Source of the DNA: Hyalangium minutum
GTDB taxonomy: Bacteria; Myxococcota; Myxococcia; Myxococcales; Myxococcaceae
DNA length: 64,000 nucleotides
Reading direction: 5' to 3'
Assembly: GCF_000737315.1 (NCBI RefSeq)
Contig: NZ_JMCB01000006.1
Span: forward strand, 868,001 to 932,000
Positions 1 to 64,000 of the stretch are shown here, in pieces. The notes under the pieces are model-generated. The model had not been told where the DNA came from, made no database searches, and was given only the letters and a program-made list of their open reading frames with translations. The translations under genes and the position numbers were made by a program. Every line of letters begins with the position of its first letter. Positions within the stretch are counted from its first letter, which is position 1.

Positions 1-1341
1 GCGCTGGCTCGTGAGAACTCGCTGCGCGCCATTCCCCGCATCATGGTGGGCCGTGAGACCGAGGGCCTGCGCGCGGGCTTCGAGCTCGGCGCCGACCTGC
101 GTCCGCGCGTGAGCATCGGCGAGGGCGACAACAGCGAGGCCTACAACCGCCTGCGCCTGGGCGCCGCGGTGTCCACCACCGGCGAGGGCCTGCGCTACGA
201 GGCCGACATCCTCATGTGGATTCCGTTCGGCCACGAGTTCCTCGCCGCTGAGACGCTGGTGGGCGTGCGTGGCCCCGTGTCCAACGACGTCGAGGTGTTC
301 GCCCTCGGCGGCCTGGGCTTTGGCGACACGCTGGGCAACCCGAACTTCCGCGTGATGATGGGCGCGGCCTTCGGCGGCATGCCGCCCAAGTGCGTGGCGG
401 GCGCCAAGCACGAGCCCTCGCAGTGCCCGGATCTGGATGACGACAACGACGGCGTGAAGAACCGTGACGACGCCTGCCCCAAGGAGGGTGGCAAGGTGGA
501 CGCCAAGGGCTGCCCCATTCCGGACCAGGACAAGGACGGCGTGGCGGACTCGGCCGACAAGTGCCCGACGGTGGCTGGCGCCGAGTCGGCGCAGGGCTGC
601 CCGGACCAGGACGGCGACAGCGTGCCGGACTCCGCGGACAAGTGCCCCGCCCTCAAGGGCTCTCCGGATCGCCAGGGCTGCCCGGACACGGACGGCGATG
701 GCCTGGATGACGCGGCCGACAAGTGCCCGAACGAGGCCGGTCCGGTGGACCGCCAGGGCTGCCCGGCGAAGGACTCGGACAACGACAAGATTCTCGACGA
801 GAACGACAGCTGCCCGAACGAGGCCGGTATCCCCGAGCTGAAGGGCTGCCCCGCCAAGGACACGGACAATGACGGCGTGGCCGACCACCTGGACAACTGC
901 ATCAACCAGGCGGGCCCCGCGGAGAACCAGGGCTGCCCCGCGGCTCAGAAGCAGCTGATCGTCATCAAGCAGGACCGCATCGACATCAAGGACAAGGTGT
1001 ACTTCGACTCGGGTGCGGCCACCATCCAGGCGCGCTCCAACGCGCTGCTGGACCAGATGGCCAAGGTGCTCGGCGAGCACCCGGAGATCACCAAGGTCAT
1101 CATCGAGGGCCACACGGATGACCGCGGTCCTGCCGAAGTCAACCGCACCCTGTCCCAGCAGCGCGCGGAGGCCGTGCGCGACTACCTGGTGAAGAAGGGC
1201 GTGGCCGCCGAGCGCTTCGAGGCCAAGGGCTTCGGCCCGGATCGCCCGGTGCAGCCCAACACCACCAACGAGGGCCGCGCCGCCAACCGCCGCGTGGAGT
1301 TCCTCACCCGCTACGCCGAGGACGGCGCGGCGAAGCAGTAA
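1..1341 (+). CDS. TraB-like outer-membrane protein (beta-barrel, thrombospondin type 3 repeats, OmpA C-terminal domain); 5' end lies outside the window
   Basis: Frame is open from base 1 (ALARENSLRAIPRIMVG matches ALARESSLRALPSIMVG of the next paralog). DxDxDGVxDxxDxCP repeats; OmpA motifs IEGHTD and GRAANRRVEF. Confidence 0.9.
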   Translation, partial: ALARENSLRAIPRIMVGRETEGLRAGFELGADLRPRVSIGEGDNSEAYNRLRLGAAVSTTGEGLRYEADILMWIPFGHEFLAAETLVGVRGPVSNDVEVFALGGLGFGDTLGNPNFRVMMGAAFGGMPPKCVAGAKHEPSQCPDLDDDNDGVKNRDDACPKEGGKVDAKGCPIPDQDKDGVADSADKCPTVAGAESAQGCPDQDGDSVPDSADKCPALKGSPDRQGCPDTDGDGLDDAADKCPNEAGPVDRQGCPAKDSDNDKILDENDSCPNEAGIPELKGCPAKDTDNDGVADHLDNCINQAGPAENQGCPAAQKQLIVIKQDRIDIKDKVYFDSGAATIQARSNALLDQMAKVLGEHPEITKVIIEGHTDDRGPAEVNRTLSQQRAEAVRDYLVKKGVAAERFEAKGFGPDRPVQPNTTNEGRAANRRVEFLTRYAEDGAAKQ

Positions 1342-1740
1342 CCTCCGGCGGTCTCCCCGGCTGAAGGGCCGGGGGCCCGCGCGGTGAGAGGCCGAGGCTC
1401 CGTACCCCTCGAGGGGCGCGGCACCTCGGCCTCTTCCTTTTGGAGCAGGCAGGGGAGGGAGCGCCGTTGGGTCCCGACGACTGGCATGTCAGCGATGGGC
1501 CTGACGCGTCAGCGTCTGAAACCGACGCACCGCCGCTCTGATGCGAGGCACGGGCCTCTCTGCGGCGAAGCGCGACATCCGCACCCCACGGCGCCGCCCA
1601 AGTGCCTGGAACTCCTCACTGCCGAGGGGAGGACACCCGGCTGTGGCAGAACGCGACAGTGCCGCGTCATGCTCCACGCGCCGAGAGGCGAAGGGGGCCG
1701 TGCACTCCATGATTTCGATGGGTTGCTGGCTCGGTTGGAG

Positions 1741-1756
1741 CGGCACCGGCTTTGCT
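1741..1756 (+). promoter_or_regulatory. Putative sigma54 (-24/-12) promoter
   Basis: CGGCACCGGCTTTGCT: GG at 1742-43 and GC at 1754-55, the exact TGGCAC-N5-TTGC spacing, about 180 bp upstream of the 1938 ATG. Confidence 0.5.
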
Positions 1757-1937
1757 GGATAGCCAACGGACCCATTGAAGTCTTGGCGGGGAAGTGGAAA
1801 ACCGCCCCACTCACGGTTAACTCGCGCCACCTCGTGCCCCCCCGGGGATGCAGCCAGAACGCTCCTCGATTGACATGCCCTGAAACTGGCTCCGCGCCCT
1901 TGGCCCATCTTGTTGACTCTGCTGGAAAGACCACGAC

Positions 1938-3848
1938 ATGACTGAAGACACACCGCTCGCGGGCTCGTTCGAAGGAGACACCCGCCGGGCGCTCCAGAAG
2001 CGACCCTCCCCTGCGCTGGCGTTGCCGCTGGCGCTCGCCGCCTGCCTGATCAGCGCCACGGCGCTCGCGCAGCCCGCGGGGCTCCCCGAGGTCGAACTGG
2101 AGCGACTGTCGCTCAACCCCAGTGGCCAGGGTTCGTTGCTGCTGGGCACCGGCGAGCTGCTGCAGAACGGCGCGTACCGCTTCTCCCTCACGGGCCATTA
2201 CGAGAATGATCCGCTCGTGTTCTTCCTGGACGGGGAGCGCATCGGCTCGGTGGTGAAGCACCGGGTGACGGGCCACCTGACGGGCGCGTATGCCCTGTCG
2301 AACCGGCTCGAGGTGTCCGCGCAGGTGCCCGTGCTCTTCATGCAGAGCGGGGACGATATGACGGCCCGCGGCGTGGGGACTCCTCGGAAGGGGCTGTCGC
2401 TGGGCACGCCGTACCTGGGGCTGCGACTGGGCGTGCTGTCCGAGCGTGATGCAGACGTGGTGGACCTCTCCATTGGCGTCCAGGCGGGCCTGCCGCTGGG
2501 CAGCGCCACGGCGCTGGCCCGGGAGAGCTCCCTGCGCGCCCTGCCCAGCATCATGGTGGGCAAGCGGTTCGGCTTCCTGCGCGCGGGTCTGGACGCGGGC
2601 GCGATGCTGCGTCCGCGGGTGGCCCTGGGCAATGAGAGCGTGAAGGATGAGCTGGGCGACGAGCTGCGCCTGGGCGGCGTCGTGTCCACCACGGGCGAGG
2701 GGCTGCGCGGCGAGCTGGATGTGATCGCCTCCATCCCCTTCCGGCGCGAGGGCACCTCCGTCGAGGCGTTGGCCGGCGCGCGCATGCCGCTGAGTGAGGC
2801 GCTGGAGGCCTACGCGCTGGCGGGCGTGGGCTTTGGCAATGCGCCGGGCACGCCGACTTTCCGCGGACTGCTGGGCGTGGCCTACGGGAGCACGCCGCCC
2901 AAGTGCGTGGCGGGCGGTCAGCACACGCCCGAGCAGTGCCCGGATCTGGATGATGACAATGACGGGGTGAAGAACCGCGTGGACGCGTGCCCGACGCAGG
3001 GTGGGCGCGTGGACGCGTCAGGCTGCCCGCTGAAGGACACGGACCAGGACGGCGTGCTGGATCAGGACGACTCTTGCCCGACGGTGGCCGGCGAGGCCGC
3101 GCTCAAGGGCTGCCCGGACGCGGACAAGGACGGCATCGAGGACGCGGCGGACAAGTGCCCGCAGGTGTTCGGCCTGGCGCAGTTCCAGGGCTGCCCGGAC
3201 ACGGACAAGGACGGCATCGAGGACTCGGCGGACAAGTGCCCCACCGAGGCGGGTCCGGCCGAGCGCCAGGGCTGCCCGGTGCGTGACACGGACAAGGACG
3301 GCTTCGTGGACGAGCAGGACAGCTGCCCGAACGAGCCCGGCATCGCCGAGCTGAAGGGCTGCCCGGCCAAGGACAGCGACAATGACGGCGTGGCGGACCA
3401 CCGCGACAACTGCCCGACCGAGGCGGGTCCCGCGGACAACCAGGGTTGCCCGGCCAAGCAGAAGCAGCAGGTGGCCATCCAGTCCGGCCGCATCGAGCTG
3501 AAGGACACGGTCTACTTCGACACGGCCAAGGCGACCATCCAGTCGCGCAGCTTCAAGCTGCTGGATCAGGTGGCGAGTATCCTCAAGGCGCACCCGGAGC
3601 TGGATCGGGTGGTCATCGAGGGCCACACGGACAACCAGGGCAAGCCGGCCGCGAACATGACGCTGTCTCACCGGCGTGCGGAGGCGGTGCGCAACTACCT
3701 CATCAACAAGGGGGTGGAGCCGCAGCGCCTGGAGGCCAAGGGCTATGGGCAGGAGCGGCCCATCGCTGACAACAAGACTGCGAAGGGCCGGGCGACGAAC
3801 CGCCGGGTCGACTTCATCACCGCGCCTCGCGAGGGCACCCAGCAGTAA
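1938..3848 (+). CDS. TraB-like OmpA family protein with signal peptide, beta-barrel and TSP3 repeats
   Basis: Signal peptide ending ATALA; barrel strands; about eight DxDxDG..D.CP repeats; IEGHTDNQG and GRATNRRVDF. Confidence 0.92.
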   Translation: MTEDTPLAGSFEGDTRRALQKRPSPALALPLALAACLISATALAQPAGLPEVELERLSLNPSGQGSLLLGTGELLQNGAYRFSLTGHYENDPLVFFLDGERIGSVVKHRVTGHLTGAYALSNRLEVSAQVPVLFMQSGDDMTARGVGTPRKGLSLGTPYLGLRLGVLSERDADVVDLSIGVQAGLPLGSATALARESSLRALPSIMVGKRFGFLRAGLDAGAMLRPRVALGNESVKDELGDELRLGGVVSTTGEGLRGELDVIASIPFRREGTSVEALAGARMPLSEALEAYALAGVGFGNAPGTPTFRGLLGVAYGSTPPKCVAGGQHTPEQCPDLDDDNDGVKNRVDACPTQGGRVDASGCPLKDTDQDGVLDQDDSCPTVAGEAALKGCPDADKDGIEDAADKCPQVFGLAQFQGCPDTDKDGIEDSADKCPTEAGPAERQGCPVRDTDKDGFVDEQDSCPNEPGIAELKGCPAKDSDNDGVADHRDNCPTEAGPADNQGCPAKQKQQVAIQSGRIELKDTVYFDTAKATIQSRSFKLLDQVASILKAHPELDRVVIEGHTDNQGKPAANMTLSHRRAEAVRNYLINKGVEPQRLEAKGYGQERPIADNKTAKGRATNRRVDFITAPREGTQQ

Positions 3849-3865
3849 GCGGGGGGAACAGACAC

Positions 3866-6800
3866 ATGAGGAATGCATCCTTGAAGAACATCCTTCGCAA
3901 CGCACTGCTGGCCGTCACCCTGTGCGCGCTGCCAGCCATGGCAGGGCGGGACATCTACCTGCTGGGTGACGGGAGCGACGGAGTGCTCGACGTCACCACG
4001 AGCCTGCCGGCCCCGGTCGTCATCAACAGCTACGCCCGGGTCACGACCGACGCGGCCGTGGGTGCCACTGAGCTGCTCGTGGACACCAACACGGGCTTCA
4101 GTCCCGGGGATCTCGTGCTGGTGCACCAGTCCACGGGGTACACCCCTGAGCCGACGCCGGGTGACATCTCGGACATCAACCTCACCACCGGCGCGGTGGG
4201 CCGCTGGGAGCTGGCGCGGCTCAGCATGGCGGCGGCAGAGCCGGGCAAGCTGAAGCTGGCCTCACCGCTGCTCTACGCTTACACGGCGACGGGCGCGCAG
4301 GCCGTCAAGGTGCCCGAGTACACGAACGTCACCATCCGGGGCGGCGCGGTGCTGACCGCCTCTGCCTGGGACGGCTCCAAGGGTGGCATCCTGGCCTTCC
4401 TGGCCAACGGCAGCGTGGTCATCGAGTCGGCAGCCGCCATCGACGTCACGGGCAAGGGCTTCCGGGGTGGGCTGTACGTCAAAGACTCCACGACGACCCG
4501 CCGGGGATGCTCCGGCATCACCGAGGGTTCGCCCGGCGGCGCTCAGCGGGCCGAGGGTGTCGCACGCGGTCTGTACGGCGCCAGCTCCACCGGACGCGGC
4601 AATGGTGCCAACGGTGGCGGTGGAGGCGTGTGCTACCTGGCAGGCGGCGCGGGCGGCGGCAGCGCGGGCCGGGGCGGTGATGGCGGCAAGACGCACTCCT
4701 CGGCGGATGGCGCGCGCGCTGTGGGAGGCATCGGCGGCTCCAAGTTCAGCAGCACCGTCGATCCGCTCAACCGGATGGTCTTTGGCGGCGGTGGCGGCTC
4801 GGGCCACGGCATCGTTGATCTGACGCCTCCGGCGAACCAGGGAGGCGCGGGTGGCGGCATCATCTTCATGCGGGCCCAGTCCTTGGACGGCGGTGACGGC
4901 ATCATCCTGGCCAATGGCGGCTCCGGCCCCACCATCCAAGGCAACACCACCCTGAGCGGCGCGTTTGGTGGAGGCGGCGGCGGCACGGTGTACCTGCGCT
5001 TCGCCCAGCTCGCGAACTGCAACGTGCTCTCTCAGGGCGGCCGCGGCGGCGATACAAGCCTCAATACGGCCTTCATTGGCCCGGGTGGCGGTGGTGGCGG
5101 TGGGCTCCTGCTCCTGCAGTCCCAGACGGGCTCTTGCACAGTCTTCGCCGATGGAGCAGTCGCGGGCCAGACGCCCACGCAGCGTCCCGGCGACACTGTG
5201 AACTACGGCGCGAGCCCCGGAATCCCGGGCAAGGTGGAACAGATCCTCAATGATGGCTTCCCCGAGACCATGCCGGTTCCCGTGGTGGTCACCCCCGCCA
5301 ACGGGAGTTCCACCAACAACCTGCGGCCCACCTTCTCGGGCACGCTCGACCCGGCCTTCCCGCCGGGTTCCGAGATCATCCTCACGGTGACGATCGGCGC
5401 GACCACGCTGACCATCCCCCGCCTGCCCGCAGCGGCCAACTGGAGCTTCACGCCGACCTCGGATCTGGCGGTGGGCACCTACACCGTCTCGGCCGTGCTC
5501 ACGAAGCAGGAGGTCTACAGCCAACAGAGCAACACCAACACCTTCACGATCGACATCACCGCGCCCGCGGCGCCGGTGGTGGTAACGCCGGCCAACGGCT
5601 CGCGGACCAATGACAACACGCCGACGTACACGGGTACGGCGGAGCCGGGCAGCACCGTCACGGTGCGCGTGGACGGCACCTCGGTGGGAACTGTCATGGC
5701 GGACGCGTCGGGCAACTGGACGCTCACGCCCACCGCGCCCCTGGCGAACGGCTCGCACACGGTGAATGCCACGGCGACGGACGCGGCGGGCAACGTCAGC
5801 CCCGTGTCCAACACCAACACCTTCACGGTGGACGCCACGCCGCCGACGGTGGTGGTGCAGACGCCTGCGGAGGGCTCGACCACCAATGACAACACGCCGA
5901 CCTACAGCGGCACGGTGTCGGACAACAATCCTGGCCCGTACACGGTGGAGATCCGGGTGGATGGCACCCTGCTGACCACCCTGACGGTGCCGGGCCCGAA
6001 CTGGACGTACACGCCGACGACGCCGCTGGCGGATGGCCCGCACACGGTGACGGCCACGGCGACGGATGCGGTGAACAACACGGCCACCGACAGCAATGCC
6101 TTCGCGGTGGATGCGACGCCTCCGACGGTGGTGGTGCAGACGCCCGCAGAGGGTTCGACGACCACCGATAACACGCCGACCTACAGCGGCACGGTGGAGG
6201 CCGGAGCGACGGTGACGCTGACGGTGGACGGCGTCGCGGTGGGCCCAGTGGTTGTGACGGGCACGACGTGGACGTACACGCCGACGACGCCGCTGGCGGA
6301 TGGGCCGCACACGGTGACGGCCACGGCGACGGACGCTGCGGGCAACACGGCCACCGACAGCAACGCCTTCACGGTGGACGCCACGCCTCCGGCGGTGGTG
6401 GTGCAGACGCCTGCCGAGGGCTCGACGACCACCGATAACACGCCGACCTACAGCGGTACGGTGGAAGCGGGAGCGACGGTGACGTTGACGGTGGACGGCG
6501 TCGCGGTGGGCCCGGTGGTTGTGACGGGCACGACGTGGACGTACACGCCGACGACGCCGCTGGCGGATGGCCCGCACACGGTGACAGCCACGGCGACGGA
6601 TGCGGCGGGCAACACGGCCACCGACAGCAACGCCTTCACGGTGGACGCCACGCCTCCGGCGGTGGTGGTGCAGACGCCTGCGGAGGGTTCGACGACCACC
6701 GATAACACGCCGACCTACAGCGGCACGGTGGAGGCGGGAGCGACGGTGACGTTGACGGTGGACGGCGTCGCGGTGGGCCCGGTGATTGTGATGGGCACGA

Positions 6801-8143
6801 TGTGGACGTACACGCCGACGACGCCGCTGGCGGATGGGCCGCACACGGTGACGGCCACGGCGACGGACGCTGCGGGCAACACGGCCACCGACAGCAATGC
6901 TTTCACGGTGGACGCCACGGCTCCGGCGGTGTCGGTGACGACGCCTGCGGAGGGCTCGCTGATCAACGACAGCACGCCGGTCTACAGCGGCACGGCCGAG
7001 CCGGGCAGCAGTGTCTCGGTGAGCGTGGATGGCACGGTGGTGGGGACAGTCACGGCGGATGCCAGCGGTAACTGGACCGTCACCTCCAGCACTCCGCTGC
7101 CGGATGGTCCGCACACGGTGACGGCCACGGCCACGGACGCGGCGGGCAACACGGCCACCGACAGCAACACCTTCACGGTGGACACCGTGGCGCCGGGCGC
7201 TCCGGTGGTGAACACGCCGGCCGACGGCTCGACCATCGCCGACAACACGCCGACCTACAGTGGCACCGCCGATCCGGGCAGCACCGTCACCATCAGCGTG
7301 GATGGCACGGTGGTGGGCACCACCACTGCGGACTCCAACGGCGACTGGAGCTTCACGCCGGGCACGGGCATTTCGAACGGCTCGCACACAGTGAACGCCA
7401 CGGCCTCGGACGCCGCGGGCAACGTCAGCCCCGTGTCCAACACCAACACGTTCACGGTGGATGCCTCCATCCCGGCCGCTCCGGTCATCACCGGTCCCGC
7501 CAACAACACGGTGACGGATGACAACACGCCCGTCATCTCCGGCACGGCCCCGCCGAACAGCACGGTCACCGTGTACGTCGATGGCACCCCGGTGGGCACC
7601 ACCACCTCGGACGCGGCGGGCAACTGGACGTTCACGCCGACCACCCCGCTGGCCGACGGTCCGCATGACATCACCGCCACCACGACGAACGGCGTGGGCA
7701 ACGTCAGCCCGGTGTCCAACACCGTCCACATCACCATCGACACGGGCGTGCCGGACACCTCCATCGTCTCCGGACCCTCGGGCGAGACGCAGAGCACCAG
7801 CGCCACATTCGAGTTCGGCTCCACCGAGTCTGGCGTCACCTACGAGTGCAAGCTCGACGGTGCGGCGGAGTTCACGGAGTGCCCGAACCCGGCCACCTTC
7901 GCGAACCTCGCCCCGGGCCAGCACACCCTCGAGGTGCGCGCCCGTGACTCGGCCGGCAATGTGGATCCGACTCCGGCCACCGCCACGTGGACTGTCGTGC
8001 AGACCCCGCCCACCGGCGGCGATCGCGACTTCCTCGGCGACGGCATCGGCTGCGCGGCCTCGGGCGGTGATCCGTCCGCGCTGGCGATGATGGGCCTGGG
8101 CCTGCTCGCGGTGATGGTGGTCCGCCGGCGGCGCCAGCAGTAG
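3866..8143 (+). CDS. Cell-surface adhesin, AgmC-like N-terminus, glycine-rich region, about 10 Ig-like domains, MYXO-CTERM sorting tag
   Basis: Signal peptide (PAMA); repeated TP.YSGT...DG.HTVTATATDAAGN Ig units; C-terminus GIGCAASGG plus TM helix and RRRRQQ. Confidence 0.9.
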   Translation: MRNASLKNILRNALLAVTLCALPAMAGRDIYLLGDGSDGVLDVTTSLPAPVVINSYARVTTDAAVGATELLVDTNTGFSPGDLVLVHQSTGYTPEPTPGDISDINLTTGAVGRWELARLSMAAAEPGKLKLASPLLYAYTATGAQAVKVPEYTNVTIRGGAVLTASAWDGSKGGILAFLANGSVVIESAAAIDVTGKGFRGGLYVKDSTTTRRGCSGITEGSPGGAQRAEGVARGLYGASSTGRGNGANGGGGGVCYLAGGAGGGSAGRGGDGGKTHSSADGARAVGGIGGSKFSSTVDPLNRMVFGGGGGSGHGIVDLTPPANQGGAGGGIIFMRAQSLDGGDGIILANGGSGPTIQGNTTLSGAFGGGGGGTVYLRFAQLANCNVLSQGGRGGDTSLNTAFIGPGGGGGGGLLLLQSQTGSCTVFADGAVAGQTPTQRPGDTVNYGASPGIPGKVEQILNDGFPETMPVPVVVTPANGSSTNNLRPTFSGTLDPAFPPGSEIILTVTIGATTLTIPRLPAAANWSFTPTSDLAVGTYTVSAVLTKQEVYSQQSNTNTFTIDITAPAAPVVVTPANGSRTNDNTPTYTGTAEPGSTVTVRVDGTSVGTVMADASGNWTLTPTAPLANGSHTVNATATDAAGNVSPVSNTNTFTVDATPPTVVVQTPAEGSTTNDNTPTYSGTVSDNNPGPYTVEIRVDGTLLTTLTVPGPNWTYTPTTPLADGPHTVTATATDAVNNTATDSNAFAVDATPPTVVVQTPAEGSTTTDNTPTYSGTVEAGATVTLTVDGVAVGPVVVTGTTWTYTPTTPLADGPHTVTATATDAAGNTATDSNAFTVDATPPAVVVQTPAEGSTTTDNTPTYSGTVEAGATVTLTVDGVAVGPVVVTGTTWTYTPTTPLADGPHTVTATATDAAGNTATDSNAFTVDATPPAVVVQTPAEGSTTTDNTPTYSGTVEAGATVTLTVDGVAVGPVIVMGTMWTYTPTTPLADGPHTVTATATDAAGNTATDSNAFTVDATAPAVSVTTPAEGSLINDSTPVYSGTAEPGSSVSVSVDGTVVGTVTADASGNWTVTSSTPLPDGPHTVTATATDAAGNTATDSNTFTVDTVAPGAPVVNTPADGSTIADNTPTYSGTADPGSTVTISVDGTVVGTTTADSNGDWSFTPGTGISNGSHTVNATASDAAGNVSPVSNTNTFTVDASIPAAPVITGPANNTVTDDNTPVISGTAPPNSTVTVYVDGTPVGTTTSDAAGNWTFTPTTPLADGPHDITATTTNGVGNVSPVSNTVHITIDTGVPDTSIVSGPSGETQSTSATFEFGSTESGVTYECKLDGAAEFTECPNPATFANLAPGQHTLEVRARDSAGNVDPTPATATWTVVQTPPTGGDRDFLGDGIGCAASGGDPSALAMMGLGLLAVMVVRRRRQQ
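6113..6913 (+). repeat. Three near-identical 267-bp tandem Ig-domain repeats inside the adhesin gene
   Basis: Unit starts at 6113, 6380 and 6647, with the next diverged unit at 6914; spacing exactly 267 bp. Confidence 0.95.
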
Positions 8144-8167
8144 CTCCTCCCGGCGATGGGTAGGCTC

Positions 8168-8196
8168 GTGGCCCGGTGCTGTCAGCACCGGGCCAC
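8168..8196. terminator. Perfect inverted repeat between convergent genes (terminator or REP-like hairpin)
   Basis: GTGGCCCGGTGCTG-T-CAGCACCGGGCCAC directly after the adhesin stop; no U-tract. Confidence 0.6.
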
Positions 8197-8290
8197 CTCG
8201 TGGGCGAGGCGCTCAAGCCGCTCCGCGGGTTCGCTTCACGCAGCCTTGGGCCGGTGAGTCACGGGACGCGCTCGGACCACCGGCGGATTG

Positions 8291-8890
8291 TCATTGCGGC
8301 GTATCCGAAGGTGGTGGGGCGGCGGGTGGCGGTGAGGATGGGGTTGTTGGAGATGGGGGAGGGGTTGGTGCGGGCGCGGTGGCCGGCATAGGGGGCGGCT
8401 CAGGCGTACCGGGGGACGTCTCACGCTCCGGAGCCACTGGCGGTTCGGGAGAAGCGGGAGGGGGTCCAACCCAATCCCCCCGCGGTGGAGGGGCCTCGGC
8501 CACCACCTCGCCTTGAGGAGTGACTGCGTACACATACCGCCAGTCGAGAACGCGTCCGCTCGGGCCGCCGCATCGATGAAAGCGCTGCTCCAGCACGACG
8601 TAGTACAAGCCCGGCGTCGGGCCCGTGAAGACAGCGACATCCAAGCCCTGCTCAGGACTGGCGCATCCGTCGAAGAGCCCTGGAAACGGCTGGGTTCTCA
8701 CCAACTCGCGAACGGCCGCCGCTGCGGCGACCGCTGCACCCGCCTCTACAGGCGCGACAAGCGTCTTGACCGATTGCTCGTCTTGTTCGGTCTCCGGCCA
8801 CACCACGGGTTCCTTCCAAGCGGCAGCCCTGGGAGCACCACACCCGGACACCATCGCGACGACCCCTGCAAGCGCGTATCTCCTGAACAT
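8291..8890 (-). CDS. Lipoprotein, partner/immunity-like, copy 1, Pro-rich tail
   Basis: Lipobox VSGC; core GCASPEQGLDVAVFTGPTPGLYYVVLEQRF..CGG is shared with 9150..9776. Confidence 0.8.
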   Translation of the reverse strand: MFRRYALAGVVAMVSGCGAPRAAAWKEPVVWPETEQDEQSVKTLVAPVEAGAAVAAAAAVRELVRTQPFPGLFDGCASPEQGLDVAVFTGPTPGLYYVVLEQRFHRCGGPSGRVLDWRYVYAVTPQGEVVAEAPPPRGDWVGPPPASPEPPVAPERETSPGTPEPPPMPATAPAPTPPPSPTTPSSPPPAAPPPSDTPQ

Positions 8891-8932
8891 TTCGTTTCTC
8901 CCTTCCGCTGCGGGGTAGCATCCGGCAAGCGG

Positions 8933-9028
8933 CTACTCGCGCAACAGCTGCAGAGATCCCTCACGGCATCGAGGCACGGTGATACGGAGGCGAGTAGGTT
9001 CGCTCGGGGCACAATGGCCGAGAGTGAT
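8933..9028 (-). pseudogene. 3' relic of a JAB-like lipoprotein gene
   Basis: Hand translation gives ITLGHCAPSEPTRLRITVPRCREGSLQLLRE*, homologous to VTLGMCTPRGADPRRNTVPSCREGALQLLRE* ending at 9801. Confidence 0.85.
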
Positions 9029-9055
9029 GTGTCCGTGGGCGACGCACTGAGATCA

Positions 9056-9154
9056 ATGTGCGCCCCCAATCCTCTCTTTGGCGACCTCCTGCTCAAACTC
9101 GGAATCGTCACGCCCAGCCAGGCCCAGGAAGTGCTCGCGCTGCAACCCCTCACC
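9056..9154 (+). pseudogene. Degenerate duplicate of the first 99 bp of the adenylate cyclase gene (10982..11080)
   Basis: Ungapped hand alignment shows 12 mismatches in 99 bp; encodes [33 protein letters not shown] versus [33 protein letters not shown]. Confidence 0.9.
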
Positions 9155-9776
9155 CGGGCGGAACCGGCGCCGGGGAGGTGGAAGGTGGTGATGCTGGGGG
9201 AGGGGCAGCCGGAGTTGGGGCGGCAGGCGCTGGTGGAGGCGGAGAGGTTGGCCCTGGAGTGGGCGCAGGCGTACCGGTGCGCGTTTCCGGAGGGGGAGCA
9301 GCAGGTGGCGGTGTTGGCTCGGGTGCAGCAGGGCCTCGGCGGGGAGGGGAGGAGACAGGCGGTTCCCCCCGCGGTGGCGGGGCCTTCTCCACTACCTCAC
9401 CTTGGGGAGTGACTGCGTACACATAGTCCCAGTCGAGAAGGCGCCCGATGGGGCCACCGCACCGATCGAAGCGCTCCTCCAAGACCACGTAATACAGGCC
9501 GGGCGTTGGGCCCGTGAAGACGGCGACATCCATTCCCTGCTCAGGACTGGCGCACCCCTGGAAGAGCCTTGGAAACGGGTTGGTTTTCACCATCTCGCGG
9601 ATGGCGGCCGCTGCGGCGAGCGCGGCCCCCGCCTCCGTCAGGGGGACGATGGTCTTGACCGATTGCTCGTCTTGCTCGGTCTCCGGCCACTTCACCCCTC
9701 CCTTCCAGGAGGCAGCGGGCGCGGCGCAACCCTGCAGCATCGCCACGAGCACAGCGGATGCACACGCCTTGATCAT
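9150..9776 (-). CDS. Lipoprotein, partner/immunity-like, copy 2, Pro-rich tail
   Basis: MIKACASAVLVAMLQGC lipobox; paralog of 8291..8890; lies immediately downstream of the JAB-like gene. Confidence 0.82.
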   Translation of the reverse strand: MIKACASAVLVAMLQGCAAPAASWKGGVKWPETEQDEQSVKTIVPLTEAGAALAAAAAIREMVKTNPFPRLFQGCASPEQGMDVAVFTGPTPGLYYVVLEERFDRCGGPIGRLLDWDYVYAVTPQGEVVEKAPPPRGEPPVSSPPRRGPAAPEPTPPPAAPPPETRTGTPAPTPGPTSPPPPAPAAPTPAAPPPASPPSTSPAPVPPG

Positions 9777-9800
9777 TTCTCTCTCCTGCATCGCACCCGT

Positions 9801-10554
9801 CTACTCGCGCAACAACTGCAGAGCTCCTTCCCGGCAGGAGGGCACGGTATTGCGACGAGGGTCGGCGCCGCGTGGGGTGCACATGCCGAGGGTTAACCCA
9901 CCGGGCCCGGACATGGCTCCACTGTTGGACCTCGCCCGTGGGAAAGTAGCGCAGGATGATGCGTGCGCCGTCCTGGCGCTCCGCCACCAGCGCCGACGCC
10001 ATCTCAATGACTGTGTTCTTGTAGAGGGCGGGAGCCGGGTTGCCTGGATAGAGGCGGACTTCCGCCATGGCCACGAGAGGTTTGAACGCGTCCGTCGGCC
10101 ATGCTTTGAGATCACGCGAAGACGGAGGCGCGGCGCAGAGGTGGTTGTGGACATATCCCACGACCCACACCTGAGAGGCAGGGTAGTCGTCATCCTTCAC
10201 GGTGAAGAAGGGCTGACATGCCTCGTGGTTTCCCGGCACGGGCTCGGAGAGCCGCCAGGACAGGGAGTCGCCGTCCCCGGCGACGTAGACTGTCGAGCAG
10301 TACTCCGTGGACAGGCCCACGATGGGCCGCTGCGTGACCCAGTCACACACCTTGGCGCCTGGGAGCGTGAGTAACGCGTCCGCAACATCTCGCAGCAAGG
10401 AGATAGGAATGGAGGTGTCCCCCGTGGGCATCTCGACGGCTGGCACTTCCGACCACGGTCCCCTGGGAAGGGGCGCATCTTGCGCAGGAGTGTTGGGCGG
10501 GGCCGAGGTAGCGCACGCGGCTCCGGCCAAGAGAAACGGAAGCACAAATCGCAT
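9801..10554 (-). pseudogene. Lipoprotein with JAB/MPN-like metallo-motif, interrupted by a +1 frameshift at about 9893-9894
   Basis: MRFVLPFLLAGAAC signal; EYC...GYVHNHLCAAPPSSRD motif. Removing one base from GTTAACCCTC restores WVTLGMC...LQLLRE*, matching the relic at 8933..9028. Confidence 0.7.
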
Positions 10555-10981
10555 GGAGGTGTCTCCACGAAGGAGCGGGCCACGGCGGTGGGGCGCATCC
10601 ACTGTCCTCCCAGCCTAGCGGTGGGCGCCCTCCTCCATCGAATCTCCTTTCACCCACAGTCCCACGGCCCAGAGCTCACGCCTTCGGGTCGTCTGATGTA
10701 AGACAGAGCCTACTCACTGAGGTGTCCCTCTCTCTGCCCGGAAGAGGGCCCTCCGCTCCCATCTCCTCCGAGCGCCTCCTGGCCTCGGTCCCACCTCTGG
10801 GGTCAGTCCTCGGCGCTCCGCCTCTCGGGGCTGGCGGCCTGGAGGGCGGCAGAGCAGGGGTCTTTTGAGACTCGCCTTCGTGTTTCTCTTCCTCCCGAGG
10901 GGGGAGCCGGTGGAGTAGTCTCGGATCCCAGGAAAGGACCCTCCCCTTGCCAGCCCTCGGCTGGCTCCGTCTGCCCGTTCG

Positions 10982-12442
10982 ATGAGCGCCTCCAGTCCCC
11001 TCTTCGGCGACCTCCTGCTCAAGCTGGGCATCGTCACGCCCAGTCAGGTCCAGGAAGCGCTCGCGCTGCAAGCCCTCACCGGCCAGCGCGTGGGCGAGGC
11101 CCTCATCTCCCTGGGCTATGTCACCCGAGAGCAAATCCAGGACGCGCTCGGCGAGGCGCTCGGGCTCACCAGTGAGAAGGTGGCCTCGCACCCGCCGCTG
11201 GGCGAGCTGCTGGTGGGGATGAAGTACATCACCCTGGCCCAGCTCGAAGAGGCGCTGGCCTTCCAACGCAAGGATGGGCGCAAGCTCGGCGAAATCCTCG
11301 TCGAGATGGGGTACTGCACCTACAAGCAAATCTACGAGGCGCTCAGCCTGCAGGGCCGCATCTCCGGCCGCCAAGAGCCGCCCCGCCCCGCCACCGAAGG
11401 CAAGCACCGCGTCATGGTGGTGGATGACAGCCCGCTGGCGTGCGCCTTCGTGCAGGAGGGGCTGGAGACGCTGGGCTACGAGGTGCTCTGCTTCGACGAC
11501 CCGTACAAGGCGCTGGAGCAGGTGGGCCGGGTGCAGCCGGCCATCGTCCTGACGGATCTGGACATGCCGGGCATCGACGGGGTGGAGCTGTGCCGGCGGC
11601 TGAAGGACGGCCCGGCGCGGCAAGTGCCCGTCATCATCCTCACGGCCAATGACGGAGAGACGGAGCGCGTGCAGGGCCTGCGCGCGGGCGCGGACGACTA
11701 CGTGAACAAGTCCGCCTCCATGAACGAGCTGTCGGCGCGCATCGAGAACGTGATGCGCCGCACGGGCGAGACGGAGCGCGTGCGCAAGCTGTTCGCGCGC
11801 TACACCTCGGACGCGGTGGTGGAGGAGATTCTCAAGAGCCCGGACACGGTGGTGCTCACGGGCGAGAAGCGCGTCGTCACCGTGCTCTTCGCGGACATCC
11901 GCAACTTCACCGGGCTGGCGGAGAGCCTGCCTCCCGAGCAGGTGGTGGGTGTGCTCAACCAGGTGCTCGGGCGGCTGTCGGACGCGGTGCTCACGTGCGG
12001 CGGCACGCTGGACAAGTTCCTCGGGGACGGGCTGATGGCGGTGTGGGGCGCGCCGGTGCACCGCTCCGATGATGCGCTGCGGGCGCTGCAGGCCTCCAAG
12101 ATGATGATGGTGGCCATGCAGGAGCTGCGCGCGGAGGCCGAGGCCGAGTGGATTGCGGATGCGCGCAGTGGGCAGCCGCTGGTGTTGGAGCTGGGCATTG
12201 GCATCAACTCGGGCGAGGTGGTGGCCGGCAACATTGGCGGCGCCATGCGCACCGAGTACACCTGCATTGGCGACGCGGTGAATGTGGCCTCGCGCCTGTG
12301 CGCCCTGGCGGGGGCGGGAGAGATTCTGGTGGGTGAGCGCACCCGCTTCCTCGTCCAGGGCCGGGAGATGGCGTTCGAGGACCTGCCGCCGGTGCGGCTC
12401 AAGGGCAAGCAGCAGCCCGTGCCGCTCTACCGCGCCTTGTAA
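10982..12442 (+). CDS. Class III adenylate cyclase with tandem MshEN-like motifs and a receiver domain
   Basis: LGxxLLxxGxxTxxQxxEALxxQ repeats; REC (VVDDS, TDLDMPG, K); cyclase [30 protein letters not shown]. Lys in DKF indicates ATP specificity. Confidence 0.9.
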
Positions 12443-12446
12443 GGAC

Positions 12447-12839
12447 ATGACCGAAGAGACGACTCGCGCGCGCCGCCGTACCCCCCTGGGCCTCTTCCTG
12501 GGGATGGGGGCGGGGCTGTGCCTGGTGGTGATGTTGGTGTCGTTGCACTTCCGGCGCCGGGACGACGTCAGTTGGGTGCGCATCCATGAGGACTTCGCGG
12601 TGATCAACGCCGCGCTGAAGCGCTATCAGGCCGACAAGGGTTCCCTGCCCCAAGGGGACTCGCTGGAGTTCCTGGTGCCGGACTATGCGCCCTCGGTGCC
12701 GGCGGATCCGTGGGGCCGCCCGTACATCTTCCTGAACAACGGCAAGGAGCCGCTGCTCGTCACCTTTGGCCAGGACGGCGAGCGGGGCGGGCAGGGCATC
12801 GAGCAGGACCACAACCAGTTCGACGGCCACGGGCACTGA
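12447..12839 (+). CDS. GspG-like pseudopilin-domain protein (T2SSG fold)
   Basis: N-terminal TM; INAALKRYQADKGSLP, DPWGRPY and TFGQDGERGGQG typical of the GspG C-terminal domain; 4 bp after the cyclase stop. Confidence 0.75.
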   Translation: MTEETTRARRRTPLGLFLGMGAGLCLVVMLVSLHFRRRDDVSWVRIHEDFAVINAALKRYQADKGSLPQGDSLEFLVPDYAPSVPADPWGRPYIFLNNGKEPLLVTFGQDGERGGQGIEQDHNQFDGHGH

Positions 12840-13049
12840 GGCTCGGCTCGCCTCGAAGCCCGTGAAGCGGCCAGGGGAGCCAGGGCTCTCCGTGCCGGGG
12901 CGTGTCCTGCCTGGCGGAGCGGCCGGGCCGCCACTTTTGTCGCCTGTTCCCTGCCGGAATGAGCAGCGTGGAGGTGGACGGGTGACACCGGGGAGCTGCG
13001 GGCCTCGAGTGTTCTCCAGGGAGAGCCCGAGGGCTCGGAGGTGGCCGCC

Positions 13050-14435
13050 ATGCCCATCGTCTGCATCACGAACCTGTCCCCGGATTCGGTGAGAGCAGCC
13101 AACACCGCGGCAGCCCTGGCTGCGCGGCGGAAGGTACCGCTGATGTTGTATGGCGTCCCGGAGCCTGAGAGCCCGAACGGAGCGGGCGCCTCGCAGGTGG
13201 TCCTGCATGGGCGGCTCGAGCTGGAGGCCGAGCGGCTCCGGGCCCAGGGCGTGGAGGTGCACACGGTGATGACGCCCAAGGCCGAGGAGGCGCTGCTGGG
13301 CGACGAGGAGTGCCGCAAGGCCGAGTGGTGCGTGGTGGCCGCCGATGGCTGGCAGATCCCCGTCTGGCGCCGCACCCCGCTGCCCGAGCGGCTGATGCAG
13401 CGTGCGTGTGCTCCGGTGCTCGTGGTGCGCCGCGACGAGGCGCTGGTGGACTGGGCCCATGGCCGGCGGCGGCTCGTGGCGATGGTGGGGGTGGACGCGT
13501 CGGATGAGGCGGATGGCTCGGTGGCCTTCATCCGGGCGCTGCGCGAGGTGGGGCCGTGCGACGTCATCGCCACGTATGTCTGCAGCCCGGCGGAGGAGCG
13601 CACGCGGCTGGGGATTCACAGCCCGGTGCGCGTGGAGTTGCTGGATCCGGTGGTGCGCGGCATCCAGGCGCTGGACCCCTACGTGGAGCGCGTGCTGGTG
13701 CGCGAGGTGCGCGAGCGCCTGGGAGAGGTGCCTGGGGAGGGGAACGTGGAGATCCACCTGGAGCCGGGCTACGGGCGGCGGGATGAGCACCTGCTGCACG
13801 TGGCGCGGAAGCGCGGGGTGGACCTGGTGGTGGTGGGGACACACCAGCGGGTGGGCCTGCAGCGGTGGTGGCATGGCTCGGTGTCCGCGGGGGTGATGCG
13901 GCACGCGGAGCAGTCCGTGGTGTGCGTGCCGGCCACGTTTGTGAAGCCTCGGAAGCTGGGAGCTCCCCGGAGCGTGCTGGTGCCGGTGGACTTCACCGAG
14001 GCGAGCCAGCGGGCCATTGCCCAGGCGCGCATGCTGGTGGGCGTGGGGGGGCGGGTGCACCTGCTCCACGTGCACGTGCGCCGGATGGGGGACCCGGACT
14101 GGACGGACCACTACGGGGTGCTGCCGGAGCCGCCGCGCGAGCGCGAGGAGATGATGCGCCGGCTCCAGGCGCTGGTGCCGCAGGAGAATGACGGGGTGCG
14201 TTGGACCCTCGAGGGGGTGAGTGCGAGCGAGGAGGCGCAGGCCATCTGCCAGGCGGCGGAGCGCGAGGGGGTGGATCTGGTGTGCGTGGGGGCAGTGGGG
14301 GGGAGGATGGGCCGGGTGGGCGGGGTGGCGCGGGAGCTGATGGCGCGCTGCCACCGGCCAGTGCTGGTAGTCCCGGCGCCGGAAGAGGCCAGAGAACCCT
14401 TGGGGTGGGGCGCTCAGGGCATCCACAACCCGTGA
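13050..14435 (+). CDS. Multi-domain universal stress protein
   Basis: Repeated USP motifs (VGVDAS, DLVVVGTH...GSVS, VLVPVDFTEAS, DLVCVG...PVLVV). Confidence 0.85.
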   Translation: MPIVCITNLSPDSVRAANTAAALAARRKVPLMLYGVPEPESPNGAGASQVVLHGRLELEAERLRAQGVEVHTVMTPKAEEALLGDEECRKAEWCVVAADGWQIPVWRRTPLPERLMQRACAPVLVVRRDEALVDWAHGRRRLVAMVGVDASDEADGSVAFIRALREVGPCDVIATYVCSPAEERTRLGIHSPVRVELLDPVVRGIQALDPYVERVLVREVRERLGEVPGEGNVEIHLEPGYGRRDEHLLHVARKRGVDLVVVGTHQRVGLQRWWHGSVSAGVMRHAEQSVVCVPATFVKPRKLGAPRSVLVPVDFTEASQRAIAQARMLVGVGGRVHLLHVHVRRMGDPDWTDHYGVLPEPPREREEMMRRLQALVPQENDGVRWTLEGVSASEEAQAICQAAEREGVDLVCVGAVGGRMGRVGGVARELMARCHRPVLVVPAPEEAREPLGWGAQGIHNP

Positions 14436-14561
14436 AAATCCGTTCAGCCCTCCGTGACGGAGCCCAGAAATCGGCCTGATACAGGCCCGTGGGATTCGAC
14501 GTCCAACCCGTGGGGGCGTTAGACTCGACGCGACCCCTTTTTCCGGGAAGGAAGGTCTGAC

Positions 14562-15158
14562 GTGTTGATACCCCGCGGATATCGCGAAGAGGAGCTCGTC
14601 TCCAACCGCGCAGCGCTGTTGCTCTACGGCGGGACGGAGGAAGAGCGGCGCTCGTGGGCCGTCGAGGCGGCGCACCACTTTGAGCACGAGGGTGAGCTGC
14701 TCGAGGTCCGCCAGTCGGCGGAGCTGGTGGAAGCGCTGAAGCGGCCGCGAGGCGTGGTGTTCGTGCCGGACGTGGTGAAGCTGGGGCTGGAGGCGCAGAG
14801 CCACATCCTCCGCTGCCTGCTGCGGCAGGAGGAGCGGCCCAAGCTGGTGCTGGGCATGACGGGCACGGCCGAGTCGGCGCTGGAGCGCGGCACGCTGCGC
14901 GAGGATCTGCACTACCGGCTCAACCAGGCGCAGGTGGACCTGGGCACGGCCGGACTTCGCGAGACGCTGAAGAAGCGCTGGGCTGCCCTCGCCGAGCGGC
15001 GCGCGGCGAAGGAGGCCGCTAAGCGCGAGGCCGCCGAGCAGGAACGGCAGGCCGCCATGGTGCGCAAGCCCGGCACGGTGACGCGGCTCACCCCACAGCA
15101 GCGCAAGGTCCAGGCTCCCGGCAAGACTGCCACGCGCAAGGCCAGCAGTCGCAGGTAG
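14562..15158 (+). CDS. Degenerate sigma54-activator-like AAA+ domain protein with charged tail
   Basis: LGLEAQSHILRCL and GTLREDLHYRLN resemble EBP C-motifs; no intact Walker A, GAFTGA or HTH. Confidence 0.65.
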   Translation: MLIPRGYREEELVSNRAALLLYGGTEEERRSWAVEAAHHFEHEGELLEVRQSAELVEALKRPRGVVFVPDVVKLGLEAQSHILRCLLRQEERPKLVLGMTGTAESALERGTLREDLHYRLNQAQVDLGTAGLRETLKKRWAALAERRAAKEAAKREAAEQERQAAMVRKPGTVTRLTPQQRKVQAPGKTATRKASSRR

Positions 15159-15319
15159 CTCCCAGAAGAACGGGAGACACGGGACGCAGATCCACGGTAG
15201 GGCCCGCAGATCGCGGGTCCCTCGTCTCGGCGCGGGTCCCCCCGTCAGCGGACGGGTCCTCCCGCGCCGGCCGTCCCGCTCTCCCTCGGCTCACGGCTCT
15301 GCGGCTCGAGGCTGCTCGG

Positions 15320-15802
15320 CTAGCGGCCCGAGTGCAGGTGCTTCTGCCCTCGCTTCACCTTGAACTGCTTGGCCGGAGCAGGCTCCTTCGCCTTCGTCGA
15401 ACGCTTGGGCGCCGCCGCCGGCATCGTCTTGCGGCCCGAGTCCCGCATCTCCACCGCCGGGGTCTCGGACACCTGCCGCGAGGCGGCCCGGCGCCCCTTC
15501 GCGGGGGCTGTCTCGGTTTTTGCCGGCTTCATCGGCGCTGCTGCCTTCGGCTCCGGCTGCTGCACCGGAGTCTCAGTCAGCTGCTCTTTCACGGCGGCCT
15601 TCGGCGTGAGGCGCACCTTGCTCGGGCGCCCGCCCAGCTTCTGCTGGAGCTTGTCCACCGTCTTCACCGCGGCCACCGTTGTCTCCACCAGCACCCGTGC
15701 TCCTCGCGTGCCCGCCTTGGCCGCCGCCTGGACGCCCCGCGTGCGCACCTTCGAGGCCGCCTTCTTCACCTTGTCCACCAGTCCACGCCTCAGTGTCGCC
15801 AT
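15320..15802 (-). CDS. Basic Lys/Ala/Pro-rich hypothetical protein
   Basis: Good codon pattern and RBS (GAGGGG); histone-H1-like composition. Confidence 0.65.
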   Translation of the reverse strand: MATLRRGLVDKVKKAASKVRTRGVQAAAKAGTRGARVLVETTVAAVKTVDKLQQKLGGRPSKVRLTPKAAVKEQLTETPVQQPEPKAAAPMKPAKTETAPAKGRRAASRQVSETPAVEMRDSGRKTMPAAAPKRSTKAKEPAPAKQFKVKRGQKHLHSGR

Positions 15803-15913
15803 GCTGTCCCCTCACTCCGGAAGTTTCGGAAGCGTTTTCGCTCCGGCGGAAGGTAGTCACGAGTCCACCAGCCGGAAGCGGGGCGACAGCTCGCCTGCCT
15901 GCTGTCAGACTCG

Positions 15914-16744
15914 ATGACTGTGAGCGACTCGATGACGCCCCCGGAACGACGCACGCGCGGGCGCACCTCTCGCTCCCGGCTCAGGGCTCTGGACGCCTAC
16001 CTGTTCCAGTGCGAGCGCCCGCTGCTGGAGCGTCAGGACGAGGCCTGGCGCGACGCGGCCTTCCTGGACGTGGGCTTCGGCGAGCACCCATGGACGACTC
16101 TGGAGAGCGCCACCCTGTTCCGGGAGCTGAACCCTCACCTGCCTGTCATCGGCGTGGAGGCGGATGAAGGCAGGGCCTCCGCGGCAGCTCGCCACGAGGA
16201 AGCACGGACCCGCTTCGTCCACGGGGGCTTCGACTGGGCCTCCACAGTAGGACAGCCCGCACGGCTCGTGCGCGCCATGAACATCCTGCGCCAGTACCGC
16301 GCCGAAGATGTGGAGGCCGCGCACACGGAGCTGGGCCGGGCGCTGCTGCCCGGAGGCCTCGTCGTGGAGGGCAGCACGGACGTGCAGGGCGGAATCACCG
16401 CGGTGCACTTGCTGCGGCGCACCCCCGAGGGTCTCTCCCGCGAGGCGCTCCTCTTCCACACGGACTTCCACCAGGGCTTTGCCCCGCTGCTCTTCCGCGA
16501 CTGGCTGCCCAGGGACTTGCGCCGCCGCGTCCAGCCGGATGAACCCATCCACGACTTCTTCACCGAATGGACAGAGGCTTGGAAGAAGGCGCGCGAACTC
16601 GGCGCATGGGAGCCCCGGAGCGCCTTCCAGGAGAGCGCAAGGCAACTGGCCGCGTCCTCCGTCAGCGTGAGCACGGACCCGTGGCTGCTGGAGCGCGGCT
16701 ACCTGCGGTGGCAGCCCTCCGGCGGAGTACCCCGCCCCCGCTGA
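15914..16744 (+). CDS. Class I SAM-dependent methyltransferase-like protein
   Basis: FLDVGFG motif I, VIGVE motif II, VRAMNIL, LLPGGLVV. Confidence 0.7.
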   Translation: MTVSDSMTPPERRTRGRTSRSRLRALDAYLFQCERPLLERQDEAWRDAAFLDVGFGEHPWTTLESATLFRELNPHLPVIGVEADEGRASAAARHEEARTRFVHGGFDWASTVGQPARLVRAMNILRQYRAEDVEAAHTELGRALLPGGLVVEGSTDVQGGITAVHLLRRTPEGLSREALLFHTDFHQGFAPLLFRDWLPRDLRRRVQPDEPIHDFFTEWTEAWKKARELGAWEPRSAFQESARQLAASSVSVSTDPWLLERGYLRWQPSGGVPRPR

Positions 16745-16749
16745 TCAGC

Positions 16750-17238
16750 TCAAGAAGGCCACAGTCCGGGCGTGGGCTCGGCCTCGGGCTCGCGGGCGAA
16801 GATGCGGATCCCCCGGATGAAGCGGGCCAGGGGCTCGTAGATCCACCCACCCAACAACCAGAAGGGCGCATAGTCCAGGCGGATCAGCCCATTCACATTC
16901 CACGGCGACACCGAGTAGTCCCACGGACACCGGCCAATCGCCGCCACCAGCAGGGCGCCCGACACGTACTCCACCGTGAAGCACACGGCCATGGCCACGA
17001 AAGCCCGTGTCACCCGGCTCAGCCCGGCCCGCTGCATCAGCCCCAACAGGTGCTCGCCCAGCAGCAGCCCCACTCCCCAGATGGGGTGCATCCACAGGTA
17101 CGAGTACCCCTTGAGCCTCAAGTCTCCCGCGCCGCTGGCCAGATCCATCACCGAGGTGAAGCAGCACTCGATGCACCACCCCACCAGCCCGTACGCGATG
17201 AACTTCCCCACCAGCCCCAGCCGTTCTCCTCCCGACAT
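16750..17238 (-). CDS. Membrane protein of the putative ABC-transporter type IV (CmpB/DUF1113-like) family
   Basis: F.AYGLVGWCIE, P.WG.G, EY.SG..L....PWDYS, GLIRL.YAPFW motifs. Confidence 0.75.
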   Translation of the reverse strand: MSGGERLGLVGKFIAYGLVGWCIECCFTSVMDLASGAGDLRLKGYSYLWMHPIWGVGLLLGEHLLGLMQRAGLSRVTRAFVAMAVCFTVEYVSGALLVAAIGRCPWDYSVSPWNVNGLIRLDYAPFWLLGGWIYEPLARFIRGIRIFAREPEAEPTPGLWPS

Positions 17239-17423
17239 TCGCTGCCCAACCATCACGCCCCGACCGCCGCTCATCCGTGCCTCCCACGCCTGCGAAGCGT
17301 GGTGAGAAAATGAGTTCCCACCCCCGAAAACCGCAAGTCATGGGACTGGGGGAACCCAGAATGGGCCCGGCGGAGTGTCCACCCCGCAACGTCCTGATCC
17401 GTCCAGGCCCGAAGGCCCGGGGC

Positions 17424-17825
17424 TTACGGCAGCGTGTCGAGCTGCAGGCCGATCAGGTGGAAGCCTCCGCCCATGTAGGACCAGCCGAGTCGCTGTGCGC
17501 GCTTCACCACCGCCTCCAACTGTGTGGAGCCCAGCAGCGTCTTGAAGCCCAGCTTCTTGGCGTCCCGGCTCAGCGCGACGACCACGGCATCCAGCGCCCG
17601 GGTGCGCTCCTCCTTGGACACATCCTTGTTGGCGATCAGGCTCTCCAACCAGCACACCGAACTGTCCGTGCGGTAGAGAAAGCCTGCGGCGACACCCGGG
17701 ACGATGTAGCCCGTCTGCGGCAGCGCCTCGGGGATCATCGTCTCGCCAAAAAGCTCGAACCACCGGAGCACCTGGGCGAAGTGCTGCTCCGGCACGTAGG
17801 GGATGGGCGTGAACTCCTCAGACAT
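17424..17825 (-). CDS. Hypothetical protein, possible degenerate GNAT fold
   Basis: AAGFLY...WLESLIAN...RALDAVV..L...AKKLGFK...RLGW pattern. Confidence 0.65.
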   Translation of the reverse strand: MSEEFTPIPYVPEQHFAQVLRWFELFGETMIPEALPQTGYIVPGVAAGFLYRTDSSVCWLESLIANKDVSKEERTRALDAVVVALSRDAKKLGFKTLLGSTQLEAVVKRAQRLGWSYMGGGFHLIGLQLDTLP

Positions 17826-17962
17826 GGGCAACCTCCAGCCGCGTTGCTAACCCAAGCGCCGCCGAACGCAAAGAAGGCGGAAGCTTGCGTAAAGCCGGAA
17901 CTCCCGGGCAGACTCTGCGTCCTGGTTCGCCTTCATCTCCCCAAACCCCTGGAGTCGAAGAC

Positions 17963-18328
17963 ATGTCTCAGGACACCTCTCCCCGCCCGAAGCGTGGTCT
18001 CAAGCGCCCCGTCGAAGTGGTCCGCGCCGAGCTGCTCAAGGATGCAGACACCAAGCGCATCGCCAAGGCGGTGGGCATGTCGCTCGAGGACTATGTGGAG
18101 CTGGTGCTCAAGTACGCCCAGGACAAGGACAAGGAGCCCGAGGTCCACGTCGTCTCCGACGAGGAGCTGAAGAAGAACGGCTTCAACGTCGTGACGGCCG
18201 AGGAGGCCGGCAAGATGCTGGTGGCCATCGCCAAGGGCGAGTTCGGCGTGGATCAGTCCTTCCAGAACTCGGAGTTCGAGGCCTCCAGCGGCCCCAAGGG
18301 CCCCTCGCTGACGGGCGACAAGAAGTAG
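17963..18328 (+). CDS. Acidic hypothetical protein
   Basis: GGAG RBS before ATG 17963; strong G/C third-position bias. Confidence 0.75.
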   Translation: MSQDTSPRPKRGLKRPVEVVRAELLKDADTKRIAKAVGMSLEDYVELVLKYAQDKDKEPEVHVVSDEELKKNGFNVVTAEEAGKMLVAIAKGEFGVDQSFQNSEFEASSGPKGPSLTGDKK

Positions 18329-18373
18329 GCAGAGGCGTGGATCGGCGGAAATTGATCGGGAAAATGCACGCAG

Positions 18374-18400
18374 GAAACCTTTTCCCTACCCCCCCGATAA
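18374..18400 (+). promoter_or_regulatory. Putative sigma28 (FliA/WhiG-type) promoter
   Basis: GAAACCTT-N11-CCCGATAA versus consensus TAAAGTTT-N11-GCCGATAA (5/8 and 7/8, exact spacing) in an AT-rich spacer. Confidence 0.5.
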
Positions 18401-18455
18401 CTCCTTTGTAAGCAGTACTTCTCCACTAAAAACTTCGAAAAAAGAGAGTCACGCC

Positions 18456-18872
18456 ATGGGCAAGGTCGTCAAGGGTATCGCCGACGTCGCGAAGAAGGTC
18501 TCCGAGGTCGCTGGGAAGGTCGCCAACATCGCCGGCAAGGTGATGGATGTCATCCAGAAGCCGCTGAGCGCGCTGACCCAGCCGATCAAGGACATCGCCG
18601 GGAAGTTCCTGGACAAGCTCGGCCCCTTCGGCAAGTTCCTGAAGCCGCTGGCTGACAAGGTCATCGACGGCGCCGCGAGCTTCCTCGGCGGCGGCCCGCT
18701 GGGCACCCTGGGCGCGCTGGGTGGCGTGGCCAAGACGGTGGGCGATGTGGCCAAGATCGCCGAGACCGTGAAGGGCGTGGCGGACAAGGTCGGCGCGTTC
18801 GCCGAGAACCCGCTGGGCCAGCTGAACTTCCAGAACATCCTGGCTCACGCCCACGCGCAGCACGTGGAGTAG
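18456..18872 (+). CDS. Small amphipathic-helix protein without signal peptide
   Basis: MGKVVKGIADVAKKVSEVAGKVANIAGKV periodicity; strong codon bias. Confidence 0.85.
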   Translation: MGKVVKGIADVAKKVSEVAGKVANIAGKVMDVIQKPLSALTQPIKDIAGKFLDKLGPFGKFLKPLADKVIDGAASFLGGGPLGTLGALGGVAKTVGDVAKIAETVKGVADKVGAFAENPLGQLNFQNILAHAHAQHVE

Positions 18873-18960
18873 TCGTCAGGAAGTTCGCGGCGCCTGCTGA
18901 GGCCGCATCAACGAGGGCCGGTCCCTTATGCGGGGACTGGCCCTTCGTCTTTTCCGGCAC

Positions 18961-19626
18961 TTAGCCGTTCTCGCGGGCCAACCGCGCCGCGTCACGCAGG
19001 AGCCGCTGGAAAGCCTCCTCGTCACGGCTCTCGTAGTAGCCGCGGATCTCCCCCATGCCGTCCACGAGCACGAAGTGGTCGCCGTGGAAGATGCCCATCA
19101 CGTCGGCCTCATCCAGGGACTGGCGGTCCATGTAGATCTTGAAGCTGTTGACGACGGTGTCCTTGATGGCGGCGTAGTCGCCGGTGAGGAAGCTCCAGCG
19201 AGCGGCGTTGGCGCCATGCTTCTGGGCGTACTCGGCCAGGCGCGCCGGGGTGTCATAGGCGGGGTCCACCGAGAAGGACACCAACTGCAGGCCGGGCCCG
19301 AACGCGTCCGTCTCCTTCTGGATGTGGGCCATCCTCCGGGTGAAGGCGGGGCAGACGGTGGGGCAGCGGGTGAAGATGAAATTGGCGACGTAGGGGTGGC
19401 CCTTGAGCTGGGCCGAGCCCCACGCGGAGCCGTCCTGCCGGGTGAAGGAGAACGCGGGCAGGGTGCCGAGCTGGGGCAGCGGCTGGGAGCGGGCGCGCAG
19501 GAAGCCTGCGGCGAGCACGGCCATCCCCAGCGCCATGACGGCCACTCCGAGCCAGAGCGCGGGGTGGCGGAGGAGCGGAATCGGGGCGGCGGGAGCGGGA
19601 GCGGAGGCAGGAGTCTCAGCGGACAT
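18961..19626 (-). CDS. SCO1/SenC family copper chaperone
   Basis: N-terminal TM, FIFTRCPTVCP (CxxxC), FHGDHFVLVD. Confidence 0.92.
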   Translation of the reverse strand: MSAETPASAPAPAAPIPLLRHPALWLGVAVMALGMAVLAAGFLRARSQPLPQLGTLPAFSFTRQDGSAWGSAQLKGHPYVANFIFTRCPTVCPAFTRRMAHIQKETDAFGPGLQLVSFSVDPAYDTPARLAEYAQKHGANAARWSFLTGDYAAIKDTVVNSFKIYMDRQSLDEADVMGIFHGDHFVLVDGMGEIRGYYESRDEEAFQRLLRDAARLARENG

Positions 19627-19966
19627 ATGAAGAAGGCCCTGGACGGAGGCAGCGGACAGCTAACGGAAGTACCACGGGAGCACAAGGGACGCGGTGACGC
19701 AGCGCGGTGCCCGAGGGTCCGAGAGCCTTGCCGGGAAGCGTGCACAGCGGGCGGGCATGCATTGCCTATATAAGGATGCGGGCCGAGCGTGCGGCGCTTG
19801 AGGGGCGTGGAGGGGCATGGTAGCCGGTGAGCCGATGCCCTGTGACCGCCCTGATCCGGTTGCCACGGCGGCCCTCTCGGAGTCCGGAGGGCCCCTGCGG
19901 CACGAGCCCTCTCTCCCGAGCATGTCCCTCCAGGCCTGGGCGCGGGCCCTGACGCGGTGCGTGCAG

Positions 19967-20173
19967 ATGCTGAGGACGGTGCTGGCGGCCGTGCTGGGCC
20001 TGCTGCCCGGGTGGGCGTGGGCGTGCCCAACGTGCGTGGCGAGGGCGCCGGAGTCGGCGGGGCGCTCGGCGCTGCTGGTGGGTGCGCTGCTGCTGGCGCC
20101 CTTCCTGCTGGTGGCGGTGGGCGTGTGGGCGGCGGTGCGGGTCGCGCGAGGTGATGCCAAGAGGAGCTCGTGA
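19967..20173 (+). CDS. Small exported/membrane protein with CPTC motif, first gene of the oxidase operon
   Basis: Signal-like ...AWACPTC followed by a TM helix; stop overlaps the subunit II ATG. Confidence 0.65.
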   Translation: MLRTVLAAVLGLLPGWAWACPTCVARAPESAGRSALLVGALLLAPFLLVAVGVWAAVRVARGDAKRSS

Positions 20174-20925
20174 TGGACGCCTCGCTGCTGGCGCCTCCGG
20201 AGAACGTGAGCGCGCACAGCCATCCCATCGATGCGTTGCTGGCGCTGAGCCACCGCTTCGATCTGATCCTGTCGGTGTTGATGCTGGGCGTGCTGGTGGG
20301 GTTCCTGTGGCACTTCCGAGGGGCTCGGAAGGTGGCGCCGGATGCGGGGACGATGCGGAGCCGGGCCTTCGTGATGGTGGCGGCGCTGACCATCTTCGGG
20401 GTGGTGGACGGGACGCTGTTCGCGCGCTCGCTGGGGTACCTGAACGACGTGCTGTGGAACTTCGAGGTGCCGGAGAAGAGCCCGGACACGGTGCGCGTGG
20501 AGGTGAACGCGCGGCAGTGGGCCTGGGAGGTGCGGTACGCGGGCGAGGATGGGCGCTTCAACACGGCGGATGACGTGCTGACGTGGAGCGAGCTGCGGGT
20601 GCCGGTGGGCGCGCCGGTGTGGGTGCAGCTGGCGTCCTCGGACGTGGTGCATGGGTTCTCGCTGCCGAACCTGCGGGTGAAGCTGGATGCGATCCCGGGC
20701 CGGGTGAACCAGACGTGGTTCCAGACGGCGCGCGAGGGCACGTGGGAAGTGGCCTGCTACCAGCACTGCGGCACGAGCCACTACAAGATGCGGGGCACGC
20801 TCACGGTCATGTCCCCGGAGGCGTACGCCACGTGGCTGCGCGAGGCGGGGAAGCAGGCGGGGCAGGCGTATGACGCGCAGGACACGGCCGCGCACTGGGG
20901 CTGGGAGTGGAGGCCCGCGCCATGA
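20170..20925 (+). CDS. coxB: Heme-copper oxidase subunit II (CuA)
   Basis: Two TMs; RQWAW; DVVHGF; CYQHCGTSHYKM CuA motif. Confidence 0.92.
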   Translation: MMDASLLAPPENVSAHSHPIDALLALSHRFDLILSVLMLGVLVGFLWHFRGARKVAPDAGTMRSRAFVMVAALTIFGVVDGTLFARSLGYLNDVLWNFEVPEKSPDTVRVEVNARQWAWEVRYAGEDGRFNTADDVLTWSELRVPVGAPVWVQLASSDVVHGFSLPNLRVKLDAIPGRVNQTWFQTAREGTWEVACYQHCGTSHYKMRGTLTVMSPEAYATWLREAGKQAGQAYDAQDTAAHWGWEWRPAP

Positions 20926-22676
20926 AGCTCTTCTCCACGGATCATAAGGTGGTGGCGCGGCAGTTCCTCTGGGCGGGGTTCGGGTTCCTGCTGGTGGGCG
21001 GGCTGCTGGCGATGCTCATCCGCTGGCAGTGGGCGTTCCCGGGGCGGGCGGTGCCGGGGCTCGGGTGGGCGCTGCCGAGCTCGGGCGGGGCGCTCACGCC
21101 GCCGGCGTACACGGGCGTCTTCACCATGCACGGGCTGCTGATGGTGTTCTTCGCCATCGCGCCGCTGTTGATTGGAGCGCTGGGTAACTTCGTCATTCCG
21201 CTGGCGGTGGGCGCTCGGGGCATGGCGTTCCCGCGGGTGTCGGCACTGAGCTTCTGGGTGTTCGCGGTGGGCGGGGTGCTGGTGCTGGCCTCGTTCGGGG
21301 TGCGGCTGGGGACGGCGAGCGCGGCGTGGACGAGCTACCCGCCGCTGTCCACGCACGTGTTCACGCCGGGCGTGGGGCAGACGCTGGTGATGGCGGGGGT
21401 GGTGTGCGCGGCGCTCTCGTCGTTTCTGGGCGCGGTGAACTACGTGGTGACGGTGGTGCGGTGCCGGGCGCCAGGGATGGAGTGGAAGCGGCTGCCGCTG
21501 ACGGTGTGGGGGCTGTTCTTCACGTCGGTGCTGAACCTGCTGTTCATCCCGGTGGTGGCGGCGGCCACGGGGATGCTGTTGATGGACCGGCTGGCGGGCA
21601 CGCGGTTCTTCCTCGAGGGCGCGGCGCTGACGCCGGGCACCGGGGGTGACCCGATGCTCTACCAGCACCTGTTCTGGCTGTTCGGGCACCCCGAGGTCTA
21701 CATCCTCATCCTGCCGGGCTGGGGGATGATCGGAGACATGGTGGCCTTCTTCAGCCGGAGGCCGGCGCACGGGTACCGGGGTACGGTGCTGGCGATGGGC
21801 GTCATCTCCTCGCTGTCCGGGCTGGTGTACGCGCACCACCTCTTCACGAGCGGGCTGTCGCCGATGCTGGGGCGGGCGTTCAGCACGCTGACGATGATCA
21901 TCTCGCTGCCGTCCACGGTGCTGTTCCTGAACTGGCTGGCGACGCTGTTCCGCGGGAGCGTGCGGCTGACGGCGCCGCTGCTGGCAGCGGTGAGCGCCAT
22001 GGTGGTGTTCGGGCTGGGAGGGATTACGGGGCTGGCGCTGGGGACGGTGGCCACGGACATTCCGCTGCACGGGACGATGTGGGTGGTGGGGCACTTCCAC
22101 CTGACGATGGGGGCGGCGAGCTTCCTGGCGGTGTTCGCGGGGCTGTACTTCTGGTTCCCGAAGATGTTCGGGCGGACGCTGCACGCGGGGCTGTCGAGGG
22201 CGCACGTGCTGCTGAGCGCGGTGCTGTTCCTGGCGGTGTTCGGCGGGCAGCTGATGACGGGGTACGCGGGGCAGCTGCGGCGGTTGTATGACCCGTACCA
22301 GTACACGTTCCTGAAGCACCTGCTGGAGCTGAACCAGTGGACGAGCTTCGCGGCGTTCGCGCTGGGGCTGACGCAGCTGCTGTTCGTGGTGAACCTGGTG
22401 TGGACGCTGCGCAAGGGGCCGGCGGCGGATGCGAACCCGTGGCAGGTGGGGACGCTCGAGTGGACGTGCGCGCCGAGCCCGCCGCCGGTGGACAACTACC
22501 CGCAGGTGCCGGTGGTGGTGCGCGGGCCGTATGCGCTCTCGCAGCCGGAGGTGATGGATCGGCTGGGGCGCGATTGGATTGGCCAGGCGGAGGTGCTGCC
22601 GGGAGAGGCGGCGCCCGCGGCGGAGGGTGAAGCCGCGCAGCCGGGACCGGTGCAGAGCGTGGGAGGGACGGCATGA
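20922..22676 (+). CDS. coxA: Heme-copper oxidase subunit I, A-type-like but with altered proton-channel residues
   Basis: TMHG, WLFGHPEVY, AHHLF, GHFH, LRR; ATGA overlap with subunit II. Confidence 0.93.
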   Translation: MKLFSTDHKVVARQFLWAGFGFLLVGGLLAMLIRWQWAFPGRAVPGLGWALPSSGGALTPPAYTGVFTMHGLLMVFFAIAPLLIGALGNFVIPLAVGARGMAFPRVSALSFWVFAVGGVLVLASFGVRLGTASAAWTSYPPLSTHVFTPGVGQTLVMAGVVCAALSSFLGAVNYVVTVVRCRAPGMEWKRLPLTVWGLFFTSVLNLLFIPVVAAATGMLLMDRLAGTRFFLEGAALTPGTGGDPMLYQHLFWLFGHPEVYILILPGWGMIGDMVAFFSRRPAHGYRGTVLAMGVISSLSGLVYAHHLFTSGLSPMLGRAFSTLTMIISLPSTVLFLNWLATLFRGSVRLTAPLLAAVSAMVVFGLGGITGLALGTVATDIPLHGTMWVVGHFHLTMGAASFLAVFAGLYFWFPKMFGRTLHAGLSRAHVLLSAVLFLAVFGGQLMTGYAGQLRRLYDPYQYTFLKHLLELNQWTSFAAFALGLTQLLFVVNLVWTLRKGPAADANPWQVGTLEWTCAPSPPPVDNYPQVPVVVRGPYALSQPEVMDRLGRDWIGQAEVLPGEAAPAAEGEAAQPGPVQSVGGTA

Positions 22677-23233
22677 CGCCCGTGGAGACGCCTGCTCCCG
22701 CGGGGCGAACAGACGCGGGGACGGACTGGTTCGGAGCCGTGGTGGCGCTGAGCGCGTGGGGGATGCTCTTCGCGGCGCTGGCGTTCTCGGTGGGCTACCT
22801 GCGGATGCGGGACCCGTGGCCGCTGGCGGGGATGCCGCCGCTGCCGAGGATTCTCCCGGCAGTGTCGGTGGGGCTGCTCGGGGTGGCGGCAGCGCTGCTG
22901 CACCTGAGCGGGCGCGGGGCGAAGGCGCTGCCGTGGGCCGGGGGTGCGCTGGGAGCCTTGGTGGCCTCGCTTGCGGTGCAGGGGCTCGTGATGAGCACGC
23001 TGTGGAGTGCGGGGCTGAAGCTGCCGCAGGGTGGGGCGTACGCGTCCGTGGTGTACGGACTGGGCGCGGTGCACGGTGCGCACGTGGTGGCGGGAGGGGT
23101 GGGCCTGGTGCGCGAGCTGGTGCGAGGGCTGCGAGGCGTGGAGGTGCGCGGAGCGCTGCGGCTCTGGGCGCTCTATGGAGCTTTCCTGACGGTGACGGGG
23201 CTGATCCTCTTCGCGGCGGTGTACCTGCCATGA
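22673..23233 (+). CDS. Short heme-copper oxidase subunit III-like protein
   Basis: About five TMs; LFAALAFS and YGL.AVHGAHV motifs; overlapping start. Confidence 0.75.
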   Translation: MTPVETPAPAGRTDAGTDWFGAVVALSAWGMLFAALAFSVGYLRMRDPWPLAGMPPLPRILPAVSVGLLGVAAALLHLSGRGAKALPWAGGALGALVASLAVQGLVMSTLWSAGLKLPQGGAYASVVYGLGAVHGAHVVAGGVGLVRELVRGLRGVEVRGALRLWALYGAFLTVTGLILFAAVYLP

Positions 23234-24219
23234 GCGCGAGACGCACGGGGCTGGGGTGGTTGCCGGTGCTGGTGGCGCTCGGGGTGGGGTGCAGCGCGGG
23301 GGCACCGGCGCCGAAGCTCGAGCCGCTGAAGCTGGGCGACGGGCGCACGGTGGCGGCGGAGACGCTGGAGCGCGGGCGGGACGTGTACGCGTACTACTGC
23401 CTGTCCTGCCACGGCTCGGGAGGGGATGGGCAGGGGCCGGCGGCGGTGGGGATGCGTCCACCGCCTCGGAACTTCAAGCAGGGGCTGTTCAAGTTTGGCG
23501 GAGTGGCGGCGGGTGAGCTGCCCACGGACGAGGCGCTGAAGCGCACGGTGCGGCGAGGGCTGCACGGCACGCCGATGCTGCCGTGGGGTGTGCCGGAGGC
23601 GGACGTGGAGGCGGTGGTGCAGTACGTGAAGACGTTCAGCCCGCGCTGGCAGCAGGAGGCGCCGGGGCAGCCGCTGGAGGCGTCGGCGGATCCGTGGAAG
23701 GGGCGCGAGGCGGAGGCGGTGGAGCGGGGCAAGCGGGCCTACCACGTGGCGGGGAAGGGGAACGCGGGGTGCTCGGGGTGCCACATCTCGTACTTGCCGA
23801 AGCCGGAGCTGGAGGTGCTGGTGGAGCAGGTGACGGGGCGCAAGGTGGACCTGAGCAAGGTGGATCCGTACACGCAGCAGGCGCGGGACTCGGACTACAC
23901 GGTGGCGGTGGACGACAAGGGCGAGCCCGCGCAGATGGCGAGGGTGTTGCCGCCAGACTTCCTGATGCACCGGCTGCGGACGGTGTGGCCGCTGGGGACG
24001 GAGGTGGAGGGAGCGGAGTACACGCCGGAGCGGCAGCGCGAGGACCTGTACCGGGTGATTGCGGCGGGCGTGGGCGGGGCGGCGATGCCGACGTGGAAGG
24101 GCGCCATTCCCGAGGAGAACCTGTGGGCGCTCGCGTACTACGTGCAGACGCTGGTGAACCAGCGAGACACGGCCGAGGGCCGCGCGTTCAAAGCGCGCCT
24201 GCGCAACCCGGCGAAGTGA
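23230..24219 (+). CDS. Diheme cytochrome c lipoprotein
   Basis: Lipobox LGVGC; CLSCH and CSGCH; PPPRNF, GTPMLPW and AAMPTW. Confidence 0.88.
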   Translation: MSARRTGLGWLPVLVALGVGCSAGAPAPKLEPLKLGDGRTVAAETLERGRDVYAYYCLSCHGSGGDGQGPAAVGMRPPPRNFKQGLFKFGGVAAGELPTDEALKRTVRRGLHGTPMLPWGVPEADVEAVVQYVKTFSPRWQQEAPGQPLEASADPWKGREAEAVERGKRAYHVAGKGNAGCSGCHISYLPKPELEVLVEQVTGRKVDLSKVDPYTQQARDSDYTVAVDDKGEPAQMARVLPPDFLMHRLRTVWPLGTEVEGAEYTPERQREDLYRVIAAGVGGAAMPTWKGAIPEENLWALAYYVQTLVNQRDTAEGRAFKARLRNPAK

Positions 24220-24324
24220 CGCTTTCCATATTGAGCGAGCGTGACCAGCCTACCTGATAGGTTGGTTCCTCGTCTAGAGTCCGAGGCCATGACGTGTCAG
24301 ACCCCTCAGGTAGGGTGCTGGTCC

Positions 24325-25215
24325 ATGGCTTCCATGCAGCACGAAGGACTCCTGCTCTTGTTCCGCAACCGGCCCACGTTGGCGCCGGAGCTGTTGCGTG
24401 ATGCGCTCGGTCTGAAGTTGCCGGCCTGGACGGAGGCGCGGGTGGAGTCCGCGGAGCTCACCGAGGTGGTCCCCACCGAGTACCGAGCAGACCTCGTGGT
24501 GCTTCTGCTGGAGGGCAAGCCCATCTTCGCCATTGTGGTGGAGGTGCAGCTGTCGCGGGACGAGGACAAGCGGAAGACGTGGCCGCTGTACCTGACGAGC
24601 CTGCGCTCACGAGTGGGCTGTCCCACCGCATTGCTGGTGGTCGCTCCGGATGCCTCGGTGGCGCGATGGTGCGCACAGCCCATCGAGCTGGGGCACCCAG
24701 GCTTCACACTGCATCCGCTGGTGGCAGGGCCAGGCGCCATCCCTGTCGTTACCAACGAGCAGGAGGCCTGTCAGGACCCAGAGTTGGCGGTGCTGTCGGC
24801 AATGGCCCATGGGCGTGAAGAGGTGGGCATGGCCGTCGCCCAGACGGTTATGAACGCCTTGGGGGACCTTGATACGGAACGTGTCCGCCTTTACGTTGAC
24901 CTGGCCATGTCCTCGCTGAGCGAGGCGGCCCGTGGTGCCTTGGAGGCTCTGATGCAGAGTGGCAAGTACGAGTACCAGAGCGAGTTCGCGCGAAAGTACG
25001 TGGCACAGGGGCGTGAAGAGGGGCTCCGGGAGGGGCTTCAGCAGGGCCGGTATGAGGGCGAGCGGGCAGCACTGCTCGAAGTGCTCAATGCCCGGGGCCT
25101 CCAGGTGGATGAGACCACTCTTCATCGAATCATGGGCTGCTCAGACCTCGCGCAGCTCAAGAGCTGGCTGCGCAAGGCTGCGACGGCACAATCCACCCAA
25201 GAGCTCTTCGCGTGA
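24325..25215 (+). CDS. Rpn-like PD-(D/E)xK nuclease (putative transposase family)
   Basis: YRADLVV...IVVEVQ motif; C-terminal GREEGLREGLQQGRYEGE repeats; less GC3-biased than neighbours. Confidence 0.8.
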   Translation: MASMQHEGLLLLFRNRPTLAPELLRDALGLKLPAWTEARVESAELTEVVPTEYRADLVVLLLEGKPIFAIVVEVQLSRDEDKRKTWPLYLTSLRSRVGCPTALLVVAPDASVARWCAQPIELGHPGFTLHPLVAGPGAIPVVTNEQEACQDPELAVLSAMAHGREEVGMAVAQTVMNALGDLDTERVRLYVDLAMSSLSEAARGALEALMQSGKYEYQSEFARKYVAQGREEGLREGLQQGRYEGERAALLEVLNARGLQVDETTLHRIMGCSDLAQLKSWLRKAATAQSTQELFA

Positions 25216-25450
25216 GCTGCGTTCCTCACGGAGCTTGAGCGGGACAGAGGGCACTCCACTGAGGGTTTTCCTTTAGAACGGTAGCTCCTTCGCGAGGGCC
25301 TGTGCTTCGGTGCGCCTGTACGCTAGGACGGCCCACATCGGAGCAGCCATGAGCCCACTCGCCGACGGATGACCTACTCCTCTTCAACGGTTCGAACGCG
25401 GCAGCAGCGAACCCATTCCCGGCTTCTGCTAAGCCTGGGAGCCGTCCTCT

Positions 25451-28400
25451 ATGGTCCTCCCGCTCCACACCCCAGCATTCCAGCAGGCAGGCTCTGGGAC
25501 ACCCGTGGGCGGCGACCCGAAGTTCGATCCCCTCCTGGACAGCATCACCGATGGCATCGTCTCGGTGGACCGGGAGTGGCGCGTCACCTACCTCAATGCC
25601 GTGACCGAGCGGCTCGCAGGCCGCTCGCGTGAGTCCCTGCTGGGCAAGGTGCTCTGGGCCGAGCTCCCCGACCTGACCCAGACGCCCTTCGCCGCGGCCA
25701 TCCGCCAGTCCATGGAGACCGGCAGCCAGGCCACCCTCACGGACTATTTCCCACCCACGGACTCGTGGTTCGAGATCCGCGTCTTCCCCTCAGCCGCGGG
25801 ACTTGTGCTCATCCTCCGCGACATCACCGAGATGCGTCAGGCCGAGGTGGAACGCCTCCGGCTGCTGGCCGCCGAGCGCTCCGCCCGCGAGCAGGCCGAG
25901 CGCACCGCTGACCGGATCACGCGCCTCCAGGAGCTCACCGCCCACCTCTCCGCGGCCCGCTCCCCCGAAGAGGTGATGTCCGTGGCCGTGGATCGCATCA
26001 TGGCCTCGGTGGGCGCCAACCTGGCCATGGTGGCCCTGCCCGTCGAGGGCCAGGATGTCCTTCGAACGGTGGCCTACAACGGCCACTCACGCCAGGTGTC
26101 CCACGACTTCCAGCTCATGCCGCTGGATGCGCCCCTGCCCGTCTCCGCCACCTACCGCTCCGGCCAGCCCGAGTGGCTCGAGTCTTCCGAAGCCCTGGTG
26201 TCTCGCTACCCGAACCTCCACCCACTGCTCCGGGAGCAGTCCCTGACCCGCTCGCTGGCGAGCATGCCCATGGTGGTCGAGAGCCGGGTGGTCGGCGTGC
26301 TGGCGCTGTGCTTCCCCGAGCCGCGTGCCTTCTCGGGTGATGACCGCGAGTTCCTCCTGGTGCTGGCGCGGCACTGCGCGCTGGCCATCGAGCGCTCGCG
26401 GCTGCTGGCCGAGGTGGAGGCCCAGCGCGCCCGGCTCGAGGAACTGGTGATGCGCGCCCCCGCGGTGATGTCCGTCACCCGGGGCCCCGAGCACCGCTTC
26501 GTCCTCTGCAATCCGCGCTACCGCCACCTGCTGGGCGGACGTGACGTGACGGGGCTGACCGCGCGCCAGGCCATCCCGGGCCCCGAGGGCCAGAACGTCC
26601 TCGATATCCTGAACCGCGTCTTCGCCACCGGAGAGCCCTTCGTCGGCAAGGAGCTCCCCGGGCGCCTCGGAGCGTCCACCGCGGATGTGACGATGTCCGA
26701 GAGCTACTTCGACTTCGTCTACCAGCCGCTGCGCGACGCCGAGGGGCGCGTGGAGGGCATTGCCTCGTTCGCCTTCGAGGTGACGGATCAGGTGCTCGCG
26801 CGGCAGACCGTGGAGGAGCTGCTGCGGGACATGGCGCGCAGCGAGGAGCGCTTCCGCGCCTTCCTCACCGCCACCTCGGAGATCATCTGGGACATGCCGC
26901 CCCAGGGCGAGTTCGATGCGGATCAGCCGGGCTGGCGCACGTTCACCGGCCAGACGCGGGCACAGTTGCTGGGCTGGGGCTGGCTGGACGCAGTGCACCC
27001 GGAGGACCGCGAGTACGCGGCGCGAGAGTGGCGCCGGGCGGTGGCCGCGAGCACGCCCTACCAGGGCGAAGTGCGGCTGCGGCGCCATGACGGGGTGTAC
27101 CGGTACATGCAGGTGCGCGCGGTGCCGGTGCTGGAGCTGAACGGAGCGGTGCGCGAGTGGGTGGGCATCCACCGCGACATCACCCGCCAGCGCGAGGACG
27201 AGGCCGAGCGCGCGCGGCTCCTCATGCGCGAGCAGTACCACCGGGCGCAGCTCCAGGGGCTGGCGCAGGCCTCGCTGGCCATTGGGCGGGCGCCCTCGCT
27301 GGATCAGGCGCTGCGCGTCATCACCGAGCAGGCGCGGGAGCTCATCGGCGCGCACCAGGCCGTGACGAGCCTCTCCACGGGCGAGGACTGGGCGCAGGCC
27401 ATCCACACCGTCTCGCTGTCGGCCAAGTACGCCGCGTGGCGTGACTACGCGGCGCCGGTGGACGGCTCGGGCATCTACGCGAAGGTGTGCGAGAGCAACC
27501 AGCCGGCGCGGATGACGCAGGCGGAGCTGGAGGCTCACCCGAGGTGGCACGGCTTCGGGGCGCACAAGGGCAAGCACCCGCCCATGCGGGGCTGGCTCGC
27601 GGTGCCGATGGTGGACCGCAATGGGCGCAACCTCGGGTTGATCCAGCTGTCGGACCGGTACGAGGGCGACTTCACCGCCGAGGACGAGGCCATCCTGGTG
27701 CAGCTGGCCCGGCTGGCGGCGGTGGCCATCGAGAACGCGCGGCTCATGGCGGAGTCCCAGGCGGCCAACCGCGCCAAGGACGAGTTCCTCGCGGTCATGA
27801 GCCACGAGCTGCGCACGCCCCTCACGGCGGTGCTGGGCTGGACGCAGATGCTGCGCAACCAGAAGGACAACGCCGTCATCCGCGAGAAGGGCCTGGAAGT
27901 CATCGAGCGCAACGCGCGCTCGCTGGCGCAGCTCATCGAGGACGTGCTGGACGTGTCGCGCATCCTCACGGGGAAGCTGGCGCTGCACCGCAAGGCGGTG
28001 GACCTGGCCACAGTGGTGCAGGCCGCGGTGGAGGTGGTGCGGCCTCGCGCCGAGCAGAAGAGCGTGTCGCTGGCGGTGTCCGTGGGCCCAGGGACGGGGC
28101 ACGTGACGGGGGACCCGGGACGGCTGCAGCAGGTGTTCTGGAACCTGCTGGCCAACGCGGTGAAGTTCACGCAAGAGGGCGGCACGGTGGAGGTGCAGCT
28201 GGAGCGGGCCGAGGCGGAGTGGCGGGTGCGGGTGAAGGACACGGGCCAGGGCATCCACGCGGACGCGCTGCCGCACCTGTTCGAGCGCTTCTGGCAGGCG
28301 GACGGCAGCAGCACGCGCGAGCACGGCGGGCTGGGGCTGGGGCTCGCCATCGTCCGGCACCTGGTGGAGCTGCACGGCGGAACGGTGGAGGCGGAGAGCG

Positions 28401-28891
28401 CGGGGCTGGGGCTGGGCGCCACCTTCACGGTCCGGCTGCCGCTGCCCGTGGTGCTGCCGGAGGCCGAGCGCTCGGCCTCGGGCGAGGGCGCCGCGAAGAG
28501 CCCTGCGCGGCTGGACGGCGTCCGGGTGCTGCTGGTGGAGGACGCGGAGGACGCGCGCGAGCTCATTACCCTGCTGCTGCGCGATCGCGGCGCGGAGGTG
28601 CGCACGGCCGCCAACGGCCGCGACGCCATGGAGCGGCTCACCGAGGCGCTGCCGGACGTGCTCATCTCCGACATCGGCCTGCCCGGCGAGGACGGCCACG
28701 CGGTGCTCAAGCGCGTGCGCGACTGGGCGGACACGAAGGGCGAGTGGATCCCCGCGATTGCACTCACAGCGTACGCCGGGGCGGAGGACGCCCGCCGGGC
28801 CTACCGGGCCGGCTTCCAGGTGCACATGGCCAAGCCGCTGGAGGCCGAGGCCCTGGTCGAGGCCGTGGCGAAGCTGTCCGGTCAGGAATGA
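25451..28891 (+). CDS. Hybrid sensor histidine kinase PAS-GAF-PAS-PAS-GAF-HisKA-HATPase-REC
   Basis: FLAVMSHELRTPL, NLLANAVKFT, DTGQGI, GGLGLGL, ISDIGLPG. Confidence 0.95.
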   Translation: MVLPLHTPAFQQAGSGTPVGGDPKFDPLLDSITDGIVSVDREWRVTYLNAVTERLAGRSRESLLGKVLWAELPDLTQTPFAAAIRQSMETGSQATLTDYFPPTDSWFEIRVFPSAAGLVLILRDITEMRQAEVERLRLLAAERSAREQAERTADRITRLQELTAHLSAARSPEEVMSVAVDRIMASVGANLAMVALPVEGQDVLRTVAYNGHSRQVSHDFQLMPLDAPLPVSATYRSGQPEWLESSEALVSRYPNLHPLLREQSLTRSLASMPMVVESRVVGVLALCFPEPRAFSGDDREFLLVLARHCALAIERSRLLAEVEAQRARLEELVMRAPAVMSVTRGPEHRFVLCNPRYRHLLGGRDVTGLTARQAIPGPEGQNVLDILNRVFATGEPFVGKELPGRLGASTADVTMSESYFDFVYQPLRDAEGRVEGIASFAFEVTDQVLARQTVEELLRDMARSEERFRAFLTATSEIIWDMPPQGEFDADQPGWRTFTGQTRAQLLGWGWLDAVHPEDREYAAREWRRAVAASTPYQGEVRLRRHDGVYRYMQVRAVPVLELNGAVREWVGIHRDITRQREDEAERARLLMREQYHRAQLQGLAQASLAIGRAPSLDQALRVITEQARELIGAHQAVTSLSTGEDWAQAIHTVSLSAKYAAWRDYAAPVDGSGIYAKVCESNQPARMTQAELEAHPRWHGFGAHKGKHPPMRGWLAVPMVDRNGRNLGLIQLSDRYEGDFTAEDEAILVQLARLAAVAIENARLMAESQAANRAKDEFLAVMSHELRTPLTAVLGWTQMLRNQKDNAVIREKGLEVIERNARSLAQLIEDVLDVSRILTGKLALHRKAVDLATVVQAAVEVVRPRAEQKSVSLAVSVGPGTGHVTGDPGRLQQVFWNLLANAVKFTQEGGTVEVQLERAEAEWRVRVKDTGQGIHADALPHLFERFWQADGSSTREHGGLGLGLAIVRHLVELHGGTVEAESAGLGLGATFTVRLPLPVVLPEAERSASGEGAAKSPARLDGVRVLLVEDAEDARELITLLLRDRGAEVRTAANGRDAMERLTEALPDVLISDIGLPGEDGHAVLKRVRDWADTKGEWIPAIALTAYAGAEDARRAYRAGFQVHMAKPLEAEALVEAVAKLSGQE

Positions 28892-29013
28892 CCCATTGCG
28901 TCATGTAGCGGGGAGGACCTGCCCGGCTGATCGGAGGGGGAGGCGCAACTTCTCCCAGGCTCGTGCGAGAATCAGACGAAGATTTACCCCTTTGTCTCCC
29001 GCGGAGTCCTCCC

Positions 29014-30708
29014 GTGACCGTCTATTCTGTTCGCAGCGGCGACACCCTCAACGCCCTGGCGAAGCGCTTCAACACCTCGGTGTCTGAGATCGCCAAGGCC
29101 AACAACATCACCAACCCCAACAAGATCTCCACCGGGCAGAAGCTGACCATCCCGGACGGGTTCGATCGGCCCACGACCAAGCCGACGCAGTCCGGCGGTA
29201 GCAGCAGCGGCGGCGGCTCGAGCGCCCCGGCCCAGGCCGCGGGCAACGGCGGCCCGGTGCGTGACAGCAACGGCCGTCAGTACCAGACGTCCTCGGACGG
29301 CACGCCGATGTACAAGCAGGGCGATGCGGAGTGGGGCAGCCGCGCTCTGGGCACCGGCTCCAGCATCAGCGCCGCCGGCTGCGCCATGACGGCCACCTCC
29401 ATGGCCGTGAGCAAGATCAGCGGCCAGGCCATCAACCCGGGCCAGATGGACAAGTACCTGGACTCGCACGGTGGCTACGTCGGCAACGGCCTCGTGTGGG
29501 ACAAGGCGGCTCAGGCGGCCGGTCTGCACGCCTCCAAGCAGGGCTGGAGCCTCGACACCATCAACAAGCAGGTGGACGCGGGCCGTCCCGTCGTCATCGG
29601 CGTGGACTACAAGGCCGGCAGCGGCGGCGGCGCCAACGGCACCGACCACTGGATCACCGTGACGGGCCGGGGCAAGGAGGGTGGCAAGGACGTCTACTTC
29701 GCCAACGATCCGGCCACCGGGAAGCAGATCACCCTGCGCAACGAGGGCGGCCGCCTGGTGGGTGGCCCCTCGAACTACAAGTCCACGGGCGAGCTGGTGA
29801 CGTTCTCCGGCGGCAACCCCCCGAAGCCGGGCACCACGCCGTCCACCCCGGCCACGCCGTCCACCCCGAGCACCGGCGGCACCACCGGCACGGGTGGCAC
29901 CCAGGCTCCGGCGGCGAACGCCACGAGCCTCAAGGGCGTGACGATTCCCTCGGCCAACCTGAAGCGCGGCGACACGGGCCCGCAGGTGGAGCAGCTCCAG
30001 CAGGCGCTGGTGAAGGCCGGCTACATGACGTCGGCCCAGGTGAACACGGGCCCGGGCACCTTCGGCCCGAAGACCGAGGCCGCCGTGAAGAAGTTCCAGG
30101 CGGACCACGGCGTGGAGTCCATCGGCCAGTACGGCCCGAAGACCCGCGCGGCCTTCGAGAAGCTGGGCGCCAAGGTGGGCGGCTCCACCCCGAGCACCCC
30201 TACCACTCCCACCACTCCGACGGGTCCGATTGGCGACCTGCCCAAGACGGGCAACGCCTTCATCGACCGCGTGGCGGCCGACGCCATCAAGAGCCAGCGG
30301 CAGACGGGCGTGCCCGCCTCCGTGACGCTCGCGCAGGCGATGCTGGAGAGCGGCAGCGGCAAGTCCGGCCTGGCCACCAAGGGCAACAACTTCTTCGGCA
30401 TCAAGGGTGAGGGCCCCGCCGGCCACGTCACCATGCCGACGAAGGAGTTCCTCAACGGCAAGTGGGTGACGGTGGACGCCAACTTCCGCAAGTACAACTC
30501 GCCCGCCGAGTCCTTCGCGGATCACGGCAAGTTCCTGCGTGACAACAAGCGCTACGCCAACGCGTTCAAGCACACGGACGACGCGGCCCAGTTCGCCAAG
30601 GAGATCCACAAGGCCGGCTACGCCACCGACCCGGAGTACTCCAACAAGCTCATCTCCATCATCAACAAGTACGGCCTGGAGCGCTTCGACCAGATCGGCC
30701 GTCAGTAA
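29014..30708 (+). CDS. Multi-domain peptidoglycan hydrolase: LysM, C39-like peptidase, PG-binding, GH73 glucosaminidase
   Basis: YSVRSGDTL LysM; YKQ...AGCAM...DHWI...NDP; LKRGDTGPQVEQLQ; AQAMLESG, NNFFGIK, GYATDPEY. Confidence 0.9.
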   Translation: MTVYSVRSGDTLNALAKRFNTSVSEIAKANNITNPNKISTGQKLTIPDGFDRPTTKPTQSGGSSSGGGSSAPAQAAGNGGPVRDSNGRQYQTSSDGTPMYKQGDAEWGSRALGTGSSISAAGCAMTATSMAVSKISGQAINPGQMDKYLDSHGGYVGNGLVWDKAAQAAGLHASKQGWSLDTINKQVDAGRPVVIGVDYKAGSGGGANGTDHWITVTGRGKEGGKDVYFANDPATGKQITLRNEGGRLVGGPSNYKSTGELVTFSGGNPPKPGTTPSTPATPSTPSTGGTTGTGGTQAPAANATSLKGVTIPSANLKRGDTGPQVEQLQQALVKAGYMTSAQVNTGPGTFGPKTEAAVKKFQADHGVESIGQYGPKTRAAFEKLGAKVGGSTPSTPTTPTTPTGPIGDLPKTGNAFIDRVAADAIKSQRQTGVPASVTLAQAMLESGSGKSGLATKGNNFFGIKGEGPAGHVTMPTKEFLNGKWVTVDANFRKYNSPAESFADHGKFLRDNKRYANAFKHTDDAAQFAKEIHKAGYATDPEYSNKLISIINKYGLERFDQIGRQ

Positions 30709-30733
30709 GCTCCGAGCTCGCTTGAGCGAGGCA

Positions 30734-30769
30734 TCACCCCCGCTGGCGGAGCATCGCCGGTGGGGGTGA
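30734..30769 (+). terminator. Stem-loop after the hydrolase gene
   Basis: TCACCCCCGCTGGCG-GAGCAT-CGCCGGTGGGGGTGA (with G-U pairs). Confidence 0.55.
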
Positions 30770-30967
30770 AGACGAGGACCGTGAGCCCTTCTGGGGCCGC
30801 GGTCCTCGTTGCGTTTGGGGGGCATGGGCGCAGGGCGTGGCGGGCTGCCAGGCAGGGGCTGGGCTCACTCCCGCCGGGAGCAAGGAGGCGAGCGCGGGCC
30901 AGGAGACAGCGGCTCACCGCATGCGCACCGTTCGAGCGACACCCCTTTCGTATCGAGCGAGGAGCGC

Positions 30968-31393
30968 ATGGCGACGGAGCGAGCGCAGCGATTCGTGGAC
31001 GCACTGGCGAAGCTGGAGGAGAGCGGGGACCTGGAGGCCATCGTCTCGCTGTTCGCCGAGGACGCGAAGGTGAGCAACGTGGCCTCGCAGCGGGAGTTCA
31101 CGGGGCGGGAGGGCGTGCGCCAGTTCTGGAGGGACTACAAGGCCATGCTGGCCAGTGTGAAGTCCACCTTCCGCAACATGATCGAGTCGAACGACCGTGT
31201 GGCGCTGGAGTGGGAGACACAAGGCACGGCGCAGAACGGAGCGGCGGTGAACTACGAGGGCGTCTCCATTCTCGAGTGGGATGGCGATCGGATCCGCCGC
31301 TTCTACGCGTACTTCGACCCGGGGCTCTTGGGACGGGAGATCGCGCACGGGACGGCGAAGCGCTCGGAGCCTCCGGCCACCACGCCGGCGTAG
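30968..31393 (+). CDS. SnoaL/NTF2-like protein
   Basis: IVSLFAEDA, FTGREGVRQFW, RVALEW, GVSILEW...IRRFYAYFD. Confidence 0.85.
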   Translation: MATERAQRFVDALAKLEESGDLEAIVSLFAEDAKVSNVASQREFTGREGVRQFWRDYKAMLASVKSTFRNMIESNDRVALEWETQGTAQNGAAVNYEGVSILEWDGDRIRRFYAYFDPGLLGREIAHGTAKRSEPPATTPA

Positions 31394-31394
31394 C

Positions 31395-32045
31395 TCAGGC
31401 GGCGCGCACGGCTTCGAGCGTGCGGCACAGCTCGTCGATGGTGTCCGTGAGCTCACGGGCCCGGCCCGCGGCGTGGGCGGTGGCGCCCTCGTAGCGCAGC
31501 AATGTGAGGCGCGTGGCCAGCTCACCGGCTCGGGCGAGCGCGCGCTCCAGGTCCGTGCGGGCCTGGGTTCGCAGGGCCTCCAGGCGGGAGAGGTGCGCCA
31601 GGCGCTCGCGGAGGATGTCCGCCACGGGCTTGGAGTCCGGGCGTGCTTCGAGCGCGGCCAGCTCACGGCTCAGCTTCTCCCGGTCGTGGTCCGGAGAGGA
31701 GAGCACGGCGTCCAGCTCGGCGAGGCGGCGCGCCGCGGAGCGCAGGGCGGTGCCCAGGGAGCGCACCCGCGCGGTCTCCAAGGTGAGCGAGTCCCCCAAC
31801 TCGCGGCCGAGCCGCTGGAGCGCCTCATGGAGGGTGGCCTCGGCGGCATCGATGCGAGCGTTCTCGGGCGTGCCCGTGGGAGCAGAGGGGCTGGGAAGCA
31901 GAACCGGCAGGAACAGCGGCCAGAGACAGGCGTGGAGGCCCGCGCGGGCGAGGCCCATGGCGCCTCGGGCTTCACCGCGTCCGAGCACCGCGGCCACGGC
32001 GATGCCGGCGAGGCAGTAGGTGACGACGGTGACGAGCGCGACCAT
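31395..32045 (-). CDS. Membrane-anchored coiled-coil protein
   Basis: Two N-terminal hydrophobic segments then heptad-rich helices; start overlaps the upstream stop. Confidence 0.75.
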   Translation of the reverse strand: MVALVTVVTYCLAGIAVAAVLGRGEARGAMGLARAGLHACLWPLFLPVLLPSPSAPTGTPENARIDAAEATLHEALQRLGRELGDSLTLETARVRSLGTALRSAARRLAELDAVLSSPDHDREKLSRELAALEARPDSKPVADILRERLAHLSRLEALRTQARTDLERALARAGELATRLTLLRYEGATAHAAGRARELTDTIDELCRTLEAVRAA

Positions 32046-32863
32046 TACAGGCTCTCCTCTTCGTGCACGGACTCCGAGGAGCGCGGCTCCCACTCGCCAT
32101 TGAGGGTGTCGATGTTGGAGCGCAAGAGGGTGCCGGCGGCATCGAAGGCGCTGCTCTCGAGCGGGCGGATGGCGACGGTGGGGCGGCCGGGGTTGCCGAC
32201 GAAGGGGCGGACGACCCAGGCCATCTGCACACCGACCATGCCGTAGAGCGCGGTCCACGCGAGCAGGTGGAGCACGGTGCGGCCCTGGGTCCGCAGGGCC
32301 TTCACGAGCACCCAGACGCCGCGCAGCGCGGCCACGCCGAGGAACCCAAGGCTGCCGAGCATGACGTGGAAGTAGCCGGTGGGCGGATGGTTGACGGCAT
32401 TGGCGAAGGCGAGCCACACGGGCGCGAGGCCCAGCAGCGTGAGCCCGGTGGTGGCGAGGGCGACCAGGGCCTCGCACACGGCCTGGAGGGCGGAGATGCG
32501 AGCACCGAGGAGCCGGCCATAGACGTGGAGCGCGGGCAGACACACCGCGAGGCTGCCGAGGCCCACGAGCATGAGCTTGGGAGCGGCGGCGAGTCCCGCC
32601 AGCGGCGAGCGGGTGAAGCCGAGGAGGAACCCGAAGATGCCGAAGCCCGCGAGCGCGCAGAGGGTGAGGCGCAGGGGCAGCTCCCGCAGCTCGGGGCCAC
32701 CGGCCTGAATCTGCGCGAGCACGGCGGACGGGTTGCGCAGGAGCAGCTCCGCGGTGCGCAGGATGCTGTCGGAAGCCTGCGGCGCGGGCACGGCAGCCAC
32801 AGCAGACGCAGCGGACACAGCAGGCACAGAGGACGCAGTGGGCTCGATCGTGGTCGTGGACAT
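32045..32863 (-). CDS. Yip1-like multi-pass membrane protein
   Basis: APKLMLV..SLAVCLPAL, LYGMVGVQMAWVVRPFVGNP. Confidence 0.75.
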   Translation of the reverse strand: MSTTTIEPTASSVPAVSAASAVAAVPAPQASDSILRTAELLLRNPSAVLAQIQAGGPELRELPLRLTLCALAGFGIFGFLLGFTRSPLAGLAAAPKLMLVGLGSLAVCLPALHVYGRLLGARISALQAVCEALVALATTGLTLLGLAPVWLAFANAVNHPPTGYFHVMLGSLGFLGVAALRGVWVLVKALRTQGRTVLHLLAWTALYGMVGVQMAWVVRPFVGNPGRPTVAIRPLESSAFDAAGTLLRSNIDTLNGEWEPRSSESVHEEESL

Positions 32864-32892
32864 GAGAGGCCTCGGAAGAGAAGGGGCGGGGG

Positions 32893-33438
32893 TCAGCGCC
32901 AGGAGAGTCCGGCGCTGTGAGCGCACTGGGCGAAGGTGATGGCGTGGAGGACGAGGAAGGCGATGCGGGTGGAGCCCGCGAAGGAAGCGCCGAAGCGCTG
33001 GAGCGCCTGAGTGAAGGTGTGGCCACCGGCGACGAGCGCGAGCACGGTGAAGAGGAAGGCCAGCGGCGAGGCGATCCGGGACTCAGGGGCGGTGGCGGCG
33101 AAGAACCACAGCAGGGGCGTGGTGGAGGCCAGGCTCAGGCCGAGCGTATGGACGGCCTCGAGCGCGGCCTGGACACACTGGGAGGCGCCGAGCCCTGGCT
33201 GGCGGGTGGCCCAGAGGATGTAGAGCGCCGGGAGGCACAAGGCCCACGCCAGCAAGGCGACGGCAGGCAGCGAGACGGCCCACCCGAGGTGGGTGAGGCT
33301 GAAGCCCTCGTGGGTGACGGCGGTGCGCAGGGCGAAGCCAAAGAGGGCCATGCCGCCGAGCCCCACGGCCAGAGGACGGGCGGAAGGAAGGGCGAGGGCG
33401 TGCGTGCCGCCGAGCGCGGTCAGCGAGGAAGGCTGCAT
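32893..33438 (-). CDS. Yip1-like membrane protein, shorter paralog
   Basis: LAWALCLPALYIL and SLASTTPLLWFF parallel the adjacent gene. Confidence 0.7.
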   Translation of the reverse strand: MQPSSLTALGGTHALALPSARPLAVGLGGMALFGFALRTAVTHEGFSLTHLGWAVSLPAVALLAWALCLPALYILWATRQPGLGASQCVQAALEAVHTLGLSLASTTPLLWFFAATAPESRIASPLAFLFTVLALVAGGHTFTQALQRFGASFAGSTRIAFLVLHAITFAQCAHSAGLSWR

Positions 33439-33636
33439 GCGGGCTCCAGTGCAAGAGAGGATGCAGCGCCGCTGTGCACCTTTGGGGCCAGCGCGGGTTC
33501 CCTGGGATGCCAACGGTCAGCGTGGCCCAGGAGCCATACTCCCTGCGTCTCTCCGCCCGCACTCGGGCTTCCGGGCGCGAGGCTGTGCTAAGCGGAGGAC
33601 CTCTCGCGTTGACCGTTCGACCAGGAGACCCCCGAG

Positions 33637-34446
33637 ATGGAATCCCCCAGGCCCGTAGCCACCGCGCTCACGATTGCGGGCTCGGACAGCGGTGGTGGTG
33701 CTGGCATCCAGGCTGACCTGCGTACCTTTGCCTTCCACCGCATCCATGGCACCAGCGCCCTCACCGCCATTACGGCGCAGAACACCCTGGGCGTCACCCG
33801 CGTGGATGTCCTCAGCCCCGCCGCCGTTGCCGCTCAGATGGAGGCCGTGGTCACTGACATCGGTGTGAGCGCCGCGAAGACGGGCATGCTCGCCAACCTG
33901 GAGATCATCATCGTGGTGGCCGAGCAGATCCGCCGGCTCAAGCTCACGCAGCTCGTGGTGGATCCCGTCATGGTGTCCCGCGCGGGCTCGCGGCTCATCG
34001 ATGACAAGGCCGTGGGTGCCCTCCGAGAGCTGCTGCTCCCGCTGGCCACCGTCGCCACGCCCAACCGCCACGAGGCGCAGCTCCTGTCGGGCATGGACAT
34101 CCAGACGGTGGACGACATGGCCGAGGCCGCGCGCCGCATCCAGCGGCTCGGTCCCAAGGCCGTGCTCGTCAAGGGCGGTGCCATGCCCGGCCCGCTGCGC
34201 GGCACCGATGTCTGGTTCGATGGGGAGCACCTCGAGACCCTGAGCGTGCCCCCCATCGATACTCCCAATACGCACGGCACGGGCTGCACCCTGTCCGCCG
34301 CCATCGCCGCGCAGCTGGCGCTCGGGCGCGCACCCCTCGACGCCACCCGGCGCGCCAAGGAGTACGTCACCTCCGCGCTCCATCACCCGCTGGCGCTCGG
34401 CCGGGGCAACGGACCGTTCAGCCACTTCGCCTTGGGGGCGCTGTAG
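33637..34446 (+). CDS. thiD: Hydroxymethylpyrimidine/phosphomethylpyrimidine kinase
   Basis: [52 protein letters not shown]. Confidence 0.96.
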
Positions 34447-34447
34447 C

Positions 34448-35689
34448 TCAGGTCAGCCGGCTCCAGAAGGAGCGCTTGGACGAGATGCGATCCAGCGCCT
34501 CCTGCAGCTCCTCGTCGTAGTCGGCGCGGTTGGCGATGTCGCCCATCGAGATGATGCCGATGACGCGGTCATCCCGCTCGACCACGGGGATGCGGCGGAT
34601 CTGCCGCTTGCCCATCAGCGAGATGATGCTGTGGATGTCCTCGTCCGGGTGGACGCACTCCACGTCATCCGTCATCACGTCCCCGGCGCGGAGCTGATCC
34701 GGCGTCCTGCCGCCCGTGAAGGCGCGGATGACCAGGTCCCGGTCCGTGATGATGCCCACGAGGCAGCCCCGGCTGTCCACGATGGGGACCACGCCGCAGT
34801 CCTCGTCCTTCATCAGCTGCGCCACCTCGCGCAGCGAGCTGTCCTGGCGCACCGTCTTCACGCCGCGGGTCATGATCTCCCGAGCGGTGAGCGGCTCGCG
34901 CTGCCAGCGCCGGCGCAGCCCGGCCAGCATGCCCTTGTGCTCCGGACGTGACGTGTCGGTGTCGGGGCCGCGGCTCGCGTACGTCTCGCCCATGCCGATG
35001 TTCACGCCCGAGCCCGGACGGCCGGGGCTCGCCTGGCTCATGCCCAGCATCGGATCGTACCGGTCGCTGCGCTGGCCCTGGGTGCCCATGCCGGGATGAC
35101 CCTGGGTGCCGTGCTGGCCGCGGTCCTCGCCGCCGAAGCCCGTGCGGTCCCACTGACGGTAGTTCTCGCCGCCGGTGTCGCGGCGCATCTCGAGCGAGTG
35201 GCGCGTGTCCTGCTCACCCATGCGCATCTGCCCGCCTCCCGAGCCGATGGCAGAGCGGTCATCCCGGTCATCGCGGCCGTACGGCCCCTGCTGGGGGGTG
35301 CCACTCGAGCCCCAGGTGCCGCGCGTGTTGAGGCCGGCGCCCGTGCCCATGCCGCTCATGCCCATGCCCGAGCCGGTGCCCAGGCCCGTGCCCACGCCCG
35401 TGCCCACGTCCGTGCTGGTGCGCGGCTGAGCCAGGCGCAGCGCCGCGGCGCGGTGGAAGCGGCCCTGGCGCACGCTGGGGGCCTCGTCGCGGTCGGGGCT
35501 GTAGCCCGTCACGTCGGACTCGGAGCGCTCGCGCGAGCCCGGAGGAGACACGTCCGCGCGCCGCACCACGTCCGTACCGCGCGTCGCCACGTCACCCCCC
35601 AGCATGCCCGGCGTCCCGTTGTCGGGGACCGTGCCGCGCCCGTTGCGCGTGGTGTCGTCCCTGCCGTTGTCCATTCTCTTGTCAGCCAT
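34448..35689 (-). CDS. CBS-pair protein with long disordered Gly/Arg/Asp-rich N-terminus
   Basis: TAREIMTRGV, CGVVPIV, GIITDRDL, IRRIPVV, GIISMGDI. Confidence 0.88.
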   Translation of the reverse strand: MADKRMDNGRDDTTRNGRGTVPDNGTPGMLGGDVATRGTDVVRRADVSPPGSRERSESDVTGYSPDRDEAPSVRQGRFHRAAALRLAQPRTSTDVGTGVGTGLGTGSGMGMSGMGTGAGLNTRGTWGSSGTPQQGPYGRDDRDDRSAIGSGGGQMRMGEQDTRHSLEMRRDTGGENYRQWDRTGFGGEDRGQHGTQGHPGMGTQGQRSDRYDPMLGMSQASPGRPGSGVNIGMGETYASRGPDTDTSRPEHKGMLAGLRRRWQREPLTAREIMTRGVKTVRQDSSLREVAQLMKDEDCGVVPIVDSRGCLVGIITDRDLVIRAFTGGRTPDQLRAGDVMTDDVECVHPDEDIHSIISLMGKRQIRRIPVVERDDRVIGIISMGDIANRADYDEELQEALDRISSKRSFWSRLT

Positions 35690-35895
35690 TCGGATGAACC
35701 TCCAACTGCGGAGTGGTGGTGCCGCGCTCGGGTTGGGGAGCGCGGGCGCCGAACGCTGGGGATTCCCCTCGCTCTCACCAAGGGAGCGGGGTCCCCAGCC
35801 ATACCATCTGTCCGCAGCAGGGCAGGTTCACCCGGCAGGGCGCCCAGCGCTGGACACCCTGGCCGCTTGCTGGTCAACGGAAGCGCTCAGCGCCC

Positions 35896-36579
35896 TCAGT
35901 GAATGGCCCAGAGAGCGCCAATCTCCTCGCACGCCAGCTCCACGTCATGGAGCCGGCGGGTGTTGGCCTTGGGAGCTTCGAAGAGCGTACCGGCGAACAC
36001 ATCCACCACGCGGATCAGCCGCTGATCCACCGGGCCCAGGTGCCGCAGGTGCTGCTCCGCGAAGCTGTGCAGGAGTGTGGCGATGTACTGCCCCGAGCGC
36101 TCATCCAGCGGATGCCACTTGGCGAAGTAGAGCTTGAGCAGCCCCACTTTGTTTTCGCCGCGCCGGTCCGTCATCTGCAGCACCACCTCGGGCCGCACGC
36201 TGATGGTGACGCCCGCAACCTCCAACACCGGAGGCTCCTGGCCTACCGCGCTGATGATGGTGCCCTCCAGCTCCAGCTGCGGCACCACCGCCGCGAACCG
36301 ATCCAGCGCCTCGACGCACAGGTGCAAGCGCTGGGCCTCGAACTCCGTCTGCGGCACGGTGTTGAAGAAGCGCTCCTGGTGGTCCCGGAGGATGCCGCCG
36401 TTCATTCCCTTGCACAGGAAGTCGGTGATGGCCTGCGACGCCTCCGGATACCGCAGGTACTGCGGATCACACGGGTGCTTCTGATCATGGATGATGCGCT
36501 TGCGACGGGCCGGTGAAGCGGTGAGGTACTCCCCCAGCTTGTTCACCGAGACGCGTGGCGACTCACGGGATTCCGCCAT
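35896..36579 (-). CDS. Hypothetical protein, possible degenerate PD-(D/E)xK fold
   Basis: VSVNKLGEY..A...RRKRII; ISVRPE...VGLLKLYF; ACEEI..LW. Confidence 0.75.
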   Translation of the reverse strand: MAESRESPRVSVNKLGEYLTASPARRKRIIHDQKHPCDPQYLRYPEASQAITDFLCKGMNGGILRDHQERFFNTVPQTEFEAQRLHLCVEALDRFAAVVPQLELEGTIISAVGQEPPVLEVAGVTISVRPEVVLQMTDRRGENKVGLLKLYFAKWHPLDERSGQYIATLLHSFAEQHLRHLGPVDQRLIRVVDVFAGTLFEAPKANTRRLHDVELACEEIGALWAIH

Positions 36580-36583
36580 GGAC

Positions 36584-36628
36584 GACCCCTTCGTGTGTCG
36601 TAGATGCGTTGACACTACAGAAGGGGTC
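36584..36628 (-). promoter_or_regulatory. 5'-UTR hairpin that sequesters the Shine-Dalgarno sequence
   Basis: mRNA GACCCCUUC...GUGUC(loop)GACAC...GAAGGGGUC-GUCC-AUG; the SD-like AAGGGG lies in a perfect 9-bp arm. Confidence 0.55.
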
Positions 36629-36721
36629 TGACACGGCATTTCCCGGGAGTTTCGCGGACTTGGCGTGGTGGACAGGCACCCCCGCCGGAGGGCGACCCGG
36701 CGGATTGGATGCGCCGCCGTG

Positions 36722-38563
36722 TCAGCGCGCCGCCACGCGTTCCACCAGCGGGCGGGCCTTCTCCAGCAACCGGAGGAACTCCTGGCGCTCGGCATTGCCC
36801 GAGGGCGTGGCCTCGCGGGCGATCTTCTCCACCTGCTCGAAGCTCCAGCGGGCCGCGTGGGGGCTGCGGCGGAGCAGCTCGGCTGCGCCCATCACTGCGG
36901 TGGCGAAGCGCAGATCCTTGTTCGCCGAGGCGAAGCTGGAGGCCAGGGCCTTGCCGGAGAAGCGGAACGCGCGCTCGGTGGCCTTCTCTCCGCGAGGCTT
37001 CTTGGCGCGCACGCGCACGGTGGCCAGGTCATCGCCCGCGCCCGGCTGGAGCTCCAGCTCGTAGAGGGCGGTGACGGTGTGGCCCGCGCCCAGCTCGCCC
37101 GCGTCCACCTTGTCGTCCCGGAACAGCGCGTCCGCGATGGCGCGGTTCTCGTAGCCCACGAGCCGGTAGCGGGCCACCTGCTTCGGATCGAAGTCCACCT
37201 GCAGCTTCACGTCCTGGGCAATCACCTCCAGCGTGCCGCCGATCTGCTCCTGGAAGATGCGGCGCGCGGCCATCAGCGAGTCCACGTAGTAGTGGTTGCC
37301 GTCGCCCTGGTTGGCGAAGCGCTCCATCATCTCGTCCTTGTAGTTGCCCATGCCGAAGCCCACGGTGGTGACGGTGATGCCCTCCTTCACGTAGCCGCGG
37401 ATCAACTTGAGGATCTCCTCGGGCGAGGTGGCACCCACGTTGGCGTCGCCGTCCGAGAGGATGATGACGCGCGAGGTGGACTGACCATCCACCGTCTGCA
37501 TCGCCTGCTGGTAGGCCAGCTCGATTCCGGACGACATGGCGGTGGAGCCGCCCGCCTGGAGCTCCTCGATGGCTTGGTGGATGACAGCCTTCCTCTCCAG
37601 GCCAGTGGGAGGCAGCGCCACCTTCACGTGGCCCGCGTAGGTGACCATCGCCACGGTGTCACCGTCGCGCAGGTTGTCCACGAGCATGCGCAGGGCGCGC
37701 TGGGCCAGCGGCAGCTTGTCCGGCGAGGCCATGGAGCCGGAGACGTCCACCAGGAAGGTGAGGTGCGCGGGCTTGCGCTCGGAGACGCTGAGCTGCTTGC
37801 CCTGCACGCCCACGCGCAGCAGGTGGCGGCCCGGCGTGTACGGAGAGGGCGCCGCGTCCATGTGCACCGCCAGCGGCGAGCCGTCCGTAGGCCCCTCGTA
37901 GTCGTAGCGGAAGTAGTTGAGGAACTCCTCCACGCGCACGCCCTCTTGTACCGGCAGCGAGCCCTCGAGAATCTTCCGGCGCGCCAGCGTGTACGCGCCC
38001 GTGTCCACGTCGATGGCGAAGGTGGACAGGGGGTCCTCGCTCGCGGTGACGAAGGGATTGATGCCCGCGTCACGGTACTGCTCGGTGCGGCTCGTGGTGT
38101 CTCCGGAGCTGGAGACGTTGCGCGGAGCGGGCCCCCTCATCTTCATCTTCATGCCCACCATCGACTTGCCACCGAGGCTGGCGCTGCCCGAGCCATAGCC
38201 GGTGCCGCCGCCGAGGGTGCCGATGCCGCCTCCACCCGAGCCCGAGCCCTTGAAGCCCAATCCCCCGAGCCCCGACGCGGATCCGAACGCGGCGGGAGAA
38301 CGTTTTGCGGAAGGAGCCGGCACATGGCTCGACGGCGGGCTGACGGTCGGCGAGGGCCCCGCATTCGGCGATGACGGCTCAGCCCGGGTCTTCGACGGCA
38401 GCGACTCGGCCACCTTCTGCTCCTGCCTCGGCTCCTGCTGCTTCGCGGCCATCTCCACGGCTCGCTGCGGCGCCTCCTCCTGAGAGCGGCAGCCCACAAC
38501 CAGCGCGCTCTCGACCACCAGCGCGCAGACGATCCCACTGACGGCCACACGGCTCCGCCTCAT
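36722..38563 (-). CDS. YfbK-like von Willebrand factor A lipoprotein
   Basis: LVVGC lipobox; PLSTFAIDVDTGAY, VRVEEFLNYF, FLVDVSGSM, ILSDGDANVG, DAGELGAGH. Confidence 0.9.
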   Translation of the reverse strand: MRRSRVAVSGIVCALVVESALVVGCRSQEEAPQRAVEMAAKQQEPRQEQKVAESLPSKTRAEPSSPNAGPSPTVSPPSSHVPAPSAKRSPAAFGSASGLGGLGFKGSGSGGGGIGTLGGGTGYGSGSASLGGKSMVGMKMKMRGPAPRNVSSSGDTTSRTEQYRDAGINPFVTASEDPLSTFAIDVDTGAYTLARRKILEGSLPVQEGVRVEEFLNYFRYDYEGPTDGSPLAVHMDAAPSPYTPGRHLLRVGVQGKQLSVSERKPAHLTFLVDVSGSMASPDKLPLAQRALRMLVDNLRDGDTVAMVTYAGHVKVALPPTGLERKAVIHQAIEELQAGGSTAMSSGIELAYQQAMQTVDGQSTSRVIILSDGDANVGATSPEEILKLIRGYVKEGITVTTVGFGMGNYKDEMMERFANQGDGNHYYVDSLMAARRIFQEQIGGTLEVIAQDVKLQVDFDPKQVARYRLVGYENRAIADALFRDDKVDAGELGAGHTVTALYELELQPGAGDDLATVRVRAKKPRGEKATERAFRFSGKALASSFASANKDLRFATAVMGAAELLRRSPHAARWSFEQVEKIAREATPSGNAERQEFLRLLEKARPLVERVAAR

Positions 38564-38826
38564 GAACAGCCTCCATCGAGCTTTTGGGTTTCGGGAGACT
38601 TCGACAACCGTGTGCGCGGCAAGTTCCCACAAACCGCTAGCGAACCTTTGCGGTGTGCAGAGTTTGCGAGGTGAAGCCCCGTGCCGCCTGCCGAGGGGAG
38701 GAGGCCGGAAGCTCCGTCATTTCGCTGGCTTGTGACGAGCCAGGCCGGGGGCCGGAGTTTGCAAAGTGGGACTGCGCCGCGAAGGGCCGGAGCCAGGGCT
38801 CGCGCGGCTTGCAGGGAGAAAGCACC

Positions 38827-41800
38827 ATGCAGCAGTCCTGGATTTCCATTCTTCGTCGGGTGTGCCTCGCGGTGGCGATGCTGGGCGTGGTGGGAGGAGC
38901 CCACGCGGAGCTGGGCGACGCGTCCGCCAACTCCGCGGCGTGCTGCCAGCTGACCACGTCGCTGGTGAACGATGTGCTGCACGGCACCGACGTCTCGGGC
39001 GACGAGCGCTTCTTCAGCGCCGAGGGCGCCCCGCCCAACATCCACTTCCTGCTCGACACCTCGGGCTCCATGCGTGAGCTGCCGCAGGTGGAGAACAGCG
39101 ATCACATCACCTTCTTCAACCTCACCGTGAACGGCTGCGAGAACCCGCGCCTGGACGCGTTCGCGGCCTCGCGGGGCTGGGATGCGAGCCACGTGTACCC
39201 GGTGCCGGACGTGGGCACGGGGATGGGCTCGGACACGGGCTTCCCGAACCTGTTCCAGGACGACAAGTTCTACGGCTACCTGTACTGGGCGGACCTGGGC
39301 AACCCGCCGGCGCAGTGGAACACCCGGGAGCAGGCCTGCCAGTCGCAGGTGCCCAACTGGTCCACCACGGGCGGGGCGGAGTACGCCCGCTGCCTGTCGT
39401 GCCTGAGCACCAAGGGCTACTACAAGGTGCCGGGCACCATGGGCCGCAACACGCCGCCGCTCGAGAACCTGAACTTCATGTTCTGGGGCCGCTACCTCAA
39501 CTTCAACCCGCCCAAGTACGTCACGGCGAAGGCGGTGCTCAAGTCCGTCATCAAGGATCTGCGCCGCGTGCGCGCGGGCATCAGCCACTTCTCCAACAGC
39601 GCGCCCAACACCGTGCTGCTCAAGGAGCAGCACCCCTCGTGCCAGCAGATCGCCAACGACGCGAGCGCGTTCGACGGCGAGCGCGCCAGCTACATCAACT
39701 CCGTCAACGGGCTGACGTTCACCACGGGCACGCCGCTGGCACGCTCGCTGCTGAACGTGGGCTACTACTTCACGTCGGAGGACACCGTGTACCGCGACGT
39801 CTTCGGCTTCGGCAGCGGCTTCAGCTACCCAGGCGCGTTCAAGAACCCGGCGCTCACCTCGCAGGGCCGCAGCGTGTGCTGGGGCTGCCAGACGTCCTCC
39901 GTCATCATCATCACGGACGGCGAGCCCTCGGGCGACACGCTGAGCAGCACGGTGGTGACCAAGCTGCGCACGCTCAACGGCGGCCCGGTGTACTGCCCGG
40001 ACTCCGCGCCGTGCGGCGGAGGCACCACCGCCACCCGTGACAAGGGCAGCGACCCCGCTGTCTACACGGATGACAACCAGAACTACCTGCTGGATGACGT
40101 GGCCAAGCTGCTCTACGAGAAGGACTTGCAGAGCCACACGCCGCCCATCGTCGGGGACTTCAACACTGCCGGGAAGCAGAACGTGCTCACGTACACGGTG
40201 GGCTTCGGCATCAACAGCCCGTTCCTGAAGAACACGGCCGAAGTGGGCGGTGGCCTTTACTACACGGCGGACGACGCCACCGGTCTGAAGCAGGCGCTGC
40301 TGGACATCATCACCAACGTGCAGACGCGGTCCACCTCGTTCTCGAGCGCCGCGGCCAGCACGCTCCAGGTGCGCAGCGCCAGCGCGACGCTGATTCCGCG
40401 CTTCAAGCCGGCCCGCGCGAAGACGGATCCGTGGCAGGGCTTCCTCTACCGGTTCGATCAGGGCCCGGAGCGCCTGCTGGGCTGCAACCCGACGAACCCC
40501 GCCGCGGGCGGAGACCTGAACCAGGATGGCGACTGCGACGACACGCTGCTGCTCGACGCCGCGGGGGACGCCATCATCGAGAATGACGAGGGTGATTTCG
40601 TGAAGCTCCTCAGCCCGACCACGCCCGCAGTTCCCTTCTGGGAGGCCGGCCAGAAGCTCAAGGCCGGCACCGAGAAGTGGAAGACGCGGCGCATCTTCAC
40701 CCTCGTCGACGGCAACGGCGACGGGAAGCTCGACTCCCAGGACGCGCCGGTGGCGTTCACCGAGGCGAACGCGGGCGTGCTGCGCGAGTACCTGGGCATC
40801 AGCCAGAACCCGTCGGTGTGCTCGGATCTGGCCACGCGCCTGGGCGAGCCCAGCCTGTCCCCGGAGGACTGCACGAAGCTGATCATCCGCTGGTACCGCG
40901 GCGCGGACGCGCTCAACCCTGATCCGAGCCTGCGCGAGCAGGACCGGCCGTTCTTGCTGCATGACATCTTCCACTCCTCGCCGGTGAGCGTGGAGCCGCC
41001 GTCGCCGTCGCGCTTCTGCGGCTTCTCGCAGCAGTGCCTCACGGTGCTGTTCTCCGGCTCCACGGTGCAGGCAGAGTCCACGCTTCCCAGCGGCGTGAGT
41101 GTGAAGGCCTACGAGGCGTACCAGTCCGAGGCGGGCAACCGGGACAAGATCATCCTGGTGGGCAGCAATGGCGGCATGCTGCACGCGTTCCACAACGGCC
41201 AGGCACTGCCCTCGGGCGCGGTGGACTCGCTCACGGGGCAGGTGCAGTACGACGCGGGCACGGGCGAGGAGCTGTGGGCCTTCATCCCGCCGGACATGCT
41301 GCCCAAGCTGCGCCCCAACCTGGGCAAGCACGGCTACTTCGTGGATGGCACGCCCATGGTGCGCGATGTGTGGCTGGACGGCATGGAGGGCGAGCCGGCC
41401 GACGGCAAGAAGCAGTGGAAGGAGTACCGCACGGTGGCCGTGGTGGGCACGGGCCGTGGCGGCGTGCACCGCTTCGCGCTGGACTTGACGCGCCTGCTGG
41501 GCCGCAACCCGGGTGACACCGCCACCCGCGTGCCGGATCAGGCAGGGGACTTCCTGTGGATGTGGCCGCAGCCGTGCGACCCGCTCGCGCTGCAGGTGGG
41601 CGAGGCCTTCACCAACTTCGCTCCCCGCCCTCCTCCCGTGGGCCCCGTGGCGCTCACCGAGGTCGCGGACAACGCCCTGCGGGACATGAGCAGCACGGGC
41701 CACCCGAGCGAGACGCCGTGGCTCATCGACGGCACTCCGGCGCGCGAGCGCTGGGTGGTGGCGTTCAACGGCGGCTTCGACGAGCACATGCTGCGCGGCC

Positions 41801-43209
41801 GCGGCATGGCGCTGGTGGACATCCGCACGGGCCACACGGTGTGGAGCTTCTTCCACGGGGATGGACAGAACCGCTCGGAGAACCTGCGCTACCCGATTGG
41901 CGCGGGCCTGTCGCTGCTCGACATCGGCCGGGGCAACAACCCCAGCGCGGATGCGGATCAGCTCTTCGACTCGGCCACGGTGGGCGACTACGGCGGCCAG
42001 CTGTGGATGGTGCGCATGTGGAAGCCGGGCGTGTGGGACTCCAGCACGAAGCGGGTGAACAACTGGTTCGCCGCGCGCTCCTTCCGCGTGGCGAACCTGG
42101 CGGGGAAGACGGCGGACCCCGAGGCCATGCGTGCGCCGTTCACCTATATGACCCTCAACGCCCTGCAGCCCGACACCGGCTTCCTGCGCACCTTCGTGGG
42201 CACCGGTGACCGGGAGAACCTGCTCGAGAAGGGCACCGCGTGCCGGCTGTCCAACCCGCGCGCCTGCGCCGCGCAGGGCTGCGGCGTCAACAACACGCTC
42301 ACCGTCGAGCGAGGCGGCTCCACCGTGTACACCAGCAACGCCACGTACCAGAACTACCACTACAGCTCCGGCACCGTCTCCACGGGCAGCCCCGGCGCGT
42401 CCTGCGGCGGCGCGAAGGTGACGCTCGCGTGGAACAACGACGCGGCCAACGGCTGCGGCAACGCCAACGACGGCACGCTCGAGTACACGTGCGACGGTGA
42501 TACCTCCTCGTGGAGCTGCCGCGAGACGGCCAACACCTGGACGGCGCTCAACTACACCGAGGATGCCTCGCCCTACCCGCAGCGCTACTACGGCGTGTGG
42601 ACGTACGGCGGCACGGATCCGCTGCGCCGCTTCGACAGCGACGCGGAGGCCACGGCGTACGACGGCACCCTCTTCTCGGATGCCGACCTGGTGAACGTCA
42701 GCCAGTTCGACTCGGCGGGAGCGGTCGCCGGGAGCCAGCAGTCGGCGGCGCCCTCGGGCAAGGGCTGGTACATCGACTACGCCGTGCCCAACGAGCGCAC
42801 CGGTACCACCGGCAGCCTGGTGAGCGGCTGCGTGCTGTGGAGCTCGTTCGAGCCCAGCGGGGCGCCGGGCGCGGTGTGCTCGACGACGGGCACCAACGTG
42901 GCGCGGCTGTACCAGGCCAACTTCGCCACGGGCGTGGCCAACTGCGCGCAGAGCTTCTACACGCAGAGCTCGGATAAGTGGGCGCGCTACCACCAGAGCA
43001 CCACGGTGGCCGCTCCCGCGGAGCCGGCCATGCAGGTGTCCATCGGCGGTGGCGTGGTGTCCATCGACCTCAACCAGCAGGGCCCGAGCCAGCAGGCCTC
43101 CACCCGCGTCCAGCAGAGCGACGAGGGCGTCCGCTCGCTCTACCAGCTGGAGGTGGATCAGCGCGGCCACGAGTGCCGCCACGACGGTGTGGCCATCTCG
43201 TGTGACTGA
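38827..43209 (+). CDS. pilY1: PilY1-like type IV pilus adhesin (vWA plus beta-propeller)
   Basis: Signal peptide; MIDAS FLLDTSGSM..TPLA..ITDGEP; VGSNGGMLHAF, ELWAFIP, YFVDGTPMVRDV; Ca-loops DLNQDGD and DGNGDG. Confidence 0.88.
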   Translation: MQQSWISILRRVCLAVAMLGVVGGAHAELGDASANSAACCQLTTSLVNDVLHGTDVSGDERFFSAEGAPPNIHFLLDTSGSMRELPQVENSDHITFFNLTVNGCENPRLDAFAASRGWDASHVYPVPDVGTGMGSDTGFPNLFQDDKFYGYLYWADLGNPPAQWNTREQACQSQVPNWSTTGGAEYARCLSCLSTKGYYKVPGTMGRNTPPLENLNFMFWGRYLNFNPPKYVTAKAVLKSVIKDLRRVRAGISHFSNSAPNTVLLKEQHPSCQQIANDASAFDGERASYINSVNGLTFTTGTPLARSLLNVGYYFTSEDTVYRDVFGFGSGFSYPGAFKNPALTSQGRSVCWGCQTSSVIIITDGEPSGDTLSSTVVTKLRTLNGGPVYCPDSAPCGGGTTATRDKGSDPAVYTDDNQNYLLDDVAKLLYEKDLQSHTPPIVGDFNTAGKQNVLTYTVGFGINSPFLKNTAEVGGGLYYTADDATGLKQALLDIITNVQTRSTSFSSAAASTLQVRSASATLIPRFKPARAKTDPWQGFLYRFDQGPERLLGCNPTNPAAGGDLNQDGDCDDTLLLDAAGDAIIENDEGDFVKLLSPTTPAVPFWEAGQKLKAGTEKWKTRRIFTLVDGNGDGKLDSQDAPVAFTEANAGVLREYLGISQNPSVCSDLATRLGEPSLSPEDCTKLIIRWYRGADALNPDPSLREQDRPFLLHDIFHSSPVSVEPPSPSRFCGFSQQCLTVLFSGSTVQAESTLPSGVSVKAYEAYQSEAGNRDKIILVGSNGGMLHAFHNGQALPSGAVDSLTGQVQYDAGTGEELWAFIPPDMLPKLRPNLGKHGYFVDGTPMVRDVWLDGMEGEPADGKKQWKEYRTVAVVGTGRGGVHRFALDLTRLLGRNPGDTATRVPDQAGDFLWMWPQPCDPLALQVGEAFTNFAPRPPPVGPVALTEVADNALRDMSSTGHPSETPWLIDGTPARERWVVAFNGGFDEHMLRGRGMALVDIRTGHTVWSFFHGDGQNRSENLRYPIGAGLSLLDIGRGNNPSADADQLFDSATVGDYGGQLWMVRMWKPGVWDSSTKRVNNWFAARSFRVANLAGKTADPEAMRAPFTYMTLNALQPDTGFLRTFVGTGDRENLLEKGTACRLSNPRACAAQGCGVNNTLTVERGGSTVYTSNATYQNYHYSSGTVSTGSPGASCGGAKVTLAWNNDAANGCGNANDGTLEYTCDGDTSSWSCRETANTWTALNYTEDASPYPQRYYGVWTYGGTDPLRRFDSDAEATAYDGTLFSDADLVNVSQFDSAGAVAGSQQSAAPSGKGWYIDYAVPNERTGTTGSLVSGCVLWSSFEPSGAPGAVCSTTGTNVARLYQANFATGVANCAQSFYTQSSDKWARYHQSTTVAAPAEPAMQVSIGGGVVSIDLNQQGPSQQASTRVQQSDEGVRSLYQLEVDQRGHECRHDGVAISCD

Positions 43210-43222
43210 CGGCTGAAACACG

Positions 43223-43262
43223 AAGGGCTCGGAACCGGTGCACGGGTTCCGAGCCCTTTTTC
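43223..43262. terminator. Rho-independent terminator (probably bidirectional)
   Basis: AAGGGCTCGGAACC-GGTGCACG-GGTTCCGAGCCCTT followed by TTTT. Confidence 0.85.
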
Positions 43263-43292
43263 ATGCGGGCGCTGGCGCCCGGTCTTCAAGGA

Positions 43293-44231
43293 CTACTTGG
43301 GAGCGGCAGCGGCCTCGGCCTGCTTGGCGGCCTCGGCAGCGGCAGCCGCCTGCTTCTCCTTGAACTTCTTCTGGGTCTCGGTGAACTTGGCGGTGAGCTC
43401 CTCGTACTGCTTCTGGAACTCCTGAGCGCGCTTGTCGTGCTCCGTCGCCCGGGCCATGGCCGCGTCCGCGATGGCCTTCTTCTTGGCCTCCTTGGCCTCC
43501 TGCAGGGAGATCTTCGCCATGTTCTGCTCGTGCATGGCGTACTTGGCCACGGCGATGCGCTTGTTGATGTACGTGAAGGGGTACTCGGGGTTGAGCGCGA
43601 TCACTTGGTCCAGGTAGGCCAGCGCCTTGTCCAGGTGCTCGGGCACCGCGGGGCCGTCCTTGCTCTCCACGCCGCCGCGCTTGGAGTAGATGGCCGCCAG
43701 CCAGCCCAGGCTCGCCTCGTCCTTCGGGTTGAGCTTGACGGCCTCGTTGAACTTGGCCTCGGCCACGTCCAGGTTGCCGGCCTTCAGGTACTGGTCGGCG
43801 ATGACGCGCCACAGCTCCGCCTTCTCCGCGGCCGACTCCTTGGCATCGAGCACCTTCACGAGCGCCTTCTCGGCGTCCTCGGGCTGCCCGGCCTGCCGGA
43901 ACTCGTCCGCGATGACGCGGTACATCTCGTCCCGCTTCACGTTCGGGTCCTTGGTGACCTCCACGTACTTGATGAGGGCCTCGGCGGCCTTCTGGTGCTC
44001 GCCGACCTGCTGGTGGGCGAAGGCCTTCTCCTTCCACGTCTTCTCGGAGTTCGGATCGGCCTGGATGGCCAGCTCGTACTGCTCGATGGCGAGCTTGAAC
44101 TCCTTCTTGTTGAGGTGGTTGGTGGCCTTGGCGCGGGCCTCCTTTGCGGGGTCCGGCTTGTCGCTACAGCCCACAGTCCCCGTGAGGGTGAGCACTCCCA
44201 GCACCAGCCCTACGCGTCCCAGCTTCTTCAT
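43293..44231 (-). CDS. TPR-repeat lipoprotein
   Basis: MKKL...TVGC lipobox; repeated A...Y..A..L.P TPR units; coiled C-terminus. Confidence 0.88.
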   Translation of the reverse strand: MKKLGRVGLVLGVLTLTGTVGCSDKPDPAKEARAKATNHLNKKEFKLAIEQYELAIQADPNSEKTWKEKAFAHQQVGEHQKAAEALIKYVEVTKDPNVKRDEMYRVIADEFRQAGQPEDAEKALVKVLDAKESAAEKAELWRVIADQYLKAGNLDVAEAKFNEAVKLNPKDEASLGWLAAIYSKRGGVESKDGPAVPEHLDKALAYLDQVIALNPEYPFTYINKRIAVAKYAMHEQNMAKISLQEAKEAKKKAIADAAMARATEHDKRAQEFQKQYEELTAKFTETQKKFKEKQAAAAAEAAKQAEAAAAPK

Positions 44232-44441
44232 GCACATGCCTTTCGAGCGGTACCGGACCCGCGGGAGCTCCGGCACAGTTTGAAATGAGGTGGCCTCGGA
44301 CGGCGCATTGTGGGCGCGCCGAACCGTGTGGCGCGGCAGCATACCCGAAGTCGATCCGAGCGCCCCCTCCCGGGTTTCTTCCCTGGCTCCTACCCAGGGA
44401 AGGGGGCAAGCCTCATCTCATTGCGTCAAAAGGCGGCACTT

Positions 44442-44720
44442 CTAGGGTTTGTCACCGGGAAACTGGGCCCAATAGCCCTCGGGCAGTGGGTTGTTGCCCC
44501 GGTCGCTGCGCGGGCCGTCTCCATCTGGGATGTCATCCACACCCCCGATGTCCGGGTGCTCCTCCTCCTCCTCGGTGCTCTTGCGGGAGTGATGAGGGCT
44601 CCCGCCGGGCGCATCGTGGGTGGGACGCTGGGCGGGCTCCTCATGCCTCGGGCTCGTCGGGCGCCCGAACATGTCCTCGGCTGGCTGGGGTCCTGGCTGC
44701 TTCGTTTCCTTCTGGGCCAT
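44442..44720 (-). CDS. Small acidic disordered protein
   Basis: GGAGGA RBS; 92 aa; no recognisable domain. Confidence 0.55.
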   Translation of the reverse strand: MAQKETKQPGPQPAEDMFGRPTSPRHEEPAQRPTHDAPGGSPHHSRKSTEEEEEHPDIGGVDDIPDGDGPRSDRGNNPLPEGYWAQFPGDKP

Positions 44721-44858
44721 GATGGAAGTCCTCCTCCGGCATCAACGGTCATGGCGCAGGCGGCCCGCCGCAACGGGAGGGAAATGCAGGGCCCCCGGGC
44801 AGGCGAGGGAGCGGGCGCAGGGTGTGGGTGGAAGGCCAGCGCATGCGGGGCCGGTGAC

Positions 44859-45617
44859 TCAGCGCGGGGGCACGCGCCCGCCAATCTCCGGGAAGCGCTC
44901 GTAAGCGCGCGCGAGCGCCTCCAGGTGCGCGGGGTTGTCGAGATCGAGTGGCGTCTCTGTGAGCCGAACGACCCACCCGCCCGTCGCTGTGCGCCGCGCC
45001 CGAGAGAGCAGGTCCGCGTCGCGGGCAGGATCCGGGAACCCGAGGGCCTGTGCGGTGGCTGCCGACCAGTAGTTCAGCCACCCGAGATAATGGGGGATCT
45101 CAGACGAGCGGAGGTGCTTGGGAAGGTTGAGCGCTGGGAGCCCCCGGGGCGGAACATGCGGTTGATCCATCGAGTGTCGAAACTGTTTCGCTACCTCCGA
45201 CGCCACTCCGTTCGGCAACACGCGCCCCCAGAATGCGCGTGCGCCTTCCGCCACACCTTCCAGCATCTCCGCCGCCGCCGCGATGCTGGCCGCATCGAGT
45301 GGCAGCTCTGCATGGACATCGAGTAACGGCTGGCCGCCCGGCGCTTGGCGCCCGGATGTCCGCAACCCATAAACCGTCACGGGATAACTCTCGTCGCCGT
45401 TGCACAGCAGTGGGAACTCCCCGCGCGCGGCCGCCTCAGCGAGCCACCCATCGCGTCGCGGCAACGCGAGGGGCCGCCCCGCCTTTGACAGCTCCCATTC
45501 CAAGCGCACACGGGAGAGCGCTCGTTCGATTCCGTGGACGACTGCGAGCGTGCGACCGTCGTCGCCCACAAGCGCAGGCGCGAAGACGATGAGGATCAGG
45601 GTTCTCTGCTGGGTCAT
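44859..45617 (-). CDS. Immunity protein, DUF5953-like
   Basis: LIVFAPAL...LCNGDE..PV...IPHYLGWLNYWS...TATGGWVVRLTETPLDLDNPAH; ATGA-coupled to the upstream toxin. Confidence 0.8.
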   Translation of the reverse strand: MTQQRTLILIVFAPALVGDDGRTLAVVHGIERALSRVRLEWELSKAGRPLALPRRDGWLAEAAARGEFPLLCNGDESYPVTVYGLRTSGRQAPGGQPLLDVHAELPLDAASIAAAAEMLEGVAEGARAFWGRVLPNGVASEVAKQFRHSMDQPHVPPRGLPALNLPKHLRSSEIPHYLGWLNYWSAATAQALGFPDPARDADLLSRARRTATGGWVVRLTETPLDLDNPAHLEALARAYERFPEIGGRVPPR

Positions 45618-46327
45618 CGCTTGCACCCCGTGACGACGATATTGAGGAGTGGCTCCTGTTCGAGCAACGCGTCTTTGTGCTCTTGGGTGCTCACCCCAAC
45701 GACGAAGCCATAGCCACATGCCTCGGCGATGTCCCGCTCTTCCCGCAGCAACGGCACTTGCTCCTGGATCGTCATCCGCCGGATGAAGTCAGGGTACGTG
45801 TCAAATCGATGCGTCTTGATCTCCCACAGCACGCGCACGCCGACTTGCAGCGCATCAAAGCGCACACCGCCCACGAGCACGTCATTGCCGGGGTAGCGGT
45901 TCGGCGGAAACTGATCGGCGCACGCGTCATGCGGGTCATCCTCGCCCGCGTGCGGCACTGGGGTGGGCGCGCACTCTGGGCGGCGGCGCTCCGTCGTCAC
46001 CGGGGCAGGCGGAACCCTCCTGTTCGCGCTGGACCTCTCCGGTGTGGGGTTCGCCTCCGGCTCCTGCGAGGCCCGGGGAGAGTCTCCGGCCCAAAGGCCC
46101 GGCTCCTGGGTGGGTGGCAACACGCGCTGATGCGGGCTCCGCGGCAGGGGCTGGGGGCGAACCTGCCCTGGCTGCCCGCGGGTGGGCAGGCCCGTGCCGG
46201 GCACAGCGGGTGGACGCACAGGCGCCCAGGCGTAGGTCTCAGGCTCCTTTTGAGAGGTGGCGCACCCAGCTAAGACTGTGGCAACGGCAACGGCTTGGCG
46301 GAGTGCGCTGCAAGTTCGGAAGTTCAT
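45614..46327 (-). CDS. Lipoprotein polymorphic toxin with REase-fold C-terminus (DUF6310-like, SitA-type)
   Basis: LAGC lipobox; Pro-rich linker; C.P.PVPH.G.D..H..CAD...FDALQ....LWEIKT PD-(D/E)xK motif. Confidence 0.8.
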   Translation of the reverse strand: MNFRTCSALRQAVAVATVLAGCATSQKEPETYAWAPVRPPAVPGTGLPTRGQPGQVRPQPLPRSPHQRVLPPTQEPGLWAGDSPRASQEPEANPTPERSSANRRVPPAPVTTERRRPECAPTPVPHAGEDDPHDACADQFPPNRYPGNDVLVGGVRFDALQVGVRVLWEIKTHRFDTYPDFIRRMTIQEQVPLLREERDIAEACGYGFVVGVSTQEHKDALLEQEPLLNIVVTGCKR

Positions 46328-46398
46328 GCCTCGACCTTTCATCGAGGGGGGCGGAGCGGGTCAAGCCAGGACAGCAGCCAAGCGGCAAGGCCCCCTGC

Positions 46399-46645
46399 AT
46401 CGAGGCCCACCACATCGCCACCATCTGCAACGACATGTCCACCGCATGCGGGGGAGCGTGGACGCCGAGGTTCCGGGAGAGCTTCGCGAAGGCCGGGATG
46501 ACGCTGCGTCCTTAAGGAACTCGCCGATGCAACGGCGACCTGTCGCAGCGTTGTCGAATGCTAGGAGGCATTGACCGGGCAACTGCGGAAACTGGCCAAG
46601 CAAATCTCCACCCCCGGAACAGAACTGAACCAGCTCGGCACCCGG
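46399..46645 (+). pseudogene. Decayed AHH-nuclease toxin C-terminus
   Basis: EAHHIATICNDMSTACGGAWTPRFRESFAKAGMTL, then after a frame change LADATATCRSVVEC*EALTGQLRKLAKQISTPGTELNQL with TAG at 46562-64. Confidence 0.75.
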
Positions 46646-46865
46646 CAGCCACCCCAGGGACGCAGCGGCTCACCGTGCGCGGCGCCGTCCGCGTGCCTGC
46701 TGGCTTTGGTGTGAGCGACTGGGGAGCTTGGCGGGTCCGAGCAGTAGGGTGTTCTTCAAGAATTGCTGGATTTTATTCCTGTGTGACAGTCTGGCCAGCG
46801 CGTCTTTGGATCCGTGGGCAGGCAGGAAGGCCACCGGGTTACGCTTCCGCTTCAGGGGACCGCTA

Positions 46866-47243
46866 ATGACGATTCGCAAGGTGCTCCTCGTTGATGACGA
46901 GGAGGACATCCGCACCGTGGGCCACCTGAGCCTGAAGCGCGTGGGGGGCTGGCAGACCGTGCTGGCCGCCTCGGGCGCCGAGGCCGTGGCGCTCGCCGCC
47001 GCCGAGAAGCCGGACGTCATCCTCCTGGACGTGATGATGCCCGGCATGGATGGGCCCACCACCTTCGGGCAGCTCCGAGCCCAGGAGGCCACCGCGCACA
47101 CGCCCATCATCTTCATGACGGCGAAGATCCAGAAGCAGGAGGTGGCGCGCTACCTGGAGCTGGGCGCTGCGGGCGTCATCAGCAAGCCGTTCGATCCCAT
47201 GACGCTGCCCACCGAGATCCGAAAGCTGCTGCCGTCGACCTGA
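46866..47243 (+). CDS. Single-domain response regulator (CheY-like)
   Basis: LLVDDEED, LLDVMMPGMDG, FMTAK, ISKPF. Confidence 0.95.
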   Translation: MTIRKVLLVDDEEDIRTVGHLSLKRVGGWQTVLAASGAEAVALAAAEKPDVILLDVMMPGMDGPTTFGQLRAQEATAHTPIIFMTAKIQKQEVARYLELGAAGVISKPFDPMTLPTEIRKLLPST

Positions 47244-47277
47244 GACCGTGGAGGACGTGGGTGGAGAGGGTGGCCTC

Positions 47278-49302
47278 ATGAGCAGCATCGTCCTGTTTCT
47301 CGAGAAGGATCGCGAGCTGCAGACCGTGATGCCCGCGTTCCTGCGGGAGCGGGGCTTCCGTGTGGAGTGCGCCCGGAGCGTGCAGGAGGCGCGCGCGGTG
47401 CTCGCGAGCATGCCGGTGGACGCGGCCGTGGTGGACAGCCTGCTGCCGGGCATGGTGGGCCTGGACTTCCTCCAGGAGCTGCGCCGGGCGAAGCCCACGC
47501 TGCCCATCCTCCTGGCCTCGCGGATGTGGAAGGACGTGAAGGGCCGCGAGCAGTTCCTGAAGGAACTGCGAGTCACGCGCATCCTCCAGAAGCCGTACAC
47601 GCCGCAGGAGCTCTTCATCTGGGTGGAGCAGGCCCTGGCGCGGCAGTGGGTGGAGCAGACCTTGGCGCGGCAGCGGCCGGGTCCGGTGGCGGGCAAGCCT
47701 CCCCTCCCCGCGGATGTCTCGGAGGAGCTGGCTGCGGCGAACGCCGAGTATGGCCGGCACCTGAAGCGGCGCCTGGCCTCGCTCACGGAGGCGCTGGCCC
47801 AGGCGCGCACGGGCTCGGCCGAGTCGGTGGAGGCCCTGTACTACGACGCGCACAAGCTCCATGGCTCGGCGGGCTCGTTCGGCTTCGCGCCGGTGGGCGA
47901 GGCGGCGGGACGGCTGGAGGCGCTGGTGAAGCCCGCGCGCGCGGGCCAGGCGGTGGACTGGGCGGCCATCGAGGCCTCGCTGAAGGAGCTGGCGGAGACC
48001 CTCCATTCCCCCGCTCCGAAGGCGGTGGAGGCGCCCAAGCCCACGAGCTTGATGGGCTCGGTGCTGGTGGTGGACGACGACGCGGAATGGCTGGCCGAAG
48101 TGGAGCGGATGGGCAAGGCGCAGGAGGTGAAAGTCCTCACGGCCCAGGACATGGACGAGGCGGTGGAGCGGGCGCGCGGGCAGTGGCTGGACGGCGCGCT
48201 GCTGCACGTGCACTTGGGCGGCCCGGAGGGAGGCTTCGAGGCGGCGGCACGGCTGAGGAGCCAGAAGCTGTGGGACTCACTGCCCCTGGCCTTCTTCAGC
48301 GCGGACGGAGACCTGGCGCACCGTGTGGCGGCGGCTCACGCCGGAGGCTCGCTGTACCTGCCCAAGCCCTTCGCGACGGCGGACCTCATTGGAGCGGTGG
48401 AGCGGCTGGTGGCGGCCCGGCGGCCGGAGCGCTCGCGCGTGCTGGTGCTGGCGGATGACGAGGAGGCGCGCAGTGCGATCAGCCATGCGGTCGCCGGGCA
48501 CCGCGTGGAGGTGACGGCGCTGACGGATCCGTTCCGGCTGCTGGACGCGCTGGCCGAGCACCGCCCGGAGTTGCTGGTGCTGGATGTGGAGCTGCCAGGT
48601 CCGAGCGGCTTTGACTTGTGCCGCATCATCCGCTCCATGCCGGAGTGGGAGGAGTTGCCCATCCTCCTCATCACCACGCAGCAGGGGGCCGAGTTCCGGG
48701 TGGCGGCCTTCGAGGCGGGGGCGGACGACTACCTCACGCGGCCGGTGCTGCACGAGGAGCTGGTGGCGCGCATGCACTCGCGGCTGGAGCGGGTGCGCCT
48801 GGCGCGCGAGCGCTCCGAGCGGGATGCGCTCACCGGGCTGCTCCTGCGCCGGCCCTTCCTCGAGGCCCTGCGTGCCCGGCTGTCCGAGGGCCGACGCCAG
48901 CAGCGGCCGCTGGCGCTGTGCTTCCTGGATGTGGATCACTTCAAGCAGGTGAATGACACCCATGGTCACGTGGCGGGGGACCATGTGCTCGCGCGGCTGG
49001 GGCGGCTGCTGACCACGCGCTTCCGCCGCGAGGACCTGCGCGGCCGGTGGGGCGGCGAGGAGTTCGTCGTGGCGCTGGCGGGCGAGACGGCCGCGAGCGC
49101 CAAGGAGATCCTCACTCGCACGGCGGCGGAGCTGGCCGCGGTGAAGTTCTCGGGCGACCACGGCGAGTCCTTCCAGATCACCTTCAGCGCCGGCATCGTC
49201 GAGGCCCCCAGGGACGGCGAGGACGCCGAGACACTGCTGCGTGAGGCGGATGCACGCCTGTACCGCGCCAAGGCCAACGGCCGGAACCGCATCGAGCTCT
49301 GA
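47278..49302 (+). CDS. REC-Hpt-REC-REC-GGDEF diguanylate cyclase
   Basis: Hpt AHKLHGSAGSFG; DALTGL, DVDHFKQVND, RxxD I-site (RRED), GGEEF. Confidence 0.93.
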   Translation: MSSIVLFLEKDRELQTVMPAFLRERGFRVECARSVQEARAVLASMPVDAAVVDSLLPGMVGLDFLQELRRAKPTLPILLASRMWKDVKGREQFLKELRVTRILQKPYTPQELFIWVEQALARQWVEQTLARQRPGPVAGKPPLPADVSEELAAANAEYGRHLKRRLASLTEALAQARTGSAESVEALYYDAHKLHGSAGSFGFAPVGEAAGRLEALVKPARAGQAVDWAAIEASLKELAETLHSPAPKAVEAPKPTSLMGSVLVVDDDAEWLAEVERMGKAQEVKVLTAQDMDEAVERARGQWLDGALLHVHLGGPEGGFEAAARLRSQKLWDSLPLAFFSADGDLAHRVAAAHAGGSLYLPKPFATADLIGAVERLVAARRPERSRVLVLADDEEARSAISHAVAGHRVEVTALTDPFRLLDALAEHRPELLVLDVELPGPSGFDLCRIIRSMPEWEELPILLITTQQGAEFRVAAFEAGADDYLTRPVLHEELVARMHSRLERVRLARERSERDALTGLLLRRPFLEALRARLSEGRRQQRPLALCFLDVDHFKQVNDTHGHVAGDHVLARLGRLLTTRFRREDLRGRWGGEEFVVALAGETAASAKEILTRTAAELAAVKFSGDHGESFQITFSAGIVEAPRDGEDAETLLREADARLYRAKANGRNRIEL

Positions 49303-49411
49303 TCCGGCAGTGAAAGCGTTCTGGGGTATTTCTTACAGAGCCAGGGCTGAAGTTCCTCCAGACGCAGTGTGTTCCACTGAGCCAAGCGGGTGATTTCTCA
49401 ACGGGGGAGAA

Positions 49412-49427
49412 GGGCCCGTGGTTTGCA
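49412..49427 (+). promoter_or_regulatory. Putative sigma54 promoter
   Basis: GG(49413-14)CCCGTGGTTTGC(49425-26)A, correct -24/-12 spacing, 30 bp before ATG 49457. Confidence 0.45.
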
Positions 49428-49456
49428 CTGGGAGGGGGACAGTTTGGAGTCACACC

Positions 49457-49735
49457 ATGTCCACTTCACCGCCAGTGCTCCCTCCTTATTACAGAGTCGA
49501 CCTGATGCCGGAGGCTTGGCGTGAGGTGGGATGTGTGACGTCGGAGGACTTTCAGGTGCTTCAGGACGTGATGCAGCTGCTGGCGGTCGAGGGCACGCCC
49601 TATGAGCCTGGCGAAGGTCGCCACACCCTCACCTTGGCGGGCTTCGAGGTGGAGTACACGCGCGACGATGTGGCCCGCGTCCTCACCCTGCACCGCGTGA
49701 CGCGGATGCTCCGGCGGCCGGGCGAGGCCGCCTAG
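49457..49735 (+). CDS. Small protein, RelE/ParE-like fold suspected
   Basis: YRVDLMPEAWREV...VEYTRDDVARVLTLHRV; GGAG RBS. Confidence 0.65.
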   Translation: MSTSPPVLPPYYRVDLMPEAWREVGCVTSEDFQVLQDVMQLLAVEGTPYEPGEGRHTLTLAGFEVEYTRDDVARVLTLHRVTRMLRRPGEAA

Positions 49736-49747
49736 CGAGCGAGGGGC

Positions 49748-51325
49748 TCACGGCTCACGGAAGATCATCAGACCGCGCGAGCTGTCCACCCCGTACACAT
49801 ACCCGTCCCCAGGCACGCGCATGCCGAGCGCGCCTTCGTAGAAGCTGTAGCCGCGCTCGAAGTCCGTCTCCCGGAAGGTGTTGAAGTACGCGAGCTGCTT
49901 CGGCTGCGAGGGGTCGGACACATCGAACACCCGCACGCCCTCGTGGTACCACGCGGTGTAGAGCCGGGTGCCCACCAGCACCATGTTGTGGATGGAGGTC
50001 TGCTCGCGCAGCTGGAGCTCGCCGATCTTCACCGGCGCCTCGGGCTCCGTCACGTCCAGCACGCGCAGGTGCGCGCCGAAGTTCTCACCGCCCTCGAAGG
50101 CGATGGTGCGACCGTTGAGGGTGCCCACCGCGTTGGCGTGGCTGGTCTGGTTCGCGTACGCGTACCTGCCCAGCTGCTTCTCCTTCGTGGGGTCGGTGAC
50201 GTCCATGATGACGTAACCCAGGTTCCAGTGGTTGATGTAGAGCCGCCCCTCGTATGCGAACGCGTCATGGGGGTAGCCCGTGGTCTGCCCGTCCGGCACG
50301 CTGAAGCGGTTGAGCAGCACGGGCTGGGTGGGCTGGGTGATGTCGAAGATGAGCGTCTCGCTGTTGGGGCTCGGGGACATGGCGTACAGCCGGTCCCCCT
50401 CCACGAAGACGGTGTGCACGTCGATGGGGGCGCCTGGCACGTTCCTCAGAAACGCCGGGTTGGCCGGATCGCGGATGTCGAAGACGAGCACCCCGCGGGA
50501 CGCGCTGGCCACGTAGAGCGCGTCGCCCTTGGCCCACACGCCGTTCCAGTAGCTGTCCCCAGGCATCGTCACCGTGCGCCGGAAGCGGACGTCGCCAGGG
50601 GTCGACACGTCGAACACGGACAGGCCGCCGGTGCGGCCGTTCGAGTTCACCGACACCACGTAGGCGTGCTGCTTCGCCACGTAGATGTCCACGGGCAGGC
50701 CCAGGGGGATGAAGGACTCGGAGCCGAGCTGGAGGCCCTCGGCTTCCTGCTCGCCCTCGCGGCGGGTGGCGCGGAAGGCCTCGAAGGTGCCCGTGGAGCG
50801 CACCTGGCCGTTGCGGCAGACGACGTAGCAGCCGGTGAGCTGCTGCGCGTTGTTGAGCTGGCAGCCCGCGTAGGCCGTCAGGGAGGGTTCGCCGTTGGGC
50901 AGGGTGGACTCGCGGCGGAGATAGAAGGTGTCTCCGCTCCGGGAGTCCGCGCTGACGAGGCCACCCGAGAGGATGCTGGGGCTGGTTCCGCTGCCCAGCT
51001 TCATCGCGCCGGGGAACAGGATGCCGCCCGTGGAGGAGGCTGACGTCAGCGCGCGGTTCTTGAGGATGAAGACGCCCTCGGCGGGAGCGCTGGCCAGCGA
51101 GGCGCGATTGCACTGAGACAGGTTGAAGCGGCTCAGCTCTCCGCAGTCGCTGCCCACCTGGGTGGGGTGGATGCACGGCGCCAGGGCGCCCGTGTCGAGC
51201 GCATCGCCGGGCTCTTCGAGGATGGGCCAGGGGGTGTTGCTCTTCGGCGGCTCCTCCGAGGGGCAGCCCGTGCAGAAGAGGGCGCAAGCGGTGAGGCAGG
51301 CCCACGCGCCAAGGGTACGAGTCAT
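49748..51325 (-). CDS. LVIVD-repeat beta-propeller lipoprotein
   Basis: FCTGC lipobox; repeats GLSVFDVS, GVLVFDIRDPANP, GVRVFDVSDPSQP. Confidence 0.88.
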   Translation of the reverse strand: MTRTLGAWACLTACALFCTGCPSEEPPKSNTPWPILEEPGDALDTGALAPCIHPTQVGSDCGELSRFNLSQCNRASLASAPAEGVFILKNRALTSASSTGGILFPGAMKLGSGTSPSILSGGLVSADSRSGDTFYLRRESTLPNGEPSLTAYAGCQLNNAQQLTGCYVVCRNGQVRSTGTFEAFRATRREGEQEAEGLQLGSESFIPLGLPVDIYVAKQHAYVVSVNSNGRTGGLSVFDVSTPGDVRFRRTVTMPGDSYWNGVWAKGDALYVASASRGVLVFDIRDPANPAFLRNVPGAPIDVHTVFVEGDRLYAMSPSPNSETLIFDITQPTQPVLLNRFSVPDGQTTGYPHDAFAYEGRLYINHWNLGYVIMDVTDPTKEKQLGRYAYANQTSHANAVGTLNGRTIAFEGGENFGAHLRVLDVTEPEAPVKIGELQLREQTSIHNMVLVGTRLYTAWYHEGVRVFDVSDPSQPKQLAYFNTFRETDFERGYSFYEGALGMRVPGDGYVYGVDSSRGLMIFREP

Positions 51326-51341
51326 GAAGGGGGCTCCGGGC

Positions 51342-53108
51342 TTACGTCCGCTGCGGGAGCAGGCGGGTGACGCGCGCCAGCAGCGTATGGATGGAGAAGG
51401 GCTTGGCCACGAAGTCCACGGCGCCTTCGTTGTACAGCTTCATCACGTCCTCATCGCGGATGCGCGCGGAGAGGACGAGGGCCCGCACGGGCGAGGAGGC
51501 CTCGCGCAGCGCCTTGAGCACCTCGATGCCCGAGCGCCGCGGCATGTGCACGTCCAGCAGCAGCAGGTCCACGGGCGTGAGCGCGGGGTTGAGCAGCCGG
51601 GACAGGGCCTCCTCACCGTCGGTGACGGTCTCCACCACGTAGCCCTCGGCCTCGAGCAGCCGCTGGAGCACCCGGCGCAGCGCGGGCTCATCGTCGGCCA
51701 CGAGGATGCGGTGCGAGCGGGTCTGAGCGCCCTCCACCGTCGGACGCGAACCTGTGATGGGGCGAGCCGGGGCCGCGGCAGCCTCGCCCGGGGGCGTGGG
51801 GGAGCGGACTGGCGGCGTAAGGGGCCCGGTGGAAGGCTGCGTGGGGCGCGGGGTGGAGGGGGTGGTGGAGAGGGGATCCTTGGTGGGAATCGGGGGCCGG
51901 GTGAGCTGTGTGGCGGGGAGGACCGGGCGCGAAGGCGTGGCCGCGCCGGGCAGCCGCGGGGTGGGCGTGTTCTCCAGGCGCGAGCCACCGGTGGTGGGGC
52001 GCTCCACGCGCGGGGCCTGGGCGTTGGGGTCGCTGGCGGCACGCTGCAGGGTGCGGCGCTGCAGGTGGGCCATGAGGCGCAGGCGCAGCTCGGCGGGCTC
52101 CACGGGCTTGATGAGGTAGTCATCCACGCCGAGCTGGAAGGCGCGCACGCGGTCTCCCGAGGAGTCCCGGGCGGAGTGGAAGACGACGATGAGGCTGCGC
52201 CACGCGGGGTCCGCGCGCAGCTGGGTGAGCAGCTCGAAGCCATCCACCGAGGACATGGCCACATCCAGCAGGAGCAGGTCCGGGTGGTGGCGCTGGAGGC
52301 TGGAGAAGAGGTTGCGCGCGTCGTTGAGCGTCACCACCTCCATGCTGGCGGCCTCGAGCACGGCGCGGGCCGCGGCGAGCACGGTCGAGTCCTCATCCAC
52401 GGCGAGCACGCGGTAGCGCGCGGGGCTGGCGCGCTGGATGGAGACGATGTCGCGGGCCAGCGCCGGGGGCGGCGTGGCGATGGACATGACTGCGTCAATG
52501 CCCTCGCGAGGCACGGAGCGGACGTCCGCGGCGGGCGCGAGCAGGACGACGGGCGGAGGGGTGTTCAGCGAGCGCAGGGCGGCGCGCAGCGAGGTGGGGA
52601 CGGCGGGGCCCACCACGACGCGCTCCACGGGGCGCTCGGAGGTGAGGATGCGCACCGACTCTTCTTCGGAGGCGGCGGCCACGGCGTCCATGCCGAGCGT
52701 CTCGAGGTGCAGGGCGAGCTCGCTGGCCAGGTGCGCGTCCGCCAGGCGCACCAGCACGCGAGGCCGGTGGGGCACCAGCGGGAGGGTGCTGGGCGGATGG
52801 GAGAAGGCCTCCTGAAGGGACTGGAGGAGGCCGGGAATCCGGGGAGAGAAGGCCGTGTCGCCGCCCTCGGCGAGCTTCTCGAGCTCGGCGCAGAGCCGGG
52901 CCACCTCGGTGAAGCCGAGCGTGCTGGCGCTGCCTCGGGTGGAGTGCGCGGTCTGGGCGAACTGGGAGGCGGCACCGGGAGTGCCGGCCTTCCACGCGTC
53001 GGCATGGCGGCGCAACTGCGCCACGCGTTCGGACGCGCTGGTACGAAAGCCATCGCGGACCGTCGCGAGGGCCTGCGCCATCTCTTCTGCGACACCACGC
53101 TCGGCCAT
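51342..53108 (-). CDS. Hpt plus multiple-receiver response regulator
   Basis: Hpt AHSTRGSASTLG; degenerate REC; REC LLLDVAMSSVDG; Pro-rich linker; C-terminal REC LLLDVHMP...KPF. Confidence 0.88.
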   Translation of the reverse strand: MAERGVAEEMAQALATVRDGFRTSASERVAQLRRHADAWKAGTPGAASQFAQTAHSTRGSASTLGFTEVARLCAELEKLAEGGDTAFSPRIPGLLQSLQEAFSHPPSTLPLVPHRPRVLVRLADAHLASELALHLETLGMDAVAAASEEESVRILTSERPVERVVVGPAVPTSLRAALRSLNTPPPVVLLAPAADVRSVPREGIDAVMSIATPPPALARDIVSIQRASPARYRVLAVDEDSTVLAAARAVLEAASMEVVTLNDARNLFSSLQRHHPDLLLLDVAMSSVDGFELLTQLRADPAWRSLIVVFHSARDSSGDRVRAFQLGVDDYLIKPVEPAELRLRLMAHLQRRTLQRAASDPNAQAPRVERPTTGGSRLENTPTPRLPGAATPSRPVLPATQLTRPPIPTKDPLSTTPSTPRPTQPSTGPLTPPVRSPTPPGEAAAAPARPITGSRPTVEGAQTRSHRILVADDEPALRRVLQRLLEAEGYVVETVTDGEEALSRLLNPALTPVDLLLLDVHMPRRSGIEVLKALREASSPVRALVLSARIRDEDVMKLYNEGAVDFVAKPFSIHTLLARVTRLLPQRT

Positions 53109-53349
53109 GAGGATCTTCTGATTTAACACGAAGGCCGCGCGCTGTCCGTCCCTCATGGAGGGGGCGAGGTGGGAGACGCCTGGTCGCTCGGTGTGAGCTG
53201 GGAAGACGCGCTCTCCGTGCACCTACACTCGGAAGAACCGGGAGCACGGCTTGGTCTGAGAATGGCTGGCTCTGCCCGAGGCAGCGCGGATTGTAAGGAG
53301 TGTGGATCCATGCCTGGGCCTACGTGACTTCCACTACGCTGGTGCGGCA

Positions 53350-54456
53350 ATGACAGTGACGCGGTTGGAGATAGCGGGGTACCGCTCGGTGAGGCGGCTG
53401 GTGTTGCCTGTGCACCCGGTGACAGTGGTGGTGGGGCCGAACGGAAGCGGGAAGACGAACTTGTACCGGGCGCTGTACCTGCTGCAGGCGGCGGCGGAGG
53501 GCCGGCTGGCGCGGACGTTGGCGGAGGAGGGTGGGACTCCGAGTGTGGTGTGGGCGGGGCCGCGTGAGGCGAAGAAGCCGGTGCGGCTGACGGTGGGAGT
53601 GACGCTGGAGGACGAGCTGGCCTACGAGCTGAGCTGCGGAATCATCCCGCCGGATCCGTCGCAGGCGTCGCTGTTCTCGTTGGATCCGGAGGTGAAGGAG
53701 GAGCACCTGTGGGCGCTGTCGGGGGGACGGCGCGCGGTGCTGATGGAGCGCAAGGACCGCACGGCGTTCCTGAGGGACTCGGAGGGGCAGCGGGTGACGT
53801 TTCCGACGCAGCTGTGGGAAGCGGAGTCGGTGTTGGATCAGCTGGCCGAGCCGCAGCGGTTCCCCCGGTTGGCGGAGGTGCAGCGGACGTTGAAGTCGTG
53901 GCGCTTCTTCCACCAGTTCCGGACAGACCTGGAGGCACCGGCGCGGCAGCCGCAGATTGGGGTGAGGACGACGGCGCTGGCGCATGACGGGAGAGACCTG
54001 GCGGCGGCGCTGAGGACGATCCAGGAGATTGGGGATGTGCGGGGGTTGGCGAAGGCGCTGGACGACGCGTTCCCGGGAGCGCGCCTGGAGATCGAGGCAC
54101 CGCAGGGGCGCTTCAGCCTGTTGCTGCGGATGCCGGGGCTGAACCGGCCGATGACGGCGGGCGAGCTGTCGGACGGGACGCTGCGCTATCTCTGTCTGTT
54201 GGCGGCGCTGATGAGCCCGAGGCCACCGCCGTTCGTGGCGTTGAACGAGCCGGAGACGAGCCTGCACCCGGACCTACTGGGGCCACTGGCGAGGCTCATC
54301 GTGGACGCGTCGAAGCACAGCCAGATCTGGGTGACGACGCACGCGGACGTGCTGGCGGAGGCCATCTCGCGGAAGACGGGCTACGAGCCGGTGCGGCTGG
54401 TGAAGAACGCGGGAGCCACGGAGGTGGCGGACACGGCGGCGCGAGAAGAAGAGTGA
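53350..54456 (+). CDS. AAA_21/COG4637-like ABC-type ATPase
   Basis: GPNGSGKTN Walker A; ELSDGT signature; LNEPETSLHP; VTTH. Confidence 0.9.
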   Translation: MTVTRLEIAGYRSVRRLVLPVHPVTVVVGPNGSGKTNLYRALYLLQAAAEGRLARTLAEEGGTPSVVWAGPREAKKPVRLTVGVTLEDELAYELSCGIIPPDPSQASLFSLDPEVKEEHLWALSGGRRAVLMERKDRTAFLRDSEGQRVTFPTQLWEAESVLDQLAEPQRFPRLAEVQRTLKSWRFFHQFRTDLEAPARQPQIGVRTTALAHDGRDLAAALRTIQEIGDVRGLAKALDDAFPGARLEIEAPQGRFSLLLRMPGLNRPMTAGELSDGTLRYLCLLAALMSPRPPPFVALNEPETSLHPDLLGPLARLIVDASKHSQIWVTTHADVLAEAISRKTGYEPVRLVKNAGATEVADTAAREEE

Positions 54457-54469
54457 CGCCGCCGTTGTC

Positions 54470-54498
54470 CCAGGGCTCGGAAGTGGCCCGAGCCCTGG
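54470..54498. terminator. Hairpin between convergent ATPase and tkt genes
   Basis: CCAGGGCTCGG-AAGTGGC-CCGAGCCCTGG. Confidence 0.7.
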
Positions 54499-54510
54499 TT
54501 CTTCCACGGG

Positions 54511-56565
54511 CTACTGCTTGGCCTTGGCGATGGTCTCCTTGGCCTCCTTCACCACGTTGTCCACGGTGAAGCCGAACTTCTGCAGCAGGGCCTTGAGCGG
54601 TGCGGAGGCTCCGAAGGAGCGCATGCCCACCACGGAGCCGCGCAGCCCCACCCAGCGCTCCCAGCCGAACACCTCTGCCTGCTCCACCGCCACTCGCGCG
54701 CGCACGGCGTCCGGCAGCACGGACTGCTTGTAGGCCTCGTCCTGCTGATCGAAGAGCTCCCACGAGGGCATGCTCACCACCCGCGCCTTCACGCCCTCGG
54801 CCTTGAGCTTCGCGGAGGCCTCCAGGCACAGATGCACCTCGCTGCCCGTGCCGATGAGGATGACATCGGGTGTGCCCTCGGAGTCCGAGAGCACATAAGC
54901 GCCCTTGGCCACTCCCGAGGCCGGTGCGTACTTCGTCCGGTCCAGCGTGGGCACGGCCTGCCGCGTGAGCACCAGCGCCACCGGGTGGCTCTTCTGCTGG
55001 GCGATGATGCGCCAGGCCTCCGTCACCTCGTTGGCGTCCGCGGGCCGCAGGACGATGAGGCCCGGGATGGCGCGCAGGCTGGGGAGCTGCTCCACCGGCT
55101 GGTGCGTGGGTCCGTCCTCGCCCAGGCCGATCGAGTCATGCGTGAAGATGTGGATGGCTGGCACCTCCATGATGGCGGAGAGCCGGATGGCCGGGCGCTG
55201 GTAGTCGCTGAAGATGAGGAACGTGGCCCCGTACGCGCGCAGCTTGCTCAGCGCCAGGCCGTTCACGATGGAGCCCATCACGTGCTCGCGCACCCCGAAG
55301 TGGATGTTGCGCCCGCTGGGGTCCCCCGGCTTCATCGGCCCCGAGAAGCCCAGGTACGTCTTCGTGGACGGGTTCAGGTCCGCCGAGCCCCCCAGAACCC
55401 ACGGGTGGTGCTTCGCCAGCGCGTTGAGCACCTTGCCGCTCGACTCGCGCGTGGCCACGCCCTTCGCATCCGCCGCGAAGGTGGGCAGCTCCTTGTCCCA
55501 GCCCTCGGGCAGCTCCCGCCGCTGCATGCGCTCGAGCTGATCCGCCAGGTCCGGATGTTGCTTCTTGTACTCGGCGAACGTCTTCTCCCACTCCGTGCGA
55601 AGCTGCTTGCCCCGGGCGCCCAGCCGCTCCTGGAAGCGCTCGCGCACGCCGTCGGGCACGAGGAACTGCGCGTCCTCGGGCCAGCCGTAGTTCTTCTTGG
55701 CGGCCTTGATTTCCTCGGCGCCCAGCGGCTCGCCGTGCGCCGCCGCGGTGCCCTGCTTCTTGGGCGAGCCGTAGCCAATCTGGCTCTTGACGATGATGAG
55801 CGTGGGCTTGCCGCGCTGCTCCTTGAAGGTGCGGTACGCCTTCGAGAGCGCCGCCAAATCGTTCGCGTCGTCCACGTGCAGCACGCGCCAGCCGTAGGCC
55901 TCGAAGCGCTTGCCCACGTCCTCGGTGAAGGCCAGGTCCGTGCTGCCATCAATGGAGATGCGGTTCGAGTCGTAGATCCAACACAGGTTGGGCAGCTGCA
56001 GGTGCCCGGCGATGGAGGCCGCCTCGCTGGCCACGCCCTCCATCAAGTCACCGTCGCCGCACACGGCCCACACGTCATAGTCGAACAGCGTGAAGCCCGG
56101 CCGGTTGTACGTGGCGCCCAGCCACCGCGAGGCAATGGCCATGCCCACGCTGTTGGAGACGCCCTGGCCCAGCGGACCGGTGGTGGTCTCCACGCCGCTG
56201 GTCCACCGGTACTCGGGGTGGCCCGGAGTGACGCTGTCCAGCTGGCGGAACTTCTGGAGGTCCTCCATGGAGATGGTGGGCACCTCCTCCACGCGGTAGT
56301 CGCGCGTCACCCGGCGAACACCCGACAGGTGCAACAGCCCGTACAGCAGCATGGAGGCGTGGCCGTTGGAGAGGATGAAGCGGTCCCGGTTGGGCCAGAT
56401 GGGACCGGACGGGTCGTAGCGCAGCTCTTGCTGCCACAGCTGATAGGCCACCGGGGCCAGCGCCATGGGTGCGCCTGGGTGCCCCGAGTGAGCTTTCTCC
56501 ACCGCATCCATGGCCAGGGTGCGGAGCGTATTGATGCACTGCAGATCCAGCGTGTCGGTCGTCAT
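54511..56565 (-). CDS. tkt: Transketolase
   Basis: SGHPG, LSNGHAS, TTGPLGQG, GDGDLMEG, FGVREH, THDSIGLGEDGPTHQP. Confidence 0.97.
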   Translation of the reverse strand: MTTDTLDLQCINTLRTLAMDAVEKAHSGHPGAPMALAPVAYQLWQQELRYDPSGPIWPNRDRFILSNGHASMLLYGLLHLSGVRRVTRDYRVEEVPTISMEDLQKFRQLDSVTPGHPEYRWTSGVETTTGPLGQGVSNSVGMAIASRWLGATYNRPGFTLFDYDVWAVCGDGDLMEGVASEAASIAGHLQLPNLCWIYDSNRISIDGSTDLAFTEDVGKRFEAYGWRVLHVDDANDLAALSKAYRTFKEQRGKPTLIIVKSQIGYGSPKKQGTAAAHGEPLGAEEIKAAKKNYGWPEDAQFLVPDGVRERFQERLGARGKQLRTEWEKTFAEYKKQHPDLADQLERMQRRELPEGWDKELPTFAADAKGVATRESSGKVLNALAKHHPWVLGGSADLNPSTKTYLGFSGPMKPGDPSGRNIHFGVREHVMGSIVNGLALSKLRAYGATFLIFSDYQRPAIRLSAIMEVPAIHIFTHDSIGLGEDGPTHQPVEQLPSLRAIPGLIVLRPADANEVTEAWRIIAQQKSHPVALVLTRQAVPTLDRTKYAPASGVAKGAYVLSDSEGTPDVILIGTGSEVHLCLEASAKLKAEGVKARVVSMPSWELFDQQDEAYKQSVLPDAVRARVAVEQAEVFGWERWVGLRGSVVGMRSFGASAPLKALLQKFGFTVDNVVKEAKETIAKAKQ

Positions 56566-56780
56566 GGGTGGGAGGTCCTCTTCTGACTCCTGCGTGGGGC
56601 GCACCATGCCGCAAGAGCGGGCCGGGCGCCGCACCAAACGCGCGGAACGTGCGAGGTGGGACGAATGTCAGACCCGGGCTGTACACTGCCGTAACTGAAA
56701 TAGAGCCAAGGCGGGTTCGTATTCAGGAAGCGGCTGGCTTGCCCGTCTGGGGCCGGCGCTTACGTTCAGGGGAAGCAGTC

Positions 56781-56975
56781 ATGGGTCATGTGTTCGTTCC
56801 GGTGGCGCTGGCGTTGTGGGTGGCGGTGGCGGTGGTGCGCGCATGGGCGACACCCTCCCAGGCTCCAGCTTCCGTTCCGGCAGTAGAAGTGGAGGCTCAT
56901 CAGCCTCGCCCGTCGCAGTCCGACAGTGCGTCCGTGTCGGAGGCGGAGCGGGTGAAGGCGCACGGCGAGGGCTGA
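56781..56975 (+). CDS. Small single-TM protein
   Basis: GGGGA RBS; MGHVFVPVALALWVAVAV hydrophobic N-terminus. Confidence 0.5.
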   Translation: MGHVFVPVALALWVAVAVVRAWATPSQAPASVPAVEVEAHQPRPSQSDSASVSEAERVKAHGEG

Positions 56976-57126
56976 GGCCCCGCACGCAGAGGCAGTGTCA
57001 GAGCAGACCGCGAGAGTTCGGGCCACGAGGCAGGTGCCTCGGGGGCGCACCGGAGGTGTCTGCTCATTTCAGCAACAGGGAGGGCATCCGTCCTGTCTGA
57101 CGGGTGGATTCACAGGGGGGATGGCC

Positions 57127-57234
57127 ATGGTTCAACTGTTCATTCCAGCAGTGTTGGTGCTCTGGGTGGCGTGGGCGGTTCCGCGCACCCGGCGTCGCAA
57201 CCGGCGGTTCAAGCTGAGCGCCCGGGCCCGCTAA
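57127..57234 (+). CDS. Small single-TM peptide, similar N-terminus to 56781..56975
   Basis: MVQLFIPAVLVLWVAWAV plus Arg-rich tail; G-rich RBS; followed by a terminator. Confidence 0.5.
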   Translation: MVQLFIPAVLVLWVAWAVPRTRRRNRRFKLSARAR

Positions 57235-57259
57235 GGCCGAGGCAGCTCCTACGCAACTG

Positions 57260-57291
57260 GGCCCTGGGGGAAACCCCAGGGCTCTTTTTTT
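57260..57291 (+). terminator. Rho-independent terminator
   Basis: GCCCTGGGG-GAAA-CCCCAGGGC followed by TCTTTTTTT. Confidence 0.88.
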
Positions 57292-57349
57292 ACCAGGAGA
57301 TCAAGGGAGACTCACAGGGGCGGCTTGTCGGGTGTATATGTCCCGCCAC

Positions 57350-57922
57350 ATGTCCTTTGAGAAAGCCCTTCGAGAGATGATTCGCCGCGAGCTGAGCAGC
57401 CAGCTCGGGCCGCTGCAGAAGTCCGTGCTCCAGCTGGAGCGCGGGCTGTCGTCGCTGCAGACCTTGCGCGAGGTGACGGCGCAGCTGGCCCCGCTGCTCG
57501 GGGAGAGAGGCCGCCAGGTGGCGCTCCGGCACGTCCAGGCACAGGCCCCTGTTCCGCGCACCCCGCCCGCGGCCCGGGCTCCGGCGGCCGCTGCCCCCCG
57601 GGCCAAGGCCGCTCCTGCTGCCCCCGCTGCTTCCTCCGCGGAGCGGCTCTGCGCGGTGAAGGGCTGCAAGCGGCCGAGCCGTTCCAAGGGCTACTGCTCG
57701 GCGCACTACCAGAAGCTGCGCCTGCTGATCCGCACGAACCGCCGCCCGGCTGACTGGGTGGATGATGCGTCGCCGCAGTCCGCACTGGAGGTGAAGCTGC
57801 CTCGAGGCCGCGCCGGCGCGAAGGAGCTGAAGGAGGCCGCGCCCGCCACGCCGCGTGAGCCGCCCAAGCCCAAGGCCTGGGTGCGCAAGAAGGGCAACGC
57901 GGGCATGGTCTCCCTGCACTGA
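57350..57922 (+). CDS. VegA-like basic protein: coiled coil, Ala/Pro linker, CCCH zinc finger
   Basis: CAVKGCKRPSRSKGYCSAHYQKLR and LPRGR motifs, typical of myxobacterial 'vegetative/cell wall' proteins. Confidence 0.8.
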   Translation: MSFEKALREMIRRELSSQLGPLQKSVLQLERGLSSLQTLREVTAQLAPLLGERGRQVALRHVQAQAPVPRTPPAARAPAAAAPRAKAAPAAPAASSAERLCAVKGCKRPSRSKGYCSAHYQKLRLLIRTNRRPADWVDDASPQSALEVKLPRGRAGAKELKEAAPATPREPPKPKAWVRKKGNAGMVSLH

Positions 57923-57999
57923 GCGCGTGCCGGGGCCTCCCCGACATGACAGGTCACACGGCCGTTGACAGACCTGCCGGGGGATGGGATTCGGACGCC

Positions 58000-58518
58000 A
58001 TGAGCGAGTATCCGGTCTACGTGGCGGTGCGGCGCCCCGATGGGCGCGTGGAGCAGGTGCGTGTGGGAACCGCCGTCCAGCAGGACGACGGCTTCCAGCT
58101 GCGCATGGGCGAGCTCTTCATCGGTGGCACTCCGGACGCGGCCTCGGCGCCCGCCTCGGCGCCCCGGCGGTCCATGGGCGGTGGAGCCTCTGGCGGTGGA
58201 GCCTCTGGCGGTGGCGGGGGTGGAGATGGGGGCACGTTCCCCAACTACGGCCGCAGCAAGGGGGGCCCCATCCGCGGTGCCACCATGCAGGACCTGGAGT
58301 ACTACGCCAACGGCGCCCGGCGCTCGCTGGCGGACCCCAGCAAGTCGCGCTGGCATGACAAGGAGCGCGCGCTCCTGGCCTCCATCGAGGCGGAGATCGC
58401 CCGCCAGCGCGGGGGTGGCGGTGGCGGGGGTGGGGACGAGTACCCGAGCGGTGGCTCGTCGCCGGGGATGGGTGACAACGAGCCGCCTCCGCACACGGAC
58501 GACGACATTCCCTTCTAG
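58000..58518 (+). CDS. Hypothetical protein with Gly-rich linkers and SSB-type acidic tail
   Basis: Ends ...PPHTDDDIPF*; central FPNYGRSKG...LEYY domain. Confidence 0.8.
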   Translation: MSEYPVYVAVRRPDGRVEQVRVGTAVQQDDGFQLRMGELFIGGTPDAASAPASAPRRSMGGGASGGGASGGGGGGDGGTFPNYGRSKGGPIRGATMQDLEYYANGARRSLADPSKSRWHDKERALLASIEAEIARQRGGGGGGGGDEYPSGGSSPGMGDNEPPPHTDDDIPF

Positions 58519-60212
58519 TCGCAGGGCAGCCGCACGGTGAAGGTGGTGCCCAGGCCCGGGGCGCTCTCCACTGCCACGTCGCCCGAGTGGCTCTCGATGA
58601 TGCGCCGGACGATGGGCAGCCCCAGCCCGGTGCCCTGGGCCCGCGTGGTGAAGAACGGCTCGAAGATGCGCTGCTGAGTCTCCGGCGTCATGCCCACGCC
58701 GGTGTCGGAGATGGACAGCCTCAGGCGCGAGGCGCCCGCTCCCTGCTCGTGCTCGATGCGAATCTGGAGGTCGCCTCCCACGGGCATGGCCTGCAGGGCA
58801 TTGGTGAAGAGGTTGGACAGGGCCATGTGCAGCTGCTGCGCGTCCACCAGCGCTGGCGGCAGGCCCGGTGCCACCTGGCGCCGCACGGTGATGGGCACGC
58901 CGGTGTTCTGGGAGCGCAGCGCCGCGGAGAGTGCCTCTTCCACCAGGGGCTGGAGCGGCTCGGGGCGAGGTTGAGGCTGCGCGGGCCGGGCGAAGTCCAG
59001 CAGCCCGTGGATGAGCGCGTCCAGCCGCTGAACCTCCTCGCTCATGATGCCGAGCAGCTCCTGCTCCGGCGGGCTCGAGCGTTGGCTGGGCAGGCGGCGC
59101 AGGGTGGAGACGCAGTTGGCGATGGCGCCCAGGGGGTTGCGCACCTCGTGGGCCATGGTGGCGGCCAGCTCGCCCAGTGCCGCCATCCGCTCGCGCGCCA
59201 CCAGCTCCGACTGTGTCTTGGCGAGGATGTCCAACGACTGACGCAGCTCCTGGTTGAGCGCGGACACCTTGAGCTGGGCGCGGCGCCGCTCGCCGAGCGC
59301 GGCGGCCAGCAGCATGCCGGAGATGCTGATGGCTCCGAGGAACGACTGGAGCAGGAAGAGGCTCGGGGTGCCGTTCTCCGGATCCTCGGAGGAGGACGCG
59401 CGCACGCTCGGGGGCACGCCGGGCTCCGGCCGGGCGAAGGGGCCCAGGTCGCGGTCGGTGTGCCAGATGGCGACGGCCGAGAGGATCAGGGTGGCGGCGG
59501 TGGTGCCGTGGCCCTCGAAGCGCAGGGCGGCCCAGAGGATGAAGGGAAAGGCCAGGTAGATGAGGGGGTGAAAGGTCCACTGCTCCGAGAGCTTCACGCT
59601 GAAGATGGCGTCGGAGGCCAGGCCCAGCACCAGCACGAGCGCCCCCAGCTCCCACCGGCGCCGCGAGGGCCAGTCCTTGCAGTCCTGCAGCCAGATGAGC
59701 AGCAGCGGCGTGAGCACGAGGATGCCCATGGCATCGCTCAGCCAGACCACCTCCCAGGTCCGTCCGTACTGCTCCCAGGCGTCCGGCTTGGCCAGCGAGC
59801 GGAGGCCCACGGCGAGCTGCGAGGTCAGCAGAGCGCTCACCCCGGCGGCCAGCGTCACCAGCCCGATGACGTCGCGCACCCGGTGCAGATCGGTGCGGTG
59901 CCCCACGAAGCGCCGCATGAGAAAAGCGCCCAACACCCCCTCGAGTGCACCACAGGTGGAGCTCAGGAGGGTGAGCCACCAGGGCTGGTTCGGGTGGGGC
60001 GAAAGGGTCCCCAGCGCGATGGCCGCGAGGGCCACCACGGGCCAGTGACGGAGGCGGGTGACCAGCAGCGCCGCGAGCACGAGGCCACTGGGAAACCACA
60101 CGGGGGCGGCATGCACGGAGGGAAAGCACAGCTTGCGCCCTATCCACACCAGAGCCGGATACAGCAGGGCGAAGACCGCCAGGCGCGCCAGCGGGTGCCA
60201 GCGCCTCACCAT
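58515..60212 (-). CDS. MASE1-domain sensor histidine kinase
   Basis: PVWFPSGL, WLSDAMGIL, YLAFPFILWAALRF; MAHEVRNPL, NLFTNALQAM, DTGVGM, GTGLGL. Confidence 0.92.
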   Translation of the reverse strand: MVRRWHPLARLAVFALLYPALVWIGRKLCFPSVHAAPVWFPSGLVLAALLVTRLRHWPVVALAAIALGTLSPHPNQPWWLTLLSSTCGALEGVLGAFLMRRFVGHRTDLHRVRDVIGLVTLAAGVSALLTSQLAVGLRSLAKPDAWEQYGRTWEVVWLSDAMGILVLTPLLLIWLQDCKDWPSRRRWELGALVLVLGLASDAIFSVKLSEQWTFHPLIYLAFPFILWAALRFEGHGTTAATLILSAVAIWHTDRDLGPFARPEPGVPPSVRASSSEDPENGTPSLFLLQSFLGAISISGMLLAAALGERRRAQLKVSALNQELRQSLDILAKTQSELVARERMAALGELAATMAHEVRNPLGAIANCVSTLRRLPSQRSSPPEQELLGIMSEEVQRLDALIHGLLDFARPAQPQPRPEPLQPLVEEALSAALRSQNTGVPITVRRQVAPGLPPALVDAQQLHMALSNLFTNALQAMPVGGDLQIRIEHEQGAGASRLRLSISDTGVGMTPETQQRIFEPFFTTRAQGTGLGLPIVRRIIESHSGDVAVESAPGLGTTFTVRLPCD

Positions 60213-60334
60213 GAACTCAGTCTGCAAGGCGGGCCCCCCCCGGGCCGTGGCTACACTCTGAGTGTGGCACGGGGCTGCTTCACACGGGAAGTGGCCGAGG
60301 CAGGCGCTCGCGGTGGATGGTAAGACTGCGACCC

Positions 60335-61918
60335 ATGTCCTCGCCGCATTCACCGGGAGTGTTGAATTCTCCAGAAGGAAAGTCCCCAGATTCCGGGGGG
60401 TTGAGCGCTCCTCGAAGGACTGCGCTGCGGTGGGCCGTGAACGCGGCCGTGGCGCTGGTGGGAGCGCTGGTGGCGCTGCGGGCGGGCCGGTGGGTGGGCG
60501 CGCTGGGCACCAACACGGTGCTGGCCGCGCTGCCGGTGTTGCTCCTCGTGGTGGGGGTGCCTCCGCTCTCCGTGGTGGGTGCGGAGGCCTGGGTGGGCCC
60601 GCGCCTGGAGCCGGGGAGGCCGCGCTGGGGACGGGCGGTGGGAGCGGCCATCGCCGCCCAGGTGCTGATGCTGGTGGGCGCGGTGTGGGCGGGCGCCTCG
60701 GCGCGGAGGCTCGGGGACGTGGCGCTGCTGGCGTTGGTGGAGGCGGTGGTGCTGGCCACGGTGGTGACGAAGGTGGCCCGGCCGGCCGCGCTGGTGCTGC
60801 TCATGGCGCTCGTCTCGGTGCCGAGGCTGGCCGGGGCGGCGTGTCCGGAGCGCGCGGAGTGGCCCACGAAGGAGTGGTCCACCGGGACGCTGCCCGCCGG
60901 GCGCGAAGAGGCGCTCAAGGCCTTCGAGGACTACGCCTTCACGCTGGAGGGCCAGGACGAGGAGCGCAAGGGGGTGCGCACGGACGGGGTGGTGCTCATC
61001 CACCACGGGCGCCTGGTGTACGAGCGCTATGCGCGCGGCTTCAAGCCGGAGCAGCGGCACTTGGGCTGGTCCATGTCCAAGAGCGTGACGAACGCGTTCA
61101 CGGCGCTGGCGGTGGCCCACGGCGTGCTGACGCTGGACGACTCCATCTGCAAGCACGTGAAGGCGACGAACGAGGCCGCGTGCGCCATCACCGTGCGCCA
61201 CCTGCTCGAGTTCGGCTCGGGGCTGGATTGGAAGGAGGGCTACGAGAACGGCTCGCTGCAGACGTCCTCGGTGCTGGCGATGCTCTACGGCGAGGGGCGC
61301 CGGGACATGGTGGCCTTCATCACCGCGCACGCGCTGAGGGACAAGCCCGGCACGAGCTGGGAGTACTCCTCGGGAGACACCACACTGCTGGCCGGGGTGG
61401 TGGGCGCGGCGATGAAGCCCCGCTTCGGCGACGGGTGGGAGTGGAAGCTGCTGCTGGACAAGGTGGGCGTGCGCAGCGCGGTCTTCGAGCGCGATGGGAA
61501 GGGCGTGCTGGTGGGCTCCTCGCTGATGCACGCCACGCCGCGCGACTGGGCGAAGCTGGGCTTCTTCTTCCTCAATGATGGGTGCTGGGAGGGCGAGCGG
61601 CTGCTGCCCGAGGGGTGGATGGCCGCCTCGGTGGCTGTCTCCGAGCCCCTGAAGCAGAAGCGCGTGGACTGGGATCCGGGCGACGTGCAGGGCCGCCAGT
61701 TCTGGCTCAACCGCCGCGTGCCGGGCTTGCAGGACGAGAAGCCCTGGCCGGACGTCCCCGAGGAGGCCTTCGCCATGCGAGGCCACTGGAGCCAGTCCGT
61801 CACCCTCATCCCCTCGTTGGATCTGATCGTGGTGCGCATGGCGGATGACCGCAACCCAGGCTTCGACTTCAACACCTTCGTCAAGCGGGCCATCGCCCTG
61901 GTGGAGGGCACGCCATGA
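60335..61918 (+). CDS. Beta-lactamase-family serine hydrolase with N-terminal membrane segment
   Basis: WSMSKS (SxxK), WEYSSG (YxN-like), GHWSQ; start position uncertain. Confidence 0.85.
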   Translation: MSSPHSPGVLNSPEGKSPDSGGLSAPRRTALRWAVNAAVALVGALVALRAGRWVGALGTNTVLAALPVLLLVVGVPPLSVVGAEAWVGPRLEPGRPRWGRAVGAAIAAQVLMLVGAVWAGASARRLGDVALLALVEAVVLATVVTKVARPAALVLLMALVSVPRLAGAACPERAEWPTKEWSTGTLPAGREEALKAFEDYAFTLEGQDEERKGVRTDGVVLIHHGRLVYERYARGFKPEQRHLGWSMSKSVTNAFTALAVAHGVLTLDDSICKHVKATNEAACAITVRHLLEFGSGLDWKEGYENGSLQTSSVLAMLYGEGRRDMVAFITAHALRDKPGTSWEYSSGDTTLLAGVVGAAMKPRFGDGWEWKLLLDKVGVRSAVFERDGKGVLVGSSLMHATPRDWAKLGFFFLNDGCWEGERLLPEGWMAASVAVSEPLKQKRVDWDPGDVQGRQFWLNRRVPGLQDEKPWPDVPEEAFAMRGHWSQSVTLIPSLDLIVVRMADDRNPGFDFNTFVKRAIALVEGTP

Positions 61919-62232
61919 GGCGCGCGGTGCTCGCGGTGCTGCTCGGAGCCCTGGTGCCGGTGCTGGCCTCGTGCGAGAGCGCCGGCCGGCGGCGGTACGA
62001 GAACAATGACTTGGTGCTCGTGACGGCGTACACCGCCAAGGATGCGTGCACGTGCCTCTTCGTGATGGAGCGCGATGAGGCGTTCTGCCGCGCCTTCGTG
62101 AAGGCCAGCCCGTCCGTGGCCCAGCTCACCATCGACAGGGAGCGCAAGGCGGTGGAGACCTCGGCGGTGCTCCTGTGGGGCGCCCGGGCGCGCTACGTGG
62201 ACGCGCGCGACGGCTGCGTGCTGGAGCTCTGA
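61915..62232 (+). CDS. Small lipoprotein translationally coupled to the hydrolase
   Basis: LASC lipobox; AYTAKDACTCLFV; ATGA overlap. Confidence 0.8.
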   Translation: MRRAVLAVLLGALVPVLASCESAGRRRYENNDLVLVTAYTAKDACTCLFVMERDEAFCRAFVKASPSVAQLTIDRERKAVETSAVLLWGARARYVDARDGCVLEL

Positions 62233-62250
62233 GCCTCCCGCGGGGCTGGG

Positions 62251-64000
62251 TCAGCTGCCCTTCCACAGCCCGTGGCGGCGGGCCCTGCGCCCCAGGGTGA
62301 CAGCGTCCATGCCCAGCGCCACCGCCGCGCGCCGCAGCACGCCGTCGTGCTGCTCCAGCGCCTCGCGGATCAGCTCCCGCTCCATGTGCTCCATCCGCGC
62401 CTTCAGCGAGCCTCCTGTCCCCGTGTTCCCGGCTCGCGCGCCCACCAGGCTGGGAGGCAGCAGCCGCCGCGTCACCATCTCCCCCGGCTTGGACAGCAGC
62501 GCCGCGCGCTCCATCACGTTGCGCAGCTCGCGCGCGTTGCCCGGCCACGCGTACGCCACCAGCGCCTCCTCCGCATCCGCCGCGATGCCGCTCGCCGAGC
62601 GCTTCTGCGACCGGTTGAACAGCTCCAGGAAGTGCCGCGCCAGGGAGAGCACGTCCTCGGGCCGCTCCCGCAGCGGGGGCAAGTCGATGGTGAAGCTGTT
62701 GAGCCGGTAGAAGAGGTCCGCACGGAACCGCCCAGCGCGGACCTCCTGGCCCAAGTCTCTGTTGCTCGCCGCCACCACGCGCACATCCACGTGGCGCACC
62801 TGCGTGCCGCCCACCGGCCGCACATCCCCACCCTCCAGCACGCGCAGCAGCTTGGCCTGGAGGTTCGGCGTGGTGTTCTCGATTTCATCCAGGAAGATGG
62901 TGCCGCCATCGGCCAGCACGAACAGGCCCGGATGGTCCGCCACCGCGCCCGTGAAGGCGCCCTTCACGTGGCCAAAGAGCTCGCTCTCCAGCAGCGTCTC
63001 CGTGAGCGCGCCGCAGTCCTGCACCACCAGCGGCACATCCTCGCGCCCGCTCAGCCGGTGGATGATGCGCGACAGCACCTCCTTGCCCGTGCCCGTCTCG
63101 CCCTGCAGCAGCACCGCCACCCGGTGGGGCGCCGCCACGCGCACCAGCTCCATCACCCGCTGCATCGCCGGGCTGGAGAACCCCGGGCCCTCGCCCGCCG
63201 CCGGAGCCGGAGCCCCAGGCGTCCCGCTCATCAGCGCGCGCTCGCGCAGCAGGTTGCGCTCCAGCTCCAGGCCCATGCGCCGCTGCTCGGTGCGCACGCC
63301 GTGCTCGCGCCCCGCGTCCAGCACCGCTTGCCGCACCTCCTCCACCCCAAACGAGGGCCCCAGCGTCCGGAACAGGCTCCCCGAGTTGAACAGCTCCAGG
63401 AGCCGCTCCGGTGCCGCGGGGGCGCAGTGGACGATGCGCGCGGCCAAATCACTCGGCGGCGCGGCCCCCGTGGCATCCACCTCGTCCATCCGTCGCGAGG
63501 CCAGCTGCTCCACCAGCGACAGCGCCCGCACCTCGTCCGTGCCTGCCACCAGCAGCACCGCCACGTCTCCGCGCGCCAGCAGCGCGTACACCTCCGCGGG
63601 CGTCTGCGCGAAGCCCAGCCGCGCGTGCCCCTCCAGCGCCGTGCGCAAGGTGCGCGCCTGTTCCTCCGTCGCGAACGCCACCGCCACGTGCAGCGCGCTC
63701 TCCACCAGGTAGCGCGCCAGGGTGACGCGATCCGAGCCCTCGAAGGACAGGAAGGCCAGGCCGAGCGCCGTCACGGTGCCGCCCTCGGCGCCCTCCGTGT
63801 CGTGCCGCCACCGCACCACTCCGCGCACCCGGATGCGCGCATGGGAGTCCGGCAGCGAGAACGCCATCTCCAGCTCCTCGCCCTCCCGAGGCCCCTCCGT
63901 CGCACCGCCCAGAGGACTGGCCACCAGGCCGATCCCCGTCTCGCTGATGTTGACCGACCAGCACCCGTGCAGCGCGGGCTGCGTCACCACCTGCACGTAC
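62251..64000 (-). CDS. Sigma54-dependent activator with N-terminal PilZ domain; 5' end outside the window
   Basis: NISETG PilZ motif; GETGTGKE, ELFGHVKGAFTGA, FLDEI, FRADLFYRL, WPGNARELRN, C-terminal Fis HTH. Confidence 0.92.
   Translation of the reverse strand, partial: YVQVVTQPALHGCWSVNISETGIGLVASPLGGATEGPREGEELEMAFSLPDSHARIRVRGVVRWRHDTEGAEGGTVTALGLAFLSFEGSDRVTLARYLVESALHVAVAFATEEQARTLRTALEGHARLGFAQTPAEVYALLARGDVAVLLVAGTDEVRALSLVEQLASRRMDEVDATGAAPPSDLAARIVHCAPAAPERLLELFNSGSLFRTLGPSFGVEEVRQAVLDAGREHGVRTEQRRMGLELERNLLRERALMSGTPGAPAPAAGEGPGFSSPAMQRVMELVRVAAPHRVAVLLQGETGTGKEVLSRIIHRLSGREDVPLVVQDCGALTETLLESELFGHVKGAFTGAVADHPGLFVLADGGTIFLDEIENTTPNLQAKLLRVLEGGDVRPVGGTQVRHVDVRVVAASNRDLGQEVRAGRFRADLFYRLNSFTIDLPPLRERPEDVLSLARHFLELFNRSQKRSASGIAADAEEALVAYAWPGNARELRNVMERAALLSKPGEMVTRRLLPPSLVGARAGNTGTGGSLKARMEHMERELIREALEQHDGVLRRAAVALGMDAVTLGRRARRHGLWKGS

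Follow-up and report, generated by a model that had tools for sequence, protein, structure and literature searches.

An uncatalogued lipoprotein gene pair of myxobacteria with the genomic behaviour of a toxin and its antidote, encoding a putative JAB-like enzyme

Described systems and their comparison with the cassette

Bacterial kin discrimination has its main model in the myxobacteria, and to our knowledge the only lipoprotein toxins known in them are the SitA proteins, nucleases that need to reach the cytoplasm. In SitA, an N-terminal escort domain of ~375 aa, which falls into one of six families, precedes a C-terminal nuclease with a cytoplasmic site of action, and the immunity protein SitI is cytoplasmic and not transferred (PMC8546572). 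Known prokaryotic JAB domains are intracellular, and Tox-JAB-1/Imm65 was predicted in 2012 as a polymorphic toxin system of Bacteroidetes, Imm65 being the only lipoprotein immunity protein in that collection (Zhang et al., PMC3482391).

In this study, a window of 64,000 nt of Hyalangium minutum DNA was analysed, in which a JAB-like lipoprotein gene and a small partner lipoprotein gene belong to a two-gene cassette. Tox-JAB-1/Imm65 was found to be its closest precedent, as both have a JAB-type E/HxH/S/D domain and a downstream alpha+beta partner with a signal peptide and a lipobox. However, Tox-JAB-1 forms the C-terminal end of large proteins with RHS repeats, while the putative enzyme of the cassette is a free-standing 250-aa lipoprotein, and the two occur in different phyla. 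Both systems are predicted ones, and no sequence relationship was detected between them by Pfam scans of either protein. The original prediction for this locus had stated that no characterised system of its type was known; this stands in so far as Tox-JAB-1/Imm65 is only predicted, but that prediction has existed since 2012 (PMC3482391).

Both proteins of the cassette carry export signals. A lipobox Cys was present in 104 of the 120 JAB homologues scored, with Ala at position +2 in 90 of the 104, and the G-C of the partner lipobox is invariant; the +2 Lys inner-membrane retention signal was found in neither protein. Similar to SitA/SitI (PMC5562445, PMC8546572), the cassette has an immunity-like gene next to, and downstream of, the gene of a candidate myxobacterial lipoprotein effector, occurs at many loci per genome, and has alleles that differ between close relatives. 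In contrast, the JAB-like protein is ~250 aa with neither an escort nor a nuclease domain, and the partner, unlike SitI, is itself exported as a lipoprotein and bears no inner-membrane signal. Membership of SitA was rejected on this architecture. Because neither protein bears the +2 Lys signal, both would be transferable under outer membrane exchange, which undermines the SitA/SitI analogy drawn originally; the analogy also fails on architecture (PMC8546572).

A further likeness was seen to the periplasmic effectors of type VI and type IV secretion systems (T6SS/T4SS; Tae/Tai, Tle/Tli, and X-Tfe/X-Tfi), as an envelope-targeting enzyme kept inactive in the periplasm by a dedicated partner encoded next to it is also what is proposed for the cassette. 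Immunity genes of these effectors are adjacent, their products are often lipidated, and orphan immunity genes are common. However, the effectors themselves have no lipoprotein signal and need a secretion machine encoded nearby, and none is linked to the cassette. The locus also resembles the orphan toxin-tip modules that lie downstream of cdiA and rhs genes, where a displaced 3′ toxin-gene fragment and an intact cognate immunity gene lie beside a resident cassette. In CDI/Rhs, however, only the C-terminal tip is swapped onto a constant body, whereas here the whole small gene pair is swapped.

The JAB-like gene of the window and its metal-site motif

The JAB-like lipoprotein gene of the window (allele 1; 9801–10554, minus strand) has 250 codons in the corrected frame and starts at 10554 as MRFVLPFLLAGAAC, with a lipobox Cys. 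Reading of the sequence identified STEYCST and VVGYVHNHLCAAPPSSRDL, that is, E...HNH-x5-PSSRD, so that the Glu (EYC), the HNH-x5-PSSRD motif and the lipobox Cys are all present as originally described; in the protein, the lipobox reads AGAAC and the motifs EYC, HNHLC, and PSSRD. A homologue search found ~234 myxobacterial proteins, each of ~250 aa, that are 65–86% identical to it.

The gene had been taken as full-length and intact, but nucleotide alignment with nine related loci revealed a 1-nt insertion at 9893–9896 (~9894, minus strand) that breaks the frame, the window reading GTTAACC where its relatives read GTC-ACT (GGGTT-A-ACC versus GGGTC-ACT). In the protein alignment, the window frame diverged from all homologues after RARWV, that is, residue 220. 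Owing to the insertion, the frame continues into the partner gene: the actual ORF runs from 10602/10554 to 9541, overlaps partner 1 by 250 nt, and no longer encodes two of the invariant Cys or the conserved terminus ...LLRE. The corrected frame past the insertion encodes TLGMCTPRG...CREGALQLLRE followed by a stop, as in the homologues, and this stop, TAG at 9803–9801, is present in the corrected frame only. The claim that the partner follows within 25 bp of the JAB gene therefore holds in the corrected frame, but not in the actual ORF with its overlap. As a result of the frameshift, the window contains two intact partner genes and zero intact JAB genes, the JAB gene being either a pseudogene or a sequencing-error artefact.

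Among relatives down to 22% identity, no variation occurs at H136, H138, C140, D121, D123, Y85, and four more Cys/Trp positions, and E84, S145, and D148 are conserved at ≥90%; six Cys are conserved in the JAB-like protein. This motif conservation exceeds chance. The putative metal-site residues E84, H136-N-H138, S145, and D148 follow the order of the JAMM motif E-x(n)-H-x-H-x(7)-S-x(2)-D, but with x6 between HxH and Ser. The JAMM/MPN+ isopeptidases (Rpn11, AMSH, and CSN5) and RadC-like proteins likewise have the order E ... [VI]VG[YW]xH[NS]HP ... S-x-x-D, and the Glu-to-His spacing is 61 in PSMD14 (checked against PDB chains) versus 52 residues in the JAB-like protein. Unlike them, the JAB-like protein is exported and disulfide-rich, and its HxH-to-Ser loop is one residue shorter.

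Profile comparisons gave weak matches limited to 18–39 columns of the HNHP..PSxxD motif. By hhalign, HNHPxx..PSxxD was aligned with the RadC alignment (P = 1.2e-4, probability 56%, 18 columns) with a one-residue gap in the HxH-to-Ser loop, and the HNHP..PSxxD core was aligned weakly with PSMD14 (probability 1.4%). A Pfam scan of the window JAB protein gave no match at E ≤ 1 and no nuclease domain, while the sub-threshold Pfam matches among family members were to the JAB clan only, namely Prok-JAB in 4 of 22 (best 0.13), DUF4329 in 2 of 22 (0.067), and RadC (0.038, in P0266). The family profiles retrieved no JAB protein from the PDB sequences, the one match being an oxalate oxidase (E = 0.31). 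Scans of both proteins with Pfam, NCBIfam, PADLOC, and PHROGs yielded nothing above threshold, and as none of these holds a model of the family, annotation pipelines label it "hypothetical".

The AF2 model of the JAB-like protein had a pLDDT of 70.5 and a pTM of 0.71, with a block-mean pLDDT of 52–57 over the motif region 141–170. Its predicted order of elements (a helix, a hairpin from E84, and a strand ending in HNH) is compatible with a JAB fold, residues 141–170 being of low pLDDT, and Foldseek searches of PDB and BFVD with the model returned nothing with E ≤ 0.001, not even a JAB fold. The JAB/DUF4329 fold match expected from the original prediction was thus not obtained from Pfam, NCBIfam, or Foldseek at E ≤ 0.001, and the profile matches cover the motif only. 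The resemblance to the JAMM motif persisted in residue order, with the shortened loop, but no JAB-clan profile matched above threshold; the putative JAB identity is accordingly one of motif only. The family proved small, as an exhaustive HMMER search of 1.84 billion proteins returned 35 cluster representatives, which were family members or fragments except for one repetitive 1700-aa protein, and provided no bridge to canonical JAB families. In the source annotations, some members are called "JAB domain-containing" or "RPN8/RPN11".

Linkage, decay, and allele replacement

At all 48 of the 48 genome loci, the partner lay directly downstream of the JAB gene in the same orientation, 7–280 nt away, and the same order was found in H. 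minutum and in relatives of 22–34% identity. The cassette is a real, self-contained two-gene unit, as expected of the dedicated lipoprotein pair first described. It was confined to Myxococcota in the data searched, with a patchy occurrence, and the named source organisms all belong to genera of Myxococcaceae/Archangiaceae. Multi-copy occurrence was likewise borne out, as the 28 genomes with the cassette had up to 7 loci per genome, including tandem arrays of three pairs (L038), two pairs (L020), and one JAB gene with two partners (L036). The neighbouring genes vary between loci and are ordinary signalling genes along with motility genes, for example AgmC-like and kinase genes, and no secretion system or mobile element was linked to the cassette in the neighbourhoods examined. 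The cassette was degenerate in the Myxococcus xanthus representative (L048) and at both Hyalangium versicolor loci (L035 and L042). The differing neighbourhoods, together with the patchy occurrence and frequent degeneration of the cassette, led us to reject a conserved housekeeping operon.

Both genes were under overall purifying selection, with omega of ~0.2–0.3 (~0.21 for JAB), and whole-gene dN/dS gave no sign of diversifying or positive selection in either gene. The JAB protein is conserved end to end as a single unit, with no variable tips on a constant trafficking body, and the unit exchanged is the whole JAB and partner pair; the distances of the two proteins were correlated (r = 0.68, Mantel 0/2000). 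The term polymorphic, in its classical modular sense, was thus not appropriate for what is instead one conserved family under purifying selection.

The two genes were then compared for their decay. Every intact JAB gene scored had a partner gene downstream (39–40 JAB-anchored genome loci and 8–9 partner-anchored loci), and the sole broken partner beside an intact JAB gene was in L001, a MAG, with two frame changes that are possibly assembly errors. Disrupted copies amounted to 13/53 for JAB versus 3/54 for the partner (Fisher p = 0.007), an asymmetry that was not significant in the JAB-anchored sample after gene-length correction (p = 0.12). Among the partner-anchored metagenome loci, a small set of 24 with 23 assessable and 8/24 from one sample, 14 of the 23 had no intact JAB gene (7 broken or relic, and 7 none), in line with partner genes that often persist beyond their JAB gene.

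In the window, partner 1 (9150–9776, minus strand) is an intact gene for a small lipoprotein, in which a Cys-containing alpha+beta domain (~115 aa) is joined to a Pro-rich tail (~70 aa). Its stop is at 9150 and its likely start at 9776, where AGGAGAG, resembling a Shine-Dalgarno sequence, lies upstream and homologues begin with MIKAC; an alternative start is at 9791. All 209 homologues found were myxobacterial, and the invariant positions in their alignment include G21, C22, C80, and C111. The AF2 model of the partner comprises a single long helix and four strands, and a Foldseek search of PDB found nothing at E ≤ 0.001, the best match being a PepSY-like DUF2874 structure (E = 0.12). Partner 2 (8291–8890, minus strand), also intact, shares 75% aa and 77% nt identity with partner 1 (dN 0.17, dS 0.58), and is 93% identical in aa to P0142, the partner encoded behind the intact JAB gene of L077 at the same locus.

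Upstream of partner 2, tblastn matched positions 8933–9028 (minus strand) to JAB residues 220–250, revealing a relic of the resident JAB (allele 2) that consists of codons 220–250 (ITLGHCAPSEPTRLRITVPRCREGSLQLLRE) and a stop. These 31 codons were 61% identical to JAB copy 1, and at the nucleotide level 94% identical to the 3′ end of the L077 JAB gene, which is intact. A second, 24-nt relic of allele 2 (9031–9054, minus strand; codons 148–155, DLSASPTD) was 92% identical to L077 1431–1454, which falls inside the L077 JAB gene. The claim that a diverged second partner copy retains about 32 last JAB codons was therefore confirmed as 31 codons plus a stop, with the 24-nt piece in addition. Between partner 1 and the JAB relic lies a 102-nt duplicate (9053–9154, plus strand) of the start (33 codons) of the neighbouring cyclase gene, with 87% nt identity to the source copy at 10979–11080 and 88% to L077 528–629. 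This fragment, absent from the earlier note, marks the junction between an incoming and a resident cassette.

L077, with an intact JAB gene and P0142, is the closest relative at this locus, the flank being 97% identical in nucleotides. JAB1 and partner 1 of the window, however, were only 78–80% identical to the L077 cassette, while the JAB relic and partner 2 reached 91–94% nt identity. Judged by these identities, one cassette allele has displaced another at the window locus with the old partner kept, and partner 2 is the one cognate to the allele-2 JAB that was deleted. The turning-over array with orphan immunity put forward originally agrees with this allele replacement and retained partner. 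We rejected the idea that partner 2 arose by a simple, recent tandem duplication, because partner 2 and the relic are 91–94% like L077 and only 77% like partner 1.

Candidate functions of the gene pair

In its genomic behaviour, this uncatalogued cassette resembles a toxin with its antidote, the enzyme fold and the toxicity being putative. We give about an even chance to its encoding a periplasm-acting effector and a lipoprotein immunity protein in a stand-alone two-gene conflict cassette. In favour are the linkage, the copy-number behaviour, the asymmetric decay, the allele replacement, the conserved motif, the correlated distances, and the Tox-JAB-1/Imm65 precedent; against it stand the lack of profile matches above threshold and of Foldseek matches at E ≤ 0.001, the shortened loop, the purifying selection, the length-corrected asymmetry and small partner-anchored sample, the missing link to secretion systems or mobile elements, and the absence of the +2 Lys signal from both proteins. 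The first gene would then specify a Sec/Lol-exported, disulfide-rich lipoprotein, whose E...HNHP-x5-PS-x2-D signature most likely binds zinc and makes it a JAB/RadC-like envelope hydrolase, and the second a small lipoprotein that would bind and block the enzyme in the periplasm of the producer, that is, an immunity protein. Outer membrane exchange, vesicles, or some other route of contact may bring the enzyme in, and cells that meet the enzyme of a neighbour would benefit from partner genes kept after the loss of their own enzyme gene. At the window locus, a second allele (JAB1 and partner 1) entered, the resident enzyme gene was then deleted to 8 + 31 codons with partner 2 left intact, and the incoming enzyme gene was later frameshifted, unless this is a sequencing error.

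A self-directed envelope enzyme, a periplasmic hydrolase for example for cell-wall or envelope-protein remodelling in growth, gliding, or sporulation, together with its own inhibitor or activator, is a doubtful reading that still deserves some weight; the copies would be paralogues and their decay redundancy. The strict pairing, the export of both proteins to what is predicted to be the same compartment, the purifying selection on both genes, and the signalling and motility neighbours with no secretion or mobility genes nearby all agree with it. However, the cassette is patchy, degenerate in L048, L035, and L042, and placed in unrelated contexts, its alleles are exchanged at one locus between near relatives, and the partner occurs without the enzyme at 14/23 loci, where an enzyme-less regulator should decay too. 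Loss of one component also weighs on the improbable case of a non-enzymatic lipoprotein pair, a surface structural or recognition complex (for adhesion or as a kin-recognition tag) in which HNH...D is a structural metal site or serves folding: a two-part tag is useless without either half, yet only one half is commonly lost. Such a pair would suit the enzyme fold not being recovered, the Cys-rich and exported nature of both proteins, and the allelic variation between close relatives that a recognition tag would show, but the invariant residues match the JAB/RadC catalytic motif in order and near-exact spacing, and the weak Pfam matches recur for JAB-clan families only.

The cassette could also supply a TraAB outer-membrane-exchange effector, a seventh, non-SitA class of kin-discrimination toxin that acts in the recipient periplasm with cytoplasmic entry unneeded, which we consider distinctly unlikely. 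A lipoprotein without an inner-membrane retention signal is the cargo type moved by outer membrane exchange, Myxococcaceae/Archangiaceae genera, to which all named hosts belong, carry TraAB, and the copy number and allele turnover resemble those of sitAI loci. On the other hand, the partner is also without a retention signal, so co-transfer would protect the recipients; an escort domain is missing, and delivery to prey in vesicles or by some other route is just as good a fit.

If the pair is an effector with its immunity protein, it may further represent a new interbacterial effector class, a proposal that we hold only tentatively and think unlikely: a free-standing lipid-anchored JAB-type hydrolase with a periplasmic target and therefore no escort or translocation domain, a lipoprotein immunity repertoire, and cassettes swapped at fixed sites. 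Retained partner genes would then record past encounters, and with this enzyme an envelope target would be demonstrated for a JAB-fold toxin for the first time. Another family of lipoprotein effectors, unrelated to SitA and with immunity located in the envelope, would widen the known myxobacterial arsenal, make the long-predicted JAB toxins (Tox-JAB-1/2) accessible to experiment for the first time, and perhaps uncover a new target of JAB-type hydrolases in the envelope. The window and L077 form a natural allele pair at one locus, suited to a study of cognate specificity. Against the conflict reading, partner-like genes without a JAB gene lie beside another gene in L071 and L072, suggesting a partner-like subfamily that is fixed next to a non-JAB gene.

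Organization of the locus and replacement of an allele

In this region of ~70% G+C, the JAB-like lipoprotein (enzyme) gene JAB1 starts at 10554 on the minus strand, its protein beginning MRFVLPFLLAGAAC... and carrying the motifs EYC and VVGYVHNHLCAAPPSSRDL. Downstream on that strand lies the small lipoprotein gene partner 1, the proposed immunity gene, which probably starts at 9776, behind an AGGAGAG sequence, and ends at 9150. Next comes a 102 nt plus-strand fragment (9053-9154) that duplicates the opening 33 codons of the neighbouring cyclase gene, then two minus-strand pieces of the relic JAB2 (9054-9031, codons 148-155; 9028-8933, codons 220-250 and the stop), and the intact lipoprotein gene partner 2 (8890-8291, minus strand). 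The positions and motifs originally predicted for the locus proved correct when checked on the sequence.

The locus is thus real as described, but a frameshift in its full-length JAB gene had been missed. Compared with nine related loci, JAB1 carries one extra base near 9894; its frame as sequenced departs from the family consensus past residue 220, a pair of invariant cysteines is lost together with the conserved ...LLRE end, and the ORF overlaps partner 1 by 250 nt. The extra base is either a real mutation or a sequencing error; at face value, the window holds two intact partner genes and zero intact enzyme genes. The insertion (9893-9896, after codon 220) and the JAB2 relic start (9028) fall at the same codon, 220, which may be chance, a hotspot of recombination or deletion, or the trace of the event joining the two cassettes.

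Partner 2 is 75% identical to partner 1 and 93% identical to P0142, the partner protein encoded on the short contig L077. Of the sequences available, this contig is the nearest to the window at this site, where it has a single cassette with an intact enzyme gene and a partner of the partner-2 type. Nucleotide identities between the window and L077 were 97% in the flanking cyclase gene, 92% in the intergenic region, 94% in the JAB relic (codons 220-250), and 91% in partner 2, and those in JAB1 and partner 1 were 78% and 80%. JAB1 and partner 1 are nearer to contig L001 (87-90%), the flank of which is just 91% identical to the window. From these identities, the simplest reading is that a partner-2-type cassette was resident here and that a different allele came into the site, after which the resident enzyme gene would have been deleted and partner 2 retained, with the duplicated cyclase start at 9053-9154 as the putative junction of the incoming and resident cassettes. 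This cyclase fragment is about equidistant from all available versions, and the exact recombination path was not recovered from it.

In the product of the divergent cyclase gene (10982-12442, plus strand), an adenylate/guanylate cyclase domain is combined with a receiver domain and two c-di-GMP-binding motifs of the MshEN type (NF053729, 2 stretches), an architecture that could couple c-di-GMP sensing to cNMP synthesis. Convergent with partner 2 lies a gene (3866-8143, plus strand) whose 1425 aa product has an N-terminal domain of the AgmC type (NF047640, gliding motility), a MYXO-CTERM sorting signal, and nine Big_13 Ig-like repeats, some of which are nearly identical in DNA (~6180-6980).

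Pairing, copy number, and decay of the two genes

The enzyme and partner genes are a dedicated cassette. At 48/48 loci in one-genome-per-species contigs, the enzyme gene precedes the partner gene on the same strand with a gap of 7-280 nt, and the same order was found in Hyalangium minutum and for three distant metagenome relatives; the other neighbours vary from locus to locus and are ordinary genes, kinases and histidine kinases among them. About 234 relatives were 65-86% identical to the corrected 250 aa JAB1 protein, every named one coming from Myxococcaceae or Archangiaceae, and the 209 relatives of partner 1 were distributed likewise. Searched exhaustively with HMMER, 1.84 billion cluster representatives yielded only 35 matches, a few of them full-length relatives at 22-34% identity. 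The paired, multi-copy occurrence expected at the outset was borne out as well: the cassette is present in 28 genomes, with up to seven loci per genome (one Archangium MAG), and tandem arrays comprise three pairs (L038), two pairs (L020), or one enzyme gene with two partners (L036).

In the Corallococcus interemptor locus L038 (460-4221), the three cassettes are in direct tandem and the enzyme gene of the first is frameshifted, and one MAG carries two convergent cassettes 2.7 kb apart (L005, 10001-15055). In an Archangium MAG (L039, 9959-11239), a single stop-free stretch covers residues 35-217 of the JAB-like protein as well as the partner domain, suggesting a putative join of both genes by deletion, which may have given a natural single-chain complex or be simply a product of decay.

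At enzyme-anchored loci, 13 of 53 enzyme copies were frameshifted, truncated, or internally deleted vs. 3 of 54 disrupted partner copies (Fisher's test, p = 0.007), a difference not significant once corrected for the longer enzyme gene (p = 0.12). Illumina isolate assemblies hold several of the broken enzyme genes (L035, L042, L043, L044, and L045). Since this sample is biased to loci where the enzyme gene is still present, a partner-side scan of metagenome contigs is more telling. Among 23 assessable partner-anchored loci, eight of them from one sample, the upstream enzyme gene was intact at 8-9, broken or a relic at 7, and absent at 7, an orphan count to be read with the caveat that the L071 and L072 orphans resemble a divergent partner subfamily whose context is fixed and may have a JAB-independent role. 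The partner-like lipoprotein genes of these two loci (L071, ~2923-3555; L072, ~604-1248) have 53-58% identity, no JAB gene, and a common upstream gene ending ...LIGPTCRRR. No intact enzyme gene without a partner gene was found in the loci scanned.

Properties of the two proteins

The first protein is likely, though unproven, a JAB-like zinc hydrolase. Residues E84, H136, H138, S145, and D148 are conserved family-wide and match the JAMM/RadC motif in order and near-exact spacing, with an HxH-to-Ser loop one residue shorter than that of JAMM. The stretch VVGYxHNHP...PSxxD resembles AHNHPSG..PSxxD of RadC and VVGWYHSHP...SGVD of Rpn11 (the latter verified against PDB chains). The window has HNHLC at 10136-10141, as do some closest relatives (L001, L002, and L003); most of the family has HNHPC, with Pro at the Leu site as in HNHP of RadC/Rpn11.

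Among weak Pfam matches, three JAB-clan families were the sole recurring ones; hhalign, run against aligned RadC proteins with Pfam annotation, aligned the motif (P = 1.2e-4), and two source databases name some members JAB or Rpn11-like. No match passed curated profile thresholds, and the profile matches were confined to the motif (18 and 39 columns). The JAB match anticipated from Foldseek did not appear, as the AlphaFold model (pLDDT 70.5) had zero structural neighbours in PDB and BFVD at E <= 0.001; this negative is weak because the second half of the motif sits in residues 141-170, a part of the model with a block-mean pLDDT of 52-57. Its six conserved cysteines, together with the lipobox, assign the protein to the oxidising envelope.

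The partner has an invariant lipobox, two more invariant cysteines, and a domain of ~115 aa modelled as four strands with a long helix packed against them, for which Foldseek found nothing significant (best, PepSY-like DUF2874 proteins, E = 0.12 and above). Its Pro-rich tail is missing in L050, the most distant relative, and much reduced in L051. Partner and enzyme sequence distances are correlated (r = 0.68), the partner evolves ~1.3 times faster, and purifying selection acts on both genes (omega 0.21 and 0.28).

Relation to known toxin-immunity systems

Membership of SitA/SitI, the myxobacterial lipoprotein toxin and immunity pair moved by outer membrane exchange, was rejected: the JAB-like protein has neither the ~375 aa escort domain nor the nuclease tip of SitA, and the partner, unlike SitI, is exported. 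Lipoproteins of Myxococcus xanthus that have Lys at position +2 stay in the inner membrane (PMC3222651), and by this rule neither protein is predicted to be held there; therefore, outer membrane exchange would carry both, and the SitA analogy drawn in the original prediction is thereby weakened. Delivery may instead be by vesicles or another route.

The nearest precedent, itself a computational prediction, is Tox-JAB-1/Imm65 of Bacteroidetes, a JAB toxin tip with the only lipoprotein immunity protein of that survey (PMC3482391), to which no homology of the cassette was detected. The literature search found no paper on this myxobacterial family. The genomic behaviour supports an effector-immunity reading, to which we give about even odds, with a JAB fold and SitA-like delivery as putative specific features; toxin-immunity cassette is the most fitting label. 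What makes it worth testing at the bench is that relatives supply intact natural alleles for the same locus: L077 has an allele-2 cassette, and L001 and L002 have cassettes like allele 1.

Follow-up and report, generated by a model that had tools for sequence, protein, structure and literature searches.

The D-channel Asp and the K-channel Lys are textbook requirements of A-type cytochrome oxidases. In model A-type enzymes, the substitutions K362M and D132A/N (Rhodobacter sphaeroides numbering) each nearly abolish turnover; R. sphaeroides enzymes substituted at N139 still turn over but are uncoupled from pumping, and relocation of the entrance carboxylate in D132N/N139D restores function. The debate on proton gating rests largely on crippled point mutants at the D and K sites. 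To our knowledge, the classification schemes for haem-copper oxidases (HCOs) assume both K and D for all A-type enzymes. The ba3 oxidase of Thermus thermophilus has CuA, few subunits and a single proton pathway, a K-analogue of Tyr, Ser and Thr residues without Lys, and it lacks the D-channel Asp and the helix VI Glu. NO reductases (NORs) bind FeB with an added Glu, and cNOR has no CuA. According to PMC11214002, cNOR draws its protons from the periplasm in a non-electrogenic reaction, HCOs have turned to NO reduction more than once, and no recognised NOR family has the cross-link Tyr. In the 'alternative' ccaa3 oxidase CoxMNOP of Bradyrhizobium and Pseudomonas, subunit II carries two c haems by fusion, and the genes run in the order M-N-O-P (PMC5492768).

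Here we analyze an oxidase operon within a window of 64,000 nucleotides from Hyalangium minutum, to which all coordinates below refer. The subunit I gene (20922..22676, + strand) encodes a protein of 584 amino acids with an A-type fold and 12 transmembrane (TM) helices, and its start forms an ATGA overlap with the stop codon of the subunit II gene. The protein matches Pfam COX1 (PF00115) with an E-value of 3.6e-118, and its score against the canonical equivalog TIGR02891 (CtaD_CoxA) in NCBIfam is 516 bits, under the curated cut-off of 670.75. The AF2 model has a pTM of 0.87, and Foldseek aligns the protein to subunit I of R. sphaeroides, Paracoccus denitrificans and bovine oxidases with TM scores of 0.8-0.9 at 35-36% identity. 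The best PDB matches found by HMMER are all A-type. The sequence thus identifies the gene product as the catalytic subunit of a haem-copper O2 reductase that contains CuA and depends on cytochrome c.

A SCO1/SenC copper chaperone gene (18961..19626, - strand; Pfam SCO1-SenC, E-value 1.5e-28) is divergent from the operon and adjoins it in most related loci. The operon begins with a gene for a small signal/TM protein of about 67 amino acids with an ACPTC motif (19970..20173, + strand; the ORF opens at 19817 and the start codon is uncertain), whose stop overlaps the subunit II start. This protein has no match in Pfam. Its homologues are found in all loci of the branch that includes Hyalangium, and at the same place in relatives with an intact D channel (e.g. 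L083:8774-8989, with 48% identity and ACPQC). Subunit II (20170..20925, + strand; Pfam COX2, E-value 1.3e-16) has a complete CuA site, with the ligands H161, C196, C200, H204 and M207 and the electron-entry residue W117 all present, and scores 136.8 against the NCBIfam CoxB model, under the cut-off of 147.7. Downstream of subunit I, a short and strongly diverged subunit III of 186 amino acids and about five TM helices (22673..23233, + strand) aligns with orthologues bearing COX3 motifs; Pfam COX3 is matched by 22 of 27 subunit III orthologues (best E-value 6e-30) but not by the Hyalangium copy, which is 37% identical to the COX3 of L083 by tblastn (E-value 2e-24). The last gene (23230..24219, + strand) encodes a dihaem cytochrome c with CLSCH and CSGCH motifs and an N-terminal signal or lipoprotein-like anchor, matched in two stretches by Pfam Cytochrome_CBB3 (E-value 1.8e-17). 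Its position is conserved across the family, and it is presumed to be the electron donor to CuA. Relatives carry a further COX3 gene and a COX4 gene, both of which are absent from the Hyalangium locus. Thus the original prediction, which described the operon as otherwise intact with SCO and CuA, was right about these two components but overlooked the missing genes and the lack of a Pfam match in subunit III. A scan of 18800-24600 for sigma-70 promoters found nothing, and a sigma-54-like GG/GC element near 19750 was rejected for its wrong spacing.

Residue equivalences were established from MAFFT alignments of 120 to 327 homologues and are given in bovine numbering, with PDB 1occ_A as the bovine COX1 reference (514/514 residues identical). 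As had been read from a hand alignment to bovine COX1, all six metal His (H70, H256, H305, H306, H391 and H393, equivalent to bovine H61, H240, H290, H291, H376 and H378), the Glu and Tyr of GHPEVY and the Arg pair R438/R439 are kept. The HPEVY stretch (21687..21701, + strand), which provides the CuB ligand His256, Glu258 (E242) and the cross-link Tyr260 (Y244), is the same in all 121 close homologues. The losses in the proton channels were likewise recovered. The D-channel entrance Asp (bovine D91, R. sphaeroides D132) is replaced by Gly100 (codon GGC, 21219..21221, + strand), the Asn of position 98 (R. sphaeroides N139) by Ser107 (21240..21242, + strand), and the K-channel Lys (bovine K319, R. 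sphaeroides K362) by Leu334 (codon CTG, 21921..21923, + strand). Two further claimed changes, N99 to A108 and S255 to G271, are also real, but they carry little weight because neither position is conserved even in canonical enzymes. In the Mg/Mn site, H383 (bovine H368) is kept, while the ligand Asp369 is replaced by Gly384 (22071..22073, + strand), again as predicted, and the subunit II ligand Glu (E198) by Gln198 (codon 20761-63). The subunit II Glu at the K-channel entry (E62) is replaced by Ser64 (codon 20359-61). Other changes in subunit I include bovine H256 to Asp272, F251 to Trp267 and H503 to Asp524 (22491..22493, + strand; MAFFT), the last being a candidate relocated carboxylate at the D-channel mouth, whereas bovine N80 and N163 are present.

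Misalignment was rejected as a cause of the missing residues. The independent HMMER and MAFFT alignments agree with each other, and HMMER aligns subunit I with solved A-type proteins without gaps at both the D91 site ('plavgarGmafpr' versus 'plqigapDvafpr') and the K319 site ('islpstvLflnwl' versus 'iavptgiKffnwi'), so that a proper alignment places no Asp or Lys at either site. Inspection of the alignments in the II-III loop and helix VIII revealed no Asp, Glu or Lys substitute near the lost sites.

With its COX1 fold and six His ligands of the low-spin haem, the high-spin haem and CuB, subunit I is a member of the HCO superfamily. The cross-link Tyr site is present without an FeB-binding Glu motif, which indicates an O2-reducing HCO rather than a NOR, the cross-link itself being predicted from the residue. 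The helix VI Glu (Glu258) and the placement among A-type sequences assign the protein to the A family. In contrast, other hallmarks of this family are gone, namely the D-entrance Asp and N98, the K-channel set (Lys319, Thr316, Ser255 and the subunit II Glu, here Leu334, Ser331, Gly271 and Ser64, respectively) and the Mg/Mn site. Similar to the A1-type aa3 oxidases (R. sphaeroides CtaD, P. denitrificans CtaDII and bovine COX1), the system has the 12-TM fold, the six His, GHPEVY and the Arg pair, a CuA subunit II, a COX3-type subunit III, a SCO chaperone and the upper D-channel residues. It differs from them in that the whole family lacks K319/K362 and the subunit II entry Glu, the Hyalangium branch additionally lacks D91/D132, N98/N139 and the Mg ligand Asp, the operon contains separate genes for a dihaem cytochrome c and a small CxxC protein, and the CtaD_CoxA score is below its cut-off.

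The similarity to other described systems is more limited. The ba3 oxidase shares CuA, but it is only a remote HMMER match of subunit I (E-value 1.7e-5, 26.8 bits). The Hyalangium protein has Trp267 at +7 and Gly271 at +11 from the cross-link Tyr, two positions occupied by Tyr in the B family, Leu at the Lys site and Glu258, and so does not fit the B family; moreover, its retained pathway is of the D type and not of the K type. Like cNOR and qNOR, it is a haem-copper member without conserved N-side proton channels, but unlike NORs it keeps the cross-link Tyr, the CuB ligands and CuA. The engineered R. sphaeroides and P. denitrificans mutants (K362M, D132A/N, N139D/T and D132N/N139D; e.g. PDB 3om3, 3omi and 3ehb) offer a close parallel, with a hydrophobic residue for K362, Gly for D132 and Ser for N139 here combined naturally, and the solved K362M and D132A mutants are among the top structural matches in Foldseek. 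However, these are single changes that cripple or uncouple an otherwise canonical enzyme, whereas the Hyalangium changes are fixed and conserved across genera. CoxMNOP shares with the family the A type, a pair of COX3-like genes, c-type haems and possibly an auxiliary role. Identity with CoxMNOP was ruled out on operon architecture, the system described here having a plain CuA subunit II and its dihaem cytochrome c encoded by a separate last gene.

The absence of the K-channel Lys extends far beyond Hyalangium. None of the 79 family loci and none of the 121 close homologues has a Lys at position 319, which is occupied by Leu, Met, Phe, Val or Ile in every clade member; only the outgroup L080 has Lys. 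The clade has members in Myxococcota, Bdellovibrionota, Planctomycetota and Acidobacteriota. In a neighbor-joining (NJ) tree restricted to A-type sequences, it nests among K- and D-containing A1/A2-type representatives. The K-less clade was recovered in 197 of 200 bootstrap replicates with partial loci and 50%-cluster representatives counted as family (0 of 100 when these were placed in the 'other' set), and the nested D-less branch of Myxococcaceae in 200 of 200. Most clade members have a complete D channel and an operon with two COX3 genes, COX4, the small CxxC protein and the dihaem cytochrome c. About 20 signature substitutions were found at the family level and about 40 at the branch level. 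Altogether, these data show that a distinct clade within the A family, with members in several phyla, has eliminated its K pathway.

Loss of the D-channel entrance is confined to one nested branch, which comprises Hyalangium, Stigmatella, Pyxidicoccus and Corallococcus (Myxococcaceae/Archangiaceae). Position 91 is Gly, Arg, Ser or Gln in all 31 branch members and Asp in 165 of the 166 remaining family members; position 98 is Ser or Thr in 31/31 and Asn in 165/166, respectively. The K loss is ancient and the D-entrance loss recent, and they are separate events. The subfamily proposed in the original prediction is real and conserved and not a broken copy, but the two losses are of very different age. 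The oxidase operon is also reduced in this branch. Only D-less loci (6/6) have lost the COX3/COX4 module or carry it in degraded form, whereas two COX3 copies are present in 55 of 75 D-keeping loci. In Stigmatella, the operon consists of subunits II and I only; the database name of the Stigmatella orthologue is 'Alternative cytochrome c oxidase'.

Since K362M and D132A/N cripple the model enzymes, a working enzyme of this kind needs compensation. One rival explanation assumes a Lys-free path through the old K region, like the hydroxyl-lined K-analogue of the B family. The candidate residues are Asp272 (bovine 256), His283 (268), Ser331/Thr332, Ser328 (313), the Thr at 309 and Tyr260. Asp at position 256 and Ser at 313 are indeed invariant across the family, Thr309 is found in 119 of 121 homologues, position 268 is His in 31/31 branch members and Phe in 62/63 canonical enzymes, and in the B and C families a K-type path works without Lys. 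However, the middle of the channel is variable (position 255 with Gly, Ser, Ala or Ile; 316 with Ala, Ser, Thr or Gly; 317 with Glu, Val, Ala, Thr or Met) or hydrophobic (319), and the region is filled by Trp251 and Phe320, which are conserved family-wide together with Leu, Phe or Met at 319. Moreover, the subunit II entry Glu is lost throughout the family and its site is not conserved. We regard such a path as improbable. A Glu at E317/E306 was also rejected as a family-wide substitute of the Lys; it occurs in many Myxococcota and is missing in Bacteriovoracaceae and others.

The D channel of the Hyalangium branch retains much more of its original composition. Its lower part is relaxed (His, Asn, Thr or Ser at position 80; Ser, Gly or Ala at 101), but in the upper part N163, S156, S115 and E242 are each invariant (31/31), and S157 is also kept. 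At the mouth, all 31 members have an Asp at position 11 (Asp7 in Hyalangium, bovine N11). An acidic residue at position 502/503 is found in 24 of 31 branch members versus 5 of 166 in the rest of the family, where His at 503 predominates (125/166 versus 0/31 in the branch); we take H503 to lie close to D91 in the bovine structure. The acidic residue is missing in seven of 31 members, including Corallococcus, where the site is deleted, so such a residue cannot serve the branch as a whole. Conservation of the upper D channel favors a remodelled D route and argues against a full loss of proton supply from the N side. Quite possibly, although we stop short of calling it probable, the Hyalangium enzyme is a working cytochrome c:O2 oxidoreductase without a K pathway that takes up its protons at a remodelled entrance and conducts them along the upper D channel, which it has retained, with probably little or no pumping. 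According to this model, which we draw from residue patterns, the enzyme would still reduce O2, and the upper D pathway would carry all protons to Glu258 and the binuclear centre. The new mouth would be formed by Asp7, His8, Ser107 and Asp524, in place of the His pair 502/503. Coupling would probably be reduced or absent, because the Asn gate has changed to Ser and there is no K pathway. Such an enzyme may have an auxiliary function of low efficiency, in O2 scavenging or as an electron sink, rather than being the main energy-conserving oxidase.

The main rival of the remodelled D route is proton uptake from the periplasmic side, by which a non- or weakly electrogenic O2 scavenger would supply Glu258 and the binuclear centre through the former exit/water pathway. 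Precedents are provided by cNOR and by the D132A mutants with 'reverse respiratory control'. The combined loss of D91, N98, K319 and subunit II E62 and the loss of COX3/COX4 are consistent with this explanation, as is the remodelling of the P-side Mg/water-exit site, where the branch-specific changes D369G/A, V366P and P437L in subunit I (position 369 being Asp elsewhere in the family) are superimposed on the family-wide E198Q in subunit II. In addition, the close relatives P0122, P0139 and P0174 lack E242, which shows a trend toward giving up the whole D pathway. Finally, D loss recurs in separate lineages, nearly always on K-less backgrounds: of the full-length representatives that retain every ligand, 15 have neither K nor D, and one has K without D. 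On the other hand, periplasmic uptake would make the invariant N163, S156 and S115 needless, other D-less lineages show no coupling between D loss and loss of the Mg site, and no conserved new acidic or polar chain was identified on the P side. We consider periplasmic uptake unlikely for the Hyalangium branch.

A different chemistry or role, such as reduction of NO or peroxide or signalling by a protein that is no longer an O2 reductase, is highly improbable. It could be invoked given the odd proton-channel pattern, the genes for a triple-Usp protein and a PAS/GAF hybrid kinase nearby, and the known switches to NO reduction among HCO scaffolds (PMC11214002). However, the cross-link Tyr, the three CuB His and E242 are invariant in 121 close homologues, which argues against a change of substrate, all the more so as recognised NOR families lack this Tyr. 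Furthermore, CuA, SCO and the cytochrome c donor are typical of oxidases, and no denitrification genes were found among the neighboring genes scanned.

We also considered whether subunit I is a decaying, non-functional paralogue under relaxed selection. Pairwise dN/dS over the whole gene ranges from 0.22 to 0.56 among six branch members, and that of the core is 0.31 versus L001 and 0.43 versus L004. For a COX1, values of 0.3-0.45 are high, and the distance to the outgroups is 10-27% greater for the branch than for its sisters; both observations fit some relaxation of constraint, as do the degenerate subunit III, the lost accessory genes and the minimal Stigmatella operon. However, dN/dS, a rough measure, is inflated here because pS is depressed by GC3 bias in this GC-rich genome, and the neighboring genes used for calibration show similar or higher values. 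More than 30 intact orthologues with 71-92% identity were found in at least five genera, none of them disrupted, no other protein of the locus is as well conserved as subunit I, and all metal ligands, Y244, E242 and R438/439 are invariant. Selection on subunit I is purifying. Decay of a single copy is ruled out by the conservation of the orthologues together with dN/dS; since the orthologues share the losses of Lys (0/79 loci, 0/121 homologues) and of D91 (31/31), the scenario in which they keep D and K and only this copy degenerates fails. A non-functional paralogue at the level of the branch is hardly credible.

A more general, and more doubtful, possibility is that natural A-type-derived O2 reductases repeatedly lost K and then D, giving rise to a 'channel-less' class that keeps the Tyr-CuB-haem site and the helix VI Glu. 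If true, these oxidases would use a wholly new entrance or periplasmic protons and would be non-pumping, perhaps non-electrogenic, O2 scavengers. Among O2 reductases they would then correspond to cNOR, and they would mirror the B and C families, which rely on K only.

Neither a K-less nor a D-less A-type clade was found described in the full-text literature searched (including PMC11214002, PMC3084760, PMC6431628, PMC5492768, PMC3707914 and PMC11841059), the scope of which excluded subscription literature and theses. In current annotations, such genes are named cytochrome c oxidase subunit I or, wrongly, 'cbb3-type'. The family can be viewed as a set of natural experiments that have survived selection. 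The K-less clade with its perfect D channel is a test of whether a single D-type pathway suffices for the reductive and the oxidative half-cycle alike, and the nested D-less clade tests the limits of entrance remodelling and the dispensability of pumping. Once characterised, these enzymes would reveal which parts of the pump are indispensable, and they would add a class to the HCOs and affect the scoring of 'aerobic respiration' genes in metagenomes.

The subunit I gene (20922-22676, forward strand) encodes a protein of 584 aa with a full-length match to Pfam COX1 (E 3.6e-118). In HMMER searches its best solved relatives are the A-type subunits I of mycobacteria, Paracoccus, Rhodobacter and mitochondria (E 1e-95 to 1e-87), and similarity to the B-type ba3 enzyme is no more than distant (E 1.7e-5). 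With NCBIfam CtaD_CoxA the protein reaches 516 bits, under the curated cut-off of 670.75, which makes it A-like but atypical. Its AlphaFold2 model (pTM 0.87) has twelve long helices and superposes on the R. sphaeroides, P. denitrificans and bovine subunits I with TM-scores of 0.8-0.9. The nearest sequences, from Hyalangium species, are 86-92% identical, which places the window in a Hyalangium-like myxobacterium, and no second COX1 was found within the 64-kb window.

We used bovine COX1 numbering (PDB 1occ_A, identical over 514/514 residues), with site equivalences from HMMER pairwise alignments and from MAFFT alignments that took in between 120 and 327 homologues; the two agreed and had no gaps near the D91 or K319 sites. 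These alignments bear out the original prediction that both channel residues are absent while the metal ligands, Tyr, Glu and Arg pair are kept. D91 is replaced by Gly100 (codon 21219-21, GGC) and K319 by Leu334 (codon 21921-23, CTG), and H61, H240, H290, H291, H376, H378, E242, Y244, R438 and R439 are all retained. The further predicted changes are equally present, namely N98 to Ser107, S255 to Gly271 and D369 to Gly384. Neither an acidic residue in the II-III loop nor a basic residue in helix VIII was found in the window protein. Subunit II (20170-20925) keeps every CuA ligand and the electron-entry Trp; Ser64 stands in place of the Glu at the K-channel entry (bovine E62), and Gln in place of the Mg ligand E198.

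Loss of the K-channel Lys is a property of a whole family. In a set made up of the window protein and its 120 nearest homologues, L or M occupies position 319 and Asp replaces H256 in 121/121, and D91, N98 and D369 are kept in 94. The K-less family forms a single clade (bootstrap 197/200), nested among canonical A-type sequences with both K and D, in a neighbour-joining tree that included representatives of 50%-identity clusters. Scanning a single genome for each species yielded 80 loci, from taxa that include Myxococcota, Bdellovibrionota (Bacteriovoracaceae), Planctomycetota, Acidobacteriota (Thermoanaerobaculia), Elusimicrobiota and Omnitrophota; the most distant locus, from Methylomirabilota (L080, 46% identity), is the only one with both Lys and the subunit II Glu. 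Orthologues share the K-site change without exception, with L/F/M/V/I replacing Lys in 79/79 family loci, and the subunit II entry Glu is not conserved across them, being present in one (L066). Loci outside the window's branch have a complete D channel, with N80, N163, S101 and E242 throughout, an acidic residue at 91 in all (Glu in L030) and N98 in all but L030 (Ser). Across these loci, loss of K is a family trait, and loss of D is confined to the window's own branch.

Further family-wide changes relative to canonical enzymes are F251W, V320F, A313S, H256D, L195N, W288Y and V380T. Hydrophobic or variable residues occupy the middle of the K channel (255, 316, 317 and 319) across the family, so this region looks like an abandoned pathway rather than a re-engineered one, and a new proton path through it is a less likely explanation. 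Full-text searches of the openly accessible literature turned up no account of an A-type clade lacking K or D, and published classifications give A-type enzymes both channels (PMC3084760; PMC11214002). Database names for family genes are either ordinary or wrongly 'cbb3-type' cytochrome c oxidase subunit I. The latter name is carried by many family members, P0009, P0019, P0023, P0025 and P0060 among them, though these are A-type with a CuA subunit II, and is a systematic misannotation.

Within the family, a subclade of Hyalangium, Stigmatella, Pyxidicoccus, Myxococcus and Corallococcus (G2, bootstrap 200/200) is distinguished from the remaining, D-keeping members (G1). G2 lies inside a wider D-less branch (152/200) that also holds Kofleriaceae metagenomic lineages and one Myxococcaceae MAG. 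The lower D channel of G2 is relaxed, with G/R/S/Q at 91, H/N/T/S at 80, S/T at 98 and S/G/A at 101, and its upper channel is invariant (N163, S156, S115 and E242, each 31/31). Changes fixed specifically in G2 include F268H (31/31), N406H (29/31), V366P and A303R. Asp occupies the bovine N11 position in 31/31, His at bovine 503 is found in 125/166 G1 and 0/31 G2 sequences, and an acidic residue at 502 or 503 occurs in 24/31 of G2 versus 5/166 of G1; going by the bovine structure, we take N11 and H503 to lie at the D-channel mouth, beside D91. E242 is also gone in some D-less relatives, being Gln in P0122 (the Myxococcaceae MAG) and P0139 and Ala in P0174; these three keep all His ligands and the Tyr, yet not one of the three canonical key residues for proton transfer is left in them.

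Of 118 full-length representatives of 50% clusters with all ligands, whose counts are not phylogenetically independent, 71 have both Lys at 319 and Asp/Glu at 91, 31 only the acidic residue, 15 neither and 1 only the Lys. Hence D loss occurs almost only on K-less backgrounds, and it is found in several separate lineages, K-to-Q and K-to-I/V groups among them. Other A-type-like lineages (within P0121-P0270), separate in the tree, likewise lack the K-channel Lys; they include fused proteins of ~840 aa with K-to-Q and N163-to-E, and a group with K-to-I/V/L, H368-to-R and D369-to-G.

The typical D-intact operon comprises SCO, COX3 (~224 aa), COX4_pro, a small CxxC protein, COX2, COX1, a second COX3 (~200 aa) and a dihaem cytochrome c. 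Within the flanks, D-keeping loci have at least two COX3-like genes in 55/75 and COX4 in 52/75, and D-less loci have one COX3 and no COX4 in 6/6. The remaining COX3 of the window (22673-23233) has lost the WHFVD motif and any Pfam match, 22/27 of its orthologues matching Pfam. Subunit III supports proton uptake by the D channel, so its loss together with D91 is coherent. In Stigmatella aurantiaca DW4/3-1 (CP002271, 8155-11707 of locus L082), all that remains beside SCO is the small CxxC protein and subunits II and I; subunit I is followed by an unrelated ORF, with neither COX3 nor a cytochrome c gene. Such an operon would reduce the enzyme to a minimal two-subunit form, in a cultured and tractable organism.

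Immediately upstream of coxII lies a small signal/TM protein of ~67 aa with an A-C-P-x-C motif (19970-20173, forward strand) and no Pfam match. It is kept in D-intact and D-less members, including a D-channel-intact relative (L083:8774-8989) and a syntenic Hyalangium locus (L001:5058-5249). It may serve the family as an assembly factor of its own, act on copper or thiols, or be an additional subunit. Also on the forward strand, a protein with three Usp domains (13041-14435) lies upstream of the operon and a large PAS/GAF/HisKA/HATPase/receiver hybrid kinase (25451-28891) downstream; either might connect it to the sensing of stress, redox state or O2. A 324-aa ORF (24241-25215, forward strand) comes immediately after the cytochrome c gene; it has no Pfam match, is absent from the syntenic Hyalangium loci L001 and L004, and looks like a lineage-specific insertion. 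A multi-domain cell-wall hydrolase (28963-30708, forward strand; LysM, peptidase C39-like, PG_binding_1, Glucosaminidase) fits a predatory myxobacterium.

Decay of the gene is another less likely explanation of the lost residues. More than 30 orthologues showed neither frameshifts nor ligand losses, and within the locus subunit I is the best-conserved protein. Its pairwise Nei-Gojobori dN/dS is 0.22-0.56 among six G2 members, and 0.31 and 0.43 for the core against two Hyalangium MAGs, with 0.17-0.87 for neighbouring genes; these ratios are inflated by low pS (0.13-0.15), presumably from GC3 and codon bias. G2 sequences are 10-27% more distant from outgroups than G1. Taken together, these values indicate a lineage that changed faster and is still under purifying selection.

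The window protein is thus an intact and conserved oxidase, derived from the A type and linked to CuA and cytochrome c. The clade to which it belongs has no K pathway, and in its own branch the canonical D entrance, the Mg site and accessory subunits are gone as well. It probably still reduces O2, given the invariant Tyr, CuB and Glu, and changed chemistry is the less likely reading. Protons would enter at a remodelled mouth (Asp7, His8, Ser107, Asp524) and pass along the conserved upper D channel to Glu258; the main rival to this route is proton uptake from the periplasmic side. Substitutions of N139 in R. sphaeroides uncouple pumping, K362M prevents the binuclear centre from being reduced, and D132N/N139D shows the entrance carboxylate to be movable. 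Given the behaviour of these mutants, we would expect, by analogy, low or no proton pumping and an auxiliary role for the enzyme.
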